Source: Methanocaldococcus sp. 16A (GTDB taxonomy: Archaea > AGJL01 > Methanococci > Methanococcales > Methanocaldococcaceae). From it: DNA of 64,000 nt. The first letter of the stretch is position 1; every line of letters starts with the position of its first letter. The stretch lies in assembly GCA_049860595.1 (NCBI GenBank), contig CP187551.1; one strand, 5' to 3'. Below the pieces are notes generated by a model. That model was not told where the DNA came from. It did not search any database and saw only the letters and a program-made list of their open reading frames with translations. Below are positions 1 to 64,000 of the stretch, one piece after another. The translations under genes and the position numbers were made by a program.

Positions 1-78
1 ATTACATTTTAATATTCTTTCATATTAATTATATCACTATTTGGTTTAATTGGTTTAATTTTAGTTTATGGTGGAAAT

Positions 79-420
79 ATGGAGGTAAAAGAATTAATGG
101 AAAAAATAATATCCAATAAAATAAAACTCTCACTACTGTGCAGATTTAAATCAATAGAGCAATATAAAAATGAATTATATGAAGATATTGCAGTTAGCCA
201 AATGAAAGATGCTGAGATACTTTATGAAAAATACCTTATGTATATTGGAGAAAAACCAAATATAAAAGTTGAATTAAGTGGGGACATAAAAGAGATTTTA
301 AAAGAAACTATTGAATTAGAGAAAAAACTTATAAAAGAGAGTGGTATGACCTTTGGAATTAGACAGACTACAATTCACTGCCTTACAAGTGATGAAAGAT
401 TCTATTTCTATCTAAAATAA
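79..420 (+). CDS. Hypothetical protein, possibly a degenerate ferritin-like four-helix bundle
   Basis: 113-aa ORF with GGTGG RBS. Helical pattern resembles ferritin-like proteins, but the ExxH motifs appear replaced (QMKDA, DERFY). Confidence 0.5.
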   Translation: MEVKELMEKIISNKIKLSLLCRFKSIEQYKNELYEDIAVSQMKDAEILYEKYLMYIGEKPNIKVELSGDIKEILKETIELEKKLIKESGMTFGIRQTTIHCLTSDERFYFYLK

Positions 421-481
421 AATAAAACCAAAAGTTATTTTTTATTTTTATTTTTTAGATTAAAAACTTTAAGGTGAGATA

Positions 482-1240
482 ATGATGATTGATGCCCACA
501 CACATTTAGATGTTAGGAGTTTTGAGGATTTAGAGAAAATGGCATTATGTGGGATTGAAACAATTATAACCTGTGCCCATGATCCATACAAAATGAGCTC
601 TCCTGATGTCTATTTAGACCATTGGGATAGATTGATTAATTTAGAAGTAAAAAGAGGAAAAATGGCTGGTGTTAATGTTAAAGTAGCAGTTGGAGTTCAT
701 CCTATGGGATATCCAAAGAATTGGATGCCTTTAATAAAAAAACTTCCTGAATTTTTAGAGAATGAGAATGTCGTTGCTATTGGAGAAACCGGATTACATT
801 ATTTAACAGAGGATGAGAAAAACCTTTTAAGAGAGCAGTTGATTTTGGCAAAAGATTACAACATGCCTATAATTATTCACACACCAGAGAAAAATAAGAA
901 AGAAGCATTAATTGAAATTTTAAAGATTTTAGATGAAGTTAAAATAAAGGATGATTTGGTTATGATTGACCACATAAACAAAGAGACAGTAGATTTAATA
1001 GATAGGGATGTTTATGTTGGTTTAACCGTCCAACCATCAATGAAAATAAGCCATGAAGAAGCGGCAGAGATAATAAAGAATTATGACAAAAAATTTATTT
1101 TAAGCAGTGATTTAGGAAGTTTAAAGGCAGATATCTATGCTTTGCCAAGAACTAAGCTATATATGAAAAAAATTGGTGTTGAAGAAGAGAAGATAATTGA
1201 CTCAACTTACAAGAATGCAAAGGAATTTTACAGGTTATAA
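482..1240 (+). CDS. TatD-family metal-dependent hydrolase
   Basis: DAHTH, GVHP, AIGETGL, IIIHTP and SSD motifs. Confidence 0.9.
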   Translation: MMIDAHTHLDVRSFEDLEKMALCGIETIITCAHDPYKMSSPDVYLDHWDRLINLEVKRGKMAGVNVKVAVGVHPMGYPKNWMPLIKKLPEFLENENVVAIGETGLHYLTEDEKNLLREQLILAKDYNMPIIIHTPEKNKKEALIEILKILDEVKIKDDLVMIDHINKETVDLIDRDVYVGLTVQPSMKISHEEAAEIIKNYDKKFILSSDLGSLKADIYALPRTKLYMKKIGVEEEKIIDSTYKNAKEFYRL

Positions 1241-1315
1241 ACAAAATTCTTATTCCATTCATAAATTTGGATATTTTTTAAATATATTAGAACAACAAAA
1301 ATTTTAAGTAAGAAA

Positions 1316-1465
1316 GTGTTAGGGTTTTTTGAGAAGTATCTTTCAATATGTGTAGCGTTGTGTATTGTTCCTTGGATTTTATTGGCTAATTATCTAGTCA
1401 GAGTTCTTGTGGAGGTTCCGTTGATGTTGACACTTTTTTGGATTGCAAATAAGATAAAGTGGTAA
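1316..1465 (+). pseudogene. acr3: Internally deleted Acr3 arsenite exporter relic, N- and C-terminal ends fused in frame
   Basis: Translates as VLGFFEKYLSICVALCIVPWILLANYL (Acr3 N-terminus-like) joined to VRVLVEVPLMLTLFWIANKIKW* (Acr3 C-terminal VEVP motif). Lies directly upstream of arsC. Confidence 0.75.
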
Positions 1466-1477
1466 TTAAGGGAAAAT

Positions 1478-1867
1478 ATGAAGGTTTTATTTGTTTGTAT
1501 TCACAATAAAAGAAGGAGTGTAATGGCAGAGGCGTTTGGGAAGAAATTTGGTTTAAATGCCTTCAGTGCGGGAGTTGAGAGAACTGATGGTATTGATGAG
1601 AAAGTTGTTGAGGTTTTAAAAGAAAAAAATTTAAAGGCAAAAGAAAAGCCCCAAACAATAGATGAAGTTGTTAAAAATGTTGGAGAGTTCGATGTAGTTG
1701 TTACCATGGGATGTTTAAACTCTTGCCCTTATATTCCAGCAAAAAAACATATAAGTTGGAATATTGAAGACCCTACAGGGAAGGATATTGAAGTTTATAG
1801 AAAAATTAGGGATGAGATTGAAGAGAAAGTTAAACAACTTGCAAATTCCATCAAAAAAGATATTTAG
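1478..1867 (+). CDS. arsC: Arsenate reductase, LMW-PTP fold (thioredoxin-type)
   Basis: VLFVCIHNKRRS (CX5R), SAG, TMGC..CP and W.IEDP motifs. Confidence 0.85.
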   Translation: MKVLFVCIHNKRRSVMAEAFGKKFGLNAFSAGVERTDGIDEKVVEVLKEKNLKAKEKPQTIDEVVKNVGEFDVVVTMGCLNSCPYIPAKKHISWNIEDPTGKDIEVYRKIRDEIEEKVKQLANSIKKDI

Positions 1868-1910
1868 TCCATTAAAATTTATTTAAATTTAAATTATTGC
1901 AGGTGATAGT

Positions 1911-2648
1911 ATGAAAGCTATATTTATTTACCACAAAGGTAACGAAAGAATGGAAAAATTCTATAAAAATTTATTAAATGAGCCAGATTTTTGTAGAATT
2001 TGTGATGATTGCTACAACTGCAGAGGGACTTGGAGCTTCAAAGATAATGTAAAAAATATTGTCATTGATGAAGTTTATGAAGAATTTATAGACAACCCTT
2101 ACGATTATCTTCCAGAGCTTCCAGAAGGAGATGTTTGTATAGCTCAATTGCATGAAGATTTATTGTATGAGCTTCCTTTATTGCTAAAAGAAAAAAATTA
2201 CAAAGCTTTAATTGTTCCTTCTGAAACTCCACATGATTTGTCTCCAGCATTAAGGAGAGATTTAAGTAGAGTCTGTAAAGAGTACAATATAGAATTCGAA
2301 AACCCGAAACCATTCTGTTCATTAGAGAAAAAAGAAAATAATGAGTTTATAAACAAATTTATTGACTATTTCAAAATAGGAAAACCTGAATTGAAGATAG
2401 AAGTTGAAGATAATGTTGTTAAAGATGCTAAGGTTAAAATCTCTGCCCCATGTGGAGAGACATATTACATAGCTAAAAGATTGAAAGGAAAAACTATAAA
2501 CGATTTGAAAGAAGAAATTGCAAATGCTCATCATAATTATCCATGTTTGGCAAGTATGGAAATGGATAAAGAGTTAGGAGATACTATTTTACATAAAGCG
2601 GGATATATTGCAATTGAGAGCGTTGAAAAAGCTATAAAAAATAAATAA
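1911..2648 (+). CDS. DUF166-family Cys-rich protein (MJ0757-like, historically called a putative thymidylate synthase)
   Basis: CRICDDCYNC, PKPFCSL, SAPCG, HHNYPCLASM and DTILHKAG motifs. Confidence 0.7.
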   Translation: MKAIFIYHKGNERMEKFYKNLLNEPDFCRICDDCYNCRGTWSFKDNVKNIVIDEVYEEFIDNPYDYLPELPEGDVCIAQLHEDLLYELPLLLKEKNYKALIVPSETPHDLSPALRRDLSRVCKEYNIEFENPKPFCSLEKKENNEFINKFIDYFKIGKPELKIEVEDNVVKDAKVKISAPCGETYYIAKRLKGKTINDLKEEIANAHHNYPCLASMEMDKELGDTILHKAGYIAIESVEKAIKNK

Positions 2649-2770
2649 ATTTTTATTTTTTATGGCTGTGTATTAATTTTTCACAACTTAGTAAATTTTA
2701 TATATTTGTTTTATTATTATATATGTAGTGAAAAAAATACATATACTACAACCACACTTCAGGTGAAAGA

Positions 2771-3184
2771 ATGAAGAAAGTATTATTAGCAATATTGGGA
2801 ATTGCATTAATGGGAGTAGTTTTTGCCTTTCCACCATGGATGAATATGCAAACTACTGAAAATATAGATATAAATCCAACAGATATTTTAAAAACTGCAA
2901 ATATAGTTAATTATACAACACCATTTGGCTACAACATCTCCCTCATAGAAATAAATGGGCAGATAGTTGGAGTTTTATGGAAAGATGTTGATTTGAGCAA
3001 ATTAGAGATTGGAGAACCATTCAATACACCATTTGGTGAGAAGTATCCTTTATACTACGATGGAGAGTTAGTTGGATTTGTATTTACCAACCATCCAAGT
3101 TACTATCATGGGTATGGAATGATGAGAGGATACGGATACCCTAACTGCCCTTGTGGATGTTATTGTGGATGTTATGGACAATAA
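2771..3184 (+). CDS. Secreted protein with two TPFG repeats and a Cys/Gly/Tyr-rich tail
   Basis: Signal peptide MKKVLLAILG..VFA; internal duplication; C-terminus CPCGCYCGC. Confidence 0.7.
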   Translation: MKKVLLAILGIALMGVVFAFPPWMNMQTTENIDINPTDILKTANIVNYTTPFGYNISLIEINGQIVGVLWKDVDLSKLEIGEPFNTPFGEKYPLYYDGELVGFVFTNHPSYYHGYGMMRGYGYPNCPCGCYCGCYGQ

Positions 3185-3392
3185 TAAAAGTGATATGAAA
3201 ATATAACGTGTAAATCAGATATCTTTCATTTCTCTTTTCATTTCATTCTTAATTTTATTGAAACTCTATGAAAAACAGTTATCTATCCTTTTGGAGTTAA
3301 AATTTTCTATTACATAACAATGAATGAATATCAGTATAAATCAAAGTTAAATTTAAATAATATTTAAACAATATATTTTTTAGGGTGATAAC

Positions 3393-4409
3393 ATGTGGAA
3401 AAAATTGATATTACTATTACTAATGGCAATTCCAATGGTTTCTGCAACAGATGTGATTTTAGTAAGTGATAATTGTGCAGACCAATGCACAGCTTTAGAA
3501 GTAGCAAATGCGTTAAATGCAACGGTAATAACAACCGAGTGGGGGATTTACAACGAAAGCTTAGTTAATGAAATATTAGCTTTAAACCCTAATAAAGTAA
3601 TAATTATTGGAGGTCCTTTGGCTGTAGCTGAAAATTATACAACTGCATTAGAAAATGCAGGAATAACTGTTGAGAGAATTGGTGGACAAACAAGGTATGA
3701 AACTAATGCAAATGTTACATTAAGATTCCAAAATCAATTCAGATATGCTTATGGAAATAATACAACTGCATATGTATGCCACGGATTTGATGATATTGCA
3801 TTAAATGAAACAATGGAAAGAATAAGAAATGGAACATGTTTAGTTTTATTAACTAATGGAGTAAATTTAACTGTTGAACCTGAAAGATTACAATTAAGAA
3901 TAAACAAAATAGAAGTTGTTGAAAATCCATTCTGCCCATTCTGCAACCATTCAGCATTGGTACTGAAATTACAAAGAAAAGGTCTAAATGTTGAAATTAA
4001 TAAGATTCCAGAAGATAGAGTTAAATTAATGTTACAAAATAGAATAAAAATAATGGAAAGAAGAATCCTTATGTTAAAAAGAATGGGAATCAATGTTAGC
4101 GACTTAGAAGAAAAGTTGAAAGAAGTTGAAGAATTAATGAACCAAAATAGATACCAAGATGCATACAGAATAATGATTCAATTGAATGGAGAACAGATGG
4201 CTATGGTTAAATTGCACTTACATCCAATGGGTCATGGATTGGGTATAAGCAATACAATGGGAGGAAACGCTCCTCATGTCTATCATCAAAATGGTAATAC
4301 CTCACAAATAGGTATTGGAAATGCAAATGCCCCTCATATCTATCATCAGAATAATGATACAGAAATGGGAAATGTAAATGCGCCTCATTTATATAACAAA
4401 AACCAATAA
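3393..4409 (+). CDS. Secreted cell-wall-binding-repeat-2-like protein with a His-containing repeat tail
   Basis: Signal peptide; VIIIGGPLAV and RIGGQTRYET motifs; three NAPH(V/I/L)Y repeats. Confidence 0.75.
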   Translation: MWKKLILLLLMAIPMVSATDVILVSDNCADQCTALEVANALNATVITTEWGIYNESLVNEILALNPNKVIIIGGPLAVAENYTTALENAGITVERIGGQTRYETNANVTLRFQNQFRYAYGNNTTAYVCHGFDDIALNETMERIRNGTCLVLLTNGVNLTVEPERLQLRINKIEVVENPFCPFCNHSALVLKLQRKGLNVEINKIPEDRVKLMLQNRIKIMERRILMLKRMGINVSDLEEKLKEVEELMNQNRYQDAYRIMIQLNGEQMAMVKLHLHPMGHGLGISNTMGGNAPHVYHQNGNTSQIGIGNANAPHIYHQNNDTEMGNVNAPHLYNKNQ

Positions 4410-4497
4410 ATTAACATATTTTATTTTTTTATTATTTTTTTATGGATGCGGTTGTTAATACAACTGTCCCAACCTTTAAAATAATTAAGGTGAAATC

Positions 4498-5235
4498 ATG
4501 AAAAACATGATAAAATTAACTTTCATATCATTAATAGCTTCAATAGTTCTTTTAACAGGATGTGTAACTCAAAATACAGAAAATACCAACATGCAAAATA
4601 ACCAAATTGATTATCAAAGCCAAATTGATATGGGAAAAGGAAAAATAGTAGGAAATAATGGAAATATAAATGTCAGTTTAATCTGTAAAGACATTGATGC
4701 TCTACCAAAACAGCCAATAAGTGAAGAAGAAAAAGAAGGTTTAATTGAAATGAGGGAAGAAGAAAAATTGGCTAGGGATGTTTATTTAACCTTATACCAC
4801 AAGTGGGGGTTGCAAATATTCAAAAATATTGCTGAAAGTGAGCAAACTCATATGGATTCAGTTAAATATCTCTTAGATAAATACAATATTCCGGATCCTG
4901 TTAAAAGTGATGAGGTTGGAAAATTCTCAAATCCAAAATTTGAAGAACTTTATAATAAGTTAGTTGAGCAGGGTAGCAAATCTGTTGTTGATGCGTTAAA
5001 AGTTGGAGCAACTATTGAGGACTTGGATATTGCTGATTTAGAACATTGGATAAGTAAAACAGATAATGAAGATATAAAATTTGTTTATGAAAACTTAATG
5101 AAAGGTTCAAGAAACCACATGAGGGCTTTTGTTAGTATGTTAGAAAGATATGGAGCAAATTACACCCCACAGTATATAAGTAAGGAAGAATTTGAGCAAA
5201 TAATAAGTAGTTCAATGGAGAGAGGAAATAGGTGA
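4498..5235 (+). CDS. DUF2202 ferritin-like lipoprotein
   Basis: Lipobox-like LLTGC; [20 protein letters not shown] and GSRNHMRAF diiron-type motifs. Confidence 0.85.
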
Positions 5236-5870
5236 AGAATATGAAGAAGTTATTTACTATTTTTTTACTTTTTACTCTTTTTACTTTTTTAAGTTTATCT
5301 TTTGCATGGGATGACTGTCCTTTTGGAAGAGTGAATTGTACATATCCAGGAGAATGTGGAAGATATATTGATACAAATAATAATGGAATTTGCAACCATA
5401 GTGAGCCAGCTCCTACATCCTTAGAAAATCCAAATATAGAAAATAATAACATAAATAACACAAATGTAGAATTAACAGAGGAATTAATTGATGAATATGT
5501 CAATATATCCGGAAAAGAATTAAAATTATACACCATAAAAGAAATTTGCGATAAATATGGCATAAATCCAAACTGTTTAAAAGAAAAGTTAAAAATTAAT
5601 GTTCCTGAAGATACAACATTTGATGAGATAAAAAAGACTTATGGAATTTCACCAAGTGATGTTAAAAAAGCAATTGTTGAGTGTATGATTGAAGAAGGTA
5701 AAATTAAATTAAATATAACTCAAAATAAAAATATATCAAATTTAAACAACAACTTAGATAATAAAAATAGTTCTATTATAGATAAAATAATATCCTTTCT
5801 ATTCTCAACAATAAACCTAAGAGACCTATTATTTGGGTGTGGTTATAAATGGATAAAATACAGACATTAA
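5232..5870 (+). CDS. Secreted Cys-motif hypothetical protein
   Basis: Signal peptide followed by [32 protein letters not shown]. Confidence 0.7.
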
Positions 5871-6565
5871 GAAAAATCTCCCAAATATTCTTTTTTGTTT
5901 ATTTTGTTTTTTTAGTGAGTTTTTGTTTATGCTTCTTTGGAGTAATTGAAAAATTTGTTTTAAAAGGAAGTATAGGAGAGTTAATTTTTAAGTTAATTGT
6001 TATTATTGCCTTAACTTCAATATTTGGGAGAGTATTTTGTGGCTGGATGTGTCCATTGGGTTTTTTATTTGAATTATCTTACAAGTTGAGAGTAAAGTTG
6101 TTTAAAACAAAAAAACTACCTACAGTTAATGAAAACATCCACAAAAAATTAATTTATCTAAAATATGTGGTATTAATTGTTTCCTTAATTTTAACATACT
6201 ATCTTTCAACTTACGCATTTTGTAAAGTATGTCCAATTGGATTTTTAACAAATCTCTATGGAACAGTTATATCTTTTATAATATTAATTATCTTTATAAT
6301 TGCCTCTTTCTTTATTCCAATGGCATTTTGTAGATACTTTTGCCCATTAGGTGCATTTTTATCAATATTTTCTATAAAGCCAATATTTCAACTAAAAACA
6401 AATAATAACTGTGTTAAATGTAAGCTCTGTGAGTTTAAATGTCCAATGCAAATAAAAATAACAAAAAAAATTAACCAAATGGAGTGTATAAGATGCTTTG
6501 AATGTAAAAGTGGATGTAAAAAAGGAGGTTTATCATTTTCGCACATCTTCAAAAAGAATGATTAA
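5849..6565 (+). CDS. Membrane 4Fe-4S protein, NapH/MauN-like
   Basis: [18 protein letters not shown] and FCRYFCP motifs; two CxxCxxCxxxC ferredoxin motifs; TM helices. Confidence 0.85.
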
Positions 6566-6718
6566 TAAAAATCTTTTTATTTTTTATGAATAATTATGCA
6601 CTATTTTTATTTATGAAGATTAATTATTATTCTCTCTATTTTAAAATATTTGACTAAAAATATTTTTATATTTTGGATTTCAAAATTTATTAATAATACA
6701 GAATTTTCAGGTGGTATT

Positions 6719-7396
6719 ATGTTCAAAATCCAAATATTTAGAAAAATCTCCCAAACATTCTTTTTTATTAGAGCTTTAATAGTTACAGGTTTTTATTTGA
6801 GTATAATAAGCTTTGTTGGAGGATTTATTTTAGGAAAAGGAGCATATACAAACTTAAGGATTGTTGCAGTAATATTAGCAATCATTGCTGGAAGAATATT
6901 TTGTGGATGGATGTGTCCATTTGGATTTCTGTTTGATTTAGTTTATCAAACAAGAGTAAAAATCTTTAAATTAAAAAAATTACCAACTATGCCAGAACAT
7001 ATACACCACACATTGAAATATTTTAAGTATTTTGTGTTAGTTTTAGTGATTGTATTAGCCTATGTGTTTGGAACTGATATATTTTTTAATTCATATGCAT
7101 TAGCTTATTTATTATTGGCTTTATTTTTAGTTTTAGGATTTATTTATCCAAGATTTTTCTGTAAATATGTCTGTCCTGTTGGAGCTTTATTAAGTATATT
7201 TGCAAAATTTTCAATATTCAGACTAAAACTTAATAAAAATAAATGTACAGGTTGTAGATTATGTGAATTTAAATGCCCGATGCAAATAAAAATTGCAAAT
7301 GTAGATAAGATAGACCAGATGGAGTGTATAAGATGTTTTGAATGCATGAGTGCATGTAGAAAAAAATCACTAACTTTCTCACCTTTCTTTAAATAA
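6719..7396 (+). CDS. Membrane 4Fe-4S protein, NapH/MauN-like (tandem paralog)
   Basis: Same motifs as the upstream gene. Start placed at ATG 6719 after a GGTGGT RBS (ORF track starts at 6650). Confidence 0.85.
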   Translation: MFKIQIFRKISQTFFFIRALIVTGFYLSIISFVGGFILGKGAYTNLRIVAVILAIIAGRIFCGWMCPFGFLFDLVYQTRVKIFKLKKLPTMPEHIHHTLKYFKYFVLVLVIVLAYVFGTDIFFNSYALAYLLLALFLVLGFIYPRFFCKYVCPVGALLSIFAKFSIFRLKLNKNKCTGCRLCEFKCPMQIKIANVDKIDQMECIRCFECMSACRKKSLTFSPFFK

Positions 7397-7438
7397 AATA
7401 ACTCATTTAAAAAAGTTAAATATTAAATTATACAATAT

Positions 7439-7771
7439 TTAAAAGACCACTAAATTCCCTAATGCTAATATAATTAGCATCCCCATTAATGCTAAATGAG
7501 CTGAATAGATTCCAGTATTTTGGAATTGGGTTTTTAATATATTACATATTGTATTACATAATGTTAAAGGAGTTATTATTTGGAAAGCTATTGCTAAATA
7601 TCCAACTATATTGCTATCTACGAATAATGAAGCTAAAGTTAATATAAAGGCTATTATTAAAGACGCGAAATGTGGCATTAATCTCATTCCTGTTAATCTA
7701 AATGTAGCAAATCCAGAAAGCATTGCACCAAATATTATTGATAAGGAAACCAATGTTACTACATCATTCAT
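7439..7771 (-). CDS. Small multi-TM membrane protein
   Basis: Hydrophobic ORF; GGTGAT RBS before ATG 7771 (ORF track extends to 7825). Confidence 0.7.
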   Translation of the reverse strand: MNDVVTLVSLSIIFGAMLSGFATFRLTGMRLMPHFASLIIAFILTLASLFVDSNIVGYLAIAFQIITPLTLCNTICNILKTQFQNTGIYSAHLALMGMLIILALGNLVVF

Positions 7772-7931
7772 TTTAATCACCTTCAATATTTTTAAAAATT
7801 TTTTATAAGCTATTTTCTTTAGCATTGCACAGTTCTTATCCTAATACTTCAAACAGAGGATGAAAGATAGATAAATAGATAGAAATGACTTTTCTAACCC
7901 TCCCCCACTACAACTATACATTTTTTTATAC

Positions 7932-8753
7932 TTACAACCATACAGGTCTAACATTTGGCTTTGATAGATAGTTTAAGAATGTTGGAGCTCCTGCAATCTC
8001 AAATCCATCTTCTAAGTTATTTTCATTAATTCCTCTAAACTGTGCACTTAACTCACAAACATATACTTTTACTCCTCTTTTTAGAATGTCTCTAACTAAA
8101 TCTCCAAGTTTTGGAAATGCAGGATGTTTAACTTTGTCACATTCTCCTTTTAAACCTAAGCTTGCTCCATCCATCATTAAGAATATTGTTGGCTTTAAGT
8201 TCATTTTTAAAGCAACATCTGCCATCATAAATGTTGCATAAGCCTTTTCAGCGTTTCCTGTTCCTGTTGTATTAATGATGAAGAGCTCATCAATTTTTGT
8301 TATTGCTGCTGCTTTTTCTTCTTTCTTTTCTCCTTTCTTAACCAATATTCTGTAAGTTCCATCTCCTTTATCTTCAACTTTTATTATTTCATTACCCATT
8401 CCTTTTAATCCTTCTGTTAAATCAGTTAAGGCATTTTTTCCACAGATAATCTCTAAAACTTCCCCATTCTTCATTTTTGATAACATGTCAGAGACCATCA
8501 TTATAGGTCCTGGACATGTAGCTCCTACAACGTTAATAGTTTTATCTGCTTTAATTTCCCCAACATAGATTTTAACTACATTTCCATCAACTTCATACTT
8601 TAAGTTGTATTTTTTCATTAAATTTTCAATATCTTTTATTTGCTCTTCCCCATCGGTTTCAACAACTAAAATTCCATCTTTTGTATCACTTAAAATCATG
8701 TCTATTAATAAAGAAGGACTTCTTAACCCTTTAACTTTAAACTTTCTTATCAT
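7932..8753 (-). CDS. TusA/SirA + DsrE-family sulfur-relay fusion protein
   Basis: GATCPGP TusA motif; C-terminal DsrE-like IFLMMDG and VYVCELSA. Confidence 0.85.
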   Translation of the reverse strand: MIRKFKVKGLRSPSLLIDMILSDTKDGILVVETDGEEQIKDIENLMKKYNLKYEVDGNVVKIYVGEIKADKTINVVGATCPGPIMMVSDMLSKMKNGEVLEIICGKNALTDLTEGLKGMGNEIIKVEDKGDGTYRILVKKGEKKEEKAAAITKIDELFIINTTGTGNAEKAYATFMMADVALKMNLKPTIFLMMDGASLGLKGECDKVKHPAFPKLGDLVRDILKRGVKVYVCELSAQFRGINENNLEDGFEIAGAPTFLNYLSKPNVRPVWL

Positions 8754-9005
8754 TTACACCACCCCTAATAATCATAAGACAATTTTATGGAAGGTAAGAT
8801 ATTCATAGTTGTGTATTACCTACGAACAAACATTATGTACTACCACATATATAAACTTTTCGATTTTACAGTATATAAACTTTTGTTATTTTCACATAGA
8901 TTTTTGACATAATTTTTATGATAAATTTATCAATATTTAATAACATAGTTTTATATACAAACAAGATATATAGTTAATACACAATCACACACAACCAGTG
9001 ATATA

Positions 9006-9368
9006 ATGAAAAAGTACATACTATCTATATTAACATTCATTTCCATTGGAATTTTATTTTGTGGATGTATAAATATTAATGAAAACGTAAAAAATAAAAA
9101 ATTTGATTTTAATGGAACATGTATCGTCGAATTTACTGCTGAGTGGTGTGGCTATTGTAAAAAATTAGAACCAACAATTGAAGAATTAGAAAAAGAAGGA
9201 TATAAAGTGATTAAAATAGATATTGATAAGAATAAGGATATTGCTGAAAAATATGGAATTAGGGCTGTGCCAACAATATTTTATGTAAAAGATGGAAAAA
9301 TAATTGATGTAACAGTTGGATATAATCCAGAAGAGATAAGAGAAAAAGCAAAACAGTTAAAGGTATAA
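9006..9368 (+). CDS. Thioredoxin with N-terminal lipoprotein/signal peptide
   Basis: WCGYC active site, cis-Pro AVPT, LFCGC lipobox-like sequence. Confidence 0.9.
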   Translation: MKKYILSILTFISIGILFCGCININENVKNKKFDFNGTCIVEFTAEWCGYCKKLEPTIEELEKEGYKVIKIDIDKNKDIAEKYGIRAVPTIFYVKDGKIIDVTVGYNPEEIREKAKQLKV

Positions 9369-9378
9369 ATGTGGGAAT

Positions 9379-10023
9379 ATGGATTTACTTTTAATTTTTT
9401 TATCTGGGATTTTTACGGCTTTAGGACCGTGTGTTTTAAGTATTTTGCCGATATCTCTTGCATACACTTTTAGCATATCAAATAATAAAAAAGATGGGTT
9501 TTTTGTGTCACTATTTTTTGTTTTAGGGTTAGCAACAATATTTAGTATTTTAGGTGTTTTATTTTCACTATTTGGTTCAGTATTTAATTTATATAGATTA
9601 AAGTTTATTGCTGGAATTTTAGCAATTATTTTTGGAGTTTTGATGATTCTAAACTATAACATAAAAATCTTTAATTTTAGTGCTAAAGGAAAAATCTGGA
9701 ATAAAGCTCTTTATGTGATAAATAAAAATAGAAAATTTAAATATTTAAGTTCTTTTTTATTTGGTTTCTGTTATGGAGTTTTAGCAAATACATGTGCAGA
9801 CCCTGTTTTAGTTAGCATTTTATCATATATTTCAACAAAAGGTGATATATTATATGGATTTTTTGCATTATTTGTTTATGCAATTGGTTTTGGTATTCCA
9901 ATAATTATATTAAGCTCTTTAGGTGTTGAAGGAAAAGAGATATTATCAAAAATTAATCCTAAAATAGTAAATCTTATATCAGGGACAATATTAATACTAC
10001 TGGGAATTTGGATTCTAATCTAA
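9379..10023 (+). CDS. ccdA: CcdA/DsbD-type transmembrane disulfide reductant carrier
   Basis: GPCVLSILP and TCADPVL Cys motifs; about six TM helices. Confidence 0.85.
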   Translation: MDLLLIFLSGIFTALGPCVLSILPISLAYTFSISNNKKDGFFVSLFFVLGLATIFSILGVLFSLFGSVFNLYRLKFIAGILAIIFGVLMILNYNIKIFNFSAKGKIWNKALYVINKNRKFKYLSSFLFGFCYGVLANTCADPVLVSILSYISTKGDILYGFFALFVYAIGFGIPIIILSSLGVEGKEILSKINPKIVNLISGTILILLGIWILI

Positions 10024-10061
10024 AGTTTTTAATATTGCAAAAATTTAATATAATGGAATTA

Positions 10062-10176
10062 TATAGCTTTGTGCAAAATAAAATAAACATTAAAAAGGAA
10101 AAATTTGAATGCCTTCCTTTTGGAAGGCATTCTTTAATGCCTTATTTTATTTAAGATACTTTTGCACAAAGCTATA
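10062..10176. repeat. Palindromic intergenic repeat, family A copy 1
   Basis: Perfect 17-bp terminal IR TATAGCTTTGTGCAAAA/TTTTGCACAAAGCTATA; central hairpin GAATGCCTTCC-TTTT-GGAAGGCATTC (10107-10132). Confidence 0.9.
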
Positions 10177-10272
10177 ATAGGACTTTCGCAGGAAATAAAT
10201 ACAACAATGACCTTTGATGCCTTTTAGGCATCTGAATTCCTTAAAATAATATATAAACTGCAAAAGTCCTAT
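10177..10272. repeat. Palindromic intergenic repeat, family B copy 1 (MJRE-like)
   Basis: Terminal IR ATAGGACTTTCGCAG/CTGCAAAAGTCCTAT; central hairpin GATGCCT-TTT-AGGCATC. Confidence 0.85.
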
Positions 10273-10299
10273 AAATTAACTGCCCAAAAATATGTAGAT

Positions 10300-11055
10300 G
10301 TGGTTTATATGATTAAAGAAAAGACAAAAGTGAAGGTTATTGGCTTAGAACTACCAATATTTAAAGGAAATGAAGATATAAATTTATCCGAACTAATAGC
10401 CCAATATCCAATTGAAGATGGGGATATTATTGTAATTGCAGAAACGTTAATCTCAAAATTAGAAGGAAACGTAATAGATAAAGACAAAATAATTCCTTCA
10501 AAAGAAGCTATTGAATTAGCTGAAAAAACTGGAAAAGACCCAAAAGTTGTTCAAGTTATTTTAGATGAAGCTAAAGAAGTAGTTAAAGTTGGAAAGAATT
10601 TTATTATTACAGAAACAAAACATGGCTTTGTTTGTGCCAATAGCGGTGTTGATGAAAGTAATGTGTTAGGTATAAAAACCCTGCCAAGAAACCCTGACGA
10701 GAGTGCTGAAAAAATTAGAAAAGAGATTGAAGAATTAACTGGAAAAAGAGTAGGGGTTATAATATCTGATAGTGTTGGAAGACCTTTTAGGAAGGGAGCT
10801 GTTGGAATAGCAATAGGTGTTAGTGGAATCTTGGCATTGTGGGATAGAAAAGGAGAAAAAGATTTATTTGGAAGGGAGTTAAAAACTACTGAAGTTGCTA
10901 TTGCCGATGAGTTGGCAAGTATGGCAAATGTTGTTATGGGAGAAGCTGATGAAGGAATCCCTGTTGTGATAATTAGAGGGGCTAAAGTCCCATTTGGTGA
11001 TGGAAAAGGAAAAGATTTAATTAGACCAAAAGAAGAAGATGTTTTTAGAACATAA
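10300..11055 (+). CDS. cofE: Coenzyme F420-0:L-glutamate ligase
   Basis: ISKLEG, CANSGVDESN, IISDSVGRPFRKGAVG and DLFGREL motifs. Confidence 0.95.
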   Translation: MVYMIKEKTKVKVIGLELPIFKGNEDINLSELIAQYPIEDGDIIVIAETLISKLEGNVIDKDKIIPSKEAIELAEKTGKDPKVVQVILDEAKEVVKVGKNFIITETKHGFVCANSGVDESNVLGIKTLPRNPDESAEKIRKEIEELTGKRVGVIISDSVGRPFRKGAVGIAIGVSGILALWDRKGEKDLFGRELKTTEVAIADELASMANVVMGEADEGIPVVIIRGAKVPFGDGKGKDLIRPKEEDVFRT

Positions 11056-11072
11056 TTTTTTGGTGAGCTTAA

Positions 11073-11756
11073 ATGGTGAAAAAAGTTTATGGTATTGGTG
11101 TAGGAGTTGGAGACAAAAAGCTACTAACTTTAAGAGCATTGGAAATTTTAAAAAAAGTGGATAAAATATTTGTTCCAATATCTAAAGAAGGAAAAAAATC
11201 TATCGCTTATGAGATTATAAAGGATTACATTTATGGAAAGGAAATAGAGGAGCTATTATTCCCAATGATTAAAGATAAAAACAAATTAAAAAAATATTGG
11301 GGAAATGCTTTAGAGAAAGTTTTAAATGAAGATGGGGAAGTTGCTATAATAACAATTGGTGACCCAACACTTTACAGCACATTCTCTTATGTTTGGAAAC
11401 TTTTAAGAGAGAAAGGTGTTGAGATAGAGATAATTAATGGAATATCTTCAATCTTTGCTTCTGCAGCAGCTTTGAAAATCCCATTAGTTGAAGGCGATGA
11501 AAAACTATGCATTCTTCCACAGGGAAAAGATTTAGAGAAATATATTAATGAATTTGACACAATAATTATTATGAAAACAAAAAATTTAAAAGAAAAGTTA
11601 GAAAAAATAAAGAATAGAGATGATTATATAGTTGGTTTAGTAAAGAGAGTAACATTTGAAGATGAAAAAGTAGTAATTGGTAAATTAGATGAGTTGAATT
11701 TCGATGAATTTAATGATTATCTCTCCTTAGCTATAATAAAGAGGGTTAAAAAATGA
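11073..11756 (+). CDS. cbiL: Cobalt-precorrin-2 C20-methyltransferase
   Basis: YGIGVGVGD, IGDPTLYSTF and GISS motifs. Confidence 0.85.
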   Translation: MVKKVYGIGVGVGDKKLLTLRALEILKKVDKIFVPISKEGKKSIAYEIIKDYIYGKEIEELLFPMIKDKNKLKKYWGNALEKVLNEDGEVAIITIGDPTLYSTFSYVWKLLREKGVEIEIINGISSIFASAAALKIPLVEGDEKLCILPQGKDLEKYINEFDTIIIMKTKNLKEKLEKIKNRDDYIVGLVKRVTFEDEKVVIGKLDELNFDEFNDYLSLAIIKRVKK

Positions 11757-12814
11757 AAATAATAAGAGCAGTTCCTGAAGAATTTTTAAATGGATTATAT
11801 TTAATTCCAACAGATAGAGGAAATTTGTTAGAGTTAGATGAAAACGGAAATTTTGAAGTAGTTAATAATATACCAATAATTAGAATTTTAGCAACACCAA
11901 ATTTAAAAAAGACGATAGCAAAGATTGTCTATCAAATCAAAGATAAATATTATCTCTTTAAAGATTACAAAAAAGCAAGCTGGTTAAAAAATCTTTTAGA
12001 ATATATTAACAACAAAATTGAATTTGATAAATACTACAGAGCCAAAAAAGCATGGTATAGAGGAATAGGAGATTTATTTAAAAATATAAGGACATGGGAT
12101 TTTGAAAAAGTCATTGGGAAAATAATCTCATTATTAAAAGTTTTAAACCCAATAATTGTTTTTGATGTTCATGACATACGGAAATGGCATTATGGAAAGA
12201 GTTTTATAAACTTTGTTAAAGAATTAAGAAAAAACAATTTAAGTGTTGTGATAAGATATCCAATTGATTGTCATGAGGAAATTAGAGAAATTTTTCCAGA
12301 AGGTACTTTAAATACAAAAGCAGCTATAAAATACTTTGCAAAGATTCATGGTTATTATATAAGCAATAAAGTGGCTGATTATTTACTAAAAATAACTAAT
12401 GGAAACTTAGAAACAATATATTTAATACTAAGACACTCAAAAAGGGAAATAAAAAATCTTAGAGAGCTAAAAATACCATGGCTTAAAATTTTACCATATA
12501 TAGTGGATTCGAAATATCGAAAATTGGTTGAGGCAATAATAGAGTTACGGAAGTTTAAAGTTGAAGATATCATCTATAAGGTTAATTACAAATTATCAAC
12601 ATTATACAGATATTTAGACGAATTGGTTGAGTTAGGTATATTAACAAAAATAAAACACAAAGGTAGAGTTAGGTTTAAAATAAGATTAAATAGAAACATC
12701 CTTTTAGAGCTCATTAAAAAATCTAAAAATAACTATTTTCATTGGTTCTCTATTTTTTTGTTAGATAGTATACCGTGGAATATACGGATTTTCGAATTTT
12801 CGAAGAATATATAG
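11753..12814 (+). CDS. Degenerate AAA+-like protein with C-terminal wHTH
   Basis: Walker-B-like IIVFD, lid-like TNGNL and wHTH STLYRYLDELVELGIL; no recognisable Walker A. Confidence 0.55.
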   Translation: MKIIRAVPEEFLNGLYLIPTDRGNLLELDENGNFEVVNNIPIIRILATPNLKKTIAKIVYQIKDKYYLFKDYKKASWLKNLLEYINNKIEFDKYYRAKKAWYRGIGDLFKNIRTWDFEKVIGKIISLLKVLNPIIVFDVHDIRKWHYGKSFINFVKELRKNNLSVVIRYPIDCHEEIREIFPEGTLNTKAAIKYFAKIHGYYISNKVADYLLKITNGNLETIYLILRHSKREIKNLRELKIPWLKILPYIVDSKYRKLVEAIIELRKFKVEDIIYKVNYKLSTLYRYLDELVELGILTKIKHKGRVRFKIRLNRNILLELIKKSKNNYFHWFSIFLLDSIPWNIRIFEFSKNI

Positions 12815-12955
12815 AGTTAAGGATTATCATACTAACCTGGACGATAGTGTTAATATTTATTGATTGTGCAAAGTTGTGACAAAATCTTGTTTTATTTTTT
12901 GACATATTGTTAATATTTTAAGAAATTCAATTTAAATACTAACTTCTTATAAGAT

Positions 12956-13331
12956 TTTCGAATTTTCGAGTTGAATGTATGTATATGAGAAGATATTCTA
13001 TCGAGAGTTAATAATGGTTGTGAATATCACAAACATGACTATTATATTATTATACTTTTTTTCTCAATATAAGTTAAAAACATAAAAATTTTATGTTTTT
13101 AGTTTAAATTTAATATATTACAAAATATTTACAAAAAACAATGTTAAAAAAATTGTTATTTTAAAAAATAAAAATAAAAAACAACAAATGAATATAAAAA
13201 TCCAACATTAACTGTTTGTTATACAAAATAATATACAGTAATCTCTATCTTATTTTTGTGATAATCTGTTCTTTGAAAAATTCTTGCTCATCTGATATCC
13301 ATATACATACATTCGACTCGAAAATTCGAAA
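12956..13331. repeat. 32-bp inverted repeat pair flanking an AT-rich 312-bp core
   Basis: 12956-12987 TTTCGAATTTTCGAGTTGAATGTATGTATATG against 13300-13331 CATATACATACATTCGACTCGAAAATTCGAAA; 31/32 reverse-complement match. Confidence 0.9.
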
Positions 13332-13335
13332 TTTA

Positions 13336-13863
13336 TTAATCCTGATTTTTCAATGTGTTGTAGAACTTTTTCAGATAATTAATATGTTTACAGTTATCAC
13401 TCTGACAGATAACACACCACCAATGACCTCTATTGCTTCTAAAAACGTCTCCTAAATGCTCTCCGTTGGAATCAAAGAACGAAAATATAAATCCTCCAAG
13501 TTTATCTTCTTTCCATCTGATTTCAAACCCTATCCTATCTACCGGGTAATACTTAGTAGCAATTTTCTTTTTAGGTAATTGTTCGAAAACACTCGAAAAA
13601 CTCAAATCGAATATTTCTGGGGCTAATCTTTTTAATATCGCTAATCCTTTTGAGGTAAATGAATATATAACCTTATGTCCTGCTCTTTCCCTCTTCATTA
13701 TGTTTAGAGCTGAACACAACCTTAAAAAAGAGCTTGCAAGACCTTTCGATATATTTAAATTCTCTGCGAGTGATTGTGGATAAGTTGTGCCACGTATTAA
13801 CACATAATGTAAAATGGCTTTTCTAAATATAGTTGATATGATTTCGTATGGTAATCTTTCCAT
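13336..13863 (-). CDS. wHTH DNA-binding protein with C-terminal SWIM-like zinc finger
   Basis: YPQSLAENLNISKGLASSFL HTH; WWCVICQSDNCKH. Confidence 0.75.
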   Translation of the reverse strand: MERLPYEIISTIFRKAILHYVLIRGTTYPQSLAENLNISKGLASSFLRLCSALNIMKRERAGHKVIYSFTSKGLAILKRLAPEIFDLSFSSVFEQLPKKKIATKYYPVDRIGFEIRWKEDKLGGFIFSFFDSNGEHLGDVFRSNRGHWWCVICQSDNCKHINYLKKFYNTLKNQD

Positions 13864-13951
13864 TTATAACACCTTTATTTTTGATATAAATTATTTTTTT
13901 GCTCTTATGTTATTGGTGTTCAATTATATTTACTATACTTACTTATAAATC

Positions 13952-14370
13952 TTTTGATTCACGATATAGTTTTACCCACTAATTTTTCGTTGCAGTATTA
14001 CCAATATTTTAAAAATTTTTGTTTGAATATAGGTATTGATAGAGCATGTATTTATTTATTTCTTTTATATTCCAATTTTATATTTTTCTTTACTAATAGT
14101 ATATAGTTTTAATATATTGTTAATTAGAGTATAATTTTTGATTCATAGTATTTTGTATATTATAAGTTTAGATTCACGATATTTTATTTTTCGTGTGTTG
14201 TAATAATTCCCATGAGAAGAATTAAAATTAATTTTATTTCATTAGAATAATATATATATTATTTTTATTTTTATTCAAGTTTGTTTCTGAGAATGATGTT
14301 TATTTGCATTATATATAATATTATTTGATTCACGATATTTTTTAATTTTATTGTTTGATTCATAATATTT
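13952..14370 (+). repeat. Five direct repeats, approximate consensus TTTGATTCAYRATATTT, in an AT-rich intergenic region (candidate oriC)
   Basis: GATTCA cores at 13956, 14140, 14171, 14327 and 14357, upstream of the Cdc6-like gene. Confidence 0.8.
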
Positions 14371-14538
14371 TTAAAAATAAAATATATAACAAAATATTTA
14401 AATTAATTAATAATTAATTACATCTATTATTCTATTTTTCGAAATCTATATAATACACTTAGAACAAAAATTCGAAACCACTACAGAACATTATAATTAT
14501 CAATTCAAATTAATTCATATTTTATTATCGGTGGAAAC

Positions 14539-15768
14539 ATGGACCCAATAGAGTTTATACAAAAATCTGCAAGCTCTATAGCAAGCACCATGCATAAATT
14601 GAAATTAAAATATAATCCATTTTCTGAGAAGCCAATAAGAGGCAATACAAAGTTTTTTGTTGGTAGAGTTAGTGAGTTGAGGGAGATTGGAGAGATCTTA
14701 GGTTCTGCTTTGCATGGTAGTGTAGCCAATGCTGCAATAGTTGGGACTAAGGGGATAGGAAAGAGTTCAATGCTCAACATCATATACTATGCTACAAAAA
14801 AGCAAGGACATTGGGTTGTTGAGCTAACAGCCTCTCAAATAACGCCAAGACAATTTTTGATACAACTTTTATACAATATATTAACTGAAAATATTCTAAC
14901 TATGAGTGGAACTATAAAATCTGATTATATGGAGCATTCAAACAGAATTTTGGACATGTATAGAAAGTTAAACAACTATGGAGATAAAGTTCCTATACAT
15001 TATCCAAGAGAGAGAATTGAAAGAGATTTAGAATATTTAATAAATGAAGTTAAAAGCCAGGATAAGTTATGTATAATATTAATTGATGAAGCAGACCAAT
15101 TTGCAAAAAAAAGCTGTTTATCTTTATTACAATTTTTCCACTCATTTTTGTATGAAGAAGGAATTTTAACCTTCATGGCAGGTTCCCCAACATTAATGGA
15201 TGATTTGACAAAAATATCTCCACCAATAAAAGATAGAATTCCAAAGATAATAAATATGCCTCCTTTATCAAAAGATGAGTCCTATGATTTAATTAGAAGA
15301 AGATTAGAAGATGCGCATATAGATGGTGCTGAGGAATTTGAGCCGTTTACTGAAGATGCTATACACAAGATTGTTGAAGAGTGTGATGGTATTCCAAGAA
15401 AGATAATAATGACTTGCTCTGAGTCTATATCAATAGCTATAAGAAAAGGTTTAACCAAAATAGATGAGAGAGTAGTTAAAGAGGCTATGCATTCTCTTGG
15501 GATTAGTGTAGGGCATCAAATTCTAAATCATTTAACTCCTGCCCAGTCAGAGATTGTTAGGGCAATGGCGGAGCTTGGAGGTTCTGCAACTGTAACTCAA
15601 CTTTCTGAATATTTAAAAAAATCACCAAGTACTATTGGAACACATTTATCAGACATTTATGAGATGGGATATATTTATAAAGAAAGGGATGGAAACAATG
15701 TGTATTATAGACTGTCTAAAGAACTTAGGGATGTTTTAATAGGTGAAGATGATGAATTGGAGATGTGA
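14539..15768 (+). CDS. AAA+ ATPase with C-terminal ArsR-type wHTH (distant Orc1/Cdc6-like, MJ0774-like)
   Basis: NPF and FVGR..EL motifs, Walker A GTKGIGKS, Walker B ILIDEAD, lid DGIPR, C-terminal wHTH. Confidence 0.8.
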   Translation: MDPIEFIQKSASSIASTMHKLKLKYNPFSEKPIRGNTKFFVGRVSELREIGEILGSALHGSVANAAIVGTKGIGKSSMLNIIYYATKKQGHWVVELTASQITPRQFLIQLLYNILTENILTMSGTIKSDYMEHSNRILDMYRKLNNYGDKVPIHYPRERIERDLEYLINEVKSQDKLCIILIDEADQFAKKSCLSLLQFFHSFLYEEGILTFMAGSPTLMDDLTKISPPIKDRIPKIINMPPLSKDESYDLIRRRLEDAHIDGAEEFEPFTEDAIHKIVEECDGIPRKIIMTCSESISIAIRKGLTKIDERVVKEAMHSLGISVGHQILNHLTPAQSEIVRAMAELGGSATVTQLSEYLKKSPSTIGTHLSDIYEMGYIYKERDGNNVYYRLSKELRDVLIGEDDELEM

Positions 15769-16684
15769 TGTTCAAAATTTTGAGCCAGATGTTAAAATAT
15801 CTTTAACAAGAGTAGGAGTTACAAATCTAAAAAAACTTGTTAGATTAAAAAGAAAAAATAAACGACCTATTATTTTATTATCTACTTTTGAAGTTTTTGT
15901 TAATTTGCCGAGCTCACAAAAAGGTATTCACATGTCAAGAAATCCTGAAGTTATAGAGGGAATTATAGATGAAGCATTAGAGATGGAGAGTTATGAGATA
16001 GAAACAATTTGTGAAGAGATTGTTAAGAGATTGTTTGAAAAACATGAATACGCTACAGAAGCAGAGGTTTTTATGGTTAGTGATTTCATGACTAAGGAGA
16101 AAAGCCCAATATCTGAGAAATATTCTCAAGAGATACATAAAATTATGGGTGGAGCTAAAGGAATAAAGAAAGATGATAAAATTGAAATAACAAAAATTGT
16201 TGGGGCTGAAGTTATTGGCATCACTGCTTGTCCATGTGCTCAAAATTTAATAAAAGAGATATCTATTAGAAATTTAAAGGAAAAAGGATTTTCTGATGAA
16301 GATATTGAGAAAATATTGGATTCTGTTATCTTTGCTACTCACAACCAGAGAGGAATTGGTAGAATTATATTAGAAGTTCCTACAGGTTATGATATTGAGA
16401 TTATGGATATCATTGATATAATTAAAAAATCCATGAGTGCTGAGATTTATGGAATTTTGAAGAGAGCTGATGAAGCTTATGTTGTTGAACAAAGCCATAA
16501 AAATCCTAAGTTTGTTGAGGATTGTGTTAGAGAGATGGCTAAAAGAGTTGTAGAGAAGTTTAAACATCTACCAGATGAAACAAAGGTTTCAATTAGGCAA
16601 ATAAATATGGAAAGTATTCATAGACATGATGCATTTGCTGAAAAAGTAGCAACTCTTGGAGAATTACGGAGAGAACTAGAATAA
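15743..16684 (+). CDS. mptA: GTP cyclohydrolase MptA (FolE2-like)
   Basis: LTRVGV, KGIHMSR, ITACPCA, ATHNQRG, NPKFVED and ESIHRH motifs. Confidence 0.95.
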   Translation: MKMMNWRCDVQNFEPDVKISLTRVGVTNLKKLVRLKRKNKRPIILLSTFEVFVNLPSSQKGIHMSRNPEVIEGIIDEALEMESYEIETICEEIVKRLFEKHEYATEAEVFMVSDFMTKEKSPISEKYSQEIHKIMGGAKGIKKDDKIEITKIVGAEVIGITACPCAQNLIKEISIRNLKEKGFSDEDIEKILDSVIFATHNQRGIGRIILEVPTGYDIEIMDIIDIIKKSMSAEIYGILKRADEAYVVEQSHKNPKFVEDCVREMAKRVVEKFKHLPDETKVSIRQINMESIHRHDAFAEKVATLGELRRELE

Positions 16685-16731
16685 TACTTTGAGTTTATAG
16701 ATTATTTTATTTCTATTTTTATCAAATTATA

Positions 16732-17841
16732 ATGGGGGAGAATTTGAAAGCTTTGGTTTTAGGAGTTAATACAAGACCTGTAGTTAATTCTCTCAAAAAA
16801 TTAGGATTCTATGTATATTCTGTTTCTTACTATGCCCCAGAAGATTTAAATGCTGATAAAATATATTATCTGATAAATCCTTTAGCTCATGGAAGGTTGA
16901 GAGAAAATTATAATGAGAATAGATTAATTGAGATAGCTAATGAATTAGTTGATGAAGTTGATTATATCTTTATAACTTCGGGTGTTTTTGAATTCGAAAA
17001 TTCGAAAGTTCCAAAATGGGATAATGTTGTAGGCAACGAGCCAAAAAAGATAAATGAAATATCCAATAAATTTAAAACATGTAAAAAATTAAAAAATTTA
17101 GGTTTTAATGTACCAGAAACAAAGAAAATTAACAATAAAACTCAATTATATAAATTTTTGGAAGAATTTAAATCCTGTGTTTTAAAGCCTATTTACGGTA
17201 GTGGAGGAGGAGTTATAAAGCTGAATTTAAATGATTATAGTGATGAGTTAATTTGTAATATCAAATTCCCAATTATTGCTCAAGAGTATATTGGAGGGAA
17301 AAGTTTTAGTGCTAACTTTATAGGCAATACATTTATAACCTTTAACAAACAAATTATTATTAAGGGAATGTATGCTGGAAATTTAACACCATATCTAAAT
17401 TTGCCAAATAAGTTTATTAAAATATTTAGTGAGGTTATAGAAGCTTTTGGACTAAAAGGAATGAGTGGAATTGATTTTTTAATTAAAGATAATGAGCCAT
17501 GTATTGTTGATATAAACCCACGAATTTTAGGAACGTTTGAAACTATAGAGCTGAGTGCATCTCAAAATTTAGCAAAAGCTCTATTAAATAACAAATATAC
17601 CAAAGAAATTAAACTAAAAGAGACATATATAAAGAGGATATTGTTTGCTAAAGAAAAAATTATTGCAAATATATCAAAAAGAGACTTTGTATATGATATT
17701 CCAAAGAAAAATGCAGTTATAGAGAAAGGAGAACCTATAGCTACAGTAATTGCAAAAGAAAACATTAAATCAATAATAAACAGCGTTTATAAGGAGTGTG
17801 CAGAGTATGACAAAAGAAAACAAGATAGAGAGGATATATGA
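16732..17841 (+). CDS. ATP-grasp domain protein
   Basis: VLKPIYGSGG, QEYIGG, GIDF and DINPR motifs. Confidence 0.85.
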   Translation: MGENLKALVLGVNTRPVVNSLKKLGFYVYSVSYYAPEDLNADKIYYLINPLAHGRLRENYNENRLIEIANELVDEVDYIFITSGVFEFENSKVPKWDNVVGNEPKKINEISNKFKTCKKLKNLGFNVPETKKINNKTQLYKFLEEFKSCVLKPIYGSGGGVIKLNLNDYSDELICNIKFPIIAQEYIGGKSFSANFIGNTFITFNKQIIIKGMYAGNLTPYLNLPNKFIKIFSEVIEAFGLKGMSGIDFLIKDNEPCIVDINPRILGTFETIELSASQNLAKALLNNKYTKEIKLKETYIKRILFAKEKIIANISKRDFVYDIPKKNAVIEKGEPIATVIAKENIKSIINSVYKECAEYDKRKQDREDI

Positions 17842-18364
17842 AATGTTAAACGACCCTCTGATTCAAGAAGTTCTATTTAATATATTTGAAGGAGAAGAAA
17901 AAGGATTTGAAGTTATTGATATACTTTTAGAGAAAGGTGAGACTACAGAGGAAGAGATTGCTAAAGAACTTGGTGTAAAGCTTAATGTAGTTAGGAAATT
18001 ACTTTATAAGTTGTATGATGCAAGATTGGTTGATTACAAAAGATGGAAAGATGAAGATACCAATTGGTATTCCTATACCTGGCTGCCAACACTTGAAAAA
18101 CTTCCTTATGTAGTAAAAAAGAAGATAAATGAGTTAATTAAGGACCTTAAAGAAAAGTTAGAGTTTGAGAAAAATAACATGTTTTTCTTCTGTTCAAATT
18201 GTAATGTAAGATTTACATTTGAAGAAGCAATGGATTATGGATTTACGTGTCCTGGTTGTGGAAATATGCTACAAGAATTTGACAATAGTAAATTAATTAA
18301 AGATTTAGAGGAGCAAATAAAATTTTTAGAGGAAGAATTAAAGAACAATCCTTTTTTAAAATAA
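17798..18364 (+). CDS. tfe: Transcription factor E (alpha)
   Basis: wHTH (VRKLLYKLY, WYSYTW) plus Zn ribbon CSNC/CPGC. Confidence 0.95.
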   Translation: MQSMTKENKIERIYEMLNDPLIQEVLFNIFEGEEKGFEVIDILLEKGETTEEEIAKELGVKLNVVRKLLYKLYDARLVDYKRWKDEDTNWYSYTWLPTLEKLPYVVKKKINELIKDLKEKLEFEKNNMFFFCSNCNVRFTFEEAMDYGFTCPGCGNMLQEFDNSKLIKDLEEQIKFLEEELKNNPFLK

Positions 18365-18426
18365 CTTTTAAATGAAAAACTTAACTTGTGTATAATTTTT
18401 CCAACTATTAAATTTAGAGTGAGAAC

Positions 18427-18936
18427 ATGGAGTTTGAAAAAGCATTATCTATTTTAAAAAATTTATGTTCTAAGGATGTGGTAGAACATTGTTTAGCAGT
18501 TTCAGAATATGCCTATGAATTAGCTTTGGCTATAAAAAACAACGGATATAGTGTTGATGTTGAGCTTGTTAGATTGGGAGGTTTATTGCATGATATTGGA
18601 AGAAGTAAAACTCATGGGATAGAGCATGGAATTGTAGGGGCTGAAATTTTGAGGGAGTTAGGATTTGATGAGAAACTTGCATTAATAGCTGAGAGACACA
18701 TTGGAGCAGGAATAACAAAAGAAGAAGCTATAGAGCTTGGATTACCACCAAAAGATTATCTGCCAATAACCTTAGAAGAAAAGATTGTAACTCATGCAGA
18801 TAATTTAATATTTGGAACTAAAAGGGTAGAAATAGATGATGTTATAAAAAAATTTGAAAAGAAACTTGGTGAAAACCATCCTTCAATTAAACGAATTATT
18901 TTATTAAATGAGGAGATAAATAATCTTTTAAAATAA
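18427..18936 (+). CDS. HD-domain protein (HDIG)
   Basis: VVEHC, LLHDIG, ERHIGAG and HADNL motifs. Confidence 0.9.
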   Translation: MEFEKALSILKNLCSKDVVEHCLAVSEYAYELALAIKNNGYSVDVELVRLGGLLHDIGRSKTHGIEHGIVGAEILRELGFDEKLALIAERHIGAGITKEEAIELGLPPKDYLPITLEEKIVTHADNLIFGTKRVEIDDVIKKFEKKLGENHPSIKRIILLNEEINNLLK

Positions 18937-18953
18937 TAGAATAATATACTTAG

Positions 18954-20456
18954 ATGACAACTCTCCGCCCAAAGCAGAGGTTTCTTTAGGAGAGCAGAGG
19001 GTTAAAAACCCTCACCCTCCATGGGTTGCCAAGCCCACTATCCCTATCCCTTTCGGGATTCGGGACTACCTTAAATAAAATATTCCTCGCACCATTAACA
19101 TCCGCATTAATAACAGCTCCACACTCAGAACAAACATATAAACCTCTATATTTCCTATTCGATTTCTTTATTACTCCACAAACACTGCATTTTTGAGATG
19201 TATAACTTTCATTCACCAAATCTACTGTTATTCCTTCTTCTTCAGCTTTATAAGTTATTTTATGTATTAGTTTTCCGAACGGAATTCTGTGCAGTTGCTG
19301 ATTTATTCTATCTCCAATATCAATTTTAGTTAAATTTTCACTTAAATTTCCTATAACAATCTTCGAAACTCCTTTTTCTTTCGCTAAATTTACAATCCCT
19401 CTGCTAATCTTGTGAATATAGTCATTAATATAATTCCTTTCCTTCACCGCTAACTTCGATAATTGCTTGCAAGTCTTCAAACCTTGTTCTGCAATTTGAG
19501 ATTTAACTCTCGCTATCTCTTTAGCGAACCACCTTAATTTAGACAATAAAATTTTCCCATCGAATATTAATGGTTGTTTATCTCCTTGTATCACTGTAGT
19601 TGCTAAGTTCTTCACTCCTAAATCTACTGCCATTACTTTTTCTTTCTTAGGTTTTTCTGGATTAACTTCCTTTTTATAAATCAAATGTAGAACATAAAAT
19701 CTCTGCCCATAAATATCGTGAGGAACAATCTCAACCTCTTTAACCTGCATGACATCGAGCGGTAGAGTTTTCGGCATCGTAGCTTTGCTACGAGTAGCAA
19801 AATTCTTTGAATTTTGCATGAACTCTACCCATAGAAACTTGGACTCGATGCCATGCTTTTCTTTGAGATATTGTCTTGTTTGCTTTGATAAGGACAATCT
19901 TAACTTATTACCGATAATTTTAAGTCCATCTTTTTTCCATTTCACTGGAAAATGTCCATTTTTAGGTTGAAATCTTGGTCTCTTCGTATGTTGTTTAAAG
20001 CAGTTGAGCCATGCGATTTTTAATTTCTGCAAAACTGCTTGTGCTGACTGTGAATGAAGGTTTTTATACCAAAAATTAGTTTTTAGTTTCTTTTCTAATT
20101 CATTAATCTTTATATTGCCTTGCATAACTTGATAGTTAGCAACATTCCATAATTTTGATGAGAAATAAGTTAAATGGTTTAAGATAATCCATTGTTCGTC
20201 TGTTAATTTTCTCGTTAGATTTATCGTTAAAACTCTCGTTACTTCCAACATAGACACCTTTCTGGTAGTCCGTATGATGTGGTGGTATTTCTTTGGTAGG
20301 GATTTAATTCCAGAATAACTATATTATATAGGACAACATTAATATATAAAATTATGTCTCCTTCTTTCTCCCCTATCTCCTTGTGAAGCAAGGAGAGTGT
20401 ACTGAAATCTGAAAGATTTGTCTGAATTCATCACCGCCCTAAAGCAGAGTTTCTTA
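18954..20456 (-). mobile_element. tnpB-only IS200/IS605-family element (IS1341-like, non-autonomous)
   Basis: Related subterminal hairpin sequences at both ends. Minus-strand LE is TTAC|TAAGAAACTCTGCTTTAGGGCGGTGATGAATTC; RE is GAAACCTCTGCTTTGGGCGGAGAGTTGTCAT. No tnpA seen. Inserted between convergent genes. Exact ends are inferred. Confidence 0.8.
18986..20257 (-). CDS. tnpB: RNA-guided endonuclease TnpB
   Basis: RuvC-I AVDLG, VNESYTSQKC, Zn finger CSVC/CSEC, RuvC-III NADVNGARNI. Confidence 0.95.
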   Translation of the reverse strand: MSMLEVTRVLTINLTRKLTDEQWIILNHLTYFSSKLWNVANYQVMQGNIKINELEKKLKTNFWYKNLHSQSAQAVLQKLKIAWLNCFKQHTKRPRFQPKNGHFPVKWKKDGLKIIGNKLRLSLSKQTRQYLKEKHGIESKFLWVEFMQNSKNFATRSKATMPKTLPLDVMQVKEVEIVPHDIYGQRFYVLHLIYKKEVNPEKPKKEKVMAVDLGVKNLATTVIQGDKQPLIFDGKILLSKLRWFAKEIARVKSQIAEQGLKTCKQLSKLAVKERNYINDYIHKISRGIVNLAKEKGVSKIVIGNLSENLTKIDIGDRINQQLHRIPFGKLIHKITYKAEEEGITVDLVNESYTSQKCSVCGVIKKSNRKYRGLYVCSECGAVINADVNGARNILFKVVPNPERDRDSGLGNPWRVRVFNPLLS

Positions 20457-20464
20457 GTAACAAT

Positions 20465-21361
20465 TTATGTAAAGAATCCTGGAGCGAATTTTAGAATTGA
20501 GTAATACGCTAAAATACCAATAGTCATAGTTATAGCTGAGATAAAGAACATCCTTCCAATTTTTAATCCGAATATGGGAATTGCAAATAGAGCTCCTATA
20601 ATTGCTGTCCCTATTTGTATAGTCTCTAAACCTCTTGATATATCTTCTGGATTAACTGGAGGTAATGGAGTTATTCCGCCTAGCATGTTGGATATAGTTA
20701 TTAGATAAGCACCTAATAATCCAGCGACTGCTGGAATGACGCCACATAATATAATAAAACCAATAGCTAAACCTGTAGCCGTAACACTCATTAATTGTCT
20801 TTTATACATTTTAAAATCATCAAGAGTCTTAGCTAAAATTTTTAATGAATTCGCTAAGTCACCTCCATATTTTCTATTTTCAATCATAATTCTTGTTAAC
20901 ATCTTTAAAACTTTAGAATCATATAAATGGGATACAACAGTCATAGCTTCTTCAAAACTAACCTTTTGTTTTTCCATTAAATAGAGAACTTTCCTAAAAA
21001 CATTACTAACTTCTTTTATATTACTTTTTACGACTTCATCTAACGCTTCGTTTATAGACCTCCCAGATTCAAGAGCTAATATCATAATATAAAGGGCTTG
21101 TGGGATGTTATTTTCAAGCGTTTCTATTTTATTTTCATATAGTATGGATGGTAAGGACATTGTTGCTCCCATATATAAAATTGTTAATATGACAATACTT
21201 TTAATGGTTAAATTAAAGTATAACCCTATAATAATGGAAATTATTACAATAACTACTATAAAAACAATAAATTTTTTATCATCAATATTCCTTCCCAATT
21301 TTTTTAGGATAATAGTATTTTTCTTAATGGTGTGATAATATAAAAGTTCAAGATATTTCAT
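20465..21361 (-). CDS. Type II/IV secretion F-domain membrane platform protein (TadC-like)
   Basis: PQALYIMILALESG motif and TM helices; operon with the KlbA ATPase; start adjusted from the ORF track's 21403. Confidence 0.85.
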   Translation of the reverse strand: MKYLELLYYHTIKKNTIILKKLGRNIDDKKFIVFIVVIVIISIIIGLYFNLTIKSIVILTILYMGATMSLPSILYENKIETLENNIPQALYIMILALESGRSINEALDEVVKSNIKEVSNVFRKVLYLMEKQKVSFEEAMTVVSHLYDSKVLKMLTRIMIENRKYGGDLANSLKILAKTLDDFKMYKRQLMSVTATGLAIGFIILCGVIPAVAGLLGAYLITISNMLGGITPLPPVNPEDISRGLETIQIGTAIIGALFAIPIFGLKIGRMFFISAITMTIGILAYYSILKFAPGFFT

Positions 21362-21371
21362 GAGTATCACT

Positions 21372-22418
21372 TTATTCAACCTTAAATTTAACAAAGATTC
21401 CAAATATTAATGTTAGTAAGGGACCAATTTTTGTTAATAAAAGATCTAAGGCGTTTAATATTCCGGGAAATCCTTGATTAGCTATCATGGTTGATAAAAT
21501 CATCCCACTAAATGGAAGAATTAACCCTACACCAAATGCCAAGTTTCCTAAGTTTTGGATCATAAATTTAGACGAATCTAATTTAATCATAGATTCTCTA
21601 ACGATATCGTCATATAGTTTTTCTAATAGTAATGGTAGATTACCTTTATTATACCCTATAATCATTTGGTCATATAATTTTTTTAATAATGGAATTTCAG
21701 TTCTTAGTTTAGCTCTTTCAAGAGCTTCAGCCAAACTATAACCGGACATATTAACATCTCTAATTATAGTTTTTGCTTCAAATGCTACAATACCGTATTC
21801 ATTACTTTTGGATATACTTTCAAGAACCTCGGGAAGAGAAGCTCCTGCCCTAAGTATTGATATCATATACAGTAAAGTAAATAACACTTGTAATTTTATC
21901 TCTCCTTTAAACAATATTAACTTAATTTTTGGATAAAATATTGACAGTATTAATACAATAATTGAACCAATAATTCCATTTAACAGACCTCCAATAATAT
22001 TTTCATCTAAGAGTCCCATAAATAACAACACAATAAAAACAAATATCATATATACAATTACTTTTTTAAAATATTCTATCTCATTTTCAAATCCTATATA
22101 TTTAAGTTGGTTTCTTGATAGAATTTTTACATTTTTAAAAATATTAGATAATGATTCAGCAGATTTCTTAATAAATTCTTCTTCATATAATAAAAACTCA
22201 TATTTTTTGAACTTTTCATAAGTTAGCATTTCTTCAGGTTCAATATATACATCATAGAACTCAGAAATTTTAATTCCTAACTTTTCACCCATTTTTTTCA
22301 TTTCAGACAGTAATTTGGCATCTAATGATTTAAGTCCCCATTTATATAAAAATATGTCAATCTTTATTTTAATTCTTTTAAATTTTTCTTTTAAATTTTC
22401 TAGCATTTTAATCCCCAA
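21372..22418 (-). CDS. Type II/IV secretion F-domain membrane platform protein (TadB-like)
   Basis: YMISILRAGASL and EYGIVAFE motifs; TM helices. Confidence 0.85.
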   Translation of the reverse strand: MGIKMLENLKEKFKRIKIKIDIFLYKWGLKSLDAKLLSEMKKMGEKLGIKISEFYDVYIEPEEMLTYEKFKKYEFLLYEEEFIKKSAESLSNIFKNVKILSRNQLKYIGFENEIEYFKKVIVYMIFVFIVLLFMGLLDENIIGGLLNGIIGSIIVLILSIFYPKIKLILFKGEIKLQVLFTLLYMISILRAGASLPEVLESISKSNEYGIVAFEAKTIIRDVNMSGYSLAEALERAKLRTEIPLLKKLYDQMIIGYNKGNLPLLLEKLYDDIVRESMIKLDSSKFMIQNLGNLAFGVGLILPFSGMILSTMIANQGFPGILNALDLLLTKIGPLLTLIFGIFVKFKVE

Positions 22419-22430
22419 ATAAAAATAAAT

Positions 22431-24623
22431 TTAAATAGATAGGAATTTTAAAAGTTTTTCAGGGTCAGATTGATAAGCCATAATATACTTAGAGACATCT
22501 TCAAGTTTTCTGATATTGTTTTTATATAAATAACTTATAACTTTTTTTCTATTTTCTCTATCTCTTAGTAATTCTTCTCTTGAAATACCTGCAATTTCAC
22601 AAACTACCTCTTCCCACATACATATTCCTCTTCTTTCTAAATGGTCTTTTATACCATTATACTCATAAAGCTTAGTTTTGGCAATTTCATGACCCTCTCC
22701 ACCACCTTTAACAATCTCTATAATTTCTAAAATTCTTCTTACAGTTTTTCCACCTCTTCTAATTCTTTGCTGGTTTATAATAAAATCTAACGCTGTTAGC
22801 ATAATTTTTGGAACATTCATTGGAGGGCTTGTTAATCTTAAAATAGCCTCATCGGCACTATTTGCGTGTAATGTCCCTGAGCAGTTTGAAACAATAATCC
22901 CTCCAAACTTCCCAGCAATATAGGTGTGGTTATCTTTAACTGTTAAGTCATAAATGTATCCATCATAATAAATTTCTTGAATATCAATTATCACATCCCA
23001 ATATATATCTGAATTTACTAAAATTTTTAATTCGTTAGTGTTTAGAGTATTAATTCTATGTAGCTCATTTTTTGATGATGGATTTTCTATATCTTCTTTC
23101 TCATGAATTTTTAAGTCTCTTGGAAGTGCAATATAATCACTAACTTTAGCCATTTCAGCATTAACTTCTAATATTTTTCCATCTTTTAAAATATATATTG
23201 GATGGTCATAAGTTAAGACAATATCTTTACCACTTTTTGTTTTTATCTTTAACATTTTTCCATGATATTTTTTTCTCCAAACTCTTGATATTAGTTTATC
23301 TTCAATTTTTAATGTGGTTTTATTGAAGCTCTTAATAAATATATTTTCATTAGATATGTCTATAAATTCAAAACCATTTTTTTCTCTAACACTTTTTGAT
23401 TTATATTTTTTAAAAAATTTATCTACAAATGTTCCTATCTCTACGATATCTCCATTAGATAAATATATAGGCTCATCATAAGCTAAAGCACCATCATGCC
23501 CTGTATTCATAGCAACTAGTAATGAGTGTGCTTCCTCTCCTCTAACTTCTCCGACAAATATTCTATCTGGCCTCATTCTTAGAGCATTTTTAATTAAATC
23601 GTCCATTGTAACCTCATATTCAGGCATTCCAGGTCTTGCAGGTCTTGTAACCATTTTTATAACATGTTTATGAGGAATTTGCAATTCTGGAGTATCTTCT
23701 ATGGTAATAATTCTTTCATTATACATTGAAAATAATGATAAAACATTCAATAAGGTAGTTTTTCCAGAACCTGTTCCACCGACTATTAATGTATTAGCTG
23801 GCTTAGCTCCAAAATATCCTTCAACTGCTTGCCATAAAAAAGCTGCGGTATCTATATCTAATGTTCCAAAGTTTATTAAATCTATAACTGTTAATGGACG
23901 TTTAGAGAACTTTCTTATTGTTAAAGTAGCTCCATTCATTGTTATATCTGCTGTAGTAGCATTTACCCTGCTACCGTCTGGTAAGAAAGCGTCAAGCATT
24001 GGGACTCTTGAATCTATTGGTCTATTAACTAAATTTGCAATACTTTCTATGATTCTATCAACTTCGTTTCTGTCTAATATAATATTTGTTTCACACATTT
24101 GGTGTTTTCTATGGAATACAAATACTGGAACGTTATATCCATTAACCATAACTTCTTCTAATTGGTCATCGTGTAATGGTATTTCTAATAACCCTAACCT
24201 ACCTGATATTAGATAAAAATACTTAGCTAATGAATCAATATATGGAATACTTAAATTATATCTTACGGAAAAATCAGATAAATACTCTTTTATTTGTTTA
24301 TATTCAATTAATCCAAGCTCTCCAATCTGTATTTTTATTAAATTAATGTTTTCTTTTGAAAGTTTTGATAGTGAATTTTCAATCTTTTCAATTTCTGGTA
24401 TTAAATAATAGATATAACCTTCTTCTTTCTTTATCACTACTTCTACACTTATATCATCAACATTAACTACATATGAATCTAATACATTTTCATCTTTAAT
24501 TTCACTACGTTTTGATAATAAACTTTCAGTTTTTGTAACAGATTTTTTATCTGCTGATGTAGGTTTTGATTCTTTTATAATACTTTTTTCAGTCTTTTTT
24601 TGAATTTTATCAAATAATCCCAA
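22431..24623 (-). CDS. klbA: CpaF/VirB11-type secretion ATPase KlbA, intein-containing
   Basis: GGTGSGKTT, ITIEDTPE, LRMRPDRIFVGEVRG and TGHDG|intein|CSGTLHA. Confidence 0.95.
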   Translation of the reverse strand: MGLFDKIQKKTEKSIIKESKPTSADKKSVTKTESLLSKRSEIKDENVLDSYVVNVDDISVEVVIKKEEGYIYYLIPEIEKIENSLSKLSKENINLIKIQIGELGLIEYKQIKEYLSDFSVRYNLSIPYIDSLAKYFYLISGRLGLLEIPLHDDQLEEVMVNGYNVPVFVFHRKHQMCETNIILDRNEVDRIIESIANLVNRPIDSRVPMLDAFLPDGSRVNATTADITMNGATLTIRKFSKRPLTVIDLINFGTLDIDTAAFLWQAVEGYFGAKPANTLIVGGTGSGKTTLLNVLSLFSMYNERIITIEDTPELQIPHKHVIKMVTRPARPGMPEYEVTMDDLIKNALRMRPDRIFVGEVRGEEAHSLLVAMNTGHDGALAYDEPIYLSNGDIVEIGTFVDKFFKKYKSKSVREKNGFEFIDISNENIFIKSFNKTTLKIEDKLISRVWRKKYHGKMLKIKTKSGKDIVLTYDHPIYILKDGKILEVNAEMAKVSDYIALPRDLKIHEKEDIENPSSKNELHRINTLNTNELKILVNSDIYWDVIIDIQEIYYDGYIYDLTVKDNHTYIAGKFGGIIVSNCSGTLHANSADEAILRLTSPPMNVPKIMLTALDFIINQQRIRRGGKTVRRILEIIEIVKGGGEGHEIAKTKLYEYNGIKDHLERRGICMWEEVVCEIAGISREELLRDRENRKKVISYLYKNNIRKLEDVSKYIMAYQSDPEKLLKFLSI
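22884..23489 (-). mobile_element. KlbA mini-intein, 202 aa, Ala1 (class 2), no homing endonuclease
   Basis: Begins ALAYDEPIYL; block B LTYDHP; ends YDLTVKDNHTYIAG..IVSN followed by Cys+1. Confidence 0.9.
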
Positions 24624-24687
24624 TATATACCACCTTAAAAATGATTAAATTCTATTAACTCAAAAATTTTTAAATAATTTCTTCAAC

Positions 24688-25692
24688 TTACAAAGTAACA
24701 TCAATATCTAAGTGTTCTGTTAGCTCTTTATATCTGTTTCTTATTGTCACTTCTGTCACTCCAGCAACTTCAGCAACTTCTCTTTGAGTTCTTCTACAGC
24801 CAAGTAAGACACTTGCGATATATATTGCTGCAGCAGCAACTCCAGTAGGGCCTCTACCACTTGTTAATCCCTTTTCAGCGGCTTGTTGTAATATTTGTAT
24901 TGCCTTAGATTCAACTTCTCCAGGCAATCCAAGTTCGGATGCAAATCTTGGCACATAATCGATAGGATTTGTTGGAGTTAATTTTATACCTAATTCTCTT
25001 GCTAAAAATCTATATGTTCTTCCAATTTCTTTTCTATCTACTCTTGAAGCTTCAGCAATCTCATCTAATGTTCTTGGTACTCTACATCTTCTACAAGCTG
25101 CGTAAATAGCAGCTGCAACTACTCCTTCAATGCTTCTTCCTCTTATTAATCCTTTCTCAACAGCTCCTCTGTAAATTATAGCAGCATTCTCCCTTACATG
25201 TCTTGGCAATCCAAGTTTTGATGTAATTCTATCTAATTCTGATAAAGCAAATGCTAAATTTCTTTCTGCAGCATCACTGACTCTAATTCTTCTCTGCCAT
25301 TTTCTTAATCTATAGAGCTGAGCTCTTTTGTTTGCGGATAAGTCCTTTCCATAACTATCTTTATTTCTCCAATCAATAACTGTTGATAAACCTTTGTCGT
25401 GAATGGTGTAAGTCATAGGAGCTCCAACTCTACATCTCTTAATCTTTTGTTCATGGTCAAATGCTCTCCACTCTGGTCCAATATCAAACAACTTCTCTTT
25501 AATAACACATCCACATTTGGCACAAACTATCTCTGCTCTTTCATAATCTTTAACAACATCTTTACTACCACAAATTGGACAAATAATATCTTCTTCACTA
25601 ATATTACTTTCTTTTTTTTCAGATTTTCCAGATTTTGTTATAATTTTCTTTTCTTTTGTGTTTTTTTCTTCTTTAGTTTTGAGAGCTTCCAT
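24688..25692 (-). CDS. tfb: Transcription initiation factor B (intein-less allele)
   Basis: Zn ribbon CPIC/CAKC, GPEWRAF and two cyclin repeats. Confidence 0.98.
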
Positions 25693-25732
25693 AGGCTACA
25701 CCATTAAAGTTTATAGTTTTTTACAAAAAACT

Positions 25733-25978
25733 TTAATTTTTCTTCTTAGAATTTTTATATTTAGATTTATCGTTTTTAATATATGCAATTCCAGAAACTT
25801 CTATATCTTTATTGATTGGGAGTATTTTTACATATGGTTTAGCTACAGGTCCAAAAATATCTACTACCTTACCAATTTTCTTATTTTTGAAAATAACAAC
25901 TGAACCAATCTTTATCTCTCTCTTTCCTCTACCTATCAAGAAACCCTTTGGCGTTTTATGAAGTATTTCTACTTTCAA
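25733..25978 (-). CDS. gar1: H/ACA RNP protein Gar1
   Basis: IGKVVDIFGPVAKPY motif; usual position upstream of tfb. Confidence 0.9.
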   Translation of the reverse strand: MKVEILHKTPKGFLIGRGKREIKIGSVVIFKNKKIGKVVDIFGPVAKPYVKILPINKDIEVSGIAYIKNDKSKYKNSKKKN

Positions 25979-26118
25979 ATCACTCCCTCTATATATGCTA
26001 ATTTATCTTTATTGAAAAATGGTATAAATAGTTTTCGAAAACTTTATATATATGTGTTTTGAAGAGGTATATATACTTAATGAAAATATATTTAAATATA
26101 TAAAATTAAAGTGAAAAC

Positions 26119-26679
26119 ATGAAAATCTTAGATTTAACCCAGGTTTTAATTAATTTTCCATATCCGGGAGACCCAGAGCTGAAAATTACTGAAAAAAGGA
26201 TGGATAAGTTTATAATATCAGAGATAGTTATGGGCTCTCATCTCTCTACTCATGTAGATTATCCAAAACATATTGGCTTAGAAAATATAATTTTTTCTAA
26301 AGATTTGATAATTAAAGGAGTTGGGTATTGTATATCTTTGAATAATTTTGAGATAAATAAGTTACCTGTTTGTGATATATTACTAATTTATACAGGATTT
26401 TCTAAATATTGGGGAAAAGAAGAGTATTTCGAAAAAATTCCAGATATTTATTTTTTAGATGATATTATTAAAAGCAACATAAAATGTGTTGGCATAGATG
26501 CATGCACAATTGGTGGATTTGAGGAGCATAAAAAGCTTCTGTCAAATAATATCTTAATTATTGAAAATTTAAACGAAAATTTAAAAAATTTAGTTGGAAA
26601 GAAGTTCTATTTTTTAGGATTACCATTAAAGATATTCGATATTGATGCCTCTCCAATCAGATGCATCGCTATTTTTTAG
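26119..26679 (+). CDS. Cyclase / kynurenine formamidase-like metal-dependent hydrolase
   Basis: YPGDP, SHLSTHVDYPKH and DASPIRC motifs. Confidence 0.85.
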   Translation: MKILDLTQVLINFPYPGDPELKITEKRMDKFIISEIVMGSHLSTHVDYPKHIGLENIIFSKDLIIKGVGYCISLNNFEINKLPVCDILLIYTGFSKYWGKEEYFEKIPDIYFLDDIIKSNIKCVGIDACTIGGFEEHKKLLSNNILIIENLNENLKNLVGKKFYFLGLPLKIFDIDASPIRCIAIF

Positions 26680-26700
26680 ACCATATTTAATTTTTTATAT

Positions 26701-26782
26701 TGGCTATTAGAGAAATTATTTGGATAGATAATACTTATTTATGGCTATTTACTATCTGAAATCAAATAGATAATTTTATATA
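26701..26782 (+). promoter_or_regulatory. hmd promoter: TATA box preceded by a duplicated bipartite motif
   Basis: TTTATATA at 26775-26782; TGGCTATT-N15/16-ATAGATAAT at 26701 and 26742. Confidence 0.5.
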
Positions 26783-26841
26783 TTACCAAATATAACAATA
26801 ATATTACTAATATTGTTTAAAATATTTAACAAGGTGATAGT

Positions 26842-27873
26842 GTGAAAATAGCAATCTTAGGAGCAGGATGTTACAGAACTCATGCAGCTGCAGGGATTAC
26901 AAACTTCATGAGAGCATCACAAGTTGCTAAAGAAGTTGGAAAACCAGAAATTGCATTAACACACTCAACAATTACAATGGGAGCTGAGCTCTTACACTTG
27001 GTAGATGATGTTAAAGAAGTTATTGTTTCAGACCCATGCTTTGCTGAGGAGCCAGGATTAGTTGTTATTGATGAATTTGACCCAAAAGAAGTTATGGAAG
27101 CTCACTTAAATGGAAATCCAGAAAGTATAATGCCAAAGATTAGAGAAGTCGTTAAGGCAAAGGCAAAAGAGTTACCAAAACCACCAAAGGCATGCATACA
27201 CTTTGTCCATCCAGAGGATGTTGGTTTAAAAGTTACATCAGATGATAGAGAGGCAGTTGCAGATGCAGATATTATTTTAACATGGTTACCAAAAGGAAAC
27301 AAACAACCAGACATTATTAAGAAATTTGCAGATGCAATTCCAGAAGGAGCTATTGTAACCCACGCGTGTACAATTCCTACAACAAAATTCGCAAAAATCT
27401 TTAAGGATTTAGGAAGAGAAGACTTAAACATAACCTCATACCACCCAGGATGTGTTCCAGAGATGAAAGGACAAGTTTATATAGCAGAAGGCTACGCAAG
27501 TGAGGAAGCTGTTAACAAATTATATGAAATCGCTAAAATTGCAAGAGGTCAAGCATTTAAGATGCCTGCTAACTTAATAGGTCCAGTTTGTGATATGTGT
27601 TCAGCAGTTACAGCAGTAGTTTATGCTGGTTTATTAGCTTACAGAGATGCAGTTACAAAGATTTTAGGAGCTCCTGCTGACTTCGCTCAGATGATGGCAG
27701 ATGAAGCTTTAACTCAAATGCTTAACTTAATGAAAGAGAAAGGAATTGCAAACATGGAAGAAGCTTTAGACCCAGCAGCATTATTAGGAACAGCAGACAG
27801 TATGTGCTTTGGTCCATTAGAAGATATCTTACCAACAGCATTGAAGGTATTAGAAAAACACAAAAAAGAATAA
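26842..27873 (+). CDS. hmd: [Fe]-hydrogenase, H2-forming methylene-H4MPT dehydrogenase
   Basis: MKIAILGAGCYRTH, THACTIP and YHPGCVPEMKGQ motifs. Confidence 0.98.
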   Translation: MKIAILGAGCYRTHAAAGITNFMRASQVAKEVGKPEIALTHSTITMGAELLHLVDDVKEVIVSDPCFAEEPGLVVIDEFDPKEVMEAHLNGNPESIMPKIREVVKAKAKELPKPPKACIHFVHPEDVGLKVTSDDREAVADADIILTWLPKGNKQPDIIKKFADAIPEGAIVTHACTIPTTKFAKIFKDLGREDLNITSYHPGCVPEMKGQVYIAEGYASEEAVNKLYEIAKIARGQAFKMPANLIGPVCDMCSAVTAVVYAGLLAYRDAVTKILGAPADFAQMMADEALTQMLNLMKEKGIANMEEALDPAALLGTADSMCFGPLEDILPTALKVLEKHKKE

Positions 27874-27987
27874 ATTTGCTTTTTAAATCTTTTTTATTTT
27901 TTATTTTTTTATTTTATTTTAATTTATAGAATAATAGAAAACTTTTTAATCTTTTTTAGCTGTAAGATATTTTGATGTTTAACCATA

Positions 27988-29073
27988 ATGATTGGTGATG
28001 TAATGGTATTTGAGAAGATAGAGGAGAATTTTAAAGAGCTAAAAGAAGGAAACAAACAATTTATAAAAAATGGGCTTATAGATGAGGATGAATCATTAAA
28101 ACTATTTAAAATAGACAATTGGAGAGATTATTTGAAATTATTTAGATTAGCTTCAGAAGTTAGAGACTTTTTTAAGAAAGAGATTGAAATAACTTCAACA
28201 ATCCATATAACAAATATTTGCAAGATTAATCCAAAATGCTCATACTGCGGTTTTGCCGCCGGAACTTCAAAAGAAGGATATTATAAACCATTTAGATTAA
28301 ATGACGAGGATATAAAAAAATCAGCAATAGCAATTGAAGAGAGTGGAATAAAAAGAGTTAGTTGCTCTTCTGCACATGGTTATGAAGGTAGAGAGGTTGT
28401 TAGAGCTTTAAAAATAGTTAAGGATAATACAAACTTAGAGGTTTTAGTTAATGCTGGAGCAGATTTAACTGAAGAAGCAATAAAGGAGCTTAAAAAATAT
28501 GGCATAGATACAATCTGCTGTAACTTAGAGACGATAAATGAAGAACTTTTTAAAAAATTAAAACCTGGGGAGGAATTGGAAGATAGGATAAGAGTTTGTA
28601 AATTAGTCAATAAATATGATATTGAGTTATCTTCCGGTTTATTAATAGGGATAGGCGAGAGTTATGAAGATAGGGTAGAGCATTTATTTTATTTAAAAAA
28701 TGAATTAAATGTTGGGGAAATACCTATAATGGGTTTCAATCCTTATAAAGGAACACCAATGGAGAATCATCCAAAATGCTCTGCCTTAGAGCAGGCAAAG
28801 ACAATAGCTATAACAAGGCTATTATTTCCAAATATAAGGATTACTTCACCAACACCAACAATAGGGGCTGAGTTGGTGCAATTTGCTTTATTAGGGGGGG
28901 CAAGTAATATAGCAACGGTTATTCCAAGAAATCATCCAATAAACATTAAGGGAGTAGGTAGTCCAAAAACTGGAAATTTAGAAGAAGTAGTTAAAATGAT
29001 TGTAGATTTGGGTTTAAAACCAAAATTGGATTGGAAGAAATATAAGGAATATTTAAAAGTTTATGGAAGATAA
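27988..29073 (+). CDS. hcgA: FeGP cofactor biosynthesis radical SAM enzyme HcgA (HmdB)
   Basis: CX5CX2C motif (CKINPKCSYC); BioB-like; adjacent to hmd. Confidence 0.92.
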   Translation: MIGDVMVFEKIEENFKELKEGNKQFIKNGLIDEDESLKLFKIDNWRDYLKLFRLASEVRDFFKKEIEITSTIHITNICKINPKCSYCGFAAGTSKEGYYKPFRLNDEDIKKSAIAIEESGIKRVSCSSAHGYEGREVVRALKIVKDNTNLEVLVNAGADLTEEAIKELKKYGIDTICCNLETINEELFKKLKPGEELEDRIRVCKLVNKYDIELSSGLLIGIGESYEDRVEHLFYLKNELNVGEIPIMGFNPYKGTPMENHPKCSALEQAKTIAITRLLFPNIRITSPTPTIGAELVQFALLGGASNIATVIPRNHPINIKGVGSPKTGNLEEVVKMIVDLGLKPKLDWKKYKEYLKVYGR

Positions 29074-29094
29074 ACTATAAAAATTAGTGAGAAA

Positions 29095-29652
29095 ATGAGG
29101 GGAATAAATCCTTATTACTTATATTTGATTGGGAATGGCTTTGTATTTACATTAATAGTTATTTCAATGCAATTATTAGGGATGTTGAGAGTTATATATG
29201 TGATTGGCATAGTTTTTGGAATAGCAATAATTTATTTGGCAATAATATTTTATTCATATTCAAAAGTTAGGAAAATAAACACTGGAAAGCTTATCTATAG
29301 AGGAACTATAAAGATTGGAAATTGGCATCATATATTATTTGGATTGGTTTTTGTTTTATTGGGAATTTTTATTATATATTATTTTGTTAAAGGAATGATG
29401 GCTATTATTTTATCATCATTTATTTTATTTTTAGGTTTTTTAATATCTAATCTTAAACAAACTCACTATTTGTCTATTTACGAAAATGGAGTTGTTGTTG
29501 ATGGAATCGCGTTTTATAATTATGAAGAGATTGAGAAAAAAGAAACTAATGATAAGTTAATATTAAAAATAAGAGGTATACCAAAAGAAATAGTTTTAGA
29601 AAAAACGTCTAATAAGTGGAAATATGAAAATTGGAATTACAAAGATGTATAA
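29095..29652 (+). CDS. Membrane hypothetical protein (about 4 TM plus a soluble C-terminal domain)
   Basis: Hydrophobic ORF in the hmd cluster. Confidence 0.7.
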   Translation: MRGINPYYLYLIGNGFVFTLIVISMQLLGMLRVIYVIGIVFGIAIIYLAIIFYSYSKVRKINTGKLIYRGTIKIGNWHHILFGLVFVLLGIFIIYYFVKGMMAIILSSFILFLGFLISNLKQTHYLSIYENGVVVDGIAFYNYEEIEKKETNDKLILKIRGIPKEIVLEKTSNKWKYENWNYKDV

Positions 29653-30169
29653 AGAAATTGCTGATTTAATTGGCTTAGAGGATTATGAAATAGTCAATCC
29701 ATACAAAGAAAAATGCAATTGTGATTTTTTAATCATATCTAAAGGTTATAAAGATAGAGTAAGGAGATTAAATCCAAATGCTGAGATTTTTGAGGTTAAG
29801 TCAGCAACTTTTAAGGATTTGATTGAAAGTTTAGGAGAATTAAGAAAATTAGGTATTGGAGATGAAGAAAAAATAAATAATTCAATAGAATTCCTAAAAA
29901 ATAAAGAAAAAGAAATAAAAAATTTGGCTAAAGATTTAAATATAGAAGTTAATCCAAAAACAGAGTTTGTTAAAAAAGTTATTGAAGATTTGGGTATAAA
30001 AATTTCTAATAAAGGCATTATAATAATTCCAGACTATTTGAATAAAAATTATAGTAATGCAATTATATTAAAAACACATAACTATGATTTAGAGTTAGTT
30101 GAGAGGATTGAAGATAGGTATCTCCAGATTATAGAAAAGTTGAGGGATTTTTATGAGAGAACTTATTAA
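29624..30169 (+). CDS. Hypothetical protein
   Basis: 181-aa ORF overlapping both neighbours. Confidence 0.7.
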   Translation: MKIGITKMYKEIADLIGLEDYEIVNPYKEKCNCDFLIISKGYKDRVRRLNPNAEIFEVKSATFKDLIESLGELRKLGIGDEEKINNSIEFLKNKEKEIKNLAKDLNIEVNPKTEFVKKVIEDLGIKISNKGIIIIPDYLNKNYSNAIILKTHNYDLELVERIEDRYLQIIEKLRDFYERTY

Positions 30170-31670
30170 AGATGCTGTAAATAATTTGGATTCAGCATTA
30201 GAACTAAGAAAAATAGTAATAAAAAAGTTAAATGAAAAAAAATTAAAAGAAAGCGATATTATTGAGGTCGTTGATGCAGTTGATGATTTATCTTTAGAAG
30301 AGATTCAAAAATTAGGAAGTAATTTAAGAAAATTCCCAATGGGTTGTGATTTGGTTGAAATTGCTGTAGGGCCGTGTTCATCATCATTAACATTAACTCA
30401 ATTTATTGAAAATTGCATATTAACAGATTATATGGGATTTCCAATTCATATCTGTAGTTATGCAGTGGCAGATATTGCTGAAAAAGAAAATCTAAGAGCA
30501 ATAGATGTTTTGAAAATGGTTTTAGAAAATGTTGAAGTCCCTATAGATATAGACCACTTTGGAATGTATGGACCTATGAGATTTCCAAAGGAGATTACTC
30601 ACTGCTATGGGGATTGTTATTATAAAGGTCCGCCATTTAAAGGCTGTCCAAGAGATAGAATTCATAAGAGGTTGATAGAGAAAGAAAAAGAGCATGCTGA
30701 TGAGTTTGAAGATTGGGTTAGATTGGCTTCAACTGTATGTATAAACGTGGTTGAGGAGCAGGGTGGAGAGGAGCATGCTGCTCCATTAGAGGAGATGGAG
30801 GTTGTTGCAAGAACAGCTAAAAAATATGGAAAGGGTTTAGAAGGAATTTTCCATATTGGAGATGGATATGATGATTTAATAACTGGAATTAAGGCATGTA
30901 TTGATTTGGATGTTGATGTGTTTGTTGTTGAGGGAGCTCCATTTAACAGAGCTAAAGATAGGCTAAAAGCGTTTGCTAAAGCTATAGCAGTGTCAAGAAT
31001 CTTAGTTAAGGGAGGGGTTGTAGCAACAAATGGAGCTTATGAGGATGAATGTAGAATTGGGTTGAGGAGTGGTTTAAATGCTATAATAACTGGATTTCCA
31101 TTAAATCACCATGGATATATGTGTGGTTATTCTCCAAAAACTGCAAAAAGAGGTAATTTTGGTTTAAGAAGAGTTATGAGAATAATTAGAGAAGAAATAA
31201 AAGCAGGAAATGTTAATGCAAGCTTTATAGATAAGGAGATAGTTAAAGCAATTGCCTTAGGAAACAACTTTTTAAAAGGAAATATCTATCCTTACAGCAT
31301 TGGAGGGTTTTATTTAGGAGATGCACACTGGGCATCTATAAAAGAAAGTAATCTATGTAGAAAATTAAAAGTGAATAAGACAATTGATGACATCTCTACT
31401 GAAAAAATAGGATTAATTGGAGGAAGGTATATAAGTTGGGCAATTGCTGAAAAGGCAGAGGAAATTTATATTTCAGATGCTGATAGTTGGGTAGAAAAAG
31501 CCACTATCAAAATATTAAATGAAGCAGGAATTAATGCCTATTCATGCAATGGAGATGATAAAAAAGCTGTAGAGAGTTCAAATAAGACTTATATAACAAC
31601 CTTTATTCCAAGTATTGCTTTGAAAATATTTAATAAGCTTAGAGATAGCAGAGTAGAGCTTTTGATTTAA
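30153..31670 (+). CDS. hcgG: FeGP cofactor biosynthesis protein HcgG (HmdC)
   Basis: FPMGCDL, DIDHFG.YGPMRFP, HCYGDCY and TNGAYEDEC motifs; hmd cluster. Confidence 0.9.
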   Translation: MRELIKDAVNNLDSALELRKIVIKKLNEKKLKESDIIEVVDAVDDLSLEEIQKLGSNLRKFPMGCDLVEIAVGPCSSSLTLTQFIENCILTDYMGFPIHICSYAVADIAEKENLRAIDVLKMVLENVEVPIDIDHFGMYGPMRFPKEITHCYGDCYYKGPPFKGCPRDRIHKRLIEKEKEHADEFEDWVRLASTVCINVVEEQGGEEHAAPLEEMEVVARTAKKYGKGLEGIFHIGDGYDDLITGIKACIDLDVDVFVVEGAPFNRAKDRLKAFAKAIAVSRILVKGGVVATNGAYEDECRIGLRSGLNAIITGFPLNHHGYMCGYSPKTAKRGNFGLRRVMRIIREEIKAGNVNASFIDKEIVKAIALGNNFLKGNIYPYSIGGFYLGDAHWASIKESNLCRKLKVNKTIDDISTEKIGLIGGRYISWAIAEKAEEIYISDADSWVEKATIKILNEAGINAYSCNGDDKKAVESSNKTYITTFIPSIALKIFNKLRDSRVELLI

Positions 31671-31766
31671 AATTTTATTAAAATTTTATTTATTTTAGTT
31701 TTCAACATAAATAATTTTAAAATCAAAAAGAAGGTAGTGGAATATTATGACTAAAACAAAAAATAA

Positions 31767-31925
31767 ATTGAAAATACTGATAAAAGAAAATTTAGTGAAG
31801 AATTAAGAAAATTGAATGAGGGGAGTAGATTAAGGATGATGAAACCTATATTTGCTCAAGCATTAGCAGAATATTGTAAATGGGATGATTTACCTGAAGA
31901 ACTAAAAGAATTATTAGAAAATTAA
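31767..31925 (+). pseudogene. 3' remnant of a lost gene
   Basis: Start-less frame IENTDKRKFSEELRK..KPIFAQALAEYCKWDDLPEELKELLEN* with in-frame stops just upstream. Confidence 0.4.
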
Positions 31926-31937
31926 GAAAGTGATGTT

Positions 31938-32238
31938 ATGGATGAGTTAATTTGTAAAGCAATAAAAGAAATGAGAAGATTAAAAATAAACTATAAGGGG
32001 AAAGGCTGGAGAGTTATAGAGCCACATTGTTTTGGTTATGACAGAAAAGGGAAGTAAAAAATTAAGAGCTTATCAAGTAAGTGGATATAGCGAAAGTGGA
32101 AACTCCGAAGGTTGGAAATTATTTAATGTTGAGGATATTAGAGATATAGAAATTCTTAATGAGCAGTTTAACAAACCAAGACCAGGATATAATAGATATG
32201 AAGATAGGCACATACCAGATATAATTTGTAAGATTTAA
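31938..32238 (+). pseudogene. Frameshifted stand-alone WYL-domain protein
   Basis: MDELICKAIKEMRRLKINYKGKGWRVIEPHCFGYDRKG, then a shift at AAAAGGGAAG (~32045-32054) into KKLRAYQVSGYSES..GWKLFNVEDI..PRPGYN. Confidence 0.75.
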
Positions 32239-32251
32239 TTGTGCTTGAAAT

Positions 32252-32941
32252 GTGATAAAAATGAATTGGAAAGGACATACAATTTTGGGGCTTATATTTG
32301 GATTGCCTTTCATCTCTTCTCCAGAACAGATATTTTTGGCATTAGCTGGGGCTTTATATCCAGATTTAGACCATGATGTTAAAGAAGATATTGTTAAAAG
32401 AGGAATTTTAATATCTGGAGGGATTGTTTTTATAAATATATTGCTTTATTTTTTTGATAAAAATTTATTTAATATTGATTTGTTTATTTTGGGAGTTTCA
32501 GTTTTTTTGATATATTTGATTCCATATTTTTCAGAGCATAGGACTTTGACTCATACATTTTGGTCTTTGTTATTTGTATCTTTTATTTTAGGTTATTTGG
32601 CTTATAAACTTTCATTCTTATCTTCAGTTTTTGCTGGGTTGATATCTTTGTTAATGGTTACTAATGAAATTTTACTTGGTAGAGTGATGATTTTTGCAGT
32701 GTTTGCATGGGCTATTTTGGATATTCTAAAATTAAATCCTGGAGTTGATGGAACTTTACATTACATATTGCCAATAATGGCTGGTTATTTATCTCATTTA
32801 GTTGGAGATTCAATGACTCCAGCTGGAGTTAGAGCTTTTTATCCAATATCTAACTATAAATTGAGAAAAAAAGAAGGATATATTTTAGTAGCAATATGGC
32901 TATTAATAGCAGTATATATTTGGAAAGATGTTATTTTTTAG
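32252..32941 (+). CDS. YdjM-like membrane metal-dependent hydrolase
   Basis: KGH, PDLDH, HRTLTH and [13 protein letters not shown] motifs. Confidence 0.9.
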
Positions 32942-32949
32942 TTTATGTT

Positions 32950-34407
32950 TTATCCAATCTCATAGGATAAAAGTGTTTCTTTAACTTTATTTATCTTTTG
33001 CATTTTTTCATTTACTTCTTTTTCATATTTATTCAATCTCTCTTTAAATGCCTTTATCCTCTTCTCGACCTCTTTTGGAGCAGGACCACCTATAACATCC
33101 CTCATTTTAACATTCTCATAAGGGTCTAATGCCTTTCTTATTTTTTCTTCATCAACTTTCAAATTATATTTTTCTAAAACTTCATAGATAACTTCAATCA
33201 TATCCTTTTTTTCATCAATAGCCTTTCTAACAACTTCTCCAACGATGCCATGAGCTGTTCTAAATGGAATCCCTGTCTCTCTAACCAAAGTATCTGCTAA
33301 TTCTGTTGCTGTTGAGTAATTTGCATTAGCTAACTCTCTCATTCTCTCTTTATTTACTTTTATTGTCTTTAACATCCCATGAACCATTTTTATTGTGTCT
33401 ATTGTTGTATAAACACTATCCCATAAATGTGGGCTAACTTCCTGCAAATCTCTATTGTAAGTGTTAGGCAAAGCTTTTAAAATAGTTAGAGCAGTAACTA
33501 AATTTCCATTTAGCTTAGATAGTTTAGCCCTTGCTATCTCTGCCACATCAGGATTCTTCTTTTGAGGCATTATTGAAGATGTTGAGCAGAACTCGTTAGC
33601 AATCTCAACGGTTCCAAATTCGTAGGTTGAGAATAAAACTAATTCTTCACAAATTTTTGATAAATTAGTTCCTAATATTGCTAAATCTGCCATAGTCTCT
33701 AAGATAAAATCTCTCGCTGAAACACCATCCATTGAGTTCTCTATTAAAGTATCAAAGCCAAGAAGTTCATTAGTTCTCTCTCTATTTATCTTAAATCCAG
33801 TAGTAGCCATTGCCCCACAACCTAACGGTGAGATATTAATCCTTTTGTAGGCATCTAACAACCTTAAAATATCCCTTTCAATTGCTGAAACATAACTTAA
33901 TAGATGATGAGCAAAAGTTGTTGGTTGAGCATGTTGTAAATGTGTATATCCAACAGTTAATGTCTCTTTATGCTCTTCAGCTAATTTTAAGATATCTTTT
34001 AGCATCTCAATCAATGATTTGACTATTATCAAAACCTTCTCTCTTAAGGCAATCCTTAAATCTGTTGCTACTTCATCATTTCTACTTCTTCCAGTATGCA
34101 TTCTTCCTGCTACGTCTTCACCAAGTTTTTTAATTAATTCGCTTTCAATAACCATGTGTATATCATCTAAAGATGGGTCTAAGTTTAGATTTTCCATACC
34201 TTTTTTATAAATTTCTTTTAAACCTTCAATAATCTTTTTTGCATCTTCTTTTTTAATAATATTTTGCTCATAAAGCATTATCACATGAGCAATATCACAT
34301 AAAATATCTGCCTCAAATATTTCTTTATCAAAATCTAAACTTGTTGTGTATTTTGCAACATCTTCTTTTATTGAGTTTCCCAACCTTCCTCTTCTTAAAA
34401 TGTTCAT
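32950..34407 (-). CDS. argH: Argininosuccinate lyase
   Basis: HTGRSRND, GYTHLQHAQP and SSIMPQKKNPD motifs. Confidence 0.98.
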   Translation of the reverse strand: MNILRRGRLGNSIKEDVAKYTTSLDFDKEIFEADILCDIAHVIMLYEQNIIKKEDAKKIIEGLKEIYKKGMENLNLDPSLDDIHMVIESELIKKLGEDVAGRMHTGRSRNDEVATDLRIALREKVLIIVKSLIEMLKDILKLAEEHKETLTVGYTHLQHAQPTTFAHHLLSYVSAIERDILRLLDAYKRINISPLGCGAMATTGFKINRERTNELLGFDTLIENSMDGVSARDFILETMADLAILGTNLSKICEELVLFSTYEFGTVEIANEFCSTSSIMPQKKNPDVAEIARAKLSKLNGNLVTALTILKALPNTYNRDLQEVSPHLWDSVYTTIDTIKMVHGMLKTIKVNKERMRELANANYSTATELADTLVRETGIPFRTAHGIVGEVVRKAIDEKKDMIEVIYEVLEKYNLKVDEEKIRKALDPYENVKMRDVIGGPAPKEVEKRIKAFKERLNKYEKEVNEKMQKINKVKETLLSYEIG

Positions 34408-34504
34408 ATTTTCACCATATTTTAATAATATTATTATTGGTGCTATTTTAGATAATTACAAAATATATAAGTTTTTATATTTACAATTATGAAAAATAAT
34501 AAGG

Positions 34505-34609
34505 ATGTTAGAAGTTATATTTGGAATTTTGACATCTTTAATCTCTGCGGTATATCCTGCATATAAAGCGGCAAATTTAGACCCAATAAAAGCATTAAGA
34601 AATGAATAA
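34505..34609 (+). pseudogene. C-terminal remnant of a MacB/FtsX-type ABC permease
   Basis: ..FGILTSLISAVYPAYKAANLDPIKALRNE*, the typical MacB/LolE C-terminus. Confidence 0.8.
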
Positions 34610-34628
34610 TAAAATTTTTGGTGTAAAC

Positions 34629-35513
34629 ATGGAAAATTTTGAATATGAGCTAAAAATGGCTATAGAGCATATATTAGAAACAAACTATCCAAGAAAGGCG
34701 TTTTGGCACTTTGATGATTTAATTGATGATTTAAAAAGCGGAATTAAAGCTGGAGATGATGCAATAGTTATAAATAACATGGTTGTCAATATGGAAGGCC
34801 CATATCCTTTAAAATTAGGGGCTAAGACAGCTTTAATTCATACAGCATGTGATGTAGTAGCAATGGGGGCTAAGCCAAAATTTGCATTAAATGCTATTCA
34901 AGCAAAAAATGATGAGGAGATAAAATTTGCTGTTGATGGTTTAAGAAAGCAGAGTATAGGTTTAGAGATTCCAATAATTGGAGGAAACACACAAACAGTT
35001 GAAGGTCTAAAATCTTGCATTTCAGTAGCTGTTTTTGGGGAGTTAATTGATGAAAATTTAATAATAAGGGATGGAGGAGCTGAAGAAGGAGATTTATTAA
35101 TTATGCTTGGGGACCCTGTAGAGGGAGATGTTGGAGAGAGAATATATAAAGCAAAGAAAAAATTTGATACATATTTAGAAATCTTAAAGAGAGGAGTAAA
35201 AATAAACGCCTGTAAAGATGCATCAAGGGGAGGATGGTTAGGGAATTTATTAGAGATGTTAATTAAAGCAAAGAAAGGAGCTGAGATAAAATCTCTTCCA
35301 TATCCAAGAGCTACAAGATATTTGGGAACTTATATATTAGCAGCTCCAGAGGAAGAATATAAAAAAGTAGTAGATATTGCATTAAAAAATAAATGTCCTG
35401 TAGTATTGTTTGGTAGAATACTAAAAGAGCCAAAGCTGATTATAGGCACAAAGGAATATATATCTGAAAATAAAATGTTAGAATTAATAAAAAAATTTCC
35501 ATATAAATATTGA
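34629..35513 (+). CDS. AIR synthase (PurM)-related protein
   Basis: AGDDA, CDVVAMGAKP, IIGGNT and KDASRGGW motifs; start adjusted from the ORF track's 34602. Confidence 0.85.
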   Translation: MENFEYELKMAIEHILETNYPRKAFWHFDDLIDDLKSGIKAGDDAIVINNMVVNMEGPYPLKLGAKTALIHTACDVVAMGAKPKFALNAIQAKNDEEIKFAVDGLRKQSIGLEIPIIGGNTQTVEGLKSCISVAVFGELIDENLIIRDGGAEEGDLLIMLGDPVEGDVGERIYKAKKKFDTYLEILKRGVKINACKDASRGGWLGNLLEMLIKAKKGAEIKSLPYPRATRYLGTYILAAPEEEYKKVVDIALKNKCPVVLFGRILKEPKLIIGTKEYISENKMLELIKKFPYKY

Positions 35514-35527
35514 ATTAGGTGTAAGTT

Positions 35528-36766
35528 ATGGTAAAGATTGCTTTATTAACTTGCGGAGCAGAGTGGAGTGGAGTTTATCACGAAATTGAAAAAGCAGCAC
35601 AAAAGGTTGGAGGAGAACTTATTTTCCCTGAAGTTGATTTATCATATATTGATGAAGTTGAAGAGAGATTAGGGTTTAAAGTTGGTTCAGCTAATTTAAA
35701 ATTAATGTTTGCAAGAGCAATGTCTATTATAGAGGGAAATACAGATGCTGAAGCTGTGTTTATAGCTACATGTTTCAGATGTGCTGAAGGAGCTTTGGTT
35801 AGAAATGAAGTAAGAAAGCTAATTCAACAAAACACAAATCTACCAGTTGTTATGTATTCATTTACTGAAAGAACAAAAGCTTCTGAGTTATTAACAAGAA
35901 TGGAAGCTTTAACCACAATTGTTGAAAGAAAATCTTTATTAGCAAGAAAGAAGCAAGAGGGAATAAGTTTAGGTATTGATAGCGGTTCTACAACAACAAA
36001 GGCTGTTGTTATGATAGATGATGAAGTAGCTGGAACAGGATGGATTTATACAAAGGATGTTATTGAATCTGCTAAAGAAGCGGTTAATAATGCTTTAAAA
36101 GAGGCTGGCATATCATTAGACCAAGTTGAAACTATAGGAACTACAGGATATGGAAGATATACCGTTGGAAAATACTTCAACGCTGATTTAATACAAGAAG
36201 AGCTAACGGTTAACTCAAAAGGAGCCGCTTATTTAGCAGATAAACAGGAGGGAGAAGCAACCGTCATAGATATTGGAGGAATGGATAACAAAGCTATCTC
36301 TCTATATGATGCTATCCCAGATGGATTTACAATGGGAGGAATCTGTGCTGGGGCAAGTGGTAGATTCTTTGAGATAACTGCAAGAAGGTTGGGAGTTTCT
36401 CTTCAAGAATTAGGGGAGTTGGCAGCAAAAGGAGATTGGAGAAAGATAAACATGAACAGCTATTGTATAGTCTTTGGTATTCAAGATTTGGTTACTGCCT
36501 TAGCTGAGGGGGCTAAAGCTGAAGATGTAGCAGCTGCAGCTGCTCACTCAGTTGCTGAGCAAGTTTTTGAACAGCAATTGCAAGAGGTTGATGTTAGAGA
36601 CCCAGTTATATTGGTTGGAGGAAGTAGTTTGTTAAAAGGTTTAGTTTTAGCAATGGAAGAGGTTTTAGGAAGGAAGATTATTGTTCCAAGATACTCTCAA
36701 CTAATTGGAGCAGTTGGAGCCGCTTTATTGTCATCAGGATTTAGATACAAGAAGATAAAGGCATAA
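35528..36766 (+). CDS. Methanogenesis marker protein 15 (BadF/BcrA-type ATPase)
   Basis: [26 protein letters not shown] and CAGASGRF motifs. Confidence 0.9.
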
Positions 36767-36821
36767 ATAAATTAGTAATATTTAAATCTTTAAATTTTAA
36801 CTTTTTTAGTGAGGAGAGAAT

Positions 36822-37388
36822 ATGGCTGAGATAGTAGTATATTGTGAAGATAAAGCTGGAAAGGAGATTTATACAAAAGTTATACAAACAGCATTAGAAG
36901 ATTTATTATTAGGAAAATCAATAATTAGAGTAGAATTTATTGCTAAAGAAAAAGAACCATATTTTATATTGGGAGTTCTCCCAAAGCCAACAAGAAAGAT
37001 TATTAAGCTTAGAGATTTTGCTGAAATTGTAGAGCAAAAGAAAGAAAACGATAGAGTAATATACAAATTAAAGATTACTGACGAAACCTATGTTCCACAC
37101 TTATTAAGAAAGATACATGTTATAGACCAACCGTCAAGGTTTGAAATTATTACAGATTCGGATATTGACTTAGATATGGAAGTTTATGATACAAGCAAAG
37201 ATTTTATAGATAAAGTAATGGATTTTATGAATAGAGTGTTTCCAGAGGGTATGAGAATTAGAAACACTTATGTAGGAAAAGCAATAGTTTCTGTAGCTTC
37301 AGAACGCCCAATAAAACCTGAAGAAAATGAAGAAGCTTTAAAATTAAAAGAAAAATTAGAGACAATGAATACTGCTGGCTATTATTAA
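36822..37388 (+). CDS. Methanogenesis marker protein 17
   Basis: EPYFI, DETY and RVFPEGMRIR motifs; follows marker 15. Confidence 0.8.
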   Translation: MAEIVVYCEDKAGKEIYTKVIQTALEDLLLGKSIIRVEFIAKEKEPYFILGVLPKPTRKIIKLRDFAEIVEQKKENDRVIYKLKITDETYVPHLLRKIHVIDQPSRFEIITDSDIDLDMEVYDTSKDFIDKVMDFMNRVFPEGMRIRNTYVGKAIVSVASERPIKPEENEEALKLKEKLETMNTAGYY

Positions 37389-37396
37389 GTCAATCT

Positions 37397-38875
37397 TTAT
37401 AATGTAATATTTAAATTCTTTAGAGATTCTTTTGCATATTTTAAACCTTCATTTTCATCTTTTTCAATATATATCTCCACAGTTTTTTTAGCTATTTCTA
37501 AAAGTTTTTTACTATTCTCTCTTGCTTTAAATGATTGTTGGATTAGTTGGGAGATTTTTTGTTGGATTTGGGGTTCAATTAAGGGTATTGGAAGATTTAA
37601 TATGTCTTCATCTGTGAGAGTAGGATAAGTAGTTCCTGTGTAAAATTTATAACTCCACAAAGAAAAAATGTCTGTTCTTAAAAAAACAAACAATGTTTCA
37701 ATATTTATTTTTTTGTTTTCTTTTTCATGTAAAACTACAAATGCTGTGCTTCCAATCAAATTAGGATATGTCTTTTTTATAAGAGCGATACCTTTTCTAT
37801 AGGTTCTAACTTTAGACACTAACAAATCGTTTTTATCCAACTTTAATTTTGCATTTGCTGGTAAATCTTCCCCTCTAAGATAAGATGGGCTAAAATCTCC
37901 AGTTGAAATATTAACTGAACTTATTTCAACATAGTTATAATATTTTTCTTTATCAACTTTTAATTTATCTGTTTTATGCAAAAATTCCTTTGAAATTGTT
38001 GAATATCCATTTTTGTAATTCTTTATCAATTCTTCAATTTCATCATATTTGGGCTCCCAATATTCAGCATCCAGTCTATCTGCTCTTATAACCTCTGAAA
38101 GATTTCTTATTGAAATGTTTTCATCTTCCACAAATTCTATATTGCCTATTTTTATTTTCTTTGTTTTTGGTTTCCAATTTTTAAGTCCTAATTCTTCTAA
38201 TAATATTTCTTCTGCTTGTTTGTAAAGTTGTTCTGCTTTTTGCCTTTCTTCATAAGCTTTTAAGACAAGTTTTTCTATGAATTTTTGAAAAGTGTCAGAA
38301 GGTATTGGAATTTTAAGATTCATAATGTCATCTTCTGAAATCGCAGGATACATTGTAGCAGTTGTTTTTCTAACAAGTAAATCCCTGTAGTATTTTGTTT
38401 TAAAGAGTATAAATAAGTAACAGGGTTTTATACGATTGCTAATTATTTTTAACTTACAAAATCCTGTACTTGCAACTAATGGTTTTTGTTTTACTTCAAA
38501 AATAAAAGCCACTGCGTTTCTATTAGGCCTAACAGTAGAAATTAAAATATCATTTTTTTCAACAATTTTCTTTGCTCTTGATGGAGCTAAATGGGATGGT
38601 AATGTTTCAACTTCAAAGTCTCCTGTAATTAGATCCACATTAGATATTTCAATATAATAAAATTTATCGTATAATTTAGGATTAAAAGTACTGTATTTAT
38701 TTGAAGCTAAATTATATAGAAAATCATGATTTAAATTTTCTATCTTTTCTTGCAACATTATCCAAGAAGGATCATAATATTCAGCATCAAGCCTTAATTC
38801 TCCTTCTAATTCAGAAACATTAACTATGGAATATTCCACATCATAATATTTTCCTTTATGGGTAGCTGTTATCAT
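37397..38875 (-). CDS. Restriction-modification specificity (HsdS-like) subunit with two TRDs
   Basis: Duplicated RLDAEY; DILIS.VR/DLLVSKVR; MYPAISEDDI/TYPTLTDEDI; coiled-coil spacers. Confidence 0.85.
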   Translation of the reverse strand: MITATHKGKYYDVEYSIVNVSELEGELRLDAEYYDPSWIMLQEKIENLNHDFLYNLASNKYSTFNPKLYDKFYYIEISNVDLITGDFEVETLPSHLAPSRAKKIVEKNDILISTVRPNRNAVAFIFEVKQKPLVASTGFCKLKIISNRIKPCYLFILFKTKYYRDLLVRKTTATMYPAISEDDIMNLKIPIPSDTFQKFIEKLVLKAYEERQKAEQLYKQAEEILLEELGLKNWKPKTKKIKIGNIEFVEDENISIRNLSEVIRADRLDAEYWEPKYDEIEELIKNYKNGYSTISKEFLHKTDKLKVDKEKYYNYVEISSVNISTGDFSPSYLRGEDLPANAKLKLDKNDLLVSKVRTYRKGIALIKKTYPNLIGSTAFVVLHEKENKKINIETLFVFLRTDIFSLWSYKFYTGTTYPTLTDEDILNLPIPLIEPQIQQKISQLIQQSFKARENSKKLLEIAKKTVEIYIEKDENEGLKYAKESLKNLNITL

Positions 38876-38878
38876 TTA

Positions 38879-39469
38879 TTACACCTCATCTTTTATAAGT
38901 ATGCTTAAAATATTATAGCAAGCCTTTATTATCTTATGATTTTCATCTGTTGGTTCCATCTCTCCATGAATTAATTGATTTCTAATCATATACAAAATTT
39001 CAACAAAATATGGCCAGATCTCATCAGGATCATTTTTTACATATATTTTTCCTACTTTTATATAACCCCTAGGTTTCCTTTGTAAGTGAAAACTCCTTAT
39101 ATGGATAAACTCTTTAAAGCTAATTTCATCGAGTTTATTTCCATTCATTTGTGGCTTTATAGATTCTGTTTTTAATATTGTTTTACCCCCAAAAATCCCT
39201 CCATCATAGATTCTTATAAGTTCCCCTAAATACAATCTAAACTCTTTCCCATCATCTGAGTTTTCTTCAAATAGTCGTTTAAATTTTCTTCTTAACACAT
39301 TATCTGTTGTTTTAAGATTTTCAATATAGTCTCGGTCTTTTCTTAAATTTTCATTTTGGAACAATCTCTTATATAAGGCATTAAAAGATAACCATAGCTT
39401 TACAAATGCTGAAAAATAATCAATTTCAGCTTTTCTAAACCATTCTAAACTATTAGATTGACGGGGCAT
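38879..39469 (-). CDS. Stand-alone HEPN-domain protein (putative RNase)
   Basis: FVKLWLSFNALY and LYMIRNQLIHG (Rx4H HEPN motif). Confidence 0.75.
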   Translation of the reverse strand: MPRQSNSLEWFRKAEIDYFSAFVKLWLSFNALYKRLFQNENLRKDRDYIENLKTTDNVLRRKFKRLFEENSDDGKEFRLYLGELIRIYDGGIFGGKTILKTESIKPQMNGNKLDEISFKEFIHIRSFHLQRKPRGYIKVGKIYVKNDPDEIWPYFVEILYMIRNQLIHGEMEPTDENHKIIKACYNILSILIKDEV

Positions 39470-39470
39470 T

Positions 39471-41462
39471 TTAATCCACCTCTAAATCCTCTAAAAAGTC
39501 AAAAGCCTCATCCCCATCTTCTAACCTTTTTAATCCCCATTTGATAAAAGCATCTGCTATATCAAATAAATCTGTCTGATAAATAGGATTTCCTTTTTTA
39601 TCTCTTATATAATTCCCGTTTTCATCTTTTACAAAAATATATTCTCCTGAGTTATCTTTAAATGGAATCTTTGAAACAGCAAAAAAGATAGGATAATCTT
39701 TCAATTTTGGATTTCCTCCTTCGTCAAGTTCTTCTTCTTTCCATTTTCTTAAAATTAATAAAGAAGTTTTTACTCCAGCATGTGGTTTAAATGAATTAGG
39801 ATGTAATCCAACTACTGCTAATATTCTTGCTCTTTTCATAATAAATTCTCTAACATATCTTTCTGTAGTATTATTAAAAATCCCTTGAGGTAAAACAATT
39901 GCCAGCCTACCGCCTGGCTTTATCATATCTAAAGCCCTTTCAATAAACAATATGTGTCTTTCAATTTTGCTCTGCTCCTTCTTCTTTTTATTTTCTGGAA
40001 CTATTTTATAATTATTTTTAAACCATGATTCCCTAATTTCCCCCGCAAATGGGGGATTTGATAATAAAATGTCAAAATTAAGTTCTTTAAATTTTTCATC
40101 TCTTACTAAATTTTCTTCTTTTAGATCTGCTTTTAACTTTTCACTCCATTTAACAAACTCCAAAGAATTTTCTTTATAAATATGAGATCTACCATCTCCA
40201 GAAATAAGCATTAAAGCTTTTGCGATTTTAACGGCTTTTTCATCAAAATCTATTCCCCATAAATATTTTCCAGCATATATTATTTTTTCAGCTTCATTTA
40301 AATTATATTTTTCCCAAACATATTGCATTGCATGAATTAAGAATCCAGCACTACCACATGCTGGATCAATAATATATTCATCCTCTCGAGGATTTAACAT
40401 TTTAACTGCAGCATCTATAATTACTCTTGGAGTGAAATATTGACCTTTTTTAGATTTTGAGACTTCTGGAACTAAATATTCAAAAGCATCATCAATTATT
40501 CTTAAATCAGCTCCAAAAAGTTTTAAATTTTGCATTTCTGCAACACAAATATCTAAGTGCTCAGGTTTTAATTTGATTTTATCAGTTTTTTCGAAAATAC
40601 CTGGCCATTGCCTTTTAGCTTTATCAAACAAATCTGATATAACTTTATATGTTGTATTTGGATCTGAATATTTCCTAAATTCAAGAATTTTTCCTTTTCT
40701 TCTTTTGGCTTTATATTCATCGTAAAGTTTTGCATATATTAATTTAAAAACTTCATTAAACACATCTACTCCCGAATTAGCCAAAACTAATTCTTCTAAA
40801 GTTTTTATAATCTCCTTAAAATTTGGTTTTTTTGTTTTATATATCTCCTCTAATTTATCCAAAGTCCATTCTCTTTTTAAAATAATATTGGTTACTTCTA
40901 AAGCTGGATTTTTAGAATCTTTTACTTTTTGATACTCCATATATGTTGGAATATCAGGCAAGTTATCTTCAAATTCTCTTGGATATGGTCTGTATAAAAT
41001 TATTTGTTCTTTTCCATTTATTGCTACACCAATAGGAGAACCTTCCGCATTTAAATAACTTTTTAGCTGAGGAATATTTAATCTTTCATAAGGAGATTTT
41101 ACCTCTACTATAATCCAAGGAGTTATTTTGTCATCTTGATAAACTATTATATCTGCTCTCTTCTTTTCTCTCCCAAAACTGACTTTTTCTTCAATTTTTA
41201 TATTTTCTTTTGGATATTTATAATTATCAATTAATTCATAAAGAAAAAGTTGTCTTACGATTTCTTCAGGTTTTTTCTTATTCTTTGTTTCATCAAACAC
41301 TAATAATTCCTTTTCTTTTGAATCATAACTTTTAATATACCATTTTCCTTTTTCTTTTTCATAAATTTTAATCTTTGGGATATGAGAAACTAATAAAGGA
41401 ACTTCACTTTCAATATTGGGTATTATTTTTAATAGAATATCCATATTTTGTTTTTCATTCAT
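39471..41462 (-). CDS. Fused restriction endonuclease (HsdR-N-like PD-(D/E)xK) and N6-adenine methyltransferase
   Basis: PEEIVRQ, RADIIVY..VEVK, GQYFTP, DPACGSAGF and NPPF motifs. Confidence 0.9.
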   Translation of the reverse strand: MNEKQNMDILLKIIPNIESEVPLLVSHIPKIKIYEKEKGKWYIKSYDSKEKELLVFDETKNKKKPEEIVRQLFLYELIDNYKYPKENIKIEEKVSFGREKKRADIIVYQDDKITPWIIVEVKSPYERLNIPQLKSYLNAEGSPIGVAINGKEQIILYRPYPREFEDNLPDIPTYMEYQKVKDSKNPALEVTNIILKREWTLDKLEEIYKTKKPNFKEIIKTLEELVLANSGVDVFNEVFKLIYAKLYDEYKAKRRKGKILEFRKYSDPNTTYKVISDLFDKAKRQWPGIFEKTDKIKLKPEHLDICVAEMQNLKLFGADLRIIDDAFEYLVPEVSKSKKGQYFTPRVIIDAAVKMLNPREDEYIIDPACGSAGFLIHAMQYVWEKYNLNEAEKIIYAGKYLWGIDFDEKAVKIAKALMLISGDGRSHIYKENSLEFVKWSEKLKADLKEENLVRDEKFKELNFDILLSNPPFAGEIRESWFKNNYKIVPENKKKKEQSKIERHILFIERALDMIKPGGRLAIVLPQGIFNNTTERYVREFIMKRARILAVVGLHPNSFKPHAGVKTSLLILRKWKEEELDEGGNPKLKDYPIFFAVSKIPFKDNSGEYIFVKDENGNYIRDKKGNPIYQTDLFDIADAFIKWGLKRLEDGDEAFDFLEDLEVD

Positions 41463-41634
41463 AGATTATCACCATTATTATTAATTTACTCCCGTATTAT
41501 ATCAAAATTCAAACTTAATAAATTATTTATATATGCGGTTTATTATATTATTTCGTATATTTTAAGTAGAATTACAGATATTGTTAAATATTAACTTTTC
41601 TATTAATCTAATATAATCTAAAATTTAATTTTTT

Positions 41635-42504
41635 GTGATGACTATGATAATTTTAAGAAATGAGATTTGCGATAAATTGGAAAAAATAGTTAAAAATTTA
41701 AAGATAGTTAAACACTGCATTGGCTGTGAAGGGATAGATTTAGAGATAGAAAATCCTCATCATCATCCCTCAATAGAATTAACACAAAAGTGCAATTTAA
41801 ACTGTATTTATTGTTATTCTAAACTAAAAAATGTAAAAAGAGGAATTTATGGAAATTTAGAAGAGGCAGAGGCAGTTACCATATCTCAATATGGAGAGCC
41901 GTTATTGGATTTGGAAGGAGTAAAAAAAGGTATTGAATTTAGTAAAGATTTAGGACTAAGAGTTGATTTACAAACAAATGGTATTTTATTAAATGGAAGA
42001 ATTATAGAGGAATTTAAAGATTTAGGTTTAGATTTGATAATGATTAGTTTGAGCACTTTTAGTAGTGAGAAATATAAATTATTGACAGGAAAAGATTATT
42101 TTGAGAGAGTTTTAAATAATATAAAAATTGCTTCAAAATATTTGCATACAATTGTTAGAGCAATTTATATTCCAGGATTTAATGATAATGAGCTCTTAAA
42201 TTTAGCTAAAGAACTTAATGGCTACGCTGATGAAATTATGGTTCATCAACTCATATCTTACAAAGAGAACTTAAGTTTTTTAAAAAATGCTGGGATAGAT
42301 TTGAATAATTTGGGAAAAATTAGAGATTTACTTTTAATAGTTGATGAAATGCAAAAAAATGTACCTAAAATTAATGTCACTATTAAAGGATGCTTATTAG
42401 TTCAATTAAAGGAGATGGATGGTTTTATATTAAATAATATAACTTATGATGTGTTCTCGGAAGTTCCAGATATTAAAAGAGAATATAAGCCCTTACCATG
42501 GTGA
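41635..42504 (+). CDS. Radical SAM protein
   Basis: CNLNCIYC, GEPLL and QTNG motifs, plus an extra N-terminal CIGC. Confidence 0.9.
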   Translation: MMTMIILRNEICDKLEKIVKNLKIVKHCIGCEGIDLEIENPHHHPSIELTQKCNLNCIYCYSKLKNVKRGIYGNLEEAEAVTISQYGEPLLDLEGVKKGIEFSKDLGLRVDLQTNGILLNGRIIEEFKDLGLDLIMISLSTFSSEKYKLLTGKDYFERVLNNIKIASKYLHTIVRAIYIPGFNDNELLNLAKELNGYADEIMVHQLISYKENLSFLKNAGIDLNNLGKIRDLLLIVDEMQKNVPKINVTIKGCLLVQLKEMDGFILNNITYDVFSEVPDIKREYKPLPW

Positions 42505-42508
42505 TTTT

Positions 42509-43111
42509 ATGGATTTTGAGATTTTTGACACTGATTATATAACAATAATTTTTGTTAAAGATAAATTAGATTATACTGGAAGAGAGATAGAGCCATTATG
42601 GGCATTTAAAACCTTTGATGTCCAAAAAGATAGTATAATTGTTTTTAGAGGTAAGATGAATGTCTCTATAGAGAATATGAAAGATTTGAAAGACATAAAA
42701 AGAGAAAAAGATATAGAGATTCCAATAAAATCAGAAGATGCTATAAATTTTGTTGTAGAGCATTTTGATGCCATTGATTTAAAGACAATATATTTAAGGC
42801 AGAGATTGTTGGTTTTTATAGCTAAGGAAGTAATTGAAAGTTATAATATAAGATTAAAAAGAGATGGAGATGATTTATACTTTGAAGATAAAAAATTATC
42901 TGTTTGTATAGCATGTAAAGGAACTGTTTCAGCAAAAATACATTTGGGGATAAATGTTAAATCTAAAGGAGCAGAGCATGTTAAAATTATTGGATTGGAA
43001 GATTTAGGAATAAACAATGTTAATGAGGTTATGAGAAAGATAGCAATTAAATATGCTGAAGAAATAAATAAGATTGAGAGAGATTTGAGAAAAACATTGC
43101 CATTAATATAA
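42509..43111 (+). CDS. DUF366-family protein (lipoate/biotin ligase-like fold)
   Basis: YTG.EI.PLWA, RDGDDLY, KLSVCIA and KIHLGIN motifs; start adjusted after the GGTGA RBS. Confidence 0.8.
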   Translation: MDFEIFDTDYITIIFVKDKLDYTGREIEPLWAFKTFDVQKDSIIVFRGKMNVSIENMKDLKDIKREKDIEIPIKSEDAINFVVEHFDAIDLKTIYLRQRLLVFIAKEVIESYNIRLKRDGDDLYFEDKKLSVCIACKGTVSAKIHLGINVKSKGAEHVKIIGLEDLGINNVNEVMRKIAIKYAEEINKIERDLRKTLPLI

Positions 43112-43136
43112 TTAAAATGTAATTAGGTGGAATTAA

Positions 43137-44135
43137 ATGCTACACATAATTTACAAATTTTTTATAAATTTCTGGAATTTTTTGAATGATTTAGCTATTT
43201 ATATAATAATTGGATTGTTAATAGCTGGAATTTTAAAATATTTTTTACCTGATGACCTTATTAGAAAACATCTTGGGAATCCTACAACTTCATCAGTTGT
43301 AAAAAGTGTTATATTTGGAATTCCATTACCTATTTGCTCCTGTTCAGTAATTCCAATAGGTGTATCTTTAAAAAGGAGTGGAGCAAATACGGCCTCTGTT
43401 TTATCTTTTTTAATAGCTACGCCTGTAACTGGAATAGATTCTATATTAGTGACTTATGGAGTCTTTGGAGGTATTTTTACAGCTTTTAGGGTTTTATCAT
43501 CTGTTTTTATATCATTGTTTGCTGGAATTTTAGGAAATATTTTTATTAAAGAAGAAAATGAAGAAATAATAAGAAAAAGAAAGGTTAAAAAGAGAAAGAA
43601 GAAGAAAAATTTAAAAAATGCTATTAAAGAGATTATTAACTACTCATTTAATGAGCTTTTTTCACCATTAGCAAAGCCATTATTATATGGGATTATTCTT
43701 GGGGCAATTATCTCTCTAATTCCTATAGATATCTCATCCTATGTGGATAATTTGTTTCTACAGTATATTTTGGTTTTGTTATTATCAATTCCAATTTATG
43801 TTTGTTCAATATCTTCAATCCCTATAGCTTTATCTCTCATTAAAATTGGTTTCTCTCCTGGCTCTGCTTTGATATTTTTAACTGCTGGACCTGCTACAAA
43901 TATTGTAACTATGACAACAATTTATGAAATTTTTGGAAAAAAGGCATTAGCAATATATTTATCCAGCATAATTATTGGTAGTTTTTTATTTGCATTTTTA
44001 TTTGATTATCTTATAGGAGATATTGGTGTTAAAACACCTATTAGCGTCTCTCATCATTTACATATAAGTGAGATATTTGCGGTTATTCTTATTATTCTAA
44101 TAACTTATCATTTAGTTAAACAATGGAAAAAATAA
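43137..44135 (+). CDS. DUF318/ArsP-type permease (putative metal efflux)
   Basis: PICSCSVIP, YVCS and FLTAGPATN motifs. Confidence 0.85.
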   Translation: MLHIIYKFFINFWNFLNDLAIYIIIGLLIAGILKYFLPDDLIRKHLGNPTTSSVVKSVIFGIPLPICSCSVIPIGVSLKRSGANTASVLSFLIATPVTGIDSILVTYGVFGGIFTAFRVLSSVFISLFAGILGNIFIKEENEEIIRKRKVKKRKKKKNLKNAIKEIINYSFNELFSPLAKPLLYGIILGAIISLIPIDISSYVDNLFLQYILVLLLSIPIYVCSISSIPIALSLIKIGFSPGSALIFLTAGPATNIVTMTTIYEIFGKKALAIYLSSIIIGSFLFAFLFDYLIGDIGVKTPISVSHHLHISEIFAVILIILITYHLVKQWKK

Positions 44136-44136
44136 T

Positions 44137-45156
44137 TTAATATATAGGAATTTCTGCCTTACTCAGTTTTTCAAATCTATTCTTTTTAATTAAATATAAA
44201 TCTTCTATCCTTACACCAAATTTATTTTTTAAATATAGTCCTGGCTCAATTGTTATTATCATACCTTCTTTTAAAATAATATTTTCAGAATCTTTTAATT
44301 TATTTGATAATCTTGGCTCTTCATGAACTTCTAACCCAACACCATGCCCTAAAGAGTGGATAAATAGCTCTTTATAATCACCAAAGAACTCTCTAACTAT
44401 ACTATCAAGTTGTTTAGCAGATATCCCTTCTTTTAAATATTCTTCAGCAACTTTTTTTGCTTCATAGACTAAATTATAGATTTTTTTCATCTCTTCATCA
44501 TCTTTTAATAAAAATGTTCTTGTTATATCTGAACAATAGCCATCATAAACAGCTCCAATGTCAATTAATAAAATATCCTCTATTTTATCTTTTGTAGGTA
44601 AAGCATGAGGGAAAGAAGTTTTTTTACCAGAAACAACAATAGAATCAAATGCTGGCTTTATTGAACCATGCTTTTTTATAATATATTCTATCTCAGCCGC
44701 TAATTCATATTCATTTAGATTTTTAACATCATCTAAATTATTTAAAACCCAATTTATGGCTTTATCACTAATCTCAGCAGCTTTTTTAATTAATTCTATT
44801 TCTTCTTTATCTTTAATCATTCTTAGCTCTTTAATTTTGTCGGATATTATTTTATACTTTTTATCAATATATTTTAAATAACTAATTGGTAATTCCTTCT
44901 CAACTCCATCACATCCTTTAAATATCTCCTCCCAGCTTTTGAACTCTCTAATTTCTAAAAAGTTAAAAAGTTCTTCAGCATAATCTTTATCAAGTTTTCC
45001 AACATATAAACATGGCTCTTCTTCAAAAACTAAGATAGAAAAGCTCATAAAGTATTTTCCTAAGAAGTAATTTATGTTTTCTTTTTTAAATATGACTGCC
45101 TTTTTTATACCTTCACTTTCCATATATTTTAAAAATCTCTTAATCCTATTATTCAT
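44137..45156 (-). CDS. Xaa-Pro aminopeptidase/prolidase (M24)
   Basis: DIGA..GYCSDITRT, HSLGHGVGLEVHE, TIEPG and GVRIED motifs; start set at 45156 after GGTGAT. Confidence 0.95.
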   Translation of the reverse strand: MNNRIKRFLKYMESEGIKKAVIFKKENINYFLGKYFMSFSILVFEEEPCLYVGKLDKDYAEELFNFLEIREFKSWEEIFKGCDGVEKELPISYLKYIDKKYKIISDKIKELRMIKDKEEIELIKKAAEISDKAINWVLNNLDDVKNLNEYELAAEIEYIIKKHGSIKPAFDSIVVSGKKTSFPHALPTKDKIEDILLIDIGAVYDGYCSDITRTFLLKDDEEMKKIYNLVYEAKKVAEEYLKEGISAKQLDSIVREFFGDYKELFIHSLGHGVGLEVHEEPRLSNKLKDSENIILKEGMIITIEPGLYLKNKFGVRIEDLYLIKKNRFEKLSKAEIPIY

Positions 45157-45184
45157 CAATATCACCACATCATTTATTGATAAA

Positions 45185-45309
45185 TTATAGTTTTGTGCAA
45201 AATAAATTAACTCTATATGGAAAATTATGGAAAATTTGAATGTTTTCCAAAAGGAAGACATTCAGAATAATACATTATTCATTTTAACCACTTTTGCTCA
45301 AAACTATAA
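45185..45309. repeat. Palindromic intergenic repeat, family A copy 2
   Basis: TTATAGTTTTGTGCAAAA...TTTTGCTCAAAACTATAA; central GAATGTTTTCC-AAAA-GGAAGACATTC. Confidence 0.85.
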
Positions 45310-45321
45310 ACATGTGATATT

Positions 45322-45828
45322 ATGATTATTTATAAGGAAATATCAAAGCTGAATAAAAAATTTCCTTTGCTGAATGAAGAAAAAATACTCTTAGGAACTG
45401 ATGGAAGTGTAACAAATATTTTAGAGATTTTGTTTGAAGATATTTGTATAGTTGAGACAATTAATCAAAAAATTATTGATAACACAAACTATAGGGAGGT
45501 TATTCTTAAAGTTAATGATATCCCATTAGTTTATGCAGTATCAAAAACACCTTTTAAAAACATTGAGGAAGAGAACCTTAGAGAAGAAATAAAAAAGGAT
45601 TTACTCTCTGCAGATATCCCGATAGGTAAAATTATAAGAAAACACAACTTAGAAACAAGAAGGGAGATTAAATCTATTGGTATTGCTGAAATTGATGATT
45701 ATCTAAAATCTCTCTTAAAAACAAATTATAGCAGATTACCAAAAAGAACATATAACATAATATACAAAAATAAGATATTGATGGAAATTACTGAGATATT
45801 TGCTATCAGAGGAAAATTAGTAGATTAA
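45322..45828 (+). CDS. Chorismate lyase-like (DUF98) protein
   Basis: LLGTDGSVT, REVIL, DIPIGKI and ITEIF motifs. Confidence 0.85.
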   Translation: MIIYKEISKLNKKFPLLNEEKILLGTDGSVTNILEILFEDICIVETINQKIIDNTNYREVILKVNDIPLVYAVSKTPFKNIEEENLREEIKKDLLSADIPIGKIIRKHNLETRREIKSIGIAEIDDYLKSLLKTNYSRLPKRTYNIIYKNKILMEITEIFAIRGKLVD

Positions 45829-45919
45829 GAGGCGTTGCTTCCGTAAGGAAGCAATGCATCAATTTTGATGAAACTTTATTAAAGTTTCTTACGGAGATAT
45901 TTGCTATTAGAGGAAAGTT
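45788..45919 (+). repeat. Duplicated gene 3' end enclosing a hairpin cassette
   Basis: 31-bp direct repeat, 45788-45818 vs 45889-45919 (28/31); three hairpins in 45832-45888. Confidence 0.8.
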
Positions 45920-45938
45920 GTAATATTTTGGTGATTTT

Positions 45939-46940
45939 ATGAGAGAGGCAATGTTTTATGAGAAATTAGATGATAATAAAGTTAGATGCAACATATGTCC
46001 AAGACATTGTATAATTAAAAATGGGGAGAGGGGCTTCTGCTGGAATAAACAAAATATAAATGGTACTTTATATGCTGTAGGTTATGGAAAAGTTTGCTCA
46101 TTAGCAATTGACCCAATAGAAAAAAAGCCGTTGTTCCATTTCCATCCAACAACTCAAGTGGTTTCTTTAGCAATTGGAGGCTGTAATTTTAGATGCTTAC
46201 ACTGTCAAAATTGGACAATTTCCCAATTTCCACCAGACCAAATACCATATAGAGAGATGACACCAGAGGAAATAGTTGAGATTGCTATAAGATACAACTG
46301 CCCAGGAATATCTTATACATACACTGAACCAACAGTATATTATGAGTTCATGTACGATACTTCAGTTGTAGCAAGAGAGAAAGGGCTATTTAATGTCATG
46401 ATTACCAATGGTTATATTGAAAAAGAACCATTAAAAGCCCTTCCAGTGGATGCAATGAATGTAGATATTAAAGGAAATGCTGATTTTTATAAAAAAGTAT
46501 GTAAAGCTACTTTAGAGCCAGTATTAGAAACCTGCAAATTAGCAAAAAAATTAGGAATACATGTAGAAGTAACGAATTTAATAGTTCCAGGTTATAATGA
46601 CAATATAGATGATTTGTTATTTATAATACACTTTGTAAGAGATGAGTTAGGAAAAGAAACCCCTCTACATTTTTCAAGATTTCATCCGGACTATAAACTA
46701 ACTGATGTCCTACCAACACCAATAGAAACCTTAGAGATGGCAAGAAATTTAGCTATTGAAGAGGGGCTTAAGTATGTTTATATTGGAAATGTCCCTGGGC
46801 ATGAGGGAGAAAACACCTATTGCCCAAACTGTGGAGCTTTGTTAATAGAAAGGTATATATTCAACGCTAAGATAATTAATTTAGATGTAGAAACAGGAAG
46901 ATGTAAAATTTGTGGAGAGAAAATTGATATTATTATTTAA
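45939..46940 (+). CDS. amrS: AmmeMemoRadiSam system radical SAM enzyme
   Basis: CNICPRHC, DPIEKKPLFHF, GCNFRCLHCQNW and YIGNVPG motifs. Confidence 0.92.
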   Translation: MREAMFYEKLDDNKVRCNICPRHCIIKNGERGFCWNKQNINGTLYAVGYGKVCSLAIDPIEKKPLFHFHPTTQVVSLAIGGCNFRCLHCQNWTISQFPPDQIPYREMTPEEIVEIAIRYNCPGISYTYTEPTVYYEFMYDTSVVAREKGLFNVMITNGYIEKEPLKALPVDAMNVDIKGNADFYKKVCKATLEPVLETCKLAKKLGIHVEVTNLIVPGYNDNIDDLLFIIHFVRDELGKETPLHFSRFHPDYKLTDVLPTPIETLEMARNLAIEEGLKYVYIGNVPGHEGENTYCPNCGALLIERYIFNAKIINLDVETGRCKICGEKIDIII

Positions 46941-46950
46941 TTTAAGAATT

Positions 46951-47012
46951 TAACGCGATGATGAGTGCCGACTTCCCTGAACTGTGATGACACCTGGGAC
47001 AACTGAGCGTTA
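46951..47012 (+). ncRNA. Box C/D methylation-guide sRNA
   Basis: C box ATGATGA 46958, D' CTGA 46977, C' GTGATGA 46984, D CTGA 47003; two 12-nt guides; terminal stem TAACGC/GCGTTA. Confidence 0.92.
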
Positions 47013-47052
47013 CTATTTTTTATTAATTAATTAGAACATATTTGGTGGAATT

Positions 47053-47658
47053 ATGAGATTACTAACCTTAGAAGAGGGAAAATTTGCAGTAAAATATGCA
47101 AGGGCAGTTATAGAAAACTATTTAGCTGGTAATAAAGTAATTATAGAGAATTATCCTCCCATATTTAATGAGAAAAGAGGATGTTTTTGCACTCTCCACA
47201 CATATCCAGATAAGGAACTTAGAGGATGTATTGGGATTCCAGAGCCAATAATGCCTTTAATTGAAGCTTTAAAAGAAGCAGCAATAAGTGCAGCTACAAA
47301 AGACCCAAGATTTATTCCAGTAACATTAGAAGAGATGGACAACATTGTGATTGAAGTTAGTATCTTAACCCCTCCAGAACTTATTAAAGTTAGAAATCCA
47401 AAAGAGTATTTAGAGAAAATAAAAATTGGTAGAGATGGATTAATTATAGAGTATGGATTACATAGAGGGTTGTTATTGCCTCAAGTACCTGTTGAGTATG
47501 GATGGGATGTTGAAGAATATTTAGCTAATTTATGTCTAAAAGCAGGACTACCACCTGATATGTGGTTAGCTGAAGGAGTTAAAATTTATAGATTTGAGGC
47601 ACAGATATTTGAAGAAATTGAGCCAAGAGGAGAAATTTTTGAGAAAAAACTTTTATAA
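47053..47658 (+). CDS. amrA: AMMECR1-domain protein (AmmeMemoRadiSam protein A)
   Basis: LRGCIG, DPRF, EVSILT and GLLLPQV motifs. Confidence 0.92.
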   Translation: MRLLTLEEGKFAVKYARAVIENYLAGNKVIIENYPPIFNEKRGCFCTLHTYPDKELRGCIGIPEPIMPLIEALKEAAISAATKDPRFIPVTLEEMDNIVIEVSILTPPELIKVRNPKEYLEKIKIGRDGLIIEYGLHRGLLLPQVPVEYGWDVEEYLANLCLKAGLPPDMWLAEGVKIYRFEAQIFEEIEPRGEIFEKKLL

Positions 47659-47666
47659 AACCTAAA

Positions 47667-48998
47667 TCAAGATGAAGATACTGCTTTATATATTTTTCTT
47701 GCTTCTTCATCCACTAAATCATAAACTTTTATAACTTCATCAGAAATTATTTTTAAAGTTTCTGTTGGAAAGGTTTCAACGAACACAGAGATTAATTTAA
47801 TATTATGTTCATTTTTAAATTTGTCAAATTCTTTTAAAAACGCATCATTTACTTCAGCATAGCCATCAGTTATCAATAAAATATCTGCATTTTTGAAGGT
47901 ATCGTTTTCGTTTATTATTTTTATTGCTCTATTTAATGGCTCTATGAAATTTGTTCCCCCACCAAAGTATAAGGAGGCAATTTCAATTATTTCATCTATG
48001 GTTATATTCTTAGGGTTTATCTTTTTTTCAAATCTAACTCCATCATCAAAGGCAATATAATATATCTCTCTATTTTCTCTCTTAGCAATCTCTATTAAAG
48101 ATAAAGCAACCGCCTTTCCCCAAATTTCCCTATCTCCATACATTGAACCACTATGGTCTAATAAAACTACAATCGGTCCTTTTTGCTTTTCCAATTTATT
48201 TTGAATATCATAAATTAAGAGCTTTTTATCAACAAATCTTCTTAAAAAGTCATAATACAAAATCTCATCTGAAAAATTCGCAATCTCTTTTGGTAGTAGA
48301 TGCTTTAAATCTCTCCCAATTTTTGTAGAATAAATTTCACCAGAGTAATGTTTAATCTTCGATTTGTATTCATTTATGGCTAGTAATCTTAATTTACCAA
48401 GTTTTTTCACAATCTCTCTAATTTTTTTATTCTGTAGAATTTTATCTGCCAACTTTATTCTTTCATCTGGAGATAACAGCTTTTTATCCCCCTCCCCTCT
48501 ACCAAAATTCTCAACGGCATTAAATCCTTGCATAATTTCAGAAACTTCTTCTGATATGTCTTTCATTGTTTCTTTGGCAGTTTCTTTTAATTTATCTTCC
48601 AATCCTTCTCCTTTTCCTTCAGATATAAATTTTTTTATCTCTTTATTTAGCTTTTTAAGTTTTAGATTTTCAAAAAATTTTTCACAAAACATTATTGTGG
48701 CAGTTCCAGCATTTACTTCATCCAATTCAGTTAAAAGCTTATTTTTTTCATACTCAATATTTTTTATAGCACCTTCTAATATTGCCTTATTTATCTTAAA
48801 TTTTTCTTCAACATGCTCATTAAATTCAACAACATATTTAAAGAAGGCATAAAAGGTATCTTCAGCTAATTTTTCATGGATTGGATGGAATTGAGAATAA
48901 TAGCTAAGGAGTTTTTGCAAATATTTGCTATTCTTTAAAAATCTTTCAAATGCCTTTTTATCATAGGTATCATGTTTTATGACATTTTTCATAAGCAA
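47667..48998 (-). CDS. vWA-domain protein (ViaA-like)
   Basis: MIDAS DHSGSM, GGTNF and ITDG. Confidence 0.9.
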   Translation of the reverse strand: MLMKNVIKHDTYDKKAFERFLKNSKYLQKLLSYYSQFHPIHEKLAEDTFYAFFKYVVEFNEHVEEKFKINKAILEGAIKNIEYEKNKLLTELDEVNAGTATIMFCEKFFENLKLKKLNKEIKKFISEGKGEGLEDKLKETAKETMKDISEEVSEIMQGFNAVENFGRGEGDKKLLSPDERIKLADKILQNKKIREIVKKLGKLRLLAINEYKSKIKHYSGEIYSTKIGRDLKHLLPKEIANFSDEILYYDFLRRFVDKKLLIYDIQNKLEKQKGPIVVLLDHSGSMYGDREIWGKAVALSLIEIAKRENREIYYIAFDDGVRFEKKINPKNITIDEIIEIASLYFGGGTNFIEPLNRAIKIINENDTFKNADILLITDGYAEVNDAFLKEFDKFKNEHNIKLISVFVETFPTETLKIISDEVIKVYDLVDEEARKIYKAVSSS

Positions 48999-49012
48999 TC
49001 ACTTAAAATTGT

Positions 49013-50143
49013 TTATTTTTTTAATAATTCTTCAACATATTTTTTGAATCCTTCAACTTCCTTCAAAACATCTTCAACAAGCTCATAAGGTTTATTAGCT
49101 TCAATTGCTTTATTTTTTACATCTTTTAAGGTTATAGACATACTATTTAGCTTCCCTAAAATTTCAAGGCATTTTCTATACTCTATTCCTCCTAACTGTA
49201 TTCTATCTTTATTAATTTTCTTTATCTCATTCATTAAGCTGTCTAAAATTTCTCTCTGCTCCAAAGCAAAGCCAGCAAAGTGATTAGATAATTTAAAAAT
49301 TTCAACTGAAACTTTAAAGAATTCATCCGGCTCATTCCAGTAAATATGCCTTAAAATGTCTAAATCATTCTCATCTGCTTTTTCTTTTTCGTTTAGGTAG
49401 GAGAAGCATTTAACTGCCTTAACTGACTTTTTAAACCTTCTATCAGAGATTTTTATTCCTTCACTCTCCAATGATAATTTTATTTTAATCAAATCTTCTT
49501 TTATATTTGAGATATCAACTTTTGAAGCTTCTTTTTGCATTTCTCTAATATCTTCAACATCAATAACAGTTTTTGGCTTATATTCATCTTCTAAATCAAT
49601 CAGCTTTGATAGGTTTTCATAGCTTCTAATACCTCTAACCACTTTTCTAAACAAAAATCTATCATAAAAAGCTAACAGCTCATTTTCTTCTGGGAGTTCA
49701 TTTGAAGCTCCGAAGAGGCTAATTAAAGGCACTTTCTCTATCCTATCCCCATTGTGATATATCCTTTCATTAATTATTGAAAGTAGAGCGTTTAATATGG
49801 AGCTGTTAGCTTTAAAAACCTCATCTAAGAATGCTATCTCTGCTGTTGGCAGATAACCAGAAGTTTTTCTAACAAACCTATCATTGTCTTTCAACTCTTT
49901 AATACTTAAAGGTCCGAATAACTCATCTTCGGTTGTAAATCTTGTTATGAGCTTTTCGAAATAATTGGCATTAATATGTGAGGCAATAGCCCGAATTAAT
50001 TGTGATTTAGCAACTCCAGGATTTCCTAAAAAAACTGTATGTTCATTAGCCAAAATTGAAGTTAATGCAATATCTATTTCTTCCCTCCTCTCTAAAAAAT
50101 AAGTGTTTAGCTCCTCTCTTATTTTTTCAAGCATATTTTCCAC
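49013..50143 (-). CDS. MoxR/RavA-family AAA+ ATPase
   Basis: GNPGVAKS, FLDEVFKANSSILNALL, ASNELP and YDRF motifs. Confidence 0.92.
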   Translation of the reverse strand: MENMLEKIREELNTYFLERREEIDIALTSILANEHTVFLGNPGVAKSQLIRAIASHINANYFEKLITRFTTEDELFGPLSIKELKDNDRFVRKTSGYLPTAEIAFLDEVFKANSSILNALLSIINERIYHNGDRIEKVPLISLFGASNELPEENELLAFYDRFLFRKVVRGIRSYENLSKLIDLEDEYKPKTVIDVEDIREMQKEASKVDISNIKEDLIKIKLSLESEGIKISDRRFKKSVKAVKCFSYLNEKEKADENDLDILRHIYWNEPDEFFKVSVEIFKLSNHFAGFALEQREILDSLMNEIKKINKDRIQLGGIEYRKCLEILGKLNSMSITLKDVKNKAIEANKPYELVEDVLKEVEGFKKYVEELLKK

Positions 50144-50905
50144 CTAAATTTTATATTTATTTAAATAACCTCTTGGAGTTATCATCTTGTCGTTTATAAT
50201 TTTTGTTGAAGAATTCCCAATGATTAATATTGTATTCATATCTATAAACTCCAAGTATTTTTCTAAGTTATTATAAAGCTCCTTAAAGTTTGTAATTAAA
50301 ACTTCTTCTTTATCTCTTCCGGCATTTTTAACTATTCCAATAACGTAATCTTTATCTTTTGCAAAATCGTTTAGTATTTCTATAGCTTTTAAAAATGGCT
50401 CCTTTCTCTTTTTACTTAATGGATTGTATATGCAGATAACAAAATCTCCTTCTAACGCAAATCTAAATCTTTTTAATATTAAATCCAGAGGTGTTAATAA
50501 ATCACTAAAGCTTATGACAACAAAGTCATGATTTAATGGACTTCCTAAGATTGCAGAAGCTAATGAAGCAGCTGTTATCCCTGGAATAACTTTTATATCT
50601 ACATTGTATCCTTTAGCTTCGTTTATCTCATAAGCTAAAGAAGCTAAGCCATAAATTGTTGCATCACCACTTGAGACTAAAGCAACATCTTTATCTTTTG
50701 CCTCTTTTAAAGCATAATCAACTCTATCAATCTCTTTTGTCATACCTGTTGTATATATTGGCTTATTAAATCTCTCAACAAACTTTTTGTAGTTTTTATA
50801 ACATACAATTAAATCTACGTTATTTAATATCTCTTCTGCTTCTTTTGTAAAATGCCTTTCACTGCCACTACCTATACCTACAACAAATAGCATATTTTCA
50901 ACCAT
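50144..50905 (-). CDS. cbiH: Cobalt-precorrin-3 C17-methyltransferase
   Basis: VVGIGSG, SSGDATIYG, SDLLTP, YNP and TPRGY motifs. Confidence 0.92.
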   Translation of the reverse strand: MVENMLFVVGIGSGSERHFTKEAEEILNNVDLIVCYKNYKKFVERFNKPIYTTGMTKEIDRVDYALKEAKDKDVALVSSGDATIYGLASLAYEINEAKGYNVDIKVIPGITAASLASAILGSPLNHDFVVISFSDLLTPLDLILKRFRFALEGDFVICIYNPLSKKRKEPFLKAIEILNDFAKDKDYVIGIVKNAGRDKEEVLITNFKELYNNLEKYLEFIDMNTILIIGNSSTKIINDKMITPRGYLNKYKI

Positions 50906-50930
50906 TAAAAAATAATTTAATTAAATTTAA

Positions 50931-51959
<1,029 letters not shown>

Positions 51960-52835
51960 TTATTTATTTACAGTAAATTTCTCTCCCTTTACTTTAAATT
52001 TTAGTTCTTCATTGTTTGCATTTTTTATTAACAACTCTGCTAAACTTGGATTTGTTTTTAGCCCATAAACTGTTGTTGTAATTCTTGGGTTTATCTCTAT
52101 AATGTATATATCTTCATTTACTATAACATCAACTCCAACATATCCATTTAATCCATCTATACATTTAACTGCTTTAATAACTTCATTGAAAATTTTATCT
52201 TTTAATTTATGCTCAATATCTACTTCAGCTCCAACGAAGCCTCTCTCATCAATATACTGCCTATTTAAAGATAACGGATATATCTTTTTACCAACAATCA
52301 AAGAGACAGATAGATTTTCTCCTTCAATAAATTCTTGAATAATATAATTCTCATCAAATAAATTAAATTTTCCTCCACAGCTGTCTATCCTCTTAATTAC
52401 ATATTTCTTTGGAGGTAATGTTTTTGGCGTTCTTACAGCATTTTTTATTGCTAAGTAAGTTAAATATTTGTTTCCAGCAATAAATATTGCTTCTGAATTA
52501 CTACCTAAATTTTTTACTGGATATTTTTCTATAATTTTTGTTAAATTGTATAAAATGTTTTCATCCTCTGGGGCTATGGTTAGTGCATAATCCATTTTTT
52601 TATTTTTTAAGATGCAGTTTAATTTTTCTTCAATTTCTTTTTCATCTTCAATCTCAATTATTTTAAGGTTTTTAAAATCTTTATATTCATTAGCAAAATC
52701 TTTATAAATTAAAGATACCACATTATTAATCTCCAAGAATTGTTTTAATAAGGTATCAAACATCATTTTTCCTTCTTTTAAAATTCCCTCATCTTCAAAA
52801 CCAGAAGCAATGGCATATTCGAAAAATAGAATCAC
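51960..52835 (-). CDS. mfnD: Tyramine--L-glutamate ligase (methanofuran biosynthesis, ATP-grasp)
   Basis: FFEYA, EG.MM, IAPE, GYVGVD and EINPRITT motifs. Confidence 0.8.
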   Translation of the reverse strand: MILFFEYAIASGFEDEGILKEGKMMFDTLLKQFLEINNVVSLIYKDFANEYKDFKNLKIIEIEDEKEIEEKLNCILKNKKMDYALTIAPEDENILYNLTKIIEKYPVKNLGSNSEAIFIAGNKYLTYLAIKNAVRTPKTLPPKKYVIKRIDSCGGKFNLFDENYIIQEFIEGENLSVSLIVGKKIYPLSLNRQYIDERGFVGAEVDIEHKLKDKIFNEVIKAVKCIDGLNGYVGVDVIVNEDIYIIEINPRITTTVYGLKTNPSLAELLIKNANNEELKFKVKGEKFTVNK

Positions 52836-52850
52836 AATACCACCTAAAAA

Positions 52851-53750
52851 TTATTTTAATTTCAATATATTTATAAGTTCTTCAGATGCATCTGTTGGCT
52901 CTTTAAATCCCATATAAACCTCTTTAACAATTTTTTTTATAAATTTCTCTTTATTTTTCTCAATTTTAGAGCTTTGAATGCATAAAGGGCAGTAATTTAA
53001 ATAATTTTCATCCTTTTTAATTTTTATTGGAAAGAGTTCAAAAAAGTTTATAATTATTCCATTGTCATATTTAAAAACTTCACAATTTAAACAGCTTGTA
53101 AATATGTATCCCTCTAAATCTTCTATAATTTTATCTTTTAAAAATCCGCAAGGGAATGAATTTATAATATTTTTTATTTCATCTTTTTTTAAGTTTAATT
53201 TTAAAAATTCATGCTCTATATTCTTCTTATTTAAAAAATCTAAAATCTTTTCTTTAGTTTTTTGTGGAACTAATGCTGGAAAGTCATAAGTTATTGCTTT
53301 GATGTTAAAAATGTTTGATAAGATATCTAAAGCATATAAATCATATTGACAATGGATTAAACAAATAACATCTTTTTTCTCTTTAGGAATTTCTTTGTAT
53401 AAAAAATAGTTACAGATATCTTGAAAAATGCCATCTTCAAATAGAGATTTAATTGCTTTTATTCTCTCCTCAAATAAAACTTTGTCAGTATAATCTTCAA
53501 CTCTTATAATTTCAAATCTATCTTTCATCTCTTCCCTTAATTTTCCAACGACCCAACCTCCAGGCCCTATAATTGTAGATTTATCACTTCTGTTTTTTGT
53601 GTAAATGGTTAATAGTTTTCCATCTACTTCAATATCTACTATATCAAATAATGCTTTATTTAGCCCTAAACTTTCTCTAATTCTTGAAACACTCTCCTTA
53701 ATCTCATTAATTAGCTGTATTTTTGACTGCAATGATTGTTTGCCCTCCAT
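52851..53750 (-). CDS. KH-like domain plus degenerate PP-loop-like protein
   Basis: [22 protein letters not shown] and YCPL motifs. Confidence 0.6.
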
Positions 53751-54327
53751 AGACCTTCTCTCCTACTTTAACTGTTATATTGTAATTAGATGGGATTATA
53801 ACTGCTGTTTGTGAGCCTAATTTTATTTTTCCAATTCTTTGTCCTATTTCAACGTAATCTCCTTCTTTTATACTTAACCAGCATCTTCTTGCAACAAAAC
53901 CAGCTATTTGAACAACTCCAATATAGTCAGAACCATTTTTTATTATTGCTATATTTCTCTCATTTATTTTTTCTACATCCTTTAAAAATGCTGGATAAAA
54001 ACTACCATCAATATGCTTTATATATATAACTTTCCCACTTATAGGCGCTCTATTAACATGTACATCAAATGGAGACATGAATATGCCAACAACATAACAC
54101 CCATTAGGGAAGTATTTTGAAACATTTAAAACATAACAATTTCCATCTTTAAAAACTTCTGCTTTTCCATTTTTGTAGAATTTTATATACTCTACTGTTC
54201 CATCTGCGGGAGATAATATAATGTTATTTCCTTTTGTTATCTCTCTATCTGGGTCCCTATAAAAATAAACAGTAAATAACAGTAATGAACAAACAGCTAT
54301 AGCGAAAAATTTTTTATATTTTCCCAT
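53707..54327 (-). CDS. asd: Archaetidylserine (phosphatidylserine) decarboxylase proenzyme
   Basis: [23 protein letters not shown] and LGS cleavage site. Confidence 0.9.
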
Positions 54328-54329
54328 AA

Positions 54330-54950
54330 TTACTCACCATGTTTATTGCACCATTTACATATTTCATACCCAAGAGTTTTTGCATCTTCCTCAGAATAAA
54401 AGTATATTATATTTTCTTCTTTTAATCTTTTTCCATAGGGGCAGTTTTTTGATATGTGGTATTTTTTACCATATTTTGAGGCATATATATTAGTTGGTGT
54501 TGGAGATAAATAGATATCTCTCTCAAAATTTTTCTTTTCTATTAACTTAAAATCATTTATATTGTTTAAGATTATTTCATATTTCCCTTGATAAATTGAA
54601 ACTTTTCCTTTAACCTCAACATAGTCTCCTTCTTTAATCATCGGGCTATAGCTTAATATATAGTTTAAAAGCTCTTCCCTTGTTTTTCCAAAAGCAACAA
54701 CATCTAAATTCCCAGTGCCATCATTTATAACAATTCTTGAAATGTTAATAACATGCCTGTATTTATCTCTTTTAATATACATATCTTGTATATATCCTTT
54801 TATAACAACATAATCTCCTTCTTTTATCTCAGCTATATGTTTTTCTTTTGGTTGGATTGGATTTAAAAATAGCCAGGTAGTGGAGATAATTATAAAACAA
54901 GTTAAAGAAAACAGTATGATATTTTTCTCAGTTAATTTCATTTTAAACAC
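54330..54950 (-). CDS. Membrane-anchored OB-fold protein with Ada-like metal-binding tail
   Basis: N-terminal TM; INDGTG and GDYVEVKG motifs; KKYH...CP and CKWC. Confidence 0.75.
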   Translation of the reverse strand: MFKMKLTEKNIILFSLTCFIIISTTWLFLNPIQPKEKHIAEIKEGDYVVIKGYIQDMYIKRDKYRHVINISRIVINDGTGNLDVVAFGKTREELLNYILSYSPMIKEGDYVEVKGKVSIYQGKYEIILNNINDFKLIEKKNFERDIYLSPTPTNIYASKYGKKYHISKNCPYGKRLKEENIIYFYSEEDAKTLGYEICKWCNKHGE

Positions 54951-54979
54951 CTAACTATCTTTATAAAACTCTCTTTATA

Positions 54980-55119
54980 GCATTTATTGTTAATTACCTC
55001 ATTAATTAATGATGTCTTCCCACTGTTTATAGGGCCATATATAAAATAAATAAAATTTGGCTTCCCATCTATAATGGATAGAATTTTTTTATCTCATTTT
55101 CTCTTTTGAAGAATTTCAT
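54980..55119 (-). pseudogene. Truncated, frameshifted archaeal ATPase (Methanocaldococcus-expanded family) relic
   Basis: MKFFKRENEIKK, a frameshift, then SIIDGKPNFIYFIYGPINSGKTSLINEVINN; GGTGA RBS. Confidence 0.8.
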
Positions 55120-55217
55120 TTTTTCACCAACAAAAATATAAATTAAGAAGTATTTTATTAATTTAAATACATAAATTAAGATGCCTAAAAAATAAAAAGA
55201 AAAAAGATTTAGAGAAT

Positions 55218-56921
55218 TTAGAGCATTTTAATTAACTCTAAAGCAGCTTCTCTTGTCTTCTCTCTGTCTCCTCCTGCAACTACAACGACATCGTGTCCGT
55301 TTGCTTCTCCTGGTAAGACAGCGATTGTTGCAGGGCTTGTGTTATCTAATGATAACTTACCAGCATCGACTAACTCTTTTGTTAATTTGTTTGCAACTGG
55401 TCCTCCAACTAAGACTAAGTTCTTGTCTGCTGTGTTTAAGCTAACTTCTGTGTCTAACTTAGCGATTGGTGCTGTTAATGTGCATGGTTCAACTGCATCT
55501 GCTTTAATACCTTTTAATTTTATGTCTGTGTTTAATACAGATGTCTCTTCTCCAACGTTTAATGTTGCATCTTTTGATACATCCATTAGATACTCTGCAT
55601 ATAATGCTGGAGCGTTATCATCATCCGTGAATTTTAAACATGCATAGTCATTTACGAAAGCAACTTCGCTTCCATCTTTTAAGGAATCTAATTTGTCACC
55701 AGTATATTTTAATGCAAGACCATATATTGCATTTCCATTACTGTCGCTTAATGGTTTTTCTTTTGCACCTGCTGGAACAGCACCTTCTGATAAATCATTG
55801 TCTGTTAGAGCTAATCCATTTCCTGCTGCATTTTTAGTTATTCCATATATTTTCCAATCTTTTACGAATTCTTTACCTAATTCATAGCCTTTTACATCTT
55901 TTGTGATTATCAATGATGCATATCCATAGTTTCCTCCAACATCTTGGAATGCATCATATACAATTACTCCTATATCTCCATATCTTAATTCAAATGGAGC
56001 CTGATCACTTTTGGATGCGACTTCTTTTCCATCTTTTAATATTGCAACATCTACTTGTGCAGTTCCTCCCCCAATTGGTATTAAAACACTCTTAACTTTT
56101 ACAGCATATCCATTTCCTAAATCATATGTTGTACCTTCTTTTATATTTCCTGAATATACCTTCTTACCTAAATAGATAATATTATCGTTAGTATCTACAA
56201 TTGTATATTTTTCTCCTAATAACGGAATTTCCATACCGATGAATAATTGCTGTAAGTTATTTAAGTCGGTTTTACCATCTTTAAATGCTAATGTTCCATA
56301 TACTAAATCCCCTGTATTTACTTCATAGTCATCATTTCCTATTTTTTTAACTGATGCTAATAAGAATTCTGCTGCATCTGCTGAAGTTTCACTGCTGACA
56401 TCATCTGGGTCTATGTCTTTATCTCTTACTAATGTTGGTAATCTTGATAATTGTTGGACTAAAGGATCCCCGTCACCATTTGCATCAGTTGCAGCATCAT
56501 CAACAAGTCCATCTAATATTGCAGTTGTTCCCAAGTTTGTTGTATAGTCTCTTTTTGGAGTTGTGAATATTAAAAACTGATCATTAGCATCATATAACGC
56601 ATTAATATCATTTGTTAAATCAGTTTCAGAAGCTACATGGACATATAAATCAGCACTACCATCTTCAACTTTTCCTTCTTTATAACACAATGAACCTATC
56701 TTAGCAGCAATGTCAGCTGCTGAAACGACATCCATTGTTGATGGAGCATTAGCTCCAACAACAACGTAACAGTTTGGTTGACCATCTTTAACTAATATAT
56801 CTTTTAATGCGCCAGTGTCTCCTAATTTTACAACTTCAGCAGAAATTCCACTAGCTAAAGCTGTAGCAACCATTGTTCCTCCAACTGCAATAGCACCGAT
56901 TTTCTTTAAGCTCATTGCCAT
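55218..56921 (-). CDS. sla: S-layer protein
   Basis: MAMSLKKIGAIAVG signal peptide; DVVSAADIAA; LVGGPVAN and VAGGDR..T motifs. Confidence 0.95.
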   Translation of the reverse strand: MAMSLKKIGAIAVGGTMVATALASGISAEVVKLGDTGALKDILVKDGQPNCYVVVGANAPSTMDVVSAADIAAKIGSLCYKEGKVEDGSADLYVHVASETDLTNDINALYDANDQFLIFTTPKRDYTTNLGTTAILDGLVDDAATDANGDGDPLVQQLSRLPTLVRDKDIDPDDVSSETSADAAEFLLASVKKIGNDDYEVNTGDLVYGTLAFKDGKTDLNNLQQLFIGMEIPLLGEKYTIVDTNDNIIYLGKKVYSGNIKEGTTYDLGNGYAVKVKSVLIPIGGGTAQVDVAILKDGKEVASKSDQAPFELRYGDIGVIVYDAFQDVGGNYGYASLIITKDVKGYELGKEFVKDWKIYGITKNAAGNGLALTDNDLSEGAVPAGAKEKPLSDSNGNAIYGLALKYTGDKLDSLKDGSEVAFVNDYACLKFTDDDNAPALYAEYLMDVSKDATLNVGEETSVLNTDIKLKGIKADAVEPCTLTAPIAKLDTEVSLNTADKNLVLVGGPVANKLTKELVDAGKLSLDNTSPATIAVLPGEANGHDVVVVAGGDREKTREAALELIKML

Positions 56922-57235
56922 ACTTTATCACCTAAGTTTTATATATTACTCTTTTATTATTCTTATTTGATTGACGGTATATACCTTCGACAAACTACTA
57001 TATAAATCTTACGATATGAAACGGTTGTAACGATAGTTTCATAGCCAAAAATTTAGTTTATCTTTTGATATTTCATATTTACCATATAATTTCTGTTAAA
57101 TTATTAAATAAAAAAGTTACAAACATTTACAACTTTTTTAAATAGATAAAAATTAATTTCAATAAATTTAAATATTTGATAGATAGTAATATAAATCTTG
57201 CAGGAGATAATTTTAAAAATTATAAAAAATAACCT

Positions 57236-58018
57236 GTGATAAAAATGAAGATGGCAATAACTGGAAAAGGTGGTGTAGGAAAAACTTTTATTGCTTCTAC
57301 CTTAATGAGATTGTTTGAAAAAAATGGTTTTAAAGTTATTGGAGTTGATTGCGACCCAAATCCTACATTAGCATTGGCTTTTGGGATTGAGGAAGAAATT
57401 ATTCCTTTATCTAAGAGGCATGATATAATAGAAGAAAGAACAGGAGCTAAACCCGGAAGTTATGGAAATATTTTTAAGATAAATCCCAAAGTTGATGATT
57501 TGATTGATAAAGTTGGTTATAAAATAGGAAACATTACTCTGTTAGTTATGGGGACTATAGAAGAAGGAGGAGAAGGATGTGTTTGCCCTGCTTCTGTTTT
57601 ATTAAGAAGGTTATTGAGACATTTAATTTTAAAGAGGGATGAAATAGTTATCTTAGATATGGAAGCAGGAATTGAACACTTTGGAAGAAAAACAATAGAT
57701 ACTGTTGATTTAATGCTTATTGTTATAGAGCCTACAAAAAAATCATTAATAACTGCAAAAAGAATGAAAAAGCTTGCTAAAGATTTAGGCATAAAAAATT
57801 TAGGAGTTATCGTTAATAAAGTAAGGGATGAAAATAAAGAATTATTAAAAGATATCATTGAAAAAGAACTTGGTTTAGAGGTTTTAGGATTTGTTCCTTA
57901 TGATGATGAGGTTATAAAAAGTGATTTTATAGGAAAACCTATTAATTTAGATTCAAAAGCCGTAAAAGAAATAGAGAGGGTATTTAACTACATTTTAAAA
58001 CTAAAAAATACTACTTAA
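57236..58018 (+). CDS. cooC: CooC-type nickel-insertion ATPase
   Basis: GKGGVGKT, DCDP, GCVCP and DMEAGIEHFGR motifs. Confidence 0.9.
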   Translation: MIKMKMAITGKGGVGKTFIASTLMRLFEKNGFKVIGVDCDPNPTLALAFGIEEEIIPLSKRHDIIEERTGAKPGSYGNIFKINPKVDDLIDKVGYKIGNITLLVMGTIEEGGEGCVCPASVLLRRLLRHLILKRDEIVILDMEAGIEHFGRKTIDTVDLMLIVIEPTKKSLITAKRMKKLAKDLGIKNLGVIVNKVRDENKELLKDIIEKELGLEVLGFVPYDDEVIKSDFIGKPINLDSKAVKEIERVFNYILKLKNTT

Positions 58019-58907
58019 TTTTGAAATATGGCTCTCTTCTATTAATACATTCAATAAAATATGGCTCTAAATTTTCTCCTCTCCTTAGTGGAGTTAAAAT
58101 ATCAACCAAGTTATCATCTCTCAGTAAACATGGCTTTAAATAGCCATCATAGGTTAATCTTATCCTTGTGCAGTGCATACAAAACTCACTATTATCCATA
58201 GGTCTTACAAACTCTATCTCTAAGTTATCAACAATATATTTTTTCCTATTTTGCATGAATTTTCTTGTTATAACTTTGTCAGCTTTTTCTTTAATCTCAT
58301 TTTCTATTGCGGAAATGTCATAGTAATACCTTCTTAAATTTTCATTTAAAGGAATAAATTCAATAATTTGTAAAATAGCCCCAATATCTCTACAAAATTT
58401 CATAATCTCAGATAAGTCTTTAATATTAATACTCATTGCTAAGAAATTAACCTTTAAAGGAGTTAATCCTACATCTATTGCTCTCTTTATCCCATTTATT
58501 ACTCTATTTACATCTCCAACCTTTGTAATTTTTTTATACAACGCTGGATTTAAGGTATCTAAGCTCACATTAACTCTATCCAATCCTGCATCTTTAAGTT
58601 TATCAGCTAAATTTTCTAAAAAAATTCCATTAGTTGTTAAAGAAATATCTTTTATTCTTTCATCTCTAATATTTTTAATGATTTCACAAATATCTTTCCT
58701 TAATAATGGCTCACCGCCAGAGATTTTTATCTTTCTAACTCCAAATTTTATTGAAGTTTTTGCTATAATTCCAATTTCTTCAGCAGTCATGTATCTGTTA
58801 TTATTTAAACTATGTCCTTCTTTATGGCAATAAAAGCACTGTAAATTGCATTTATTTGTTACAGAAATTCTAAAAGACCTAATATCTCTACCAAATCTAT
58901 CTCTCAT
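58011..58907 (-). CDS. moaA: GTP 3',8-cyclase
   Basis: DRFGR, CNLQCFYCH and FCMHCTRIRLTYDG.LKPCL motifs. Confidence 0.95.
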   Translation of the reverse strand: MRDRFGRDIRSFRISVTNKCNLQCFYCHKEGHSLNNNRYMTAEEIGIIAKTSIKFGVRKIKISGGEPLLRKDICEIIKNIRDERIKDISLTTNGIFLENLADKLKDAGLDRVNVSLDTLNPALYKKITKVGDVNRVINGIKRAIDVGLTPLKVNFLAMSINIKDLSEIMKFCRDIGAILQIIEFIPLNENLRRYYYDISAIENEIKEKADKVITRKFMQNRKKYIVDNLEIEFVRPMDNSEFCMHCTRIRLTYDGYLKPCLLRDDNLVDILTPLRRGENLEPYFIECINRREPYFKIK

Positions 58908-59024
58908 AGTTATCCACTACTAAAAATTTAGAGAATTTAAAAAAAGATATTGGAGATTAATTATAAAAAAGCTACGTAATGTTTTTAAATTAATTAGAAT
59001 ATATAAATTTATTCATTATTTTCT

Positions 59025-59717
59025 TCAGTTTTTTCTTCTTTCTCTTTTTTTTCTTTCGAATGTTTCAACAAAGTTAATCTTTTCAACATCATCTAATCTT
59101 TTCAATATTTCGTTAGCAATAGCCATCTTAGCTGTTTGGATGTTTGGAATGAATGGAGCAAATTCTGGCAATTCTATTTTAACTGTTCCATTTCTTATTG
59201 TTACTTTTACATCACTTAATCTTGGAACATATATCTTTATAATTTCTTTTACCATGTCTTTTTTATCTTCAACAACTTCTTCAATTTTTATTCTGTATTT
59301 TACTTCCTTTCCAGCTAATTCATGGTTAAAATCAACTAAAACTCTTCCACTGTTTATGCTAACAATTTTTCCTGGCATTCCGTCAATTGTTATAGGTAAT
59401 CCTTTTATTGGCTTAATTCCTCTTTTTTTAAATTCTGATAATGGGACTAATTTTATTTTTGATGGGTCTCTCTTACCAAATGCCCTTTCTGGAGGTAAAA
59501 CAACTACTCTCTCTTCACCAACATCCATCTCTAATATAACCTCATCCAATCCTGGTAACACTTGCCCTTCTCCAGCAAAAATAGCAACAGGACCATAAAC
59601 TATTGCAGGATTATAAATACCTTCTTTTTTAGCTAATTCTTCATTAGTTGTGTCAAAGAGTTTTCCATCAACGTATCCATCATAGCTAATTTTTACCATT
59701 TTTCCTTTTTCTACCAT
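59025..59717 (-). CDS. Long-type FKBP peptidyl-prolyl isomerase
   Basis: FDTT, GLDE, AFG and DFNHELAGK motifs; start set at MVEKG. Confidence 0.92.
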
Positions 59718-59862
59718 ATCTTCCACCTCTATTAATTTAGCCAAAGTTCAATGATTTGATGAGTTTAAAATGTTTTCATAATTTTTAATATAAACACTAT
59801 ATAAATATAACTGACAAAGAACAAAAAAGTTTAAATATTACAATAAATTATAATTAATTAAA

Positions 59863-59961
59863 TAATGCCTTCGCAATTTATATTATTTTGCTAATGAAAA
59901 AATGATGCTAAAGTCATCAAATATTCCTTCATTAATATTTATACCTGCGAAAGACCTATTA
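59863..59961. repeat. Palindromic intergenic repeat, family B copy 2 (inverted relative to copy 1)
   Basis: Reverse complement TAATAGGTCTTTCGCAGG..TTTGATGACTTTAGCATC..AAATTGCGAAGGC aligns with 10177-10272. Confidence 0.8.
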
Positions 59962-59992
59962 AGAAACTGAGAGAATGGTAAATGGGATGTAA

Positions 59993-60409
59993 ATGGATAT
60001 TGGCTATATATTTATATTGGTAGGGTTTTTATTAATGGCATTAGAAACTGTAATTCCTGGGTTGTATTTTCCTGCTTTAGGAATAGCTCTATTAATATAT
60101 GGAATAGTTTTATTGATAATTCCACAATATGCATTTATTTCTGCAATAATTGCAGGAGTTCTAACTTTAATAATATTACACAAATTTGTCTATGGCGTAG
60201 GAAAAGAAATAAAAGTTGGAGCTGAACGATTTATAGGAAAGATTGGAGTAGCAATTGAAGATTTTGAAGAAAATGGCTATGGGAGGGTTGAGATAGAAAA
60301 TCAAGTATGGTTGGCAAAGTCCAAAGATAAAATAAAAAATGGGGATAAAGTTGAAATTGTGGGGGTTGAGGGGGTTTCATTAATAGTTAAAAAGTTTGAA
60401 GGTGAATAA
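59993..60409 (+). CDS. NfeD-family membrane protein
   Basis: TM helices plus C-terminal OB fold (GRVEI..W.A). Confidence 0.9.
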
Positions 60410-61226
60410 TATGTTTTTCTTTTGGTTAATATTGGGAATTATAGCATTGTTTATAATTGTTAAAGCAATAGTTATTGTCAATCAGTATGAAGGAGGTTTA
60501 ATATTTAGATTGGGAAGAGTCATTGGAAAACTAAAACCCGGAATAAATATAATTATTCCATTTTTAGATGTGCCTGTTAAGGTTGATTTGAGGACAAGAG
60601 TTACTGATATCCCTCCTCAAGAAATGATTACAAAGGATAATGCAGTAGTAAAAGTGGATGCAGTTGTTTATTATAAGGTTGTAGATGTAGAGAGAGCAAT
60701 ATTAGAAGTTGAAAATTATGAATATGCAATAATAAATTTAGCACAAACAACATTAAGGGCAATAATTGGAAGTATGGAATTAGATGAAGTCTTAAATAAA
60801 AGAGAGTATATAAATTCAAAACTATTGGAAATTTTGGATAGAGAGACAGATGCTTGGGGAGTTAGAATTGAAAAAGTTGAAGTTAAAGAAATAGACCCAC
60901 CAGAGGATATTAAAAATGCAATGGCCCAACAGATGAAAGCAGAGAGGTTGAAAAGAGCTGCTATATTAGAGGCAGAGGGAGAGAAGCAGAGTAGGATTTT
61001 ACGGGCAGAGGGAATTGCTGAGAGTTTGAGAATTGAGGCAGAAGGGCAAGCTAAAGCAATACAAATAGTTGCTGAGGCAGCAAGACAATACTTTAAAGAT
61101 GAAGCTCAATTGTATAAGGCTTTAGAAGTGGCTAATAATGTTTTAAAAGATAATGCAAAATATGTTATCTCAGAAAATGTATTAGATGTTGTTAGAAACT
61201 TTATTAAAAAGAATAAATCAGCTTAG
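60396..61226 (+). CDS. SPFH/stomatin-family protein
   Basis: [19 protein letters not shown] and QMKAER motifs. Confidence 0.95.
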
Positions 61227-61271
61227 CAAAATTATATATAAATCTTTTTTTATAATATTTTACGCTCATAC

Positions 61272-61376
61272 TTATAGTTTTGTGCAAAATAAATAAAACT
61301 TTATAAGGAAAATTTGAATGTCTTCTAAAAGGAAGACATCCATTAATGCCTTATTTATTATAAATCAAAACTATAA
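61272..61376. repeat. Palindromic intergenic repeat, family A copy 3 (right end eroded)
   Basis: TTATAGTTTTGTGCAAAA..GAATGTCTTCTAAAAGGAAGACATC..CAAAACTATAA. Confidence 0.85.
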
Positions 61377-61481
61377 TGTCTCATTTTTATAAATCATTAA
61401 TAAAATAAGCAATAAAAACACAATAGCTGCTTTTACGATTTTAAAAATTGGTTATAAAACAAAATTTAAAAATAAAGGTTT

Positions 61482-62759
61482 ATGGTGATAGTTATGGCAT
61501 CAAATGATTCAAAACAATTATATTTATTTAAAAAAATGTTAAAAGAACTAAAAACAAAAAAAGGTAAAGGTACAGAACTTATTAGTCTTTATATCCCAGC
61601 AGGTAGAAGAATATCTGATGTAGCTCAGCATTTGAGAGAGGAGATGTCACAGGCATCAAATATTAAAAGTAAAAGTACAAGAAAAAATGTTCAATCAGCA
61701 ATAGAAGCAATTTTGCAGAGGTTGAAGTTATTAAAAGAACCTTTAGAGAAAGGAGTTGTTATATTTGCTGGAATGGTTCCAAGAAGTGGTCCAGGAACAG
61801 AAAAAATGGAAACTTATGTTATAGAGCCACCAGAACCAATAAAAACTTATATCTACAGATGTGATTCAGAATTTTACTTAGAACCATTAGAGGAATTTTT
61901 AGAGGATAAAGATGTTTATGGAATAATATTAGTTGATAGAAATGAGGCAACAATAGCGTTAGTTAAAGGAAGAAACATAAACATCTTAAAAAAACTAACA
62001 AGTGGAGTTCCTGGAAAGTTTAAAGCAGGAGGGCAGTCAGCAAGAAGATTAGAAAGGCTTATAGATTTAGCCGCTCATGAGTTTTTACAGAGAGTAGGGC
62101 AGAAAGCAAATGAGCAATTCCTTCCATTATTGCAAGAGAAAAAACTTAGAGGAATTTTAGTTGGGGGGCCTGGACATACAAAAAACGAGTTTGTTGAAGG
62201 AGATTATCTACATCATGAACTTAAAAAGATTGTCTTAGATACATTTGATTTGTGCTATACAGAAGAGTTTGGTATAAGAGAACTTTTAGAGAAAGCTGCC
62301 CCATTATTAAAAGATGTTGAGTTGATGAAAGAGAGAGAGGCTGTACAAAGGTTTTTAAAGGAATTAATTAAGGAGGATGGAGGATTGGCATGCTATGGTG
62401 AGAAAGAGGTTTTAGAAGCTTTAATGATGGGGGCAGTTGATACTTTAATTGTTTCTGAAGAATTAGAAAAATATAAGATAAAAATAGCATGTAATAACTG
62501 TAATTACTTAGAAGAGAAAACAGTTACAAAACTTGAGCTTATTAAATTGGAAGAAGAGCTTAAAAATGAACAATGTCCAAAATGTGGAGGAGCTTTAAGT
62601 ATTGTTGAAGAAAAAGACTATATTGAGTATCTTTCAGAGTTGTGTGAGCAGAGTGGAGCTAAGCTTATAACAGTTTCATCAGAAACAGAAGAAGGGGCTA
62701 TGATTTTAAATGCATTTAAGGGAATAGCCGCTATATTAAGATATAAAATTCATCAATAA
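61482..62759 (+). CDS. prf1: Peptide chain release factor aRF1
   Basis: GTELISLYIP, NIKS, YRCD and GGQS motifs. Confidence 0.98.
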   Translation: MVIVMASNDSKQLYLFKKMLKELKTKKGKGTELISLYIPAGRRISDVAQHLREEMSQASNIKSKSTRKNVQSAIEAILQRLKLLKEPLEKGVVIFAGMVPRSGPGTEKMETYVIEPPEPIKTYIYRCDSEFYLEPLEEFLEDKDVYGIILVDRNEATIALVKGRNINILKKLTSGVPGKFKAGGQSARRLERLIDLAAHEFLQRVGQKANEQFLPLLQEKKLRGILVGGPGHTKNEFVEGDYLHHELKKIVLDTFDLCYTEEFGIRELLEKAAPLLKDVELMKEREAVQRFLKELIKEDGGLACYGEKEVLEALMMGAVDTLIVSEELEKYKIKIACNNCNYLEEKTVTKLELIKLEEELKNEQCPKCGGALSIVEEKDYIEYLSELCEQSGAKLITVSSETEEGAMILNAFKGIAAILRYKIHQ

Positions 62760-63517
62760 CTTTTATATTCCTCTAAATTTATACATACTTTTTTAAATCC
62801 ATAAGCTTTAAATTTTTCAATAATTTCTTCCTTTTTATTAATTATATTTTCTAATTCACCTTCAACTTCAATAACTGCTAAATCTTTATAGTTTCTAACT
62901 CTTATAGCCCCTTTCACATAATTCCTTAAAAATTCTTCTAATACTTCTATCTTTTTTAAATCATTAATTGAAATTTCTCTATTAAACTCAAATCTTGTTA
63001 ATAAACATGTTTCTTTTGGAGGGATGCATATATTTAGTTCTTTAGCTATTTCTAAAATATCTTTTTTACTAATCTTAAAATCTGCAAATGGAGATATAAT
63101 ATTAAATTCTTCTTTAGCCTTTAATCCAGGTCTATCTTCAAACAAATCGTCATAATGAGTTCCATCAACAATAACATCGTAATTATATTTTTCTTTCTCT
63201 TTAGTTAATATTTCAAAAAACATCTTTTTGCATAAATAACATCTTTCTGGAACATTTTCAATAACTTTATCAAGTTCAATAATTTTTAAATTTAGGTTAT
63301 ACTTTTTTGCATTAATAATTGCGTTATTTAAAGACCATTCTGAAATGTAAGGAGTTTTTATAAAAATACATAAAGTTTCAGTAATTTCTGATAGTAGTAT
63401 AGATAAAAGCAAACTGTCTATTCCACCAGAATAAGCAATAATAACTTTTTTATTTTCAAATTTTTCTTTAAGATTATTTTTTAATTCCTTTAATTTCTCC
63501 AAAATTATCACCAGCAA
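62753..63517 (-). CDS. LarE-like PP-loop ATP-dependent sulfur transferase
   Basis: AYSGGIDS, RCYLCK, DRPG and CLLTR motifs. Confidence 0.85.
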   Translation of the reverse strand: MLVIILEKLKELKNNLKEKFENKKVIIAYSGGIDSLLLSILLSEITETLCIFIKTPYISEWSLNNAIINAKKYNLNLKIIELDKVIENVPERCYLCKKMFFEILTKEKEKYNYDVIVDGTHYDDLFEDRPGLKAKEEFNIISPFADFKISKKDILEIAKELNICIPPKETCLLTRFEFNREISINDLKKIEVLEEFLRNYVKGAIRVRNYKDLAVIEVEGELENIINKKEEIIEKFKAYGFKKVCINLEEYKSY

Positions 63518-63593
63518 TAATTTTAAATAGACTATATTAATTTTATATTCTTTATGTTATTGGTTATTAATTTAATGTTTTAGAGGGAAAAAC

Positions 63594-64000
63594 ATGATGG
63601 AAAAACTTAAAGAAATAGAAAAAGTAACTAAAGCCATTAAAGAGAAAATATTAAACCACTATGGTTATATTAGAGTAATAACTCACCATGATACAGATGG
63701 ATTGAGTAGTGGCGGAATATTGGCTAAGATGCTGATGAGAACAAATAAATTATTTCATTTAACTGTTGTTGAACATTTATCTAAGGATGTTATTGAAAAA
63801 TTAGCTAAGGAAAATGAAGTAAATAAACCTCTCTTTATATTTGCAGATATGGGTAGTGGGCAGATAGAGGATATAATAAAACACAACTTTAATGCAATAA
63901 TCTTAGACCATCATCCACCAATTATAAAGGAGAGCTTTGTTAATGAAAATATTATTCAACTAAATCCACATATTTTTGGAGTAGATGGAGCGAGAGAAAT
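63594..64000 (+). CDS. RecJ-like DHH-family nuclease (5' part, runs off the window)
   Basis: My translation: ITHHDTDGL, FADMGSG, ILDHHP, NPH. Confidence 0.85.
   Translation, partial: MMEKLKEIEKVTKAIKEKILNHYGYIRVITHHDTDGLSSGGILAKMLMRTNKLFHLTVVEHLSKDVIEKLAKENEVNKPLFIFADMGSGQIEDIIKHNFNAIILDHHPPIIKESFVNENIIQLNPHIFGVDGARE

Follow-up and report, generated by a model that had tools for sequence, protein, structure and literature searches.

By which proteins, and at which sites, is chromosome replication started in Methanococcales, an order in which none of 40 genomes encodes a protein reaching the cut-off of TIGR02928, the curated Orc1/Cdc6 model? The question is raised by a three-gene locus within a 64,000-nucleotide stretch of DNA from Methanocaldococcus sp. 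16A (hereafter the window), for which we put at roughly 60% the probability that it is this species' copy of a conserved, lineage-specific Methanococcales origin-and-initiator island.

The locus comprises g1 (11753-12814, plus strand, 353 aa), g2 (13336-13863, minus strand, 175 aa) and g3 (14539-15768, plus strand, 409 aa), three open reading frames found in the ORF list at the positions given by an earlier note on this DNA, which had left out the minus-strand orientation of g2. The start of g1 overlaps the stop of an upstream tetrapyrrole-methylase gene (11073-11756). The two intergenic regions, rightly described in that note as unusually long, measure 521 nt (gap 1, 12815-13335, between the convergent g1 and g2) and 675 nt (gap 2, 13864-14538, between the divergent g2 and g3), against a median of 75 nt and a 95th percentile of 425 nt in a rough ORF map of the genome, where 4 of 200 convergent gaps are at least 500 nt long. 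Both are poor in GC: the gap-1 spacer has 17.9% (its core 12.7%) and gap 2 has 17.5%, the median over gaps at least 300 nt long being 26.6%. While g3, gap 2 and the boxes within it (B boxes) are already known, g1, g2, gap 1 and the repeat TTTCG-N3-TTTCG (motif A) are, as far as we found, unpublished; being kept order-wide, g1, g2 and gap 1 are testable candidates for starting replication where a normal Orc1/Cdc6 is lacking. The absence of any MCM or PolD gene near the island in this genome counts against the origin reading.

Judged by its sequence, g3 is Mc-pRIP (MJ0774 family), the published putative initiator. The computational proposal of MJ0774 as a distant Cdc6 homologue beside a predicted oriC, mentioned in the earlier note, agrees with the parts of the two sources available to us (PMC4009838, PMC3531139). 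The protein has the intact AAA+ and winged-helix character first ascribed to it, with matches to AAA_16, ATPase_2 and AAA, invariant Walker A (GTKGIGKS, residues 69-76) and Walker B (DEAD, residues 181-186) motifs and a C-terminal ArsR-type HTH_5 domain (residues 334-381, 1.6e-12). It occurs as a single full-length copy per genome, is 69-99% identical across the order (mean column identity 82% over five genera) and gives the top sub-threshold TIGR02928 match in the genomes that have it. Its failure against that model (28.4 vs 181.3 bits required) and a winged helix of ArsR rather than Cdc6 type both count against an origin. The closest g3 relatives outside Methanococcales, a further point against an origin, are unnamed proteins that combine AAA_16/ATPase_2 with a winged helix; one of them lies among shikimate genes on an archaeal contig of 58-60% GC, at a locus where no long gap, g1 or g2 was found beside it. 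The ordinary metabolic neighbourhoods of such distant relatives, together with the ArsR-type winged helices of g2 and of the g3 C-terminus, favour a different explanation that we consider unlikely, namely an autoregulated cluster of transcription factors. The products of g1, g2 and g3 would then be DNA-binding regulators and the long gaps elaborate control regions; their operators, motif A and the B boxes, would serve the promoters of g3 and g2 as well as further targets, the RNase P RNA gene among them. Against this explanation, the conservation of g3 is on a par with that of core information-processing proteins, and the order offers no other initiator candidate.

No Pfam family reaches its cut-off in g1, whose AlphaFold model (pLDDT 84.6) presents an AAA+-like domain, a lid and a winged helix (approximately residues 270-312). 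Foldseek places CED-4, yeast Cdc6, human ORC4/5, MalT and archaeal Cdc6/ORC as the best matches of this model, with E from 3e-4 to 1e-2 and probabilities up to 0.99 at TM scores of only 0.2-0.27. The Walker A glycines are replaced in A47-T54 (ATPNLKKT at the GxxxxGKT position), as is the Walker B glutamate in I134-D141 (IIVFDVHD at the hhhhDE position). These replacements and the modelled fold bear out the proposal of a degenerate AAA+ winged-helix protein, and the model resembles, if weakly, an ATPase-dead ORC/Cdc6/STAND-like fold joined to a winged helix. The g1 family turned up in Methanococcales only (25 matches, none with a precomputed Pfam family for the g1 fold) and can be aligned with g3 in the winged helix only (hhalign E 5.6e-4, probability 30%). 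The pairing of an intact ATPase (g3) with a degenerate ATPase-like protein (g1) recalls the active and inactive AAA+/winged-helix subunits of ORC, and solved Cdc6, ORC4 and ORC5 chains are among the matches of the g1 model. However, these matches are weak, the STAND proteins CED-4 and MalT score equally well, and a complex of g1 and g3, like the hetero-oligomer suggested in the earlier note, would be hypothetical.

The reading of g2 as a winged-helix and zinc-finger protein also holds, in that its N-terminal domain is an ArsR-type winged helix (8.3e-6 in profile comparison with solved ArsR proteins, with Foldseek in agreement) and its C-terminal part a β-sheet-plus-helix module, putatively a CCCH zinc module, with an invariant W-C-x2-C-x4-C-x-H (W149, C150, C153, C158 and H160; codons at about 13384-13419, minus strand). 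The winged helices of g2 and g3 give weak profile matches (0.003 and 0.04 respectively) to AspA, an archaeal centromere-binding protein. This would suit a chromosome-organising or segregation (centromere-like) system, in which the three proteins would sit on clustered motif A and hold or partition the many genome copies; we think it improbable, the AspA matches amounting to generic ArsR-fold similarity and the island containing no ParA- or SMC-type partner gene.

Gap 2 corresponds in sequence to the published, computationally predicted oriC, and DoriC and Ori-Finder already list it together with g3 and the boxes it contains. An oriC adjacent to Mc-pRIP was predicted for Methanococcales by Zhang & Zhang 2004 (as cited in PMC4009838, section 3.4) and appears again in DoriC 5.0 (PMC3531139), in Ori-Finder 2 (PMC4164010) and in section 10 of the Ori-Finder-Arch preprint (10.64898/2026.08.15.744077). 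These accounts, in the portions available to us, share with ours the g3 family (AAA+ with HTH_5, annotated as ArsR/MarR/LysR regulators), the adjoining gap 2 and the B boxes, but make no mention of g1, g2, the inverted boxes of gap 1, motif A or a relocated g3. A literature search, covering the main text of papers, likewise found nothing relevant on MJ0772/MJ0773, the first gap or motif A strings.

Five co-oriented B boxes of the TTGATTCAYRRTAT type lie on the plus strand of gap 2 at 13955, 14139, 14170, 14326 and 14356 (span 13955-14368), and fit the ORB expression TT[TA][GT]ATTCA[TC][GA]AT[AT]T[AT]T[AT] that Table 1 of PMC4164010 gives for Methanococcaceae. All five exact sites of GATTCAYRRTAT in the 1.62-Mb genome fall in gap 2, on one strand, and over 29 loci the 7-mer cores sum to 149 on the plus and 9 on the minus strand. 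The boxes are spaced by 184/31/156/30 nt in the window and by 181-184/30-31/147-156/30-31 nt when L033, L041, L043, L046, L051 and L053 are included. B1, roughly 92 nt away from the start of g2, adjoins the TATA-like TTTATAAG on the g2 strand, as expected of an operator; five boxes over 415 bp at rigid spacing, kept in five genera, are less easily explained by a cluster of regulators. Between B3 and B4 (14205-14295, plus strand) lies a central BRE/TATA-like element, ATAGT(T/A)TATATA, conserved in 16 of 16 aligned loci including both with a relocated g3, which is a candidate promoter or melting site.

Gap 1 presents the classical geometry of an archaeal origin: the most meltable DNA is flanked by inverted boxes whose separation stays at about 310 bp. 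The left arm (12956-12987, plus strand) joins motif A to ATGTATGTATA through a 5-nt linker, and the right arm (13300-13331, minus strand) is the inverted composite box, ending 4 nt short of the g2 stop codon; all 29 loci have both arms. The composite box is about 30 nt long, the two arms forming a 32-nt inverted repeat of 97% complementarity, and ATGTATGTATA has two sites in the genome, one per arm. The AT-rich spacer (12988-13299, 312 bp) measures 296-325 bp in 28 of 29 loci and 577 bp in L053, with a GC content of 9.8-24.4%; its interior is not conserved among aligned loci. Inside the arms, at about 37 nt from each, are the elements AATATCACAA (13023-13032) and TTGTGATAAT (13256-13265). A palindrome AAGAAAT..N..ATTTCTT that resembles a hairpin, its loop rich in A/T (about 12920-12950), lies directly left of the left arm and is preceded by a block GTGCAAAGTTGTGACA (12866-12881, plus strand); by eye, both look conserved across 10 loci. 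A cluster of regulators accounts poorly for this arrangement, as gap 1 lies between convergent 3' ends with no promoter to control, and an operator does not need arms 296-325 bp apart around unconserved DNA of 10-24% GC.

An inverted repeat flanking 312 nt could also be the trace of a foldback or MITE-like mobile remnant, or the pairing ends of a structured RNA gene that lacks annotation. In favour of this, each motif A is followed by TATA-like sequence, and contigs from RNA runs (11 runs, 4 studies) hold 0.48-0.89 of the sampled words, over the whole orthologous 4.2-kb stretch. We nevertheless regard both as very improbable: the element is single-copy in the genome and its place is unchanged in all 29 loci, from five genera, its interior is unconserved, and Rfam gives no match with E up to 1 or at gathering score. 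The 5-nt linkers of the two arms, moreover, do not co-vary in distant genera (e.g. L045, L046 and L052), so what has been conserved is two blocks of sequence rather than base pairing.

Motif A is more widely placed. With up to one mismatch to TTTCGNNNTTTCG, the window contains 9 sites against 1.67 expected, a number reached in 0 of 100 shuffles. One copy, TTTCGAATTTTCGA (12790-12803, plus strand), lies within the last g1 codons (IFEFSKNI before the stop), a position at which 21 of 29 loci have the motif at up to one mismatch. In the g3 promoter (14430-14477, plus strand) a degenerate copy, TTCTATTTTTCGAAATC, abuts TATATAA and is followed about 20 nt downstream by an inverted half motif, AAAATTCGAAAC (14465-14477), such that the core of the gap-1 box also brackets the g3 TATA box. 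A copy with up to one mismatch occurs 40-258 nt before g3 in all 27 colinear loci and in neither of the two loci with a relocated g3. The suggestion of a different repeat family in each gap thus stands for the B boxes, whose exact sites all fall in gap 2, but not for motif A, which recurs there at the g3 promoter. This bracketing is what autoregulation would produce, and the RNase P RNA gene points the same way: motif A lies just upstream of it in three other genera, and in L065 and L067-L070 the 5' end of the match to RNase P RNA is preceded, at 22-36 nt, by a full arm-like box, an arrangement also seen by eye in L066. A plain transcription-factor operator would explain these sites equally well, which counts against the origin reading, as does the lack of resemblance of the island boxes to the TTCC..GAA core of known ORBs.

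Further copies lie in coding DNA, on the minus strand, in an ATP-grasp gene (EFENSK, 16994-17007, rare codons TTC and TCG) and a DUF166 gene (EFENPK, 2296-2309, rare codon CCG). Such in-gene sites use rare codons (CGA 1.0%; TCG, 1.6% of Ser codons; CCG, 3.4% of Pro codons) that are kept while neighbouring synonymous sites vary; of the 11 same-genus loci whose ATP-grasp gene has ENSK there, 10 retain TCG. All six exact motif A sites fall within 41 kb of the 1.58-Mb chromosome and, in single-contig genomes, which are related and not independent, 25 of 51 off-locus sites are by our tally within 50 kb of the locus where about 6% are expected, an arrangement likened to the clustering of parS sites near bacterial origins that, like the rare codons, favours a segregation system. 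Set against a segregation system, clustering is weak in the genomes of the genus labelled g2 (1 of 6 sites in G017, 1 of 9 in G019), and the scattered sites inspected are a mix of coding and non-coding with nothing in common.

If the locus is an origin-and-initiator island, ATP-bound g3, aided or restrained by g1 and g2, would assemble on the boxes, opening the AT-rich DNA and recruiting MCM, and a protein occupying the arms might also repress g3 transcription in an initiator-titration loop. Because each motif sits at one gene's own promoter, our guess is that motif A is recognised by g3, gap 1 then being the unwinding site, and the B boxes by g2. The Z-curve of the chromosome has its MK maximum at 818 kb and its GC-disparity minimum at 774 kb, with the locus at 844-848 kb, which supports an origin here; that the extremes lie 26-70 kb away on noisy curves counts against one. 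Also against it, in the portions of the sources available to us, marker-frequency analysis of M. jannaschii found no single origin (PMC1904270) and the Methanococcales origin is marked as an in silico prediction only (PMC5333045). The same portions provide two points of comparison. The oriC of Pyrococcus and other Thermococcales also has two boxes of about 34 bp as an inverted repeat in a layout kept across the order (PMC1904270), but is bound by a canonical Cdc6/Orc1 initiator, as determined by ChIP and gel shift (PMC1904270), and its boxes share the TTCC..GAA core absent here, where the three proteins are non-canonical and described at the level of sequence. In Sulfolobus islandicus, oriC3 and WhiP (PMC5333045) provide a precedent for an origin read by a winged-helix protein other than Orc1/Cdc6, although WhiP, distantly related to Cdt1, has no AAA+ domain (PMC5333045) and the searches made linked it to none of g1, g2 and g3.

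Presence of the genes was surveyed in 40 genomes of the order, and layout and motifs in 29 loci from five genera. We found g3 in 31 genomes (in G032 at a contig edge) and g1 and g2 in 30 each, the three being jointly absent from the same 8-9. Eight genomes, two of them 99% complete, lack both the island and a canonical Cdc6. Not every member of the order thus needs the island, which counts against the origin reading and would suit a set of regulators. Motif A has no sites in these eight and 2-11 in genomes with the genes (0-5 for a reversed-pattern control). Synteny and co-occurrence of the three genes and both motifs, raised by the earlier note as a check, are strongly upheld: alongside the joint absences, the order g1(+), gap 1, g2(-), gap 2, g3(+) is found in 27 of 29 loci, and both motif families keep their position, orientation and spacing across the five genera. 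The unit from g1 through gap 2 is intact in all 29 loci, including G003 and G004, where it is unbroken although g3 lies elsewhere; g1, g2 and the two gaps are thus passed on together whether or not g3 stays beside them.

How replication starts in the Methanococcales and Methanopyrus, where no Orc1/Cdc6 can be recognised, has long been a question (PMC3914693, PMC5333045), and this group has no mapped origin. The Cdc6 of the group has been described as lost and replaced (PMC3914693) or as highly divergent (PMC5333045), and the Methanococcales origin is flagged as unvalidated in the latter source. A marker-frequency study quoted in PMC1904270 gave no single origin in M. jannaschii, and the predicted origins number two in PMC4009844 and one in PMC4164010. 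The MJ0774 family has been proposed as a distant Cdc6 homologue beside an oriC predicted by Z-curve, and served in DoriC to assign a single predicted origin to each Methanococcales genome (PMC4009838, section 3.4; PMC3531139). All of the published support for this gene and for an origin in the spacer designated here gap 2 is computational, and our literature search found no paper naming its neighbours MJ0772 or MJ0773, which the additional files of PMC2643942 and PMC3914693 may list. We favour the reading, with a probability of roughly 60%, that the MJ0774-family gene (g3, also termed Mc-pRIP) belongs to an origin-and-initiator island which comprises in order g1, gap 1, g2, gap 2 and g3.

The ORF call places g1 at 11753–12814 on the plus strand, g2 at 13336–13863 on the minus strand and g3 at 14539–15768 on the plus strand, such that g1 and g2 converge on gap 1 (521 nt) and g2 and g3 diverge from gap 2 (675 nt). 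Together with a gap map of the genome this bears out the three reading frames and two unusually long intergenic regions described in the earlier note. A rough ORF map of the genome gives a median gap of 75 nt and a 95th percentile of 425 nt, a length that both gaps surpass, and only 4 of 200 convergent gaps measure 500 nt or more. Gaps 1 and 2 are also among the most AT-rich DNA of that genome, whose overall GC content is 30%: the 312-bp spacer between the inverted boxes of gap 1 has 17.9% GC, with 12.7% at the core, and gap 2 has 17.5%. The window occupies 832–896 kb of a 1.58-Mb chromosome, in an assembly which also has two small contigs. By Z-curve the MK maximum and the GC-disparity minimum are displaced from the locus by 26 and 70 kb, respectively, and the RY and AT extremes lie elsewhere. 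A 'replication island' was rejected since no MCM or PolD DP2 gene lies near 845 kb; contig C2 and the chromosomal positions 724 kb and 1.56 Mb carry the MCM genes of this genome, and PolD DP2 maps to 1.44 Mb.

An inverted-repeat search of gap 1 identified two arms of 32 nt, 97% complementary, at 12956–12987 and, as the inverse of this left arm, at 13300–13331. Each arm is a composite box in which motif A, TTTCG-N3-TTTCG (TTTCGAATTTTCGA), is joined through a 5-nt linker to ATGTATGTATA, with an ATCACAA-type element some 37 nt inward; a third motif A lies within the last codons of g1 (12790–12803). All 29 loci fetched present one plus-strand and one minus-strand arm, separated by 296–325 bp in 28 of them and by 577 bp in L053, with a spacer GC content of 9.8–24.4% and an overall gap length of 456–756 nt. 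Gap 1 thus has the inverted long boxes around a candidate unwinding element that are expected of an archaeal oriC of the ORB/DUE type. [quoted passage not shown] In distant genera the linker sequence is unlike between the two arms and co-variation from arm to arm is not seen, so that a base-paired stem was dropped as an explanation. Since the linkers differ, conservation follows two sequence blocks and not base pairing, which favours sites for proteins over a stem in RNA or a cruciform. A MITE or foldback element would be expected in several copies per genome at varying places, but the two arms are the sole copies in the genome and occupy the same place in 29 of 29 loci. That gap 1 is an RNA or the remnant of a mobile element is very unlikely. 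Rfam gave no match in 11000–16500 at E up to 1, nor in the whole window at gathering score. A general T-to-A switch across the spacer was also discarded, the right half being more A-rich in only 17 of the 29 loci.

Gap 2 carries five boxes of the TTGATTCAYRRTAT type, B1 to B5, at 13955, 14139, 14170, 14326 and 14356, all on one strand; the genome has no exact GATTCAYRRTAT site besides these five, and the box corresponds to the Methanococcaceae ORB motif of Ori-Finder 2 (PMC4164010, Table 1). The spacing of the boxes is nearly invariant across loci: 184/31/156/30 in the window and L033, 184/31/155/31 in L041, 184/30/147/30 in L043, 182/30/156/30 in L046 and L051 and 181/30/156/30 in L053, within gaps of 611–857 nt. 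Summed over all loci, the 7-mer core of the box occurs 149 times on the g3 strand and nine times on the opposite strand. Gap 2 accordingly offers what is expected of an archaeal oriC, namely AT-rich non-coding DNA adjoining a putative initiator gene and bearing repeated boxes unique to the locus. On the g2 side a TATA-like element adjoins B1, and between the pairs B2–B3 and B4–B5 there is a conserved element with a BRE/TATA-like ATAGTTTATATA. This centre of the gap (14205–14295), about 290 nt upstream of g3, resembles a strong archaeal promoter, is retained where g3 has moved away, and could give rise to an unannotated transcript that crosses B4 and B5.

Motif A also occurs outside gap 1. Directly next to the g3 TATA box stands a degenerate copy, followed about 20 nt further on by an inverted half copy (14430–14477), and the assignment in the earlier note of a different repeat family to each gap is therefore only partly right: the B boxes keep to gap 2, and motif A of gap 1 recurs there at the g3 promoter. 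Allowing one mismatch, the window holds nine motif A sites where 1.67 are expected, a number reached in none of 100 shuffles. The six exact sites in the genome all fall within 41 kb, three in the island and three inside genes, namely a DUF166 gene (2296–2309), an ATP-grasp gene (16994–17007) and an unnamed protein-coding gene at 807590–807603 of chromosomal contig C1 (G000). The genic sites use very rare codons, including CGA (1.0% of Arg), CTC (3.0% of Leu), CCG (3.4% of Pro) and TCG (1.6% of Ser), in a genome in which CpG stands at 0.30 of expectation. At the ATP-grasp site the TCG is retained in 10 of 11 loci of the same genus and flanking synonymous positions vary, which points to selection acting on the DNA itself. 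A further exact TTTCGNNNTTTCG match (TTTCGATATTTCG) is present on the minus strand within the g1 coding region (12510–12522). The possibility that the island is a centromere-like organiser we regard as quite improbable.

In three other genera a full arm-like motif A box is found some 10 kb from the island, in the interval that separates the genes for 5S rRNA and RNase P RNA. It lies 22–36 nt before the RNase P RNA 5′ end in L065 and L067–L070 (at about 1001–1014), and by eye in L066. The window's genome has no motif A upstream of its own RNase P RNA (C1:795247–795504), and at ten scattered sites of other genomes no Rfam RNA was detected; a role for motif A as a general stable-RNA promoter element was rejected on both counts. 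The more distant sites of Methanococcus-type genomes resemble a mixture of chance matches, and some motif A sites are clearly linked to promoters. These promoter-linked sites would speak for the island being purely a cluster of transcription factors, and they count against an origin; we nevertheless consider such a cluster unlikely.

Among 40 Methanococcales genomes g3 is present in 31 and g1 and g2 in 30 each; in G032 g3 stands at the very start of a contig. The nine genomes missing all three genes comprise one 81%-complete assembly (G011) and eight that form one group, labelled genus g3 by the tool used, of which G024 and G031 are 99% complete. Of the 30 loci 29 were fetched, G013 being excluded with its island split over two short contigs, and the order g1, gap 1, g2, gap 2, g3 is kept in 27. 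Sites of the form TTTCGNNTTTTCGR number 2–11 in genomes with the genes (0–5 for the reversed-pattern control) and zero in the eight grouped genomes without them. The synteny and co-occurrence that the earlier note put forward as checks on its three-protein module thus hold. G003 and G004 retain g1, gap 1, g2 and gap 2 in intact form, including every B box and the central element (L058, L060), and their g3 is found hundreds of kb away (L057, 3001–4212; L059, 2501–3712), 20–30 nt behind an unrelated gene and with no long upstream gap. Gap 2 of these two genomes contains no motif A, and in them the ATPase has been naturally separated from the cis elements. The island-less group (G024, G027, G028, G029, G030, G031, G034 and G035; genomes of 0.9–1.5 Mb) has neither a motif A site nor a canonical Orc1/Cdc6 above cut-off, and is thus without any recognisable initiator; a family-profile search found no diverged g3 in G024, G027, G028, G031 or G035.

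The g3 protein has the AAA+ module expected of Orc1/Cdc6, its Walker A (GTKGIGKS) and Walker B (LIDEAD) motifs being intact and invariant in all 17 aligned orthologues (mean column identity 82%, five genera). Its Pfam matches are to AAA_16, ATPase_2, AAA and AAA_22, with a C-terminal ArsR-type HTH_5 at 1.6e-12. It therefore has both the AAA+ and the HTH_5 domains by which, together with a lid domain, Mc-pRIP is defined in section 10 of the Ori-Finder-Arch preprint (10.64898/2026.08.15.744077), where a structural likeness to Cdc6 is reported and a 'Mc-pRIP lid' HMM covers about 90 aa between the two domains. Single-copy orthologues in 30 other genomes of the order, at 69–99% identity, fit the published family range. 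As an Orc1/Cdc6 proper (TIGR02928; Cdc6_C), g3 was rejected. It scores 28.4 bits over positions 93–301 of TIGR02928 against a curated cut-off of 181.3, a cut-off reached in none of the 40 genomes, and g3 is the best sub-threshold match in those that have it; its C-terminus is HTH_5 rather than Cdc6-type, the latter winged helix (PF09079) being absent from the best 25 of the 27 Pfam families listed at E up to 1. Against solved structures the g3 profile gave weak matches to ArsR-like proteins (2e-3), yeast ORC1 (0.086) and fly Cdc6 (0.12). Outside the order, a profile search of 1.84 billion representatives retrieved full-length relatives at 1e-39 and weaker. Eight of ten scanned match AAA_16, ATPase_2 or nSTAND, six of these eight also having an ArsR/MarR-type winged helix; two of the ten have a short ORC-CDC6-like P-loop match, and the Cdc6-type winged helix is listed for none. 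The nearest such relative, sampled through a 77%-identical copy of P0028 on a metagenome contig (L084:5920–7200), lies between shikimate-pathway genes and a PAC2-family gene on an archaeal contig of 58–60% GC, with no g1, no g2 and no long AT-rich gap around it. These comparisons place g3 within the ORC/Cdc6/STAND neighbourhood yet outside Orc1/Cdc6 proper, and an initiator role for it is argued from context and not from family.

The g1 protein matches no Pfam family over cut-off, and its profile found nothing below 0.2 among solved structures. Its predicted structure (pLDDT 84.6) is best matched by CED-4, yeast Cdc6, human ORC4/5, MalT and archaeal Cdc6/ORC (E 3e-4 to 1e-2), with low TM scores because the domains are arranged differently. 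In the g1 alignment ATPNLKKT takes the place of GxxxxGKT and IIVFDVHD that of hhhhDE, so that the earlier description of a degenerate AAA+ plus winged helix is a fair one. Comparison of g1 with g3 by hhalign aligns the winged helices alone (E 5.6e-4, probability 30%) and does not establish paralogy of the ATPase domains by sequence. In the ESM Atlas g1 lies near AAA_14, ATPase_2, AAA_16 and nSTAND clusters (0.86–0.90), which are leads only, and a search of 5.8 billion cluster representatives returned 25 family members, all in Methanococcales. Complex prediction for g3, g2 and g1 gave scores of 0.27 and 0.01 with g1 as partner, against a mark of 0.32, and weighs neither way. The g1 start codon (11753) overlaps by 4 nt the stop of a tetrapyrrole-methylase gene (PF00590, 11073–11756), as it also does in L060, and g1 is therefore probably co-transcribed with this cofactor-biosynthesis gene and without a promoter of its own.

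Both sequence and fold assign the N-terminal domain of g2 to the ArsR/SmtB winged helices: its profile matches solved ArsR/CzrA at 8.3e-6, HTH_5 is matched by 7 of 22 orthologues (best 3.7e-5) and Foldseek relates it to ArsR/MarR chains with a probability of 1.00. The C-terminal sheet-plus-helix module carries an invariant W-C-x2-C-x4-C-x-H. SWIM zinc fingers have the signature CxCxnCxH, from which the invariant C-x2-C-x4-C-x-H differs, and a SWIM assignment was rejected; SWIM is also missing from the first 25 of the 35 Pfam families that the 22 orthologues match at E up to 10. The ESM Atlas places g2 near a PadR-named cluster (0.92) and a zinc-ribbon cluster (0.86), again leads only.

The origin reading is favoured because the order has no other initiator candidate, because g3 has one copy per genome and is conserved to the degree of core machinery, and because each of the two gaps has a rigid layout, is unique within the genome and has an extremely high AT content. 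It is favoured further because gap 1 shares with mapped archaeal origins the geometry of inverted boxes and unwinding element, because the whole island layout parallels the Pyrococcus oriC described in PMC1904270, and because part of the Z-curve turns 26–70 kb from the locus. Against it, the support is computational, the island is lost in one sub-lineage and distant relatives of g3 are found in ordinary contexts. With motif A placed around the promoter of g3 and B1 around that of g2, our guess is that g3 reads motif A and g2 the B boxes; recognition of motif A by g3 would put DNA opening at gap 1 rather than at the published gap 2.

In its fullest form this suggests a model in which Orc1/Cdc6 would have been replaced at the start of Methanococcales replication by a lineage-specific three-protein machine. 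In it g3 would be the active ATPase of AAA+/winged-helix type, g1 an ORC-like partner dead as an ATPase, and g2 a DNA binder of ArsR type that carries zinc. Such an origin would have two parts. Gap 1, hitherto overlooked, with its inverted composite A boxes about 310 bp apart and 10–24% GC between them, would serve as the real unwinding site, and the published 'oriC' of gap 2 with its B boxes would act as a loading or regulatory array coupled to gap 1 through motif A at the g3 promoter. The rare-codon motif A sites in neighbouring genes may then, much like parS sites, extend the system over some 40 kb of origin-proximal DNA to either side. We consider this full model unlikely. The island nonetheless narrows the initiation question to a short list: three proteins, two types of box whose positions are fixed, and a pair of candidate melting regions. 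All of these occur in genetically tractable Methanococcus species. Natural variants useful for its dissection are provided by the two genomes with a detached g3 and by the sub-lineage without the whole island. If gap 1 and not the published gap 2 is the opening site, origin databases mark the wrong spacer for the order.

Eleven RNA runs from four studies contain 0.48–0.89 of the words sampled from the orthologous locus L033, a measure of word content only. Some 3 kb past g3, a 423-aa reading frame on the minus strand (18986–20257) has C-terminal CxxC..CxxC pairs and by eye resembles TnpB/OrfB of the IS200/IS605 type. Contig C2 (27 kb) encodes an MCM homologue at 4629–5282 (244 bits) and also has two motif A sites with one mismatch each. 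Extra mcm genes are known from extrachromosomal and integrated elements in Methanococcales, and C2 is probably an element of this sort.
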